Positions 1 to 64,000 of a stretch of DNA of 64,000 nt are shown here, piece after piece. The stretch's first letter is position 1. Each line of letters opens with the position of its first letter. The notes beneath the pieces were generated by a model, which did no database searches, had not been told where the DNA came from, and worked only from the letters and a program-made list of their open reading frames with translations. The position numbers were made by a program, and so were the translations under genes. The stretch is from the human T2T-CHM13v2.0 reference genome, Homo sapiens, in assembly GCA_009914755.4 (NCBI GenBank), contig CP086569.2, positions 14,624,001 to 14,688,000 on the forward strand. The letters are read 5' to 3'.

Positions 1-2073
1 AGAGGAAGTACAGCAGATTCCAAGGGAACTGGGAATTTCCCTACAAAAGTGATCATAAAACTTATGAAGCCTTGCAGACTGGGAACCGCAACCAGGAAGC
101 TGCTAACTTTCTCCCTTTGAAGGCTAGCAGGCGATACAGATTGCCAGATGGTCACAAAGAAATACAAGAGAGCATTCTGGAGTAGTAAAAGCTGGGGATA
201 GCATGACTGGTTCAAAGTAACTTTAGTAACTGGATGGCCTGATACAGATGCCAGATGGCTTGTGGATAATGAAAATGGACTACAGAAAATTTTAAAAGTG
301 ATGCCTTTCATACATGTTCTTTGTCAGACATTTCTTTGCTACAGCACTTAGAGTATTACCTAAGAACTTAGAGTACTGGATTTTGCTGATTACTTTTTTC
401 TAATATTTCCTAACCACAAGCTCAGAGGATCAGTTTGCTTTCACATGGGAAGGACAGCAGCAGACCTTTAAGGTGTTACTGCAGCAATGTACATACAGCC
501 CTATAATCTCCTACAAGATGGTGGCCTGCAACTTGATTCTGTTTTCATCCCCCTAAACATATTTAGGAATGTTGATCAGATGGTAGGAGACCCCAAAATT
601 TACTTTAACTAGTGAGTAATACAAGAAATCATCTAGATGGCTTAACACACTCTCAGTGATTTTTTTCCCTCTTTTTCCTTTTCCTTTTTTTTTTGATAGA
701 AAAATTATTTAATCAAAATAAGTCTACACATTGAACTTATGGCTTAACTAGAATAAATCTAAGTTAAACTGTATAGAGACCAAACAGATAATGACTGGTG
801 TATATGCAGGTTCTCTCAAAGCAGTGATTCCTAGTTCCACTGTAAGACCTCTTAAAAGTGAAAATTCAATTCTGTAGATGAAAACAGTTATCCCAGTGGG
901 TCAACCATACAATGTCATATACAGACGCTGCTCTTAAGCCATTTTTTCCATATTCATATAGTTTCAAAACATGAGAAGTATTTTACTTATGGGAAAATGC
1001 CAAATTACCTAATATTCAAAGTATCTTAGAAATGCTATCCTTTAGTTAACATACCCTTAAATTTTGTAACATTGGCTTCACTCTGATTTACTCCATACAC
1101 ATCAATGTACAGACTATCAAAGTACTATGTTGGAACAACTGCTCTTTGCATTTTTGGAATCTAGAAATGAAAATAAAACTTCCAATATAGCCATGTTTTC
1201 AAATAGGTACGTTTCCTTATATAGCATTTGTTTATTGTATAAGCATTATGGATTTTTTCTTCCAATTAAGTACTATTTAGTGAATTCCTAAAGAAATTTT
1301 TAACAGCATAGAAACTTGAGGCATTTCTCAAAAATACATTTATTTAGTTTTCCGTTTTAGTTACTAGTGCCTGCCTGTGAAAAGGGCCTTAAATGATTTA
1401 ACCCTAAAGCCAGATTCATTCCTGTATATACCCATTCTGTTATCTGCAGAGAAGTAATAAGACTTCATTCCTTTCTCATTCCTTTTCATACTATAAAATA
1501 TTAGTCAGATGTGGATTGCAAGTGGAGAGATGTACCTTGTCTTGCCACTGCCCATGATTGCCTCATATATAAGTTCTCCTTAATGAGTCTTTGACTATGT
1601 ATCAACCTGGAGTGGTCTGCTTTTTAGTCTGATTTTGCTTTCTATTTATGAAGATGTGTCACCTAGTAACTGACAAAGTAATAAACTTGAGAAATAAGGC
1701 ATCCCTGGGGAGAAATTCCAGATTGCTTGGCCTAGGCTATGTGGTGACCAGTGACCCATATGCCTAATTTTGTGTTTTGACTTCTATGTGAGTAGAAGCA
1801 TGTCCCAAGAGCTTGTCACCTTATCTGAATAACTAAAAATAGGGCATGACAGTAGTGAAGGAAATGAGTATGGTGGCTATGGTGCAGCCTGTTGTGTGCT
1901 ATACAAGAGGCAATGGATGCAGTTAGTGGCAGAAGTGGAAGATATGGAACTCGTCAAATAAGACATGATTTTTTCTAGATCAAGCTATGAAATTTAAAAG
2001 ATATGTTTTGTTGAGAAAAAAAGTATTTTGGTTCTAAAATAAAATTATTCGTTATTTAAAAATGAGAAGGAGA

Positions 2074-2380
<307 letters not shown>

Positions 2381-2908
2381 GGAGAAAAAATTTGGGGGCA
2401 AAAAAACCTGATAGGTATGTAAGAGTTGTAGAAATTTATGTAGAAGATGAATCTTGTGGAGGAATTTTATGTGTAATCAAGCTGGATAAGAAAATTATTT
2501 ATGTTTTTCTAAAAATTAAATTTAATGCCAAAAATACATTGGTACAAAATTATAATTTGATCTCTGTGAAAAACAATATAATTCTTTGGAACATTGGTCT
2601 GCTCTTAATGAGATATTATAAAAGATTTTATCTTGATCTTTTGGGTAACTGGCCTAGAAAAATTTTTGCTTGTTTATTTTCACAATAAGATTCCCTGTGC
2701 TTTGTGTTGTCTTTGTTAGGCCTTTGATTCTGAAAGAAAAAAAAAACCCAAATGTTCACATAATTGGAGTTCCCATAATTTGGGTAAATTTTCATAAATA
2801 ATATCGTTCGTTTAATGAAAAAGACCTATTTCAGAGTTGTCAACATTAAATATAATGCAGACATACAATTTTGACCTCTAGTAGTTGTTTATGATAATAA
2901 AATTATGA

Positions 2909-3269
<361 letters not shown>

Positions 3270-5609
3270 AGAAGTGCAGTATTCTTTATGTGTATCAAAT
3301 ACTGCAGTGAAACAAAGAAAAAACTACCACAAAAAAAGTTATGTATTTAACTCTTTAAGGTTTTGCTTTCATGTTGACTGTACTAGCATGTACATGCTAT
3401 AAAAAATAGTTAATAGGAAAGACATGTTAGAAGAACCACCAACATCCTGTCCCCACAAAAATACAACTGGAAACAATTCAAATCCAAGAAAATTATCTTA
3501 CTTTTATCAAAATTTTGGAAAGAAGCAAAGATACTTCCTAGGCTTACAAAATTGGAAGAAGCTGTGACTGCTAACAGAAAGAGTTATTTCATACTACATC
3601 ACCCCTACCCCAGGGTCATAATACCATGCACAGAGATTTCCCTAGACCCAAAATTGCCAGTGTTGGGGAGGGAAGTAGAGGTGAAAATTCAGTCTCTCCA
3701 CTGATCTGGGAGTCTTCATAAAAAGGGCAGTTTGAGTTCATTCCAGGGGAACCACTGGGAATGAACTCAGGGGGCTAAATCACCTGGGATAAACTGAGGA
3801 CAAAGAGTAGGACACTGATCACAGTAACTGGCAAGTAAATCTTAGTGGCTTCTCTGTTCTCAGAGCAGAAATGCCACATATTAAAGAGGAGGCTGCAGGT
3901 GGGATCCATGGAGAGCTGCATGGTCAAAGGTGAATGGCTGATGCTTAAAACCACCTAAGGCCTATGGACTCATGTTGGCTGCCTTTGTTGTACACTTTTC
4001 TCTTCTATGCTGCTAGGCATAGTTTCATCTACTGGATTCAAAGGTTAGAATGGGCATGGAACCACGGCAAGCAAAAAGACCTCAGTATTAATGCTTTACT
4101 GATTAAGCTCAATCATATGGTACTGGGGAGGAACACAGCCTTGCAGTCTGCCATGGGATGGTAGATCATGAGTTAATTCTCTTTTCTTTTTTACCTGGCA
4201 TATATGGTCACCTTACATAGATGACATCATGTTAGTTCCTCCTAAAGACCTCTCTGGTTTTGGAGATCAAACATTTCTGGTCATGAGTATTATGAGAATT
4301 AGTGGTGAGTGTCTACAAAATGTGGGTACAAAGCACTTCTGTTAACTTCCTGGGAGTAGTCATTAAGTTAGGTAGGAATCAGATAATGCTTGAAGTGGTG
4401 GTAGATACGTCCATACAGTAAAGGAAGTATGAGCTTTTTTGGAACTGTTGAGGTACTAGAGAGCCTTTTTAATCAAATCTGGCCAATGACTTAGTGCACT
4501 ATATAGGTTAATTAAAATGAGAGCACTCTGGTATTGGAAACAGTAACAACATGCTTCTGAAAAGGCAAAGTTTGGGAGGGAGGAGCCAAGATGGCTGAAT
4601 AGGAACAGCTCCGGTCTACAACTCCCAGGGTGAGTGATGCAGAAGATGGGTGATTTCTGCATTTCCATCTGAGGTACCGGGTTCATCTCACTAGGGAGTG
4701 CCAGACAGTGGGTGCAGGACAGTGGGTGCAGTGCACCGTGCACGAGCCAAAGCAGGGTGAGGCATTGCCTCACTAGGGAAGTGCAAGGGGTCAGGGAGTT
4801 CCTTTTCCTAGTCAAAGAAAGGGGTGACAGACGGCACCTGGAAAATCAGGTCACTCCCACCCTAATACTGTGCTTTTCCGAGGGGTTTAAAAAAATGGCA
4901 CACCAGGAGATTATATCCCGCACATGGCTCAGAGGGTCCTACGCTCACGGAGTCTCACTGATTGCTAGCACAGCAGTCTGAGATCAAACTGCAAGGTGGC
5001 AGTGAGGCTGGGGGAGGGGCGCCTGCCATTGCCCAGGCTTGCTTAGGTAAACAAAGCAGCTGGGAGGCTTGAACTCGGTGGAGCCCACCACAGCTCAAGG
5101 AGGCCTGCCTGCCTCTATAGGCTCCACCTCTGGGGGCAGGGCACAGACAGACAAAAAGACAGCAGTAACCTCTGCAGACTTAAATCTCCCTGTCTGAAAG
5201 CTTTGAAGACAGCAGTGGTTCTCCCAGCACGCAGCTGGAGATCGGAGAACGGGCAGACTGCTACTCAAGTGGGTCCCTGACCCCTGATCCCTGAGCAGCC
5301 TAACTGGGAGGCACCCCCGAGTAGCTGTGTGGACACCTCACATGGCCGGGTACTCCTCTGAGACAAAACTTCCAGAGGAACGATCAGACAGCAGCATTCA
5401 TTGTTCACAAAAATCCGCTGTTCTGCCATCACCACTGCTGATACCCAGGCAAACGGGGTCTGGAGTGGACCTCTAGCAAACTCCAGCAGAACTGCAGCTG
5501 AGGGTCCTGTCTGTTGGAAGGAAAACTAACAAACAGAAAGGACATCCACACCAAAAACCCATCTGTACATCACCATCATCAAAGACCAAAAGTAGATAAA
5601 ACCACAAAG

Positions 5610-6626
5610 ATGGGGAAAAAACAGAGCAGAAAAACTGGAAACTCTAAAAAGCAGAGTGCCTCTCCTCCTCCAAAGGAACGCAGTTCCTCACCAGCAATGG
5701 AACAAAGGTGGATGGAGAATGACTTTGACGAGTTGAGAGAAGAAGGCTTCAGACGATCAAACTACTCCAGAGTACGGGAGGATATTGAAACCAAAGGCAA
5801 AGAAGTTAAAAGCTTTGAAAAAAATTTAGACGAATGTATAACTAGAATAACAAATACAGAGCAGTGCTTAAAGGAGCTGAAGGAGCTGAAAGCCAAGGCT
5901 TGAGAACTATGTGAAGCATGCAGAAGCCTCAGGAGCCAATGCAATCAACTGGAAGAAAGGGTATCAGTGATGGCAGATGAAATGAATGAAACGAAGCAAG
6001 AAAGGAAGTTTAGAGAAAAAAAAATAAAAAGAAATGAACAAAGCCTCCAAGAAATATGGGACTATATGAAAAGAACAAATCTACATCTGACTGGTGTACC
6101 TGAAAGTGACGGGGAGAATGGAATCAAGTTGGAAAACACTCTGCAGGATATTATCCTGGAGAACGTCCCCAATCTAGCAAGGCAGGCCAACATTCAGATT
6201 CAGGAAATACAGAGAACGCCACAAAGATACTCCTCGAGAAGAGCAACTCCAAGACACATAATTGCCAGATTCACCAAAGTTGAAATGAAGGAAAAAATGT
6301 TAAGGGCAGCCAGAGAGAAAGGTCGGGTTACCCACAAAGGGAAGCCCATCAAACTAACAGTGGATCTCTCGGCAGAAACTCTACAAGCCAGAAGAGAGTG
6401 GGGGCCAATATTCAACATTCTTAAAGAAAAGAATTGTCAACCCAGAATTTCATATCCAGCCAAACTAAGCTTCATAAGTGAAGGAGAAATAAAATACTTT
6501 ACAGACAAGCAAATGCTGAGAGATTTTATCACCACCAGGCCTGCCCTAAAAGACCTCCTCACAGAAGCACTAAACATGGAAAGGAACAACTGGTACCAGC
6601 CACCGCAAAATCATGCCAAATTGTAA
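5610..6626 (+). pseudogene. L1 ORF1 (ORF1p homolog) with a single in-frame nonsense codon
   Basis: ATG at 5610 gives MGKKQSRKTGNSKKQSASPPPKERSSSPA.... The six-frame ORFs 5514..5903 and 5967..6626 are in the same frame, interrupted only by TGA at 5901-5903. The local sequence gccaaggcttgagaa differs from canonical gctcgagaa by a CGA-to-TGA change at a CpG. Total length is 1017 nt, the canonical ORF1 length. Confidence 0.85.
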
Positions 6627-6689
6627 AGACCATCGAGGCTAGGAAGAAACTGCATCAACTAACAAACAAAATAACCAGCTAACATCATA

Positions 6690-10507
<3,818 letters not shown>

Positions 10508-12224
10508 ACAATGAGAACACTTGGACACAGTAAGGGGAACATCACACACTGGGGCCAGTCATGGGGTGGGGGGAGGGGGGAGGGTTACCATTAGGAGATA
10601 TACGTAATGTAAATGAAGAGTTAATGGGTGCAACACACCAACATGCCACATGTATACATATGTAACAAACCTGCACGTTGTGCACATGTACCGTAGAAGT
10701 TGAAGTATTAAAAAAAAAAAAAAAAAGAAAGACTCGGTTGTCCAGTGGAAATTGTTTTTTCCAGAAGGCAGCTCACCTGCTCCAGGGCCTCTCAGCTTTG
10801 CATTTTGGCAGTTATTTCTTTTTGAGAAACTTTATTTGCTCCACTCCCACTGTTTGAATGGGGCCCTTTGTTCCCCAAGGTTCCCCTAAATGCCAGGGCC
10901 TAATTCACAGATGGTTTGCCTAGGATGAAACCCAATGGTATCCACTCTGTTGCCATGGATGTTCAGCTTCGGCAACGTCCATGCAGAACTTGGAGTGGGG
11001 AGAACTCAAGGCTATTCTCCCAGCTCTGCCCAAGACTCTGTTGAACCTTGTTTTATTTTATGGACTTATGTGTTTTTTCCACTTGGAAAATTCATACCTC
11101 ACAGCAGCTGAGTGAGCCATGTGACATGCCACTGCAAATAGGCCCATTCAAAGGCTCTATTCTGGTGAGGCTACCTTGAATAAAGCTGCATCCCTCAGAT
11201 TACCCGACTCCTAATGGGGCCAGTGATGACCTCAGACCTGAGGCCCCACTTTGGGGCTACTGAAGGTGCCCCCTCCTTGTTCAACATTAGTTACTTTTGA
11301 ACTTATTCTACACAGTGCCAGTAATGTTTGTCAAATAACTCAAAATGGCATGCTGGTTACAATATGATCCCAGCAGTGCATGAAGAGGACAGCAAGTTCA
11401 ATGCTGAAAAAAATCTTAGCATTCTTTTTGGTCACAAACTTTCACAAATTGAACATTTGTTAAAAACAGGAGCTCTTGCAATAGAAAATACAATCTGCCT
11501 AGTCAGAAATAAAGTGTGGAGTAATGGAGATAACTCTGGCTGTTAAAAAGTAACCTTCAAGAAGGTGGGGAGATGTTATGTGGCTTGCTATATCACCCTG
11601 TCTAGACCAGTGTTTGAAACATAGAAAGAGGCTCAGAGAGTTACTGAATGAATAAATCTTATTGAACTTGTTGCCAGAGAGGTGAAACACAAGATCACTG
11701 GGAGAGGGGAGATCAAATTAGAAACAAAGCTACTTAAGCTTTTCTTCCAGCATGAAGAGAAAAAGGAGAATAAGGGCTAACAAATGGAACAAAATAAACG
11801 CTTTTCATTGTTCTTTGTCCCCATGGATACTTCTGATAGCTGATGGAGGTTAAATTGTCAGTAAGTTGCAATTTTTTGGGTGGGAGCTCTCGCAGGTGCT
11901 ATTTCCAACCTTCCTCTATAGAGAGAGGAAGAGTGCAAGGTGTTCGTCTCTATAAAAAGTTCCACTGAGACTATTTGAATAGGAACTGCATGAAGGCAGA
12001 GTTCGGGTGGGGCATGGTGTAGTGGAACAGTAGAAGAAATGGAAAACATCCATATTGGTTAATTTTTCATTCAAAACATCACCTGGAATGTCATTTAAAA
12101 AATATTGTGTTGTGTGTTATGTGTGTGGCTATATAATGCTGTTTTAATTAAAGGATGTGTTTATTTATATGGTAGGTTTTCCTAGAACTAATGAATTATT
12201 TGAAAAACGTGGGATTGTTTAAGT

Positions 12225-12736
<512 letters not shown>

Positions 12737-13276
12737 AGTTTCCCATAATTTTAATCCAATTCTCAGGACTTTTCTGAAAATCTACTATTTGAATTTAGGG
12801 CAAAATATTCTTTTTGTTGATTCTCAAACCTGGAGGCATTCATATCACCAAGGTGCTTTAAACAATACTGATACCAAAGCCACCCCAGGCCAATTAAATG
12901 TAGATGTCCCAGAGTAGGGCCTAGGCCTCTACATTTTAAAATTCCTAATTATTATTAGCGTTGAACAGCACTCATTTAAATGATGTAATACAGGAACTGA
13001 AAACCATGCACAGTTGATTTATCTTATCCACACTAAAAGTATCCACAAATAAAATGATACAATTCTGCAACTTAAACAAGAAATTATCACCTGTCATTAG
13101 TCCGTGACTTCCTATGTGCTTGTTTATATTTTGTAAAAAAAAAATTTTCTTTTGCTTAAAGAAAAATCCATAATAAAAAAGTTCTTGGTTTCAGAAAGAC
13201 AGTTTTGGAACACAGTAAAAAATATTTCCTTTTTTGCTTTGACATCTTTGTGGCAATCTGAAACTTCTAAGTCCAT

Positions 13277-13601
<325 letters not shown>

Positions 13602-13759
13602 TAAGTTCATTTGTTTGTAGTAAATATTTCAGTGACTCATTAGAGAGGCAACCTAATAATAGTTGGCCTTGTGTTGTATTTCATGCTGTTAGTGTGTGAG
13701 ATTGCAAATCTAAATAAAAACCATTATAATTTCTCTATAATTAAAAACCAGCACACATT

Positions 13760-14456
<697 letters not shown>

Positions 14457-14519
14457 TGCTTTTTACTTGGATTCTCATTCACTTCCTTTTACCTTAACTG
14501 TATTAGTTCAAGTATTTTC

Positions 14520-14620
14520 TCTCTTTCTCCCTCCCCACCCCATCTCTCTCTGTCCCATCTCCCCCACCGTCTGTCTGTCTCTCTCCATCTCTCCCTACCA
14601 TCTGCCCAGAATTTTCCCAG
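14520..14620. repeat. CT-rich low-complexity tract
   Basis: ctctctttctccctccccaccccatctctctctgtcccatctcccccaccgtctgtctgtctctctccatctctccc. Confidence 0.7.
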
Positions 14621-15197
14621 AATTAGTTATGACGTTAGAGACAGAAACAGAAGTTGACTTATCGTATTACTGAATGGTACCTCAATAGCATAAAAAGGCA
14701 CATTTAACAAAAGTCTTTCCTAAAACTCACCCAAGTAATTGAAAGTTAAATGAGTCTTAACAGAGGTAAGAGAATACAATTCAATAAAAGTAGCAGAAAA
14801 GCTCAAATGACTGACACAGATAGAGATTTCCCACATATTACTTCCCAATATTGAATTAAAATTTGCCCAAAAGACCCATCTGCATATTCCAGAGCTCACC
14901 AACACATTGATATAAGGAAGGCCATATTATTTTAGTAACTATTTTTCTAGCTTGGGGTGCCTTGTAAAATCCTTTACACCTCCTTGCAGCTCTTCTTTTA
15001 TACCCATGCTTACTCCTGTGTGATTTCATTTGGCCCATTTGATTTTGAGCATTATGTATATAATGGTTTTCCTCAAATCTTTGTCTCCAGGAGAGTGAAA
15101 AGCTTTAAAAAAAGGTATTCCCTCCCTGCAGACAGGCACAGTGAGCTCCACAGAAGGCCAGCCTCATTCTTATGCCTTTGCATCCTTATAGCTTAGC

Positions 15198-15828
15198 TCC
15201 CACATATGAGTGAGAACACACAATGTCTGGTTTCCCATTCCTGAGTTACTTCACTTAGAATAATAGTCTCCAATCTCATCCACGGCACTGCAAATGCTGG
15301 TAATTCATTCCTTTTTATGGCTGCATAGTATTCCATTGTATAAATACACCACAGTTTCTTTATCCACTTGTTGATTAATGGGCATTTGGGTTAGTTCCAT
15401 GATTTTGCAGTTGTGAATTGTGCTGCTATAAACATGCAAGTGCAAGTGTGTTTTTCGAACAATGACTTCTTTTTCTCTAGGTGGATACCTAGTAGTGGGA
15501 CTGCTGGATCAAATGCTAATTCTACTTTAAGTTCTTTAAGGAATCTCCACACTGTTTTCCATAGTGGCTGTACTAGTTTACATTCCCACCAGCGGTGTAG
15601 AAGTGTTCCCTGTTCACTGCATCCATCCCAAAGACTTTGGGGTCTTGGGGAAAAGAGTGGGACGGTGGTGAGGGATAAAAGACTGCAAATATGGTGCAGT
15701 GTATACTGCTTGGGTGGTGGGTGCACCAAAATCTCACAAATCACCACTAAAGAACTTACTCATCTAACCAAATACCATGTACTTACTCATGTACCCCAAT
15801 AACTTATGGAAAAATAAAAATAAAAAAA
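15198..15828 (+). mobile_element. 5'-truncated L1 with inverted 5' segment (twin-priming-like structure)
   Basis: 15198-15610 is the reverse complement of the end of L1 ORF2 (tcccacatatgagtgagaac ... tttttatggctgcatagtattccat ... tcccaccagcggtgtagaagtgttccc). 15611-15828 is a direct-orientation old-L1 3'UTR (gggataaaagactgcaaatatggtgcagtgtatactgcttgggtggtgggtgcaccaaaatctcacaaatcaccactaaagaacttactcat...) ending in an A-rich tail. Confidence 0.6.
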
Positions 15829-16516
15829 GGAGGCCAGTGTCATTGCAAGCATGGGTTGTTTAAACCACGAAGTTCTCATCTTCTCCCCATGTGTTAGTTC
15901 CCTCTCTTGGACTCTTTACCTTCTCAGTTTTTTCTGACAATGACATATTGTTTTACTAGGGACTTAAGACAGCTCTACAAAAGTCTAGGGCTACTTCATC
16001 CCCAAAGTCAACAGTTTTCAGTCATCTGAAAGCTACCTTTTAGTTCCTTATGATTCCCAAGCATAACACTTGATAACTCAGCCTTGTTCTCCTCTAACTT
16101 TGCATCTAGAAAGAAAACAAAACAAACAAACCACTGCTTTCTGACCCATTCTTTGTACAAATCATGCATTTCATATTGCAACAGAAGCTTAGGACCCTGT
16201 GTTGCTGTGTACGTGAACATGCCGTGTCTGGCATTGGTATTTTGACTTCATTATATTTTTAAATTTCAGTAATACTGAGTGAGATAAATCATAATTCCTG
16301 GTTCATGACATTTTCATCATTGTTCCAGGTATAGCCCATTTTACCTATTTAGCTAGCTATTTAATTAGGTATTGTTAATAGTATAATGGACACCCGAAAA
16401 TCTCACTGCCACGAACAAAAGAGGCCTTATACAATCAATAAATCTTCCTGTTTTGTCCACTATTATCTTATAATCTATGCCTATTATCTCTTCCTTTTTA
16501 TATGGATTTTTTGCAT

Positions 16517-16865
<349 letters not shown>

Positions 16866-17277
16866 TAACTTTATAAAGAAAGAGTATATCCTGCCATGTA
16901 TAGTCTGTTTGCATTTTCTTTCACATACTATTATATTGAGGCATTTGTTTAACGTATCCATCTCTGTCATTAATTTATTTTGACAGCTGTACAATATTTC
17001 AGTATGTGAATACCTAAGAGTTTATGCATCTGCTGTTCTATCATCGTACATTTTATTGGTTAAGGTTCTTGCTAACATGAGCTGTGCTGCTGTAAAGTTG
17101 GTTTGTCAAGACTTTGATAATACATATGCAGTAGCTTTAGCTGCGTTCCACCAGGAGTGAAAATGAGGAATCATCATCTATGTGGGTGGTCGTTTTTTTG
17201 AAGGTGGCATCTGACTCTCTTCCAGAGTCATTGCATTAATTGATACTTGCACCAGCAAAGTATCAAAGATGCTTTGA

Positions 17278-17405
17278 AGCCAGGTGCAGCAGTTCATGCC
17301 TGTAGTACCAGCTCATTGGAAGGCTAAGAGGGGAGGATTGCCTGAATCCAGGAGTTTGAAATCAGCTTGGGGAATAGTGATACCCCATCTCTAATTTTTT
17401 TTTTA
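17278..17405 (+). mobile_element. Alu-monomer-like element (FLAM/FRAM-type)
   Basis: ccaggtgcagcagttcatgcctgtagtaccagctcattggaaggctaagaggggaggattgcctgaatccaggagtttgaaatcagc matches only the Alu left monomer. Confidence 0.6.
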
Positions 17406-18053
17406 ATAAAAGATATTATGGAGCCATAAGAAGTTAACATGACCATGTAAGAATAAAAGAGGCTGCATACCGAAGAGTGTTGAGTATTTCCAGTCCCAGG
17501 CAATGAATCTGTTGAGCACCTATCAGAAAAAGCCATTGTCCATAAGAAGTAGAAATGGAGATGGACATGTGAACAAAGACTTGATAAGGTGTGACGAACA
17601 TAATAAAAATGAACACCATGAAGAAAACACTCAGCAGTGTTAGAATGTTAACACTCACGAGAGAGAACAACATCCACCGCTGGAACACTCATGGGGTGAC
17701 AATGTGAAAGCACCAGCTGTTTAGTTCTGCTGAAGCATGGTTGACACTGGTGGGTCTGGAAAGAGATGAACTTCGCTGGGGGAAAACATAAAGAGAATCT
17801 TACTGCATGATAAACAACTGTCACATCAGCAGGGGGGCTCTAGCCATGATTTTTAAAGTAGGCAACAATAATAGTAGATTCTAATTTTAGAAAGAAGGTT
17901 GTGAAGGCATCTGGATGATTGAGAAGGCAGGTTTCAGACCAGAGGCAAAGACATAAGAGCTAATACTTTCGTTGGTGTTCACCGATATTAACTCAGTGAT
18001 TACTTATGACAACACCATGAAGTTGGTATGTTTTTCCCATTTTGCAGTTGAGA

Positions 18054-18590
18054 ACAATGAGCTAACATAAATAATATCCCCAAATCCACACTTCTAAAAC
18101 CTTCCACAGGGTCTACCTGGTGTTCAGATCCAGGCAGTCTTTTTCAGGCTCTACATTTTCAGCAGCTTTTATTTAACTGATTGTCTTGGGTACTTGCAAT
18201 ATTCCAGGCATGATTCCTGCACTGGGTGATGGGGGCAGGATTGTGCATGTGTCTCGCCCTATGGAAAAGCCCAACAGGGAGATGGTCTTACGTAGCAAAA
18301 GCTCAGGGCAGAGGTGGTTGAGACACATGCAAATCTTAGAGCTCTGCAGAGCAACTAGGGAAAGGCCCCAAGAACCACTTGTAGACACCGCCTCTTTGTA
18401 TAGCTGCTGCCCCCATCACCCAGTGCAGGAATCATGCCTGGCATATTGCAAAGTACCCAAGACAATCAGTTAAATAAAAGCTGCTGAAAACATAGAGCCT
18501 GCAAAAGACTGCCTGGATCTGAACCAAATAGACCCTGTGGAAGCTTTTAGAAGTGTGGATTTGGGGATATTATTTATGTTAGCTCATTGT
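18054..18590. repeat. Unclassified palindromic element (inverted-repeat arms of ~185 bp around a ~165 bp spacer). Probable fossil MITE or DNA transposon.
   Basis: 18054-18239 (acaatgagctaacataaataatatccccaaatccacacttctaaaacc...cctgcactgggtgatgggggcagg) is the reverse complement of 18404-18590 (ctgcccccatcacccagtgcagg...ggggatattatttatgttagctcattgt), at an estimated 95% identity by eye. The spacer holds a further inverted 12-mer tgcatgtgtctc / gagacacatgca. The six-frame track shows mirror ORFs on opposite strands, both ending VPKTIS. Confidence 0.6.
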
Positions 18591-19329
18591 ATAGCTGCTT
18601 GACACAAAGCAGTCTTCATCTCTGGGAAGGAAACTGAGGATCTGTGGTGGGCCCTGGTCAAAAATAAATGACCCACACCTGGCCAGAGCTCCTCACCCAA
18701 GTGGACACCAGGCCAGGGCTGGGCAAATGAGATTCTGGTTTTTACAGCATAGAGAGGAGAAGTCAGAGCCCCAGTACTGACTGGGCTCTGTAAAGTAGAG
18801 CAAGAGCATCCCCAATTCCTGCTGCATGGGCTTCTTTCCCATGCAAAGCCTCCTTGTCCAACTTGCCCTTTGATTCTATCACCTGGAACAGAATTATTTC
18901 AAGAACGGTGACGAATCCAGAAGGATGCAAAAAGAGGCTCCAGGGAAAAAAACTGGCGAAGAGACATGGGAAATCTAGGCATATGTGCTGTTTAGGAACA
19001 GGAGTTTCAAAGGAAGGGGTCTTGGGAATAAGTCAGTCCCATAAGCTCAACAAGGTAAGAGCAAAACAGTTGGGGAGATTTTGTATCCTCAGCAAGAAGT
19101 AATTCCCTGGTCTGCTGAGTGGCTTGAAGTACAATTAGTGGGAAAATTTCTGGTTCAAGATGATGGAAAATACCCCTGTTCTACTTTGAAAAAATGAACT
19201 ACAATAACGAGGAAAGGAAATAACTGTCCGTCTAGAATTCTCTTCTAAAAAGAGTATTCTCCAAAAATAAAAATGAAAAAAAAGACATTCCAATATATCC
19301 CCTCAAGAAATCTGAGAAAATACATTTCC

Positions 19330-19460
19330 TATAGAACCATATTAATATATCTATTATCTATCTGTCTATGTATCTATCTAATCTATCTGTAATTACATAT
19401 AATTACAGATAGATTATATTAAATATATGTAATTATATATGTAAGTTCTTCCTTAAAATT
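19330..19460. repeat. AT-rich (TATC)n-like simple repeat with local palindromes
   Basis: atctatctgtctatgtatctatctaatctatctgtaattacatataattacagatagatta. Confidence 0.7.
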
Positions 19461-19707
19461 AATCTTAAATATAATTACATATATTTAAGTTCTTCCAGAA
19501 GGAATGATCCCAGATGGAAACATGGAAATGTAAGAAAGAAGAAGCAATGGAAGGGATAAATAAATATAAAAACAAATCATAATGAATATTGATTATAATG
19601 TTTGTGAAAACATAATTTTTGTGAAATTTGAATTACATAATGAGAATCAAAATGTACAAATTAACAAAGAAAAAATAGAGTTTACAAACAGTCCCTGTAA
19701 TTATGGA

Positions 19708-19713
<6 letters not shown>

Positions 19714-19738
<25 letters not shown>

Positions 19739-19800
19739 CACAAAAAAATTATATACACATATCTAAATATCTCTCTCTCTATCTATCTATTTATCTAGTA
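19714..19800. repeat. (TA)n followed by (TCTA)n microsatellites
   Basis: tatatatatatatatatatatatatacaca ... ctctctctctatctatctatttatctag. Confidence 0.8.
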
Positions 19801-20412
19801 TCTTATAATCCTTAATCTCTGTGTAGGTAGTTATGACAGTCATAATTTTAAAGTTTTGCAGACCAGAGTAAAAAGTCCTTTGATATTAAATAAAAAATGA
19901 ACAAGTGCACCTAATTCTCTGAAAATACAAAAAGGCTTAGATTGCTTTTCATTTCTTTTTTTGTGCATAATGGCAAGAAGCAGTAATTCACTTGGCAATA
20001 TTCTACTAATATGAGTGAGCTGACAGTTCTCCAATCATGCCACTGGTCTTCACTGGGTTCCTCTGTATAATAACTCAGGAACATCACTGCCTGTATGAAC
20101 GCTCTCAGCTGAACCAACTGAACCTCCCCTATGTGTGAAAAGCATTACAAACATTGAGACGTTGGAAATAAGTTTCTCAGGAAAAAATACCACCTGACTG
20201 CTCGACAATTCAGAATGATAATTATTTGCAGGAGGAGAAAAAGAAGCTTGTTTAATACATATCCATACCTCTCCTTCAGTCTCTTTTTGAGCACAGAAGT
20301 TGTTACCATATTGCTAGGTAACTGAGCTATCTCAGGCAATGTCCAGAAAGACCAGGGAGAAACACTCCCACTAGGAATCCCCACTTAAACGTTAGGCAAA
20401 TCCCATTAACCA

Positions 20413-20645
20413 TTTTTTTTCTTTTCTGTTTTCTCATTTTTCAGAAAACAGGGTCTCGCTGTGTCACACAGCATGGAGTGCAGTGGTGCGATCATAGCTC
20501 ACTGCAGCCTCTATCTCCAGGCTCAGGTGATCTTGCTTCAGGCTCTCTGGGACTAGAGGCGTGTACCGCTTTGCCTTACTTTTTCTTTTCTGGAGCGGGT
20601 AGGGGGAGATACGAGGTCTTGTTATGTTGCCCAGGCTCCATTTAC
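20413..20645 (-). mobile_element. Old, diverged Alu (AluJ-like), truncated
   Basis: cagaaaacagggtctcgctgtgtcacacagcatggagtgcagtggtgcgatcatagctcactgcagcctc ... gttatgttgcccaggctcc. Confidence 0.65.
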
Positions 20646-20931
20646 CATGTTTGATATCCAAATGTTGTCCATCTGTGTCCCAGCGAAACACAGATTACTA
20701 AGAAAAAAGGCAAACTGAACTCCTGGCTTTGGCACTCCCTGGAACTCAAAGTCAACTTTGATGTGCTACATAGTGCCTGAGGAGGGCTGGGCATTCAGAG
20801 GCCCAGAAACAATGAGAAGAGGCCGGAAGGGAGTCAGCTTTGCTTTCAGACTCTCAAACACCCAAAATTCAATCTTAGAATAGAATATTCTTCAGCTGGT
20901 TCACACTAGCCACTATAGAAAATCCTGGAAG

Positions 20932-21098
20932 TAGGGCTCACACCTGTAATCCCAGCACTCTGGGCGGCCAGGGAGGGCAGATAAACTGAGATCAGGAGTT
21001 CAAGACCAGCCGGGCCAACATAGTGAAACCCCTGTCTCTACAAAAATTATCCGGGGTATGGTGGCACAGGCATATAATCCCAGCTGCAAAAAAAAGTG
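20932..21098 (+). mobile_element. Alu fragment (left monomer plus part of right)
   Basis: tagggctcacacctgtaatcccagcactctgggcggccagggagggcagataaactgagatcaggagttcaagaccagccgggccaacatagtgaaacccctgtctctacaaaaattatccgggg. Confidence 0.75.
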
Positions 21099-21564
21099 GT
21101 TCCAAACAGAGGCTTCCATAGACGTAACTCACAGACAGTCTACCTTTGTCAGTTAATTTTGCAGGGAATAGTTGGAAAGTTTTTAAAAGCTAGGGAAACA
21201 ATTATTCGAAACTGCTATACTAATTTCCCTAATTTAGGTCAGTGTGACTGTAGAGATGCAGGAATGGCTTGCAATATTTAAATCCACACTAGATGTAATC
21301 TAGTAGGTGCTAAGTGCGATTGTGGCATGACTACCCCAGTGAGAAATATGCCGTAGAGTGGGCAGCTTTGTCCTAAAATTAGGTTATTGTCACACACGGA
21401 GGGTTCTGTGCTTTCCTTCCCGTTTCATTTAAATGGCCAGCGTGTGGCGCTGTCTCCCGTTAAAAATCTGCTTTTGTAATTTCCAGAGGCTTCTCCCCAA
21501 ACACCTTGGTATTTATATGCCTCCGTGTAAATTTTGATAGGCTTGAAAACATCAGAGAAACTGA

Positions 21565-21872
<308 letters not shown>

Positions 21873-23567
21873 TGACTTTTAACAGAATAGAGTTTCAGTA
21901 ACTCTGAAGAGCACCTGTAGATTTATCTTCATATTTAAACATGAAATTCAGAATAAATGCGATTACTTATTTGAACTTTGTTTAAAAAACTGCCTCAAAA
22001 AAGTCTCACTTTACAAAATGATAAGTACAAATTTTACTGAAAAGTATATTACGCATGTCACATGAAAAGTAGGACACTCAAAAGTTAGAAATGTCATTTT
22101 TAATTAAAAGTTACATTATTTAAGACTTCATTAAACTTTTGCTTCTATTAATTGTTTTATGCTTCTCCAAATATTTGTTTAGGGACAAGCCAGTAACATT
22201 TTTGTCATGTCAAGAGCCAGAAGTACAATGGTTACTGTTTATATTTTTAAGTGGCCTCTCATATTTGACTTTAAGTGTTCCCACCTATTTGTATGTTTTT
22301 CACTGTCTATGGCTTATATGTAGAATTTGACATGAGAGCCCTAAGTATTTATGGTTGCTTATAGTAGCATTGGTAACATTAGAAGTAGGGTAAAATTAGT
22401 TAACTGTCTTGTCACTGGGGCAAGTATTCAGTTTTACTGGCATCAGGCAGCCTGTGAAACCACTGGGTTTCAAAAACCCACCCTCCTTGCTGGGTGCAGC
22501 ATCTGTTCTGCTGTGTAAGACACCAGAATCAACAGAGGCCATCATATGTGCTGGAGAGACAGATTCACGGTAGGGTTTTGAGAGGGAAATCACACCCACA
22601 GCCAAACATCACCATAGCCATCACCAGATAATTGCCTTTGACATGTGAAAATGCACCCTCTGACACACTTTATTATTTGTAATTATTTTAACTTTGGTAA
22701 CCATTGCATCCAGGAAAAAAACTTCAGCCATGACCTAGTCTAGATTCTCAGCACAAGTGTAGAGCAGGCAGCAAACAAATTTAACACTGATTGATGGTGA
22801 CATGACATGAGAGGGCAAAGAGAAATTCTTGAGAAGTAGTGGTAGTTAGAAGTCATAGTATTAGGCAATTCTTTGTATATTTTGTAAAATAAGTTTAAAA
22901 TGTCATTAAAATAGTCTTCAGTGCAGAAAAGTAATAGGAAACACAATTCTGAAACTTTGTAAAATCTTAGGAAACATCACGGTGACTAACAAAAGTGATC
23001 TCTTTAAACTGTGTGGACTGCAACTACATTTTTATAATCTTGTTGAAAGGGAAAATGTGTTACATGCTAAAATTATACCCAAATAGGGTATCTAGCCTTG
23101 CAAGATAATAAAAGAAAGCAGAGGACTATAAATGGATGTGGTGGTCTTTTGTGCAAACAGCAGTGTATATTCAAAGACCCTATGCCGAAAGTAATAATTA
23201 TTATTTGTAAAATCATTAAATTGGCCATCAGAGACCACATGGGTACAGTACCATGAATGTGAACCTCATTCTTGCCTGAAGCCAAATTGCAAAAGATGCA
23301 AATTTGACATTTATCCATTTGGTTCTTTTATTTATTTATTTTTATTTTTATTTTTTAATTATTATTGTACTTTAAGTTTTAGGGTACATGTGCACAATGT
23401 GCAGGTTAGTTACATATGTATACATGTGCCATGCTGGTGTGCTGCACCCACTAACTCCTCATCTAGCATTAGGTATATCTCCCAGTGCTATCCCTCCCCC
23501 CTCCCCCACCTCACAACAGTCCCCAGAGTGTGATGTTCCCCTTCCTGTGTCCATGTGTTCTCATGGT

Positions 23568-27388
<3,821 letters not shown>

Positions 27389-27451
27389 TATGATGTTAGC
27401 TGGTTCTTTTGCTCGTTAGTTGATGCAGTTTCCTCCTAGTCTCGATGGTCT

Positions 27452-28466
27452 TTACATTTTGGCATGATTTTGCTGCGGCTGGTACCGGTTGTTCCTTTCC
27501 ATGTTTAGCGCTTCCTTAAGGAGCTCTTTTAGGGCATGCCTGGTGGTGACAAAATCTCTTAGCATTTGCTTGTCTGTAAAGTATTTTATTTCTCCTTCAC
27601 TTATGAAGCTTAGTTTGGCTGGATATGAAATTCTGGGTTGAAATTTCTTTTCTTTAAGAATGTTGAATATTGGCCCCCACTCTCTTCTGGCTTGTAGAGT
27701 TTCTGCCGAGAGATCTGCTGTTAGTCTGATGGGCTTCTCTTTGAGGGTAACCCGACCTTTCTCTCTGGCTGCCCTTAACATTTTTTCCTTCATTTCAACT
27801 TTGGTGAATCTGACAATTATGTGTCTTGGAGTTGCTGTTCTCGAGGAGTATCTTTGTGGCGTTCTCTGTATTTCCTGAATCTGAATGTTGGCCTGCCTTG
27901 CTAGATTGGGGAAGTTCTCCTGGATAATATCCTGCAGAGTGTTTTCCAACTTGATTCCATTCTCCCCGTCACTTTCAGGTACACCAATCAGACGTAGATT
28001 TGGCCTTTTCACATAGTCCCATATTTCTTGGAGGCTTTGCTCATTTCTTTTTATTCTTTTTTCTCTAAACTTCCCTTCTTGCTTCATTTCATTCGTTTCA
28101 TCTTCCATCGCTGATACCCTTTCTTCCATTTGATCACATTGGCTCCTGAGGCTTCTGCATTCTTCACGTAGTTCTCGAGCCTCGGTTTTCAGCTTCATCA
28201 GCTCCTTTAAGTACTTCTCTGTATTGGTTATTCTAGTTATACATTCTTCTAAATTTTTTTCAGTTTTCAACTTCTTTGCCTTTGGTTTGAATGTCCTCCC
28301 GTAGCTCGGAGTAATTTGATCGTCTGAAGCCTTCTTCTCTCAGCTCATCAAAGTCATTCTCCGTCCAGCTTTGTTCCATTGCTGGTGAGGAACTGCATTC
28401 CTTTGGAGGAGGAGAGGCACTCTGTTTTTTAGAGTTTCCAGTTTTTCTGCTCTCTGTTTTCCCCAT
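27452..28466 (-). pseudogene. L1 ORF1 remnant (frameshifted)
   Basis: Track ORFs 28260..28466 (MGKTESRKTGNSKKQSASPPPKECSSSPAMEQSW...) and 27452..28270 (...RITNTEKYLKELMKLKTEARELREECRSLRSQCDQMEE...NHAKM) lie in different frames, so there is a frameshift near 28265. Confidence 0.8.
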
Positions 28467-29423
28467 CTTTGTGGCTTTATCTACTTTTGGTCTTTGATGA
28501 TAGTGATGTACAGATGGGTTTTTGGTGTGGATGTCCTTTCTGTTTGTTAGTTTTCCTTCTAACAGACAGGACCCTCAGCTGCAGGTCTGTTGGAGTACCT
28601 GGCCTTGTGAGGTGTCAGTCTGCCCCTGCTGGGGGGTGCCTCCCAGTTAGGCTGCTCGGGGGTCAGGGGTCAGTGACCCACTTGAGGAGGCAGTCTGCCC
28701 ATTCTCAGATCTCCAGCTGCGTGTTGGGAGAACCACTACTCTCTGCAAAGCTGTCAGACAGGGACATTTAAGTCTGCAGAGGTTACTGCTGTCTTTTTGT
28801 TTGTCCGTGCCCTGCCCCCAGAGGTGGAGCCTACAGAGGCATGCAGGCCTCCTTGAGCTGTGGTGGGCTCCACCCAGTTCGAGCTTCCTGGCTACTTTGT
28901 TTACCTAAGCAAGCTTGGGCAATGGTGGGCGCCCCTCCCCCAGCCTCGCTGCCGCTTTGCAGTTTGATCTCAGACTGCTGTGCTAGCAATCAGCGAGACT
29001 CCATGGGCATAGGACCCTCTGAGCCATGTGCGGGATATAATCTCCTGGTGTGCTGTTTTTTAAGCCTGTCGGAAAAGCACAGTATTCGGGTGGGAGTGAC
29101 CTGATTTTCCACGTGCCGTCTGTCACCCCTTTCTTTGACTAGGAAAGGGAACTCCCTGACCCCTTGCGCTTTCCAAGTGAGGCAATGCCTCGCCCTGCTT
29201 CCGCTCACCCACGGTGCATGTACCCACTGACCTGCACCCGCCATCTGGCACTCCCTAGTGAGATGAACCCGGTACCTCAGATGGAAATGCAGAAATCACC
29301 CGTCTTTTGCCCCGCTCATGCTGGTCACTGTAGACTGGAGCTTTTCCTTTTCAGCCATCTTGGCTCCTCCCCATTTGGTTCTTAATTGTACCCTGTGCTG
29401 TACATTTCACCATTTATTTTTCT

Positions 29424-29466
29424 TGTGTGTGTGTGTGTGTGTGTGTCTGTGTATGTGCGTGTGTGT
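29424..29466. repeat. (GT)n microsatellite
   Basis: gtgtgtgtgtgtgtgtgtgtctgtgtatgtgcgtgtgtg, lying immediately 5' of the L1 insertion site. Confidence 0.9.
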
Positions 29467-30187
29467 TTTACTCTTGGCATTGGTTTGGTGATGCAATTTA
29501 AAGCTGAGCAGAAGAGAACCAAGTCTGGAGGAGAAGGAAAACAGTTAAAGAACAGTGTTAGCAGAGCTGAGCTAGCAAAGCCTGAGAACTGCACCTGAGA
29601 GTGTGGAAGTATGGGTAAATACAAGCGTACTTCCACACTCCTTGATCTTGCCACTTTTACTTTTCCTGAAGTGAACTGCAATCTCTATGAGAAGATGCAC
29701 ACTCTTGCATCATCAAATGGGGGCAATTAGAAAGGAAGCTAGACCTCATCTGTGACTTTCCTCCCTTTACTTCACTTTCCCCTGATAACCAAAACCAGGA
29801 TGACACTGTTCTGTTCATGACTCTTAAATGCTGTCATATTTAACTATTTGTTCTCCAAGTTTTTCATGAGTTCTCATTTTGCTTTTCCAAGAGAGATATG
29901 TCAGATAAAGATTATACTTGCTACCTTCACACTTTATCCTTATCCAACACAGCTGGAAAACCTTTAAAAAGGCAAATTGCTAGCCCAAAAAAACAAGGAG
30001 TCTAAGAGAGTCTTGGATAAATGTATTGGAAAAATATGTCCATTTGATTGTTAAGAAATAGATTGGTATGTCCAATCCATATCAACACACATCTAAAAAA
30101 TATACTTTCAATAAAATTAAATCATAGATTCTATTTAAATTATAATATCTGTACAATTTTTAACAGATATTTTTGTTGTTGTTGTCC

Positions 30188-30455
30188 TTTTTTTTTTTTT
30201 TTTTGAGAGAGGGTCTGGCTCTGTCACTGAGGCTGAACAAAATGTTGTGATCTGGGCTCACTGCAGCCTCAACCTCCTGGGCTTACGCAATCCTCCCACC
30301 TCAGTCTCCTGAGTTGCTGGGGACCACAGGTGTTCACCATCATGCCTGGCTAATTTTTGTACTTTTTGTATAAACGGGGTTTTACCATGTTGCTCAGGCT
30401 GGTCTCAGACCCCTGAGCTCAAGTGATCCTTCTGCCCCAGGCTCCAAAGTGCTCC
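30188..30455 (-). mobile_element. Old Alu (AluJ-like)
   Basis: poly-T, then gagagagggtctggctctgtcactgaggctgaacaaaatgttgtgatctgggctcactgcagcctcaacctcctgggc ... gctccaaagtgct. Confidence 0.75.
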
Positions 30456-30697
30456 TCAGATGTACTTCTGAAATCAAATATCCCTCAAAGCATAGTCCCT
30501 GGTTGAATTTATATGGAATCGCCTGGGGTATGATTTAAAAACTGACATTTCAACTCCTCACCTTAGATGTACTGACTCAGAATCGCTGAATTTAGGGTCC
30601 TGGAGTCTATCTTAAGTAAAGATTACAGAGGTTTCTCATTTTTTGCAGATAAACAGAAACAAACAAAGAAACAAACAAAGAAAAAGAAACCAATAAC

Positions 30698-30995
30698 TGG
30701 CCGGGCAGGGTGGCTGCTCACTCCTGTAATCCCAGCACTTTGGGAGGCTGAGGCAGGCAACCCATTTGTGGTCAAGAGTTCGAGACCAGCCTTGCCAACA
30801 CAGCTAAACCCTGTCTCTACCAAAAATACAAAAATTAGCCGGACATGGTGGTAGGTGCCTGTAATACCAGATACTCAGGAGGCTGAGGCATGAGAACTGC
30901 TTGAACCTGGGAGGCAGAGAACGCAGTGAGCCGAGATGGTGCTACTGTACTCCAGTATGGGCAACAGAGTAAGACTCAGTCTTAAAAAAAAAAAA
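30698..30995 (+). mobile_element. Alu SINE with 13-bp TSD
   Basis: ggccgggcagggtggctgctcactcctgtaatcccagcactttgggaggctgaggcagg ... gtcttaaaaaaaaaaaag. Flanking repeats gaaaccaataact at 30685-30697 and 30996-31008. Confidence 0.9.
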
Positions 30996-31118
30996 GGAAA
31001 CCAATAACTAAAGAAAATGCAGGGAAGAGAATAACTTTTGCAAACTGTGAAAGAGGGCTTTATTTTGTGTGATTCCTCTAGAACCTGACCAAGACAACCA
31101 CACATTTTGGTCTATCTT

Positions 31119-31180
31119 TGTTCATGTAGATATAAATAAGAGACAATTGTTCATGTAGATATAAATAAGAGACAATTAAG
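31119..31180. repeat. 29-bp direct tandem duplication
   Basis: gttcatgtagatataaataagagacaatt occurs twice back-to-back. Confidence 0.85.
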
Positions 31181-32325
31181 ATGCTCTTCTACTCTCTTTA
31201 AATGTGTGTTTGTCTATTTAAGTAAAACCAATGTCAGCGTAAGGTTTAATTCTTCACTAGACAAATTCCGATCATGGGGGTCAAGGAGACTTGGAGAAAG
31301 ACATACTAAGCACCTTCTTACTAGCTGCACCTGAGGGTCCTACCCCTTTATCCATCATTTCCTCAGCATACTCTTAGTGTTTTCCTCCCCTGTGGCTGGC
31401 TTTCATGAACTTAGGTTGTGGCTTACCTGGTTATGTCAAAAGTCAGAGAACTTCCATGTTTCAACTTGGAAGGTGAGCTGGATAATAAATTAGGTATACA
31501 TGGGCAGAGTGAAAAAAAAAAAACTGGAATTTGACTGTTATTCTGACTTTACTAGAATGTTTTCCTTTTAAAAGTTACTTTAAGCTGCAATTAAAATAAA
31601 TAATATGAGAAAGACCTGCGTAATCACAGAGAAAGTATGTGATTATTCTAAAGGAAGAAAGCAATATAACTGCAAGTATTATTTTAACATATGCATAATA
31701 AGGTAGCCCTATATGTTTATGCCCAAGTTTCCTTTTAATAACTGACTGTTCTCCTTTATGGTTTAGTATAAAATGCATTTATTCATAGAAATGAATATGC
31801 TATGGAACCCATAGAAGTAGCACACACATTGCTTTTTTAAAAAAATACAGCGACCCTTGTGAACATCCAAAGGCTGTTTTTAAAAGCTCAGCATGCTTGT
31901 CCTTGTGATTTCACTTTCTAGAATATGCATTTCATGATATGACAGGCAAAATTATAAATCAAATTAAGATACCTAAGAAAATGTCAGTGTACATAATATC
32001 TTTGCCTTCACCAAGACCGCGTATTTGCTTTACTTTAAAACTCCAAAGAAACACTAGGAAACAATCCCCTACAGCTTTTGGAAATGTTTTTAGTAATTCA
32101 CAAATGAAAGTGACAACATTTAGAAGACAATCTGTGTATTCAGACATCATTATGTATTGACACATGCCTACTTGGGGTCACTATAGTTAGCTTCTTTACT
32201 CTTCATTAATATTAATTAACATATGTAAAAAAGATTTCCATTTGCAATTCTGAGCAATTTTAAAACAAATAACTGAACTCATGTAAGCTTAGCCCAAAAT
32301 TACTAGGTTTCCAGCCCAAGTAAAG

Positions 32326-32652
32326 CAGTGGTCCCCAACCTTTTTGGCACCATGGACCGGTTTCATGGAAGACAATTTTTCCGTGGACCTGGAGGTAGCA
32401 GGTGATGGTATAAGGATAAAATTGTTACACTCAGATCAGCATTTGATTCTTATAAGGAGTATGCTACCTAGATATCTTGCATGCATAGTTCACTGTAAGG
32501 TTGGAGCTGCTATAGAATTTAATGCCGCCACTGATCTGACCTGAGGAAGAGCAGTAATGTTCCCTGGACTGCCACTTACTTCCTGCTGTGTCTCGGTTCC
32601 TAACAGGCCACTGACATGTACTGGTCTGAGGCTTGGGGACTGGGGACCCCTG
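32326..32652 (+). mobile_element. MER1-type (hAT-Charlie) non-autonomous DNA transposon with perfect 8-bp TSD
   Basis: cagtggtccccaacctttttggcaccatggaccggtttcatggaagacaatttttccgtggac ... ggttcctaacaggccactgacatgtactggtctgaggcttggggactggggacccctg matches my recollection of the MER1A/B consensus. Terminal inverted repeats are cagtggtccccaa / ttggggacccctg. The 8-bp direct repeat aagtaaag is at 32318-32325 and 32653-32660, the hAT hallmark. Confidence 0.75.
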
Positions 32653-33632
32653 AAGTAAAGGATTGTCATGGCTAAAACCTACAGATAGGGCTAGCTACAT
32701 AATTTGTGAGACTTCATGCAAAATGAAAATTCAGGGAAACTTGTTCAAACATTATAAAGAATTTCAGCCGGTGATGGCAGAACAGCCCTTCTAAGAGTGT
32801 GACTGTACCACTGTACAGCTTGCATGCCCCTGAAACTGGCTCTGCCTGTAGAACCTTGTGAACAAGATGACCCTGATTTTCTAATTCGCTAAGAAACACA
32901 TCAATGCCAGTTGATTCGATTGGCCTTGCTGGTTTAAGCTATGTGAAGAAATACACATGTAAAATGATGTACTTGAAAAACACTCATAATAGGATAGCTG
33001 CAGATGGCTGTCATTCCAATTTGTTAACAGGCAGATATCAAAATTGCAGAGTGGAACCTGTGTATAAGAATAGGGGAAAGGGTGGAAAATTGCAAAACAA
33101 CTGTACAGCCTTTGAGCAAAGAGGATTCGAGCCTTCTGATGTAGCTTTGAGTAGAGGGAGTGCATCTAGATAGCCTGACTGTGCTTAGCTGGGTGCTTAT
33201 GGAGATCCTCTTTTCGAAGGTGAAAGTGCAATTGGGTAGGAGACGGTGGAGATGTCAGAGCAAAGGAACAGCAGTCAGTTGTCCTTTCGAATTGCAGTGT
33301 GCCTGGGTCTTTTTTCTCTGGGTTTTCCTACCTGCAAGGGGACTGTCACTTCCTGATGCGGCTGAGGAGAGTGTAGAGCTTTGTTACAGGTTGTGTGTTA
33401 TCAATGCCTCCTGTCTTTCTGTGGCAGGATCCTGGCTGGGGAGGGAGAACTCGTGTGCTAAAAGAGCACTGGAAAAGACAAGAGAGGCCGGAGCAGCCAT
33501 TCCAAAGCTAAAAAGGCTGAGTCAAGAGGCTCGGGGCAAATCATGGGGAAAGAAAGAGGTTAAGACGCAAGTCTATTTTGAATAAATCACTCACTGTGGG
33601 CGTGCAAAGCTTATTAGAAAAACAAACGCCTG

Positions 33633-36070
<2,438 letters not shown>

Positions 36071-36660
36071 AGAGAAATGGGCACACTCTGCACTCCTCCT
36101 GAGTCTTCAGGGAATGGAAGACCCAGTGCTCACTTCTGTGGTGAAATTACCCAGACATCCTGGATAGAGCCAGGAGAGAGCCCGTCCCCAGTCACCTTGT
36201 TTCCAACCCTCTGTGCCCTACCATGAAAGTCGCTCTCCTGAGAAGATGCCACACTATTGCAGAAAACAAAACAGAGCAGCCTATTCCCGGGGAATAGGCT
36301 TTTTTTTTTTTTTTTTTTTTTCAATTAAATTGTCAGTGCTGTTATTTATTTGTTTTACAGTTTCAGTGGCTAAAGCAGCAGCTTAGATGAAGCCATTTCC
36401 CCGAGAAAGGCATGATTTCTCTTCGGAAGAAAAACTGCTGACAGAATGCACATTGCTGGAGAATCCCAATTACATTTTAATTAGCTGGGGGTGACATAAG
36501 CTGCAAATTAGTTAGGACTTAATAAGTGCTGTGTTTGTCATCAATTGCAAGGCCATTCTTCAAGCTTTAACCCTAACCTGGTAATGCTTAAATTGATTTA
36601 TCTAAATGGCAGGGATTAAGCTTTCTTAAGATCTGAAAAGACAGCAACACACTCTCTTTA

Positions 36661-37057
<397 letters not shown>

Positions 37058-37068
37058 AGAAGGAAGAT

Positions 37069-37185
37069 GGGCCGGATGCAGTGGCTCAAGGACTGTAATC
37101 CCTGTACTTGAGGCAGGCGGATCATTTGAGGTCAGGAGTTGGAGACCAGTGTGGCCAACATAGTGGAACCCCATGTCCACCAACT
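37069..37185 (+). mobile_element. Alu left-monomer fragment (FLAM-like)
   Basis: gggccggatgcagtggctcaaggactgtaatccctgtacttgaggcaggcggatcatttgaggtcaggagttggagaccagtgtggccaacatagtggaacccc. Confidence 0.7.
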
Positions 37186-38939
37186 CATGACACCGCATGT
37201 GGTGTTTATTAATCTACTTGTAAAGGCTGGGCTACAAGAAGTCTTAGGAAGACTCTTTTTCTACAGGGTCACCCCACACCTCCAACTCCTGCAAATGAGC
37301 CCATCCAGAAAGCTGTCTCTGGAGCACATGCCTGTTTCCATCTTCTCTTGCACAGTTTCAGGCCATGTTTAAGGATGGGAGAAGATTGCCTGGCCTCCAG
37401 CCTGGATGCCAGCCAGGTATGTGGACTTTCAAGTATGAAAGCTGTCAGGCTTTGCCTCAGGAGAGCACAACTTATGCACTTGTGGTATAGGCAGTGACTC
37501 AGATTCCCTGGGGCTGTGACCTGCTGTTGTCAGCCTGCTGTGACTTTCCTCTTCAGCAGAGGAATCTAGACTCTAATAGTCTCCGCCCTAGTTGTCCCCA
37601 CTTTTCTCCACTGCCCAGCACTTCAGCAACAAGACAGAAAAGCAGTGGGTAGATGTGCATACCTAGTACCTCCAGGTCTGCAGGCTGCTTCTGCCACACC
37701 TGCATGCAGTGGCTGTCAACCACTCCTGAAAACACAAGGGACTCAGTACTGAGGCATGAAGGTGGGAATGCAAACCAAGAGTACCTGAGTAATCCAGCAC
37801 TGCTCTGACCTGGAATTCTTTAGAATGTCATACAGAAAGGAAGATGGGATGGAAACCCAATTATTTCACAACTGAATGCTTCCCTTCATTCATGAAAAGG
37901 AACAGTGAATGTTACCACCTCCTGAAATGTCGGTATCTGGCTCCAGGATGCTTTGTCCAGGGCATTCAGCATGGAGCTAATTCAGGCTCAAAAATATAAT
38001 ACATGTAGGAGGTTAGCAGAGTGAAGAGGAGCTATGAGTCTGTGAGCTATGGAACAGGGAAGTGGGCTTTGGGGCTGGGCAGATCTGCTCTGCACCCAGG
38101 CTCTGCTGCTTTGTATATGGGTAGGTAGGGTGGATTACACCATCTTCCTGAATATCAACCCCTCATGCATCCAGTGGGGGACAGAAGCACCTGCCCTGCA
38201 AGATGCAATCAGGACACGAAACGTGTTGGAATAATATACGCAATGGTAATACAGCAGCTCGCTCTGCCTGGAAGATTACTAAGAAGCAGCCACTCTGCTG
38301 GGTGTTTTACAAGTTTTACATCACATTTTATGTTCTAACCTGGCTGGTATGTTTCAGTGAATGGTATAAAATGTTAGGACTACGGTAGAGAGACTTATGA
38401 AAGTGTTATGGGGCACTGCTTGTATTAAATCTATGGATAAGTTTGTACTGCTTTCCAGAACCCTGACTCTTACACCATTTTTGGGGGAGGGGAGGTTTTG
38501 GACAGCAGTTAATGAAGCATATCCATATTATCCAAAGGCATTTTATCTATGAAATATGACCAGAAAAAACTGAAAGTGCATCATGCAATGCCTTGTGTAA
38601 ACCATAGAATTTCTGTGCATGGTCTAAGCTTACAGAGCCTTAGGATTCTGGTCAGCTACTTTTCAACATTTCTATTTAACTTACCCTGGGCTCCATATTT
38701 TGAAAGCAGGTTGTGTATCAACATGTGACATTTGTTAAGTATGACCTAGTTTTTCCTCTTTTCATTAATCAAATATATCCATAACTCTTTCAAGCTTTAG
38801 ATTATCTTTAGGTCTCCTCCATGACCAGAGGCAATTAATAAAATGAATACTTTGCACCATCATCTTAGGAAAATGGGTTATTTTGGGGAGTTTTCTGAAA
38901 TATTTTAAAAGAGGTGATAAATGCCAATTCCTTTTCCAG

Positions 38940-39690
38940 TAGAAGGAAATTGGGTGGGTACGTGTACCACCAGTCAGGATGTTGTTGGTGGAATGATATT
39001 TTTTAAGCCGTCTTCCATAACACCAGCAACCTTTTCAGTTGTCCTCACCTGTGCAACTGTGGTGCAAAACTGCCTCCAGAAGCCAATAAGTGAGTGAGAA
39101 ATGCCATCCTGGTTCCCTGACAACTGACTGCTTCTGGATCATAACAGAGTGCTGTTTCCACTCTGTCTTCTCTCACTGTTAACATTCTAAGAAGTGGGTT
39201 CATTGAGTTCAAACATCTAGGAATGCAACAATAAAGACTTGAGTTTCTGCTATGGAGCCTTTGCAATCTCACTCTCAGGCCTTCAGTTTTCTTATCTGTA
39301 AAAGAAAATAACATTCCTGACCTCACAGAGTAGTTGGAACAGTCAAATATGTAGTTTATGTGAAACAACTTTGTCAACCCCAAAACTCTGCAAAACACAA
39401 TGCTAAACACCTTCAATCCTGTGGCTCAGAAATTCCAGAAAGCTTCTGAGTCAGACCCCACTGATTCAGAAGTTGTGTCCAACTGTAAGCCAAGAGACGA
39501 ACAGCCTCCTTTTCCCCCTTCTTACTCACTTATTGGCTTCTGGAGGCAGTTTTGCACCACAGTTGCACAGGTGAGGACAACTGAAAATGTTGCTGGTGTT
39601 ATGGAAGAAGGCTTGAAAAATATCAGTCCATCAACAACATCCTGGTGTTATTGATGGACTGGTGCATGTACCCACCCAATTCTTCTTCTA
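38940..39690. repeat. Unclassified inverted-repeat element (~160-bp arms, ~420-bp spacer). Probable DNA-transposon fossil.
   Basis: 38940-39098 (tagaaggaaattgggtgggtacgtgtaccaccagtcaggatgttgttggtgg...ctccagaagccaataagtgagtgag) is the reverse complement of 39521-39690 (cttactcacttattggcttctggaggcagttttgcaccacagttgcacaggtgaggacaactgaaaatgttgctggtgttatggaagaaggc...cccacccaattcttcttcta), at an estimated 93% identity by eye, with one indel of about 11 bp. Confidence 0.6.
39250..39400 (+). mobile_element. MIR-like SINE fragment (weak)
   Basis: ggccttcagttttcttatctgtaaaagaaaataacattcctgacctcacagagtagttggaac resembles the MIR core (cagtttcctcatctgtaaaatggggataataatagtacctacctcatagggttgttgtgagg). Confidence 0.35.
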
Positions 39691-39800
39691 ACCCATAAGA
39701 ATCTGCAAAATACAACCATCTTTCAGGTATCTTAGATTGTGAGACCCCAGCATATGTGAGATGTGCTTCTTGGCTCCACAACAATTAATTTCTTTAAAAA

Positions 39801-40113
39801 GTTTTTTTTTTTATTTTTATTTTTTAGACAAGATCTCCCTTTGTCACTTAGGCTGAAGTGGCATGATTATATCTCACTGTAGCTTTGCACTCATAGGCTC
39901 AAGAAATCCTCTCACCTCAGCCTCCTGACTAAATAGGACTATAGGTATATAAAGTCCATACCTGGCTAATAGTTTTTTCTAAGTTTTTTTTTTTTTCCTA
40001 GAGATGAGATCTTTCTATGTTGATCAGGCTAGTTTCAAACTCCTGGCCTCCAGTGATCCTCTTGCCTCAGCCTCCCAAAGTACTGAGATTACAGGTGTGA
40101 GGCACCGTGACTG
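39801..40113 (-). mobile_element. Old Alu (AluJ-like)
   Basis: T-rich tail, then agacaagatctccctttgtcacttaggctgaagtggcatgatt ... cctcccaaagtactgagattacaggtgtgaggcaccgtgactgg. Confidence 0.75.
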
Positions 40114-41018
40114 GTTAAGATAATTATTTTCTACTGGAGAGGCATTTAATAAAATTGCTGCAAGTTGTTGACATGAAGAAAGAAACTATTTTGAACATGA
40201 ATCGACTTTTAAATCCTTAAATATAGTAATTTAACATGATCAAAGGTATTGATATTTTTCAGATGAAGAAAGTCTTTTTTCCTTTTGTCAATTGTTTTTG
40301 TTTAGGCCCATCCAATTTTCCATGCCTGTAATGAAATGGCAGAGTTTTATCGAGATTCTTGGGTAAATGTTCCAAGAAACTGGAGTCCTGCATATCACAG
40401 GGGATGTTTGCTGTCTGTGAATAATAAGTCACAATGTCTGCCTTCTCAGCTGTGTTGCTGTTGTGTACGGTGGTGGGACATGTGTGGTAATTGTAGCTTA
40501 TATGTATGTGACAGCCATTTCCACAAGCTGAGAGTGCCTGACAGGCTTGCTTCACTGTCTTTTGTTTGGGGTTTGGGTGTGTGTGTGTGCGTTTACATTT
40601 TATAATTTTTTCTGGCATCTCTGCAAAATATAAAGTTAGGCAATGAGGAAATCTTTCAAAAAAAGAATTTTGAAACTTGTCAAGCCTGCTCCTGAGACCA
40701 AGATGGTAAAGATGTGAAGTTTGGGGGTTCTTTAATCCCCAAAGCTGTAAAACCTTTCCACAGGGGAGTCTGAGAAACAATACCCCATCAAAAGGCTTAG
40801 AAAGAATCCAGCAACTAATTGAAAGTCTTAATTCACATTCTGTTTACCCTTTTTTTTTAAATTGTAACTTTTTTATTTCATAGGGTTTTATTGCTCTTCA
40901 GGAAAATAATATTGCGTTAGTGAGCTCAAAAATATATAATTATGTGTTTCATATTAATTACCCTCCTTCTTGTAAAGATAAGGCAGATATGTTATCACTA
41001 CTTAAAAGGTCATATAAT

Positions 41019-41622
<604 letters not shown>

Positions 41623-42115
41623 CTAATGTATGGTGATATTAATTTGTATTTAAGGGGGATGTTTTTTCCTAATTCCAATGAACATGATTTCAATCACCTT
41701 AAGGGAACAATATGTCTTTCTCGTACTTCTATTTATTATCCAATGATCATGGATTACATTTTGACTTTCATAGCTAATTTTTGGTTACATCTGGAGATGT
41801 GGCAATTTCATAAAGTTCAGAAGAGAAGGCAAAACAGAAAGCCTATTTGATGGAATTAGAAACATTAATTTTGCAAAGTAATCCAAGGGATTCTTTTCCC
41901 TTGGATTAGATGGGAATTCATTTCTTATGAAATGTATGAATGTTTTCTCCTCATTTTTGTTCTCAGTTCACAACTTTTTTTTTTCTTAATTCACTATAGG
42001 ATTCTGGTACATTAATAATTCATATGTTTCGTACACACAACATTAATTTTGGTATTCTTTCTTCTCTCCAGTGCAAACAAGGTGTCTATCTAACAATAAA
42101 CCCCATGAGTTACAT

Positions 42116-42336
42116 TCTTTTTATTTTGGAGACAGAGTCTTGCTCTGTTGTCCAGACTGGAGAGTGCAGTGGCACAACCTTGGCTCGCTGTAACCTCTGC
42201 CTCTCACATTCAAGCAGTTCTCATGCCTCAGCCTTATGAGTGGCTGGGATTACAGGTGCGCGCTACTATGCGCATTTCACCTGCCTCCACCTCCTAAAGA
42301 GCTGGGATTATAGGTGTAAGCCACTGTGCCAGGCCC
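42116..42336 (-). mobile_element. Alu SINE (truncated)
   Basis: tttttattttggagacagagtcttgctctgttgtccagactggagagtgcagtggcacaaccttggctcgctgtaacctctgcctc ... ggtgtaagccactgtgccaggccc. Confidence 0.8.
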
Positions 42337-42348
42337 ATGAGTTACATT

Positions 42349-42708
<360 letters not shown>

Positions 42709-43791
42709 TAAAAATAAAAATAAATCTCTCAGGTTAAAAGCAATTTCACCTATTCACTGTGTAACTGTTGAGTTCTTTGAATAGTTCATTCAAAGAAAGT
42801 TTATTTACTCTTGTTTAATTCTGTAATAGGGCATAATTTCAAGAGACAGTCTTATCTAGACTTACACAAATGTCCCAGCCTCTGTCTTTAAATGCCTATG
42901 CTATTGGAAGTAACAAGATTCTTCTGAAATGTGGATGCCTTGTTATACCACGTAGACCAGAAAGTAAGTTGACCAAAACCTGTAAACCAAAAATACAGAG
43001 AGAGATTTTGAACAGGATACACAGCTTATATTGATACCTGTCACCCCATCAGGTAACTCAGGTCCTCAGTGCTGTTATAACAAGCCCAGTATAACAAAGA
43101 GGGTCATTAGCTTGCTTTCCAACTGATAAGACTCATGCAGACTGCAAATTGAAAGATGCTTTACAGTCATAGGAAATAGTGATAATAGAATCATCCCCAC
43201 AACTGGAAGTGTAGGAATACTTTCTGAAAACTCTGCAGACAACTTCTGATGTGGTGCTTAGATTTCCACCTTTTATTCTTCATGGCTGGATACTTACTTT
43301 TGTCTCTGCCTGCTGTGTTTTATTTCTTGCTTGGTGGTCATTTCTCCCCAGTGGACAGAGTTTTGCTCATTGTAGAAGCGTAAGTGTACCTAAAACTAGG
43401 AGCAGAGAACTACGCAGTTGTAAGGAGATGTGATGGCCACCAGACAACAGAGGTTACCCATTCCTGCCATATGAATGACCACATAAAGGCAGAATCACAA
43501 ACCACATCACAGCATTGGCTCCTGTCCCCTAGAGTCAAAACCAATCCTGTAGAAGCCAATCCTGTTGATGCCAATAATGACAAGTTCATACAGAAGTTAT
43601 TGACTCTTTTCAGAGAGAATGAAAAGAAAATGGGAGGCCAGTTGCCAACTGTGGTTCTTTAAATTTCATCTGTGGCAAAAAGGGACAGAGATGTCACCTA
43701 GGGTGGTGTCCACCATCAAAAACAGTCATTGAAGGTGGCTACTTTGTTTCCCATTTCCTTTTCCATGTTTTGGGCTATTAAAGCTATCTGG

Positions 43792-43925
43792 GGCCAGGCG
43801 TGGTAGCTCATGCCTGTACTCCCAGTGCTTTGAGAGGCTGAGGTAGGAAGATCGCCTGAGTCCAGGTGTTCGAGGCTGCATTGAGCTCCAGTGGTACCAC
43901 TGCACTCCAGTTGGTTGACAAGAGT
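43792..43925 (+). mobile_element. FLAM/7SL-like Alu monomer-type element
   Basis: ggccaggcgtggtagctcatgcctgtactcccagtgctttgagaggctgaggtaggaagatcgcctgagtccaggtgttcgaggctgcattgagctccagtggtaccactgcactccagttggttgacaagag. The Alu 5' and 3' portions are present but the middle is missing, resembling 7SL-derived monomers. Confidence 0.55.
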
Positions 43926-44039
43926 TAGGCCATATTCTCAACACAGAAAAGTCATTTCGAACTAGAACTTTGCCTTGAAAATCTAAAATTTGTGTCCCAC
44001 ATATCCTTGATGGATAGTGCCATCATATCTTTTGTTTAA

Positions 44040-44418
44040 TCATTTATTTTTTAAATTTTAATTTTTATTTATTTAATTTATTTATTTATTGAGGTTGGGT
44101 CTCACTCTGTCACCCAGGCTGGAGTGCAGTGGTGGAATAATGGCTCACAGCAGCCTCAAACTCACTGGCTTAAGTGATCCCTCCACCTCAGCCTTCCAAG
44201 TAGCTGGGACTATAGGCATGCACCACCATGCTTGGCTAATTTTTTAACTTTTTGTAGAGACAGGTTCTTACTATATTGCCTAGGTTTGAGTTTTTCTTTT
44301 ATTAAAATAGAGACAGGGCTTTGCTATGTTGCCCAGGGTGGTCTTGAACTTCTGGCCTCAAGAGATCTTCCCATCTGGGGCTTCCAAAAGTGCTGGGATT
44401 ACAGCACTGTGCCCAGTC
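44040..44418 (-). mobile_element. Alu SINE with long (TTTA)n tail and an internal ~40-bp duplication
   Basis: (tttatt)n tail, then gaggttgggtctcactctgtcacccaggctggagtgcagtgg ... gcaccaccatgcttggctaatttttt. The right-arm start is duplicated (gtagagacaggttcttactatattgcctaggtttgag / atagagacagggctttgctatgttgcccagggtggtcttgaact), then ...gtgctgggattacagcactgtgcccagtc. Confidence 0.75.
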
Positions 44419-44793
44419 AGCCCGTCACATCTTTGAGTAGGAATGTATTCTATCTTCTTGCTCTCTTCTGCTCTCTCTTTTTTTTTCCCTTTTCCCTCTC
44501 CCTCTCTTTCTATTTTGACATTTGGCTCTACCATTTTGAAAGCAGTACAGCCAAACCTAGTAGTGGTCATCATTCCAGAAATGGCCTGCATCTGGGAAAT
44601 ACTTTTTTTCCCCATTGGGCCAGAATTTAAAAGAAAGTAGAGAACATCTTTTAGTTGTTTTTGTTGTTTCCACATTTTTATGTCCAGAGTAATGAGCTAA
44701 TGTCCTCACAACTGCAAAGATATTTTCTAAAAAATCTGGGTAGAATATATTCTCTGCTTAAGTATCACAATCAACATTAGAAAAATATTTAGA

Positions 44794-45088
44794 GGCCGGG
44801 TGTGGTGAATTAAGCCTGTAATCCCAGCACTCTGGGAGGCTGGGGCTGGCGGATCACGAGGTCAGGAGATCGAGACCGTCCTGGCCAACTGGCAAAACCC
44901 TGTCTAAAAAAATTAGCCGGGTTTGGTGGTGTGCACCTGCAGTCCCAGCTAATTGGGAATGGCTTGCTGAGGCAGGGGAATGGCTTGAACCCGGGAGGCA
45001 GAGGTTGCGGTGAGCAGAGGTTATCCCACTGCACTCTAGCTTGGTGACACAGAGAGATCGCGTCTCAAAAAAAAAAAAAAAGAAAAAA
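44794..45088 (+). mobile_element. Alu SINE with 15-bp TSD
   Basis: ggccgggtgtggtgaattaagcctgtaatcccagcactctgggaggctggggctggcggatcacgaggtcaggagatcgagaccgtcctggccaac ... poly-A. The repeat gaaaaatatttagag flanks both ends. Confidence 0.85.
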
Positions 45089-46659
45089 TATTTAGAGGTG
45101 AAACCATGTTAGACTAGTTGGCCATCAGTATTTTCATTTTTCTATTATCTAGGACCCATAGATTTTTGTAATATTTTAAACCTATTTTTAATAGGGCAAG
45201 ATTTGCCTACTCTAGTTCCATTTATTACTCTACAATGTTGAAAAAATGATGGAGGTTCATTTTTTACATAACCACATGAAATTAGAGCTGGACTTCAATT
45301 TCCATATATTTTTCTGTGTGTATATTATACATGTGTGTCTAGTTTAGGGGTTTGTTAAACTTGGCACTTTGAACGTTTTGGAGCAGATTCTTCTTTTTTG
45401 AGTGGAGGGGCTGTCCTGTGCATTTCAATGGTTCTGCCCGGCCTCTCCCAACTCAATGCTGGTACCATCCTTCCCACCCCTAGTCATGAGATAACTGTTG
45501 TCTCCAAACATCACAATGTGTTCTAGGGGCACAGTCACCTTTGTTGAAAACCACTGCTCTAGTCCTGTCTCTTTCTACTGAATATCTCTCTGGATCTATG
45601 TAATGTGTGTCTGCTTCAATATCTGTATTGGGATCTCCATATCTATGTCTGTGTCACCTTCCATCTCTGTCTCTGGGTCTGTATTTCTGTGTCTATCTCT
45701 ATTTATGTATATGTTTTGCTTGCACTCTATGGCAGATATTCTGGCAGGCATGACATGGTTTAGCTTCTGGTTCTCAGGAAACGTTAAGGATCTGTGCTGT
45801 GTCAGACTCTGCTAAGTGCTGGAGTTGGCAGATGACCAGGCATGCACCTCCATTCCTGAGGGATTTTAGCTGGTGTTGGGCTTCTGGGGTGCACAGACAA
45901 GGGAGGCATCAGGTGGCACTAGCTCAGAGATGGGAAGCCATGAGAGGTGATGGTGGGGTAATCCAGAGCACAGTGTGTATCTAGAGCGCTGGTGCCTTAC
46001 TCTGATTCTGTCCCTTTCTACACTTAGATCTCTGCTGTATGTAACTCTGGAATTAAAACTGATGCTATGAACTCTCTTGCTTATGGGGAGATATGGACAT
46101 CCTCATTCATACTCAGAGGAGAAGGTTGCCCTGAGATCACCACAAAAGGACAGGGTTAGCCTGACAAGTTTTCATCTTCTGAATAAATGAGACCTTTTAG
46201 AGTTCTGTTAAGTTTCTCTCTCTTAAACAGAAACCTCACTTTCCTTGTGTCTTTAGCAACCCTGATTGTGAAGGTGTGTTGTGGCATGTGAGCATGATTG
46301 TATAAGTAGATGGATGGTTTTACCTGTGAGCAGAGTTGTGCAAACTTAGTTATGCTGCATCTTCTTCTTTAAATTCACATTATCCTTATTTCTGTTGGTG
46401 AGCTGGTCCTAAGGTATCCTGTTTTGGGGACTTCTTTGCAAGTAAACTTCTTTTCCTTTCTGAAGACTGTTTCTCTGCCCTCTCTCTCAGACCTTTGCCT
46501 ACATTTTGATGGTGGTGCTGCTTCAAAGAGTTTTCTGGGATGCCATGCAATTTACTCAGAACAGAGCCTCTTATTTGGCTCTACAGACATGCTGGCTGTC
46601 ATCAGGTTGAGTGAGGCCCAGAGGGTGTGCCTGGTGGTCACGATCCTGGGATTCAAATA

Positions 46660-46790
46660 TAGTGTGGTACATGCCTGTAGCCCCAGCCGCTTGAGAGGTT
46701 GAGGAGGGATGATCACAGCCCAGGAGTTCTCATCTAGCCTGGGCAACATGGTGAGACCCACATTGCTACAAAAGATAAAATAAAATGAAC
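46660..46790 (+). mobile_element. Alu right-monomer fragment (FRAM-like)
   Basis: gtgtggtacatgcctgtagccccagccgcttgagaggttgaggagggatgatcacagcccaggagttctcatctagcctgggcaacatggtgagacc. Confidence 0.6.
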
Positions 46791-46987
46791 AGTGTGTAAC
46801 CCTAGATCCCCAGAGCCCTACAGTCTGGTCTGAGAGACCCCTCCACCTCCAAAAAAAGAGATTTAAAAACTTAAACTTTTAATTTAATAGACTTATTCCA
46901 GTTTGTTTTGAAGTATCTAGTTCAGTAGAGCATGACATGTAGATCTCTCATGTGTGCTTTTGTTAGTTACTTACAGATTTCCTATTC

Positions 46988-47298
46988 TGGGTGGCCGTGG
47001 TGGCTCAAGCCTGTCATCCCAGTGCTTTGGGAGACTGAGATGGGAGGATCACTTGAGGTTGAAAGTTTGAGATCAGCCTGCATATCAAAGTGAGAGCCCA
47101 TATCTACAAAAAAAAAAAAAAAAAAAAAATAGGCATGGTGTTGCATGCCTCCTCTAATCCTTGCTACTTGGGAGGCTGAGGCGGAAGGATTGCTTGAGCC
47201 CAGAAGGTTGAGGCTACAGTGAGCTATGATTATGATTCAGCCTCTGAACTCCAGCTGAGGTGACAGAGAGATCTTGTCTCCTTAAAAAAAAAAAAAAA
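46988..47298 (+). mobile_element. Old Alu (AluJ-like), full-length
   Basis: gggtggccgtggtggctcaagcctgtcatcccagtgctttgggagactgagatgggaggatcacttgagg ... A22 linker ... gcatggtgttgcatgcctcctctaatccttgctacttgggaggctgaggcgg ... cttaaaaaaaaaaaaaaag. Confidence 0.8.
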
Positions 47299-49033
47299 GA
47301 TTTCTTATTTCCATATGATGCATATGATAAGATCAAGTAGAATTTTAAATTGAAATTTGAAATCCTGGATAAATATTGTGTAAGGTTAAAGAAAAAAGTA
47401 ATTTAATTTCAGAGAATGTGTTCTATTGGGAAAACATACCTGACTTTTCAGACATGCTTCTAATTCTGCAATGAACCCATTTTTCTTGGGATGAATTTTA
47501 TTTTTTTGCAAATTAAACTTTTTTTCTTGGGGTTATTGCTCTTTTGATTTGTATTACATTTAATCCTTGTGCTTCCCTACTGAACATTTTTCTCAAGTGG
47601 TTTTTCTCAAGTGGTCCTTCATTAAAACATGTGGTCTTTTGAAGTTTATATTAAAATAACCCAGAATCATGATGAATGGTTTAGAATGTAAATCAGGGCA
47701 TAATAGACAAGAGGTGCTCTAGTTTAATGAATTATTCTGCACTCTTTAATGAATAATAAATTAGCATAATGAAAAAGTGTTTATCACAAGAAAACAGTGG
47801 GACAAAAATCTGACACTTAGTAAAGTCAATTAGAAGGGGAAAAACACATACTTTTAGTCATGTTTTTACCCACTTGGACATTCCCTACTACAAATGAAGC
47901 TCAACTAAGTCCTACATCTCCTAGTTTACAAGTGTATAGCAAGGTGGATGTTTTGCTTTACCATGAAAACAACAACTTCTAGGAATTACCAGGGATATTC
48001 CAAAATGTGTTGTTAAAATGTTCAGTAGGGAAGCACATGGAAATGACAGTTTTTATCTCTGGTGCCTAGTAAGTTTTTTTCCAATTAGTTTTTTTAAATG
48101 GTAATAGTGATAATAACAATAGTTCTCAACTCATGTTATCCAGTACTCTTAATATGTGTAAGTAGTTGATAACATTAATCCTTAGCTTTTGCTTGTCAAC
48201 ATGCCAGATACCAGACAGTTATGCACCTTGTGGGAATAACTAAATATACATAACATATTGCAGCTGTCAAGCCTTGCAGCTGTCAGGCCTCTATTTTGAA
48301 AAATAATTGGGTGATGGAGAGGGCCTTTAAAGTCTGCTTTGCACTCTTTTGCTAAAGTCTACTTTTGCCTCACTGTCATCCCCAGCAAGAAATTACATGT
48401 TTCTACAGTTGCTCTATATGAAAATGGCCAGACACTGAGATGAGGCCAGGACAGCAGAGGCCAGCAAGGTCTAGACCAGCCAAATGTTGTTACCTTGAGT
48501 GTCAGTCTTGCAGAAAAAGAAACCAGCCCATGCAAAGATCAACTTAGTACTTTACAGAGAGGATTGTTCTTTTTTAGTGACTAGAATCCTGTAAGAGACT
48601 TGTAAGAGCTGAATGATGGTCTCAGTCATTTACTAGGGATGCTTAGAGGACAGACAACAAAGGGAGTCATTTGGAGTGTATTTCACGAAGTCACGTGAAG
48701 CAAAGGAAGACACATTATCTGAAGGTTAGAGTAAGCATCTCAGGCTTGCGTGGGGATCAGCCATATTTGGACAACTTGTAAAACAGCTCACTGCTCTCCA
48801 GCCCAGGAGTTTTGATTCTACTAGTGTAAGGTGTATCACCAGAATTTGCAAAAGCTTCTAGGTGAGGCTGATGTCACTGGTTCCAGTACCACACTTTGAA
48901 AGCCACTGTTTCAGTTAGTCATGATGTCAGGCTTCTCTCTGGTGCCTTTCTCTGCTTGATAAGAGGTGCCAAGTTCTAGCTTTGGAATTGTCCATTCTCC
49001 ATCCCCCAGCTTGGACATTCTTCGAGCAGTCTT

Positions 49034-49069
49034 TGTGTGTGCGTGCATGTGTGTGTGCGTGTGTGTGTT
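49034..49069. repeat. (GT)n/(TG)n microsatellite
   Basis: tgtgtgtgcgtgcatgtgtgtgtgcgtgtgtgtgtt, adjacent to the tail of the next Alu. Confidence 0.85.
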
Positions 49070-49370
49070 AGAGAGAGAGATAGAGTCTCACTCTGTCGCC
49101 CAGGCTGGAGTGCAGTGGTGCAATCTCACCTCACTGCAACCTCTGCTGCCTGAGTTCATGCCATTCTCCTGACTCAGCCTCCTGAGTAAATGGGACTACA
49201 GGCACCTGCCACTACGCCTGGCCAATTTTTTTTGTAATTTTTTGTATTTTTAGTAGAGACAGAGTTTCACCCTGTTAGCCAGGATGATCTTGATCTCCTG
49301 ACCTCGTGATGCACCCTCCTCGGCCTCCCAAAGTGCTGGGATTACAGGTGTGAACCACCACTTCCAGCCC
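49070..49370 (-). mobile_element. Alu SINE
   Basis: gagagagagatagagtctcactctgtcgcccaggctggagtgcagtggtgcaatctcacctcactgcaacctc ... ggtgtgaaccaccacttccagccc. Confidence 0.85.
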
Positions 49371-52300
49371 AAGCAGCCCTTTTTGATTCAGGTTACATAC
49401 AGTTGATTAAGTGTGACCTTACTAAGTAGAAGTCAGTGGTGGTGTCATCAGCAGAAACATCATTGTAGGCTTGCTTACAATCAGTAGGCTCATTTGTCGA
49501 ATGAGAGGGCTAGAGTTACTGTCTGGCTGCCATCTTTTGAAACATGAGTTTTGATTCCAACTTGTTGATGGATGAAAAAGCCTTTATCAATTCTTCTGAA
49601 CATAAGTGTTCAGGGAATATAGGTTTAGGATGAAGAACCCTTCTCCTGGGAGAGAATGGGTCATTAGTAATCAAGGTCTAGGTATGAAGCAAAGGTCAGC
49701 AGCATAAAGCTGAGGGTCTCAGCAAAGGGTGCAACATTTTTAAGAGTAGACTGTTTACACCTAGAGAGAATTGTGTGCTTGGCCAAATTACCTCATCATG
49801 ACTGTGTGGTTTTTCCATGCTTATTCAAACAATTGCTTTTAACCAAAACCAGACTACATGAGTCTAAACAGTTTACATTATGTATAACAAATACCTCCTT
49901 AGGATGCACCCACATGCTATAAGATTGAAGTACTTTATGAAAGCAAAAAACATTGTCAGTGAGATGGACATATGGGTTGCTACAAAACACCAAGTTCTCA
50001 CATTTGGTGGGAGGTGGCAAGGAGGCCAAAGTGAAAAAATAAACAGTTAGTGACTTGAAGCAATCTGGAAAAAAACAAACATGAACATATTAAGGCAGAG
50101 GTTCTTAATTGGGTTGCAGGTTGAAGCGTGGTTGAAACGACATAGTATTTGTCCTGTGGCTTTAATTTATTTTAGCCACTTTTCTGGATTAATAGTGTAC
50201 CCCTAAATCCATACATTGATGTCCTTACCCCTAGTACCTCAGAAAGTGGCCTTAATTGGACATACGGTCATTGAAAATGTGATTAGTTAAGATGAGTCAT
50301 TCTGTAGGAGGGTGGGCCCCTAATCCAATATGACAGGTGTCCTTATAGAAAGAGGAAATTTTAACACAGACATCCAGAGAAGTGAGGACATGGATGTGAA
50401 GGTTGGAATGCTGCCACAAGGCAAAGAACTAGCAGAAGCTCAAAGAAAATCATGCAGCAGATCTTCCCCTAGGGCCTTTCAGAGAGAGCATGGTCTTGTG
50501 ATACTTTTGTATCGTAATTCAGAGAAATTTATTGTCTCCAGAACTGAGAGACAATAAGTTTTTGCTGTTTCAGCCCCCTGGATTGTGGTACTTTGTCATG
50601 GCAGCCATAGGAAACTGAAACTGAAGTTTAAATTATACTAAAAATAGCATTTGACAGTATTGGATTTTCATTTTCTCCAGTGGGGTTTTGATATGTGAAT
50701 CTAATTTAGTGTAACCCTGTATTAAACAACTGTATGCATTCTATGCTTTACATGGATATTATGCCTTTGCAAATACTTGAAACAACCGTATGTTGTAGAA
50801 ATTAATTAGGCTGCTCTTATTTATAAGAAACTGGAAACCATTTTATTTATCGTTGCATCAAAACTTACTGCAAAATTTTAGAATTCTGACTTCTCCATGG
50901 CTAATCCCATGATTAATTGGGATTAATCAACCTCTAGGTGGACTCCAGATCTCTCTGAGACCTTCTTCTACGTTATTGAAAGTCACTCCTTGTGTTCAAA
51001 ACATTCACATCAATGAACTTGGCATCTTGACAGTTAGACTACAGCCTTGACCTTAGATGGTCTTCTTCATAGACATCTCTGTGATTATCTTGTAAAGACT
51101 TTATTCTACTCATTTGAGAAAAGAAGATATTAATTTTTCTGAGAGCTTACCACCATGATGGATGAGTAGGAGCCTGGCATGTGAAATAAAACCTTTGACT
51201 TTAAGTAAGGTGTACTTACTATTGAAATATTATTTTGTTTGAACCAGTAATATTCTGTACATTTTTAGACTTCCTGAGCCCTAATTGACTCATCTACAAA
51301 GGGTGACTGCTGAATTTGAATTGCTATTAACTTGCAATTCTCAGGATATAGAATTTTCCTCTGACTCTTGTCTTGCCACTATTGCAGATGGCTTTCATAT
51401 GTTATTCAAATACATGACCACTAAGTTGATGATCCCAGAGAGCTTCAGGTATGTTAATTTTGAGGTTTAGTGCCATTTTTGAACACTTAGATTTCTCCTC
51501 CAACCTCATTCTTTACTTTCGTTTCTCCCCATACATTAGTGGGAATTCTAAATTCCCCACTACATGGTCATTTCCATGATGTGGTTTGTGTCATCAACTT
51601 GGTCCTGCCCTTGAGTATTATGGAATTTAGCAATGTATGTGTGATCTTCCTTCTTCACACTCAGGCAGGATGGTCCCTGTGTTGTGTTTTTCTCTTCTGG
51701 TTTTGATATTTTCCTTTGGCATGGTAAATGTGTTGGAGAGAGTTGATAGAGGAATTAGTTAATTAGAGAATAATATACCAGCAGGCAGAAAATCTGAAAG
51801 TTGATCACATGCACCTCCTTACACCTTTACTCTTGAATGGCTTTGAGAGATTTCACTAGGAATTCAGAATGGAAAAGTCAGTGTGGCCAGGTAGCATGTT
51901 ACAGGGACACTGTAGCCTCTTTCTCTTGGAAAGTTCTTAGTATTGAGACAATGACTTGTCATTAATGAGTTACATTTGTCTGGTTTTCAGCAAGAAGATG
52001 GATTGAATGGCCCTCAAAGACCTTCTCTGAGTTGTAATAATACGGTATCATCTGAGTCAGAATGCTACCGTTTACAAACATTTTGAGTGGGTATTTGGAA
52101 TCACGTGTTGGGTCCCTTTTCTTATCCTGGTTTTGTTTAGAGAGCAGTCTTTGTGAGATTCAAATAGATCTTACACCTTGCCAGAGACTGAAATGCCCAT
52201 TGATGAAAATACTTTGCACAGAAGGACTGCTGCTGAGGTGGAAGTTCTCAGAGAGCTCTGGAATCCTATTTGGCTCATGTGATTAACTGTAAAGTCAGAA

Positions 52301-52534
52301 TTTCAAAAGCCCTCAATAAATATATAACACAAACAATGGTTTTCAATCATTTGTGCATAAGAGCAGCCATTAGGTACTACCTTTCCTAAGGTGAGTAAGG
52401 TTAAATCCTGAAGTAGCTAAGAAACGTTGCAAGTCATGGTTTTAACTGTCTGTGCAACTTCAGTTTCTGCTAAGATTTTTCTTGATGAATTTTCAGTTAT
52501 ATTTATTTATAAAAAATCCTATATTAAGAATCCA

Positions 52535-52846
<312 letters not shown>

Positions 52847-53009
52847 GAATCCAACAGCTACAACAGTTAAGGAAATAAAAGAACTAAGACTACAAAACTC
52901 TTCTAGTCATTACGTATCACCTAAAGTACACTATAGCCAGTTGTAAATTTCCATCATGTCATAGTCTTTGCAGATAACCATGGTGAAGAATGTCCCTGGA
53001 GGTGAAGGT

Positions 53010-53078
53010 GGCAAGTAAGCTGTAATCTCACCACTGCACTCCAGCCTCGGCGACAGAGTGAGACCCTGTCTAAAAAAA
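53010..53078 (+). mobile_element. Alu 3'-end fragment
   Basis: gcaagtaagctgtaatctcaccactgcactccagcctcggcgacagagtgagaccctgtctaaaaaaa. Confidence 0.6.
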
Positions 53079-53548
53079 TATTAATAATAATAGTAATGTC
53101 ATTCAGAGTCATGTAAAATTGTTTTCTTTCTGTGTTGGTCTTGCATTTTTTTCTTCTTTGAAGATGATTTTCTTTGTTTTTTTTTTTTTCAGACTTTTTG
53201 TCTTTATTAGTGGTTGACAGGGGCTGGGGAGGGAGGAATGAAAAATGATTGCTAATAGATATAGGGTTTCTTTTAGGGGTGACAAAATGTTATAAAGTTA
53301 GATAGTGGTGATTATTATTTTTTTTCTTTTTTCCTTTTTTTTTATTATACTTCAAGTTTTAGGGTACATGTGCACATTGTGCAGGTTAGTTACATATGTA
53401 TACATTTGCCATGCTGGTGCGCAGCACCCACTAACTCATAATCTAGCATTAGGTATATCTCCCAATGCTATCCCTCCCCCCTCCCCCCACCCCACCACAG
53501 TCCCCAGAGTGTGATATTCCCCTTCCTGTGTCCATGTGATCTCATTGT

Positions 53549-57378
<3,830 letters not shown>

Positions 57379-57599
57379 TATGATGTTAGCTGGTTCTTTT
57401 GCTCGTTAGTTGATGCAGTTTCCTCCTAGTCTCGATGGTCTTTACATTTTGGCATGATTTTGCTGCGGCTGGTACTGGTTGTTCCTTTCCATGTTTAGCG
57501 CTTCCTTCAGGAACTCTTTTAGGGCAGGCCTGGTGGTGACAAAATCTCTCATCATTTGCTTGTCTGTAAAGTATTTTATTTCTCCTTCACTTATGAAGC

Positions 57600-58455
57600 T
57601 TAGTTTGGCTGGATAGGAAATTCTGGGTGAAAATTCTTTTCTTTAAGAATGTTGAATATTGGCCCCCACTCTCTTCTGGCTTGCAGGGTTTCTGCTGAGA
57701 GATCTGCTGTTAGTCTGATGGGCTTCCCTTTGAGGGTAACCCGACCTTTCTCTCTGGCTGCACTTAACATTTTTTCCTTCATTTCAACTTTGGTGAATCT
57801 GACAATTATGTGTCTTGGAGTTGCTGTTCTCGAGGAGTATCTTTGTGGTGTTCTCTATATTTCCTGAATCTGAATGTTGGCCTTCCTTGCTAGATTGGGG
57901 AAATTCTCCAGGATAATATCCTGCAGAGTGTTTTCCAACTTGGTTCTATTCTCCCCATCACTTTCAGGTACACCAATCAGATGTAGATTTGGTCTTTCCA
58001 CATAGTCCCATATTTCTTGGAGGCTTTGCTCATTTCTTTTTATTCTTTTTTCTCTAAACTTCCCTTCTCACTTCATTTCATTCATTTCATCTTCCATCGC
58101 TGATACCCTTTCTTCCAGTTGATCTCATCGGCTCCTGAGGCTTCTGCATTCTTCATGTAGTTCTCGAGCCTTGGTTTTCAGCTCCATCAGCTCCTTTAAG
58201 CACTTCTCTATATTGGTTATTCTAGTTATACATTCTAAATTTTTTTCAAAGTTTTCAACTTCTTTGCCTTTGGTTTGAATGTCCTCCCATAGCTCAGAGT
58301 AATTTGATTGTCTGAAGCCTTCTTCTCTCAGCTCATCAAAGTCATTCTCCATCTAGCTTTGTTGCGTTGCTGGTGAGGAACTGCGTTCCTTTGGAGGCAG
58401 AGCGGTGCTCTGCGTTTTAGAGTTTCCAGTGTTTCTGTTCTGTTTTTTCCCCATC
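57600..58455 (-). pseudogene. L1 ORF1 remnant (fragmented)
   Basis: Track ORFs 58125..58352 (MENDFDELREEGFRQSNYSELWEDIQTKGKEVENFEKNLE...) and 57600..57782 (MKEKMLSAAREKGRVTLKGKPIRLTADLSAETLQARREWGPIFNILKEKNF...) are separated by stops and frameshifts. Confidence 0.8.
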
Positions 58456-59456
58456 TTTGTGGTTTTATCTACTTTTGGTCTTTGATGATGGTGATTTACA
58501 GATGGGTTTTTGGTGTGGATGTCCTTTCTGTTTGTTAGTTTTCCTTCTACTAGAGAGGACCTTCAGCTGCAGGTCTGTTGGAATAGGCTGCCTTGTGAGG
58601 TGTCAGTGTGCCCCTGCTGGGAGGTGCCTCTCAGTTAGGCTGCTCATGGGTCAGGGGTCAGGGACCCACTTGAGGAGGCAGTCTGCCTGTTTTCAGATCT
58701 CCAGCTGCGTGCTTGGAGAACCACTGCTCTCTTCAAAGCTGTCAGACGGGGACATTTAAGTCTGCAGAGGTTACTGCTGTCTTTTTGTTTGTCTGTGCCC
58801 TGCCCCCAGAGGTGGAGCCTACAGAGGCAGGCAGGCCTCCTTGAGCTGTGGTGGGCTCCGCCCAGTTCGAGCTGCGGGGCTGCTTTGTTTACCTAAGCAA
58901 GCCTGGGGAATGGCGGGTAACCCTCCCCCAGCCTCGCTGCCACCTTGCAGTTTGATCTCAGACTGCTGTGCTAGCAATCAGCCAGACTCCGTGGGCGTAG
59001 GACCCTCCGAGCCAGGTGTGGGATATAATCTCGTGGCGCGCCGTTTTTTAAGCCAGTCAGAAAAGCGCAATATTCAGGTGGGAGTGGCCCGATTTTCCAG
59101 GTGTGTCCGTCACCCCTTTCTTTGACTCGGAAAGGGAACTCCCTGACCCCTTGTGCTTCCCAAGTGAGGCAATGCCTCACCCTGCTTCGGCTCGTGTACG
59201 GTGCACGCACCCACTGGCCTGCTCCCACTGTCTGGCACTCCCTAGTGAGATGAACCCGGTACCTCAGATGGAAATGCAGAAATCGCCAGTCTTCTGCGTC
59301 GCTCACGCTGAGAGCTGTAGACCGGAGCTGTTCCTATTCATCCATCTTGGCTCCTCCTCCCATAGTGGTGATTATTGCACACCTTGTGAATATATTATAA
59401 ACCGCTGATGTACATATCTTAAAAGAGCATATTTTATGGTATGTGAATTATATCTC

Positions 59457-64000
<4,544 letters not shown>

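What the first reader, a model, noticed from the sequence alone, without database searches (positions are those of the whole stretch)
18054..18590. ~540-bp near-palindrome (185-bp arms at an estimated 95% identity) that I could not place in a known repeat family
18054-18239 and 18404-18590 are reverse complements of each other, with only ~8-10 mismatches or indels over ~185 bp by eye. The 165-bp spacer contains its own inverted 12-mer (tgcatgtgtctc/gagacacatgca) whose symmetry centre is offset from that of the outer arms. The structure would transcribe into a long, near-perfect hairpin. In primates such hairpins come from fossil MITEs; MADE1 giving rise to mir-548 is a precedent, and some act as endo-siRNA or miRNA precursors. 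The arm termini (acaatgagctaac... / ...gttagctcattgt) do not match the hAT cagtg or mariner termini I know, and I see no clean TSD. It may be an uncharacterised or low-copy DNA-transposon family, or a locus-specific inverted duplication.
Basis: seen in the sequence. Interest (0 to 1): 0.5.

Follow-up and report, generated by a model that had tools for sequence, protein, structure and literature searches.

The report
Local inverted duplication, not a transposon
The 540-bp near-palindrome is real, but it looks like a one-off copying error that pasted a backwards copy of 185 bp of neighbouring DNA (half of an old MIR repeat plus unique sequence) about 170 bp downstream on what appears to be the human Y chromosome, so it is an ordinary mutational scar and not a new mobile element.

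Summary
Observation confirmed. 18054-18238 and 18407-18590 are reverse complements: 176 of 186 alignment columns identical (94.6%), with 7 mismatches and 2 indels. The spacer is 168 nt. As RNA it folds at -380 kcal/mol (z = -28).

The MITE reading is not supported.
- The left arm's outer end lies inside an old MIR SINE (17979-18185) that runs collinearly across the boundary.
- The arms also carry 53 nt of non-MIR DNA.
- The arms are 95% alike but only about 67-70% like the MIR consensus.
- No 2-11 nt target-site duplication flanks the whole structure.
- No other copy exists in the 64 kb window.

The right arm alone is bracketed by a 17-nt direct repeat (16/17: CTCTTTGTATAGCTGCT / CTCATTGTATAGCTGCT), so it is the inserted copy.

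Its left copy abuts the left arm exactly. This fits one fold-back template switch anchored on a pre-existing short inverted repeat. The entry junction has 2 nt of microhomology, the return junction has 4 exact (7 of 8), and 9 nt are duplicated.

Context: human, about 16 kb upstream of exon 1 of the Y-linked anosmin pseudogene ANOS2P (KALP). Arm divergence (K = 0.039) suggests roughly 10-20 My. No Rfam family matches. The kind of event is known, and interest is low.

The parts
17979..18185 (+). Old MIR SINE fragment (about consensus positions 57-266). It is the pre-existing host of the left arm and runs uninterrupted across the arm's outer boundary at 18053/18054.
   Evidence: nhmmer with a MIR consensus recalled from memory matches 17979-18144 at E = 1.9e-8. 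The part outside the arm scores 26 against a shuffle maximum of 15 (0/500). Collinear extension to MIR 266 at 18185 is beaten by 0 of 400 shuffles. The arm alone aligns best to MIR 146-266 (p about 0.01-0.03). Identity to the consensus is 67-72%.
18054..18238 (+). Left arm, the source copy (185 nt). It comprises the MIR 3' half (18054-18185) plus 53 nt of non-MIR flanking DNA (18186-18238).
   Evidence: It is not flanked by any direct repeat, and it is continuous with the upstream MIR.
18239..18255 (+). Left copy of the short inverted repeat GATT(G)TGCATGTGTCTC. It abuts the inner end of the left arm with no gap. Proposed anchor for the fold-back.
   Evidence: (perfect 12-mer) plus sequence reading. 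The stem forms in the DNA fold of the inferred ancestral strand and in the RNA fold.
18256..18319 (.). 64-nt loop between the two copies of the short inverted repeat. It is unique sequence.
18320..18335 (+). Right copy of the short inverted repeat (GAGACACATGCAAATC).
18336..18406 (.). 71-nt block between the short inverted repeat and the right arm. In the model it is ancestral forward sequence that bulged out during fold-back priming. It accounts for the offset of the symmetry centres.
   Evidence: it forms a side branch in the MFE fold. No homologue elsewhere in the window.
18392..18408 (+). Direct repeat copy 1, CTCTTTGTATAGCTGCT. It marks the target site: the departure point is about 18408 and the return point is 18399/18400.
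   Evidence: It is the only 17-mer pair with <=1 mismatch at spacing 191 in the whole window.
18407..18590 (-). Right arm, the inserted reverse-complement copy of 18054-18238 (184 nt).
   Evidence: It is bracketed by the 17-nt direct repeat. Its outer flank shows no significant MIR continuation.
18583..18599 (+). Direct repeat copy 2, CTCATTGTATAGCTGCT. The first 8 nt are the end of the inverted copy (return microhomology, 7 of 8 with the terminal TTGT exact). The last 9 nt (18591-18599, ATAGCTGCT) are the duplicated target.

Best explanation
The structure is a locus-specific inverted duplication, a scar of one replication or repair error, and not a mobile element.

Shown:
- 185 nt of local DNA at 18054-18238 (the 3' half of an old MIR SINE plus 53 nt of unique sequence) is present a second time, reverse-complemented, at 18407-18590.
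- That second copy alone is bracketed by a 17-nt direct repeat.

Inferred mechanism: a single fold-back (snap-back) template switch.
1. A 3' DNA end at about 18408, either a nascent strand at a stalled fork or a resected break end, folded back.
2. It was anchored by a pre-existing 16-bp inverted repeat (18320-18335 pairing with 18239-18255), with 71 nt bulged out.
3. Its terminal CT paired with AG at 18237-18238, stacked on that stem.
4. A polymerase then copied the strand leftwards to 18054.
5. The new 3' end ...CTCATTGT dissociated and re-annealed to the original template at CTCTTTGT (18392-18399), 9 nt behind the departure point, so ATAGCTGCT was copied twice.

The event fits the MMBIR/FoSTeS or Ripley-type template-switching class.

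Arm divergence (K = 0.039) puts the event very roughly 10-20 million years ago. That figure is an inference from assumed primate neutral rates.

The most likely present-day role is none. It is a neutral hairpin-capable sequence about 16 kb upstream of the Y-linked pseudogene ANOS2P. If transcribed, it would form about 185 bp of near-perfect dsRNA.

The confidence given (0.7) is for the whole statement. For the general claim alone (a local templated inverted duplication, not a transposon) I would say about 0.85. For the specific single anchored fold-back I would say about 0.55.
For: - Arm homology is 94.6% over 185 nt.
- The MIR match runs collinearly from 17979 across 18054 to about 18185. The spacing from the CCCATTTT motif to the CCAGGCAGTCT motif is 93 nt in the window against 92 nt in the consensus (consensus recalled from memory).
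- The arms are 67-70% identical to the MIR consensus but 94.6% identical to each other, and they share 53 nt of non-MIR sequence.
- The 17-nt direct repeat brackets the right arm only. It is unique at that spacing in the window, and exact 9-mer direct repeats at a fixed spacing occur at only about 2.5-5 positions per 64 kb.
- Junction microhomologies, read, are CT (2 nt) at entry and TTGT exact, or 7 of 8, at return.
- The left copy of the short inverted repeat abuts 18238 exactly. The empirical rate of >=12-nt perfect inverted repeats is about 8 per 64 kb, so one starting within about 6 nt of a given point is expected about 7.5e-4 times.
- The short stem forms in the MFE and centroid DNA folds of the inferred ancestral strand, and the last ~32 nt (3' end) stay unpaired.
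- There is no other copy in the window and no TSD around the whole structure.
- Literature: MMBIR junctions show 2-5 bp microhomology, and a return behind the collapse point gives a duplication (PMC2621351). Classic template switching uses a pre-existing inverted repeat and creates hairpins in one event (PMC5453318; PMC10710096).
Against: - No outgroup or pre-duplication allele could be obtained. The arm 24-mers have no exact match in the metagenome, prokaryote-genome or viral collections. The polarity and the single-event claim therefore rest on this one sequence.
- The MIR consensus was recalled from memory and could not be found in print. The recalled sequence does hit three sites in the window.
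- The arm-only MIR match is modest (p about 0.01-0.03).
- In the four-point survey of short template switches, event types in which point 4 precedes point 1 were never observed (PMC5453318), and this event has that order (3-2-4-1). A copied fragment of 185 nt also seems long for events described as short template switches (my judgement; no length range was retrieved from the papers).
- Two-step histories reproduce the same final sequence.
- The DNA fold of the ancestral strand is not unusually stable overall (z = -1.4).
- Genome-wide copy number was not testable.
Confidence: 0.7

Rival explanations
1. Two-step history. One version is a contiguous about 202-nt inverted duplication (18054-18255 copied to 18320-...-18590), followed later by a 71-nt insertion (18336-18406) into the right arm. 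The other version is a 71-nt deletion from the left copy, plus a short templated insertion at the outer junction.
For: Left homology 18054-18255 is contiguous, while the right homology is split by exactly one 71-nt block. The last 15-17 nt of that block resemble the outer junction of the right arm. Multiple switches are typical of MMBIR (PMC2621351).
Against: It needs two or three events instead of one. About 54 nt of the block would have no identifiable source. In the first version the original junctions have 0-1 nt of microhomology and no duplication (read). The single-event model explains both the adjacency and the direct repeat.
Confidence: 0.15
2. Fossil MITE or low-copy non-autonomous DNA transposon with 185-bp terminal inverted repeats.
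For: It has a palindromic architecture with long arms and a short internal region. The strongest part of the MIR match ends at 18052, right at the arm boundary. An exact 12-nt MIR-core motif, AGGAAACTGAGG, lies to the right at 18628-18639 and could be read as the MIR resuming after an insertion.
Against: With scoring suited to old repeats, the left arm continues the MIR collinearly to consensus position 266 (0 of 400 shuffles reach the score). The right-flank candidate is no better than shuffles (166/400 and 76/400). It would also leave 37 nt unexplained between 18590 and 18628. No 2-11 nt TSD flanks the structure. There is no second copy in 64 kb. This model does not explain the 17-nt direct repeat around the right arm alone.
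Confidence: 0.04
3. A staggered double-strand break (9-nt 5' overhangs, for example from an L1 endonuclease nick pair) was filled in, and a local DNA or cDNA fragment was captured by end joining.
For: A 9-nt duplication, ATAGCTGCT, flanks the insert. L1-type TSDs are 7-20 nt (background knowledge).
Against: Neither end of the insert has a poly(A) tail, and the target TTGT/ATAG is a poor match to the L1 endonuclease site (the site consensus is background knowledge). This model leaves as coincidence the 7-of-8 match between the insert's end and the target (chance about 4e-4 by simple counting). It also leaves as coincidence the exact abutment of the source to the short inverted repeat. A free fragment originating about 170 bp away is less likely than templated synthesis.
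Confidence: 0.05
4. Two independent MIR SINE insertions in opposite orientation that happen to pair, like the TE-pair hairpins proposed as sources of some miRNAs.
For: Both arms contain MIR-like sequence.
Against: The arms are 94.6% identical to each other but only 67-70% identical to the consensus. They share the same indels relative to the consensus and 53 nt of non-MIR DNA. Both end at the same internal MIR position.
Confidence: 0.01
5. Whatever its origin, the hairpin is now a functional small-RNA locus (a young miRNA or endo-siRNA precursor) or an ADAR-edited dsRNA element.
For: The predicted hairpin is very stable. Template switching has produced new primate miRNAs (PMC10710096). ANOS2P is reported as still transcribed (PMC5860151).
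Against: No Rfam family matches at gathering thresholds in the whole window, and only chance-level hits appear locally. The structure lies about 16 kb upstream of the nearest exon found, not inside it. Only 7.8% of human intergenic inverted duplicates are expressed (PMC5398296). A 185-bp perfect stem is not a Drosha-type substrate (background knowledge). The arms have diverged about 4-5%, which gives no sign of constraint.
Confidence: 0.03

Closest known systems
Template-switch mutations (Ripley model; four-point model of Loytynoja & Goldman, PMC5453318; TSM-born miRNA hairpins, PMC10710096)
   Same: [quoted passage not shown] The event is seeded by a pre-existing short inverted repeat, and it needs no transposase.
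   Different: The copied fragment is 185 nt, which seems long for events described as short template switches (my judgement; no length range was retrieved). The switch-point order is 3-2-4-1, with the return 9 nt behind the departure. That class was not observed among short TSMs. A 71-nt bulge separates the anchor from the primer end.
MMBIR / FoSTeS microhomology-mediated template switching (PMC2621351)
   Same: There is microhomology at both junctions (2 nt, and 4 exact or 7 of 8). The templated insertion is inverted, and a return behind the break point gives a short duplication.
   Different: The scale differs. MMBIR was proposed for copy number variation and low copy repeats, which are generally far larger than this event (scale is background knowledge). 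This event is 0.2 kb with a source about 170 bp away.
Made1 MITEs / hsa-mir-548 (PMC1784062)
   Same: Near-palindromic DNA that would fold into a stable RNA hairpin.
   Different: Made1 has 37-bp TIRs flanking 6 bp and 7,850 annotated copies. Here the arms are 185 bp and are made of host MIR plus unique DNA. The structure is single-copy in the window, has no TSD, and its arm ends are not element termini.
Genome-wide 'inverted duplicates' catalogue (IRF-based; PMC5398296)
   Same: It fits the definition (arms 10-10,000 nt, spacer 0-1,000 nt) and overlaps a repeat. It is one of about 4.3 million in human.
   Different: With 185-nt arms it falls in the longest fifth (>=36 nt). That catalogue does not resolve origins junction by junction.
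Human Y-chromosome ampliconic palindromes P1-P8 (background knowledge)
   Same: An inverted repeat on the male-specific Y.
   Different: By background knowledge, P1-P8 arms are 9 kb to 1.45 Mb, are >99.9% identical, are kept alike by gene conversion and carry testis genes. This structure is 185 bp, has about 5% diverged arms, contains no gene, and appears to lie in X-degenerate sequence near ANOS2P.

Membership tests
MITE / non-autonomous DNA transposon | A target-site duplication flanks the whole element. | tested here: not met
   The 2-11 nt on either side of 18054 and 18590 never match (GA/AT ... TGCAGTTGAGA/ATAGCTGCTTG).
MITE / non-autonomous DNA transposon | The inverted-repeat ends are element termini, so host sequence is interrupted at them. 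| tested here: not met
   The MIR alignment runs collinearly from 17979 through 18054 to about 18185. The right outer flank does not continue the MIR. Caveat: the MIR consensus was recalled from memory.
MITE / non-autonomous DNA transposon | Multiple dispersed copies in the genome. | tested here: inconclusive
   There is no other copy in the 64-kb window. The collections available hold no human genome, and the exact 24-mers are absent from them. Genome-wide copy number could not be tested.
Template-switch mutation (four-point model) | The new sequence is the reverse complement of a nearby fragment (2->3), and one event explains it. | tested here: met
   18407-18590 is the reverse complement of 18054-18238, about 170 bp away. 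The whole difference from the inferred ancestor (a 191-nt insertion) is accounted for by the copy plus a 9-nt re-copy.
Template-switch mutation (four-point model) | The switch-point order is one of the observed classes, with point 1 before point 4. | tested here: not met
   The inferred order is 3 (18054) - 2 (18238) - 4 (18400) - 1 (18408). Classes with 4 before 1 were not observed in the human-chimp or human-human comparisons (PMC5453318).
Template-switch mutation (four-point model) | The ancestral state without the inverted copy is seen in an outgroup. | not testable with these tools
   No primate or X-homologue sequence was reachable.
MMBIR / FoSTeS | Microhomology at the breakpoint junctions. 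| tested here: met
   Entry: CT is shared by the target (18407-18408) and the source end. Return: CTCATTGT against CTCTTTGT, with the terminal TTGT exact. MMBIR junctions typically show 2-5 bp.
MMBIR / FoSTeS | A return behind the departure point produces a duplication, and an inverted switch produces an inverted segment. | tested here: met
   The 9-nt ATAGCTGCT is duplicated at 18400-18408 and 18591-18599, and the insert is inverted (rule from PMC2621351).
Inverted pair of independent SINE insertions | The arms are about as diverged from each other as each is from the family consensus, and the homology is limited to the element. | tested here: not met
   Arm-to-arm identity is 94.6% against 67-70% to the consensus, and the homology extends 53 nt beyond the MIR.
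Known RNA family (miRNA or other, Rfam 15) | A covariance-model match at the family's gathering score. | tested here: not met
   There are 0 matches in the whole window. The best local hits have E >= 0.23 and lie far below their gathering scores.
L1-mediated retro-insertion | A poly(A) tail next to one TSD and a TT/AAAA-like target. | tested here: not met
   The insert ends are CTGCCCCC... and ...CTCATTGT. The target is TTGT/ATAG. The site consensus is background knowledge.

The most novel reading that the evidence does not exclude
The hairpin is a de novo, hominoid-age, Y-linked dsRNA locus created in one step by template switching, a fivefold-longer analogue of TSM-born miRNA hairpins. It would be transcribed in testis, for example within upstream transcripts of the still-transcribed ANOS2P, and either processed into small RNAs or hyper-edited by ADAR. 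Its formation would also document a template-switch class, a return behind the departure point anchored by a bulged short inverted repeat, that surveys of short events did not observe.
Probability: 0.04. Interest if true: 0.45.

Novelty: new member of a known kind. Interest (0 to 1): 0.2.

Why it matters
This is mainly a cautionary and didactic case. A long near-perfect palindrome in primate DNA need not be a fossil MITE, and its junctions and its relation to older repeats can settle the origin from the sequence alone. It is a clean example of how replication or repair template switching makes hairpin-forming DNA in one step, the raw material proposed for new miRNAs. It also has an unusual geometry: a short-inverted-repeat anchor, a 71-nt bulge, and a return 9 nt behind the departure point. 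Nothing indicates a biological function. Its practical relevance is limited to a possible local fragility or assembly hazard on the Y chromosome.

Tried and rejected
- Rfam search of the whole window at gathering thresholds, and of 17900-18750 at E<=10, found nothing meaningful.
- Exact 24-mers from the arms were searched in metagenome contigs (twice), prokaryotic genome contigs and viral contigs, hoping for human or primate contaminant contigs as outgroups. There were no hits.
- Exact-protein look-ups of ORFs spanning the palindrome, and of the ANOS-like ORF, in the assembly collection found nothing on record.
- I tried to find a printed MIR consensus by searching papers for two consensus fragments. 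One search returned only primer coincidences and the other returned nothing. The consensus used is therefore from memory, validated only by its three significant hits in the window.
- I tested whether the MIR resumes right of the palindrome at the exact AGGAAACTGAGG motif (18628-18639), which would have favoured a transposon insertion. The match is no better than shuffles.
- I first treated the spacer 12-mer inverted repeat as a chance feature, expected about 0.02 times per spacer. I revised this after seeing that its left copy abuts the left arm exactly.
- An ODIRA-type or flap-trimmed fold-back at the short inverted repeat was rejected, because the inverted copy would then start at 18336, not 18407.
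- L1-mediated insertion was rejected (no poly(A) tail, poor target site).

Full report

Yes. The repeat finder reports three abutting inverted segments covering 18054-18238 and 18407-18590. A gapped alignment of the left arm against the reverse complement of the right arm gives 176 identical columns of 186 (94.6%), with 7 substitutions and two indels. The spacer is 168 nt.

As RNA, 18040-18604 folds into one long hairpin at -379.8 kcal/mol. Dinucleotide shuffles give -163.8 +/- 7.7, so z = -27.9.

Read with one bulged G, it is a 16-bp inverted repeat, 18239-18255 against 18320-18335.

**2. Where are we?**

- The window is primate DNA. A recalled Alu consensus hits about 25 places, and several L1 ORF1/ORF2 remnants are present.
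- A CpG island lies at 33.8-36.0 kb (GC 0.63, CpG o/e 0.73). It carries an exon whose translation matches anosmin-1 (PDB 1zlg_A, E = 8.5e-19, 44 of 49 identical).
- That translation is 100% identical over 69 residues to a human database entry 'Similar to KALIG-1 [Homo sapiens]'.
- Human X-linked anosmin-1 differs at 5 of 49 positions, so this should be the Y-linked homologue KALP, now called ANOS2P. It is described as degraded in situ and still transcribed (PMC5860151).
- The palindrome lies about 15.8 kb upstream of that exon.

**3. It is not a transposon.**

- A MIR SINE consensus, recalled from memory, matches 17979-18144 at E = 1.9e-8. It also matches two other sites in the window, which shows the recalled sequence is a real dispersed repeat.
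- The part outside the arm (17987-18052, MIR 65-134) is strongly MIR-like: score 26 against a shuffle maximum of 15.
- With scoring suited to old repeats, the match continues collinearly through the arm boundary to MIR position 266 at 18185 (0 of 400 shuffles reach the score). The arm alone aligns best to exactly the collinear segment, MIR 146-266 (p about 0.01-0.03).
- The outer end of the left arm is therefore an arbitrary internal point of an older SINE. The arm also contains 53 nt (18186-18238) beyond the SINE.
- Each arm is 67-70% identical to the consensus, but the arms are 94.6% identical to each other. This excludes two independent MIR insertions.
- I tested the opposite reading explicitly. 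An exact AGGAAACTGAGG motif at 18628-18639 could be the MIR resuming after a transposon insertion. That alignment is no better than shuffles (166/400 and 76/400).
- No 2-11-nt TSD flanks 18054-18590. No other copy of the arm or spacer exists in the 64 kb.
- No Rfam family matches.

**4. What the junctions say.**

The right arm alone is bracketed by a direct repeat: CTCTTTGTATAGCTGCT (18392-18408) and CTCATTGTATAGCTGCT (18583-18599). This is the only 17-mer pair with at most one mismatch at that spacing in the window. Exact 9-mer repeats at a fixed spacing occur at only about 2.5-5 positions per 64 kb. The right arm is therefore the inserted copy, and the inferred pre-event sequence is ...CGCCTCTTTGTATAGCTGCT|TGACACAAAG....

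- At the inner junction, target and source share CT.
- At the outer junction, the last 8 nt of the copy (CTCATTGT) match the target (CTCTTTGT) at 7 of 8 positions, with the terminal TTGT exact.
- The following 9 nt, ATAGCTGCT, are present twice.

This is the signature of a templated, microhomology-mediated event that returned 9 nt behind its departure point. It is not the signature of a transposase, and it is not L1-mediated (no poly(A) tail, poor target site).

**5. The small inverted repeat is part of the story.**

Its left copy starts at 18239, the base immediately after the left arm. Its right copy ends at 18335, which is 71 nt before the right arm. Perfect inverted repeats of at least 12 nt with loops up to 165 nt occur about 8 times per 64 kb once low-complexity cases are discounted. 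One starting within about 6 nt of a given point is therefore expected about 7.5e-4 times.

The simplest account is that this 16-bp repeat already existed and anchored a fold-back:

1. Strand segment 18320-18335 pairs with 18239-18255, and 18336-18406 bulges out.
2. The terminal CT (18407-18408) pairs with AG (18237-18238), stacked on the stem.
3. Extension from that end copies 18236 down to 18054.
4. The strand then returns through the CTCATTGT/CTCTTTGT microhomology.

In a DNA fold of the inferred ancestral strand, the short stem forms in both the MFE and the centroid structures, and the last ~32 nt (3' end) stay unpaired. The fold as a whole is not unusually stable (z = -1.4).

**6. Comparison with the literature.**

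Classic and four-point template switching create inverted repeats in one step, and the classic form needs a pre-existing inverted repeat (PMC5453318). Such events have generated new primate miRNA hairpins (PMC10710096).

In that survey, however, classes in which point 4 precedes point 1 were never seen, supposedly because the new duplex would have to be reopened. The present event has the order 3-2-4-1. This fits MMBIR better, where a displaced 3' end re-anneals by 2-5 bp of microhomology and a return behind the break gives a duplication (PMC2621351). It also fits an anchored fold-back in which at least 89 nt of nascent strand had already been unwound.

I therefore place the event in the template-switch/MMBIR class, without claiming membership of the short-TSM classes.

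Inverted duplicates as such are extremely common in human DNA: 4.3 million, with the top fifth having arms of at least 36 nt, and 7.8% of intergenic ones expressed (PMC5398296). Made1/mir-548 MITEs differ in every defining respect (37-bp TIRs, 7,850 copies; PMC1784062).

**7. Age and function.**

Seven substitutions in 182 aligned sites give K = 0.039. One adjacent pair (CA in the left arm, TG in the right) looks like independent decay of one CpG. With assumed primate neutral rates of 1-2e-9 per site per year, the event is roughly 10-20 My old, with wide Poisson error. This is an inference.

Nothing suggests constraint or function. The most likely current role is none. Transcription, processing and editing could not be tested.

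**8. Rivals that remain.**

- Two-step histories, about 0.15: a contiguous 202-nt duplication followed by a 71-nt insertion, or a 71-nt deletion from the left copy.
- Staggered break with fragment capture, about 0.05.
- Fossil MITE, about 0.04.
- Functional small-RNA locus, about 0.03. This is independent of the origin question.

The decisive data are the X homologue and ape Y orthologues, plus a genome-wide copy count.

**9. Verdict.**

This is a new instance of a known kind of mutation, neatly resolved and of low general interest.

Noticed in passing
window 19379-19496: Two more perfect inverted repeats lie 0.9 kb downstream in an AT-rich patch. One has 17-nt arms at 19379-19395 / 19400-19416 with a 4-nt loop. 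The other has 20-nt arms at 19419-19438 / 19469-19488. In the second, the right arm is again bracketed by a perfect 11-nt direct repeat, TAAGTTCTTCC (19442-19452 / 19486-19496), and a 12-nt filler, TTAAAATTAATC, has no full-length local source. This is the same architecture as the 185-nt case and looks like a smaller, younger template-switch insertion. Chance was not quantified for this AT-rich context.
   Followed up: partly
window 33800-36000, exon about 34429-34635 (+): A CpG island (GC 0.63, CpG o/e 0.73) carries exon 1 of an anosmin-1-like gene. The exon is 100% identical to a human 'Similar to KALIG-1' entry and 44/49 identical to X-linked anosmin-1. This identifies the window as the human Y-linked pseudogene ANOS2P (KALP) locus.
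   Followed up: yes
window 18628-18639: An exact 12-nt MIR-core motif, AGGAAACTGAGG, lies 37 nt right of the palindrome. I tested it as a possible resumption of the split MIR. The extended alignment is no better than shuffles.
   Followed up: yes
window 18341-18352: A perfect 12-nt palindrome, GCTCTGCAGAGC, sits inside the 71-nt block between the short inverted repeat and the right arm.
   Followed up: no
window 19350-19395 and 19713-19740: A degenerate TCTA-type tetranucleotide microsatellite and a (TA)n run.
   Followed up: no
window 5514-10129 (+), 23568-28270 (-), 53549-57182 (-), 60989-63499 (-): Four L1 copies with long ORF1/ORF2 remnants (up to 554 aa), plus about 25 Alu copies across the window. 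The youngest-looking Alu is at 52535-52822, 94% identical to the recalled consensus.
   Followed up: no
window 39253-39364 (-), 38251-38333 (+), 44640-44700: Other weak MIR-like fragments. The first two match the recalled consensus at E = 2.9e-5 and 0.0086. The third is 72% identical to 18008-18065.
   Followed up: no
window 17978-18178 (-), 18468-18661 (+), 18099-18202 (-), 18444-18542 (+): Sub-threshold Rfam hits to lncRNA 'conserved region' families (lincRNA-p21_1, PART1_3; E = 1.4-3.5) fall symmetrically on the MIR-derived parts of both arms. They probably reflect SINE-like content in those models and not an RNA gene.
   Followed up: no
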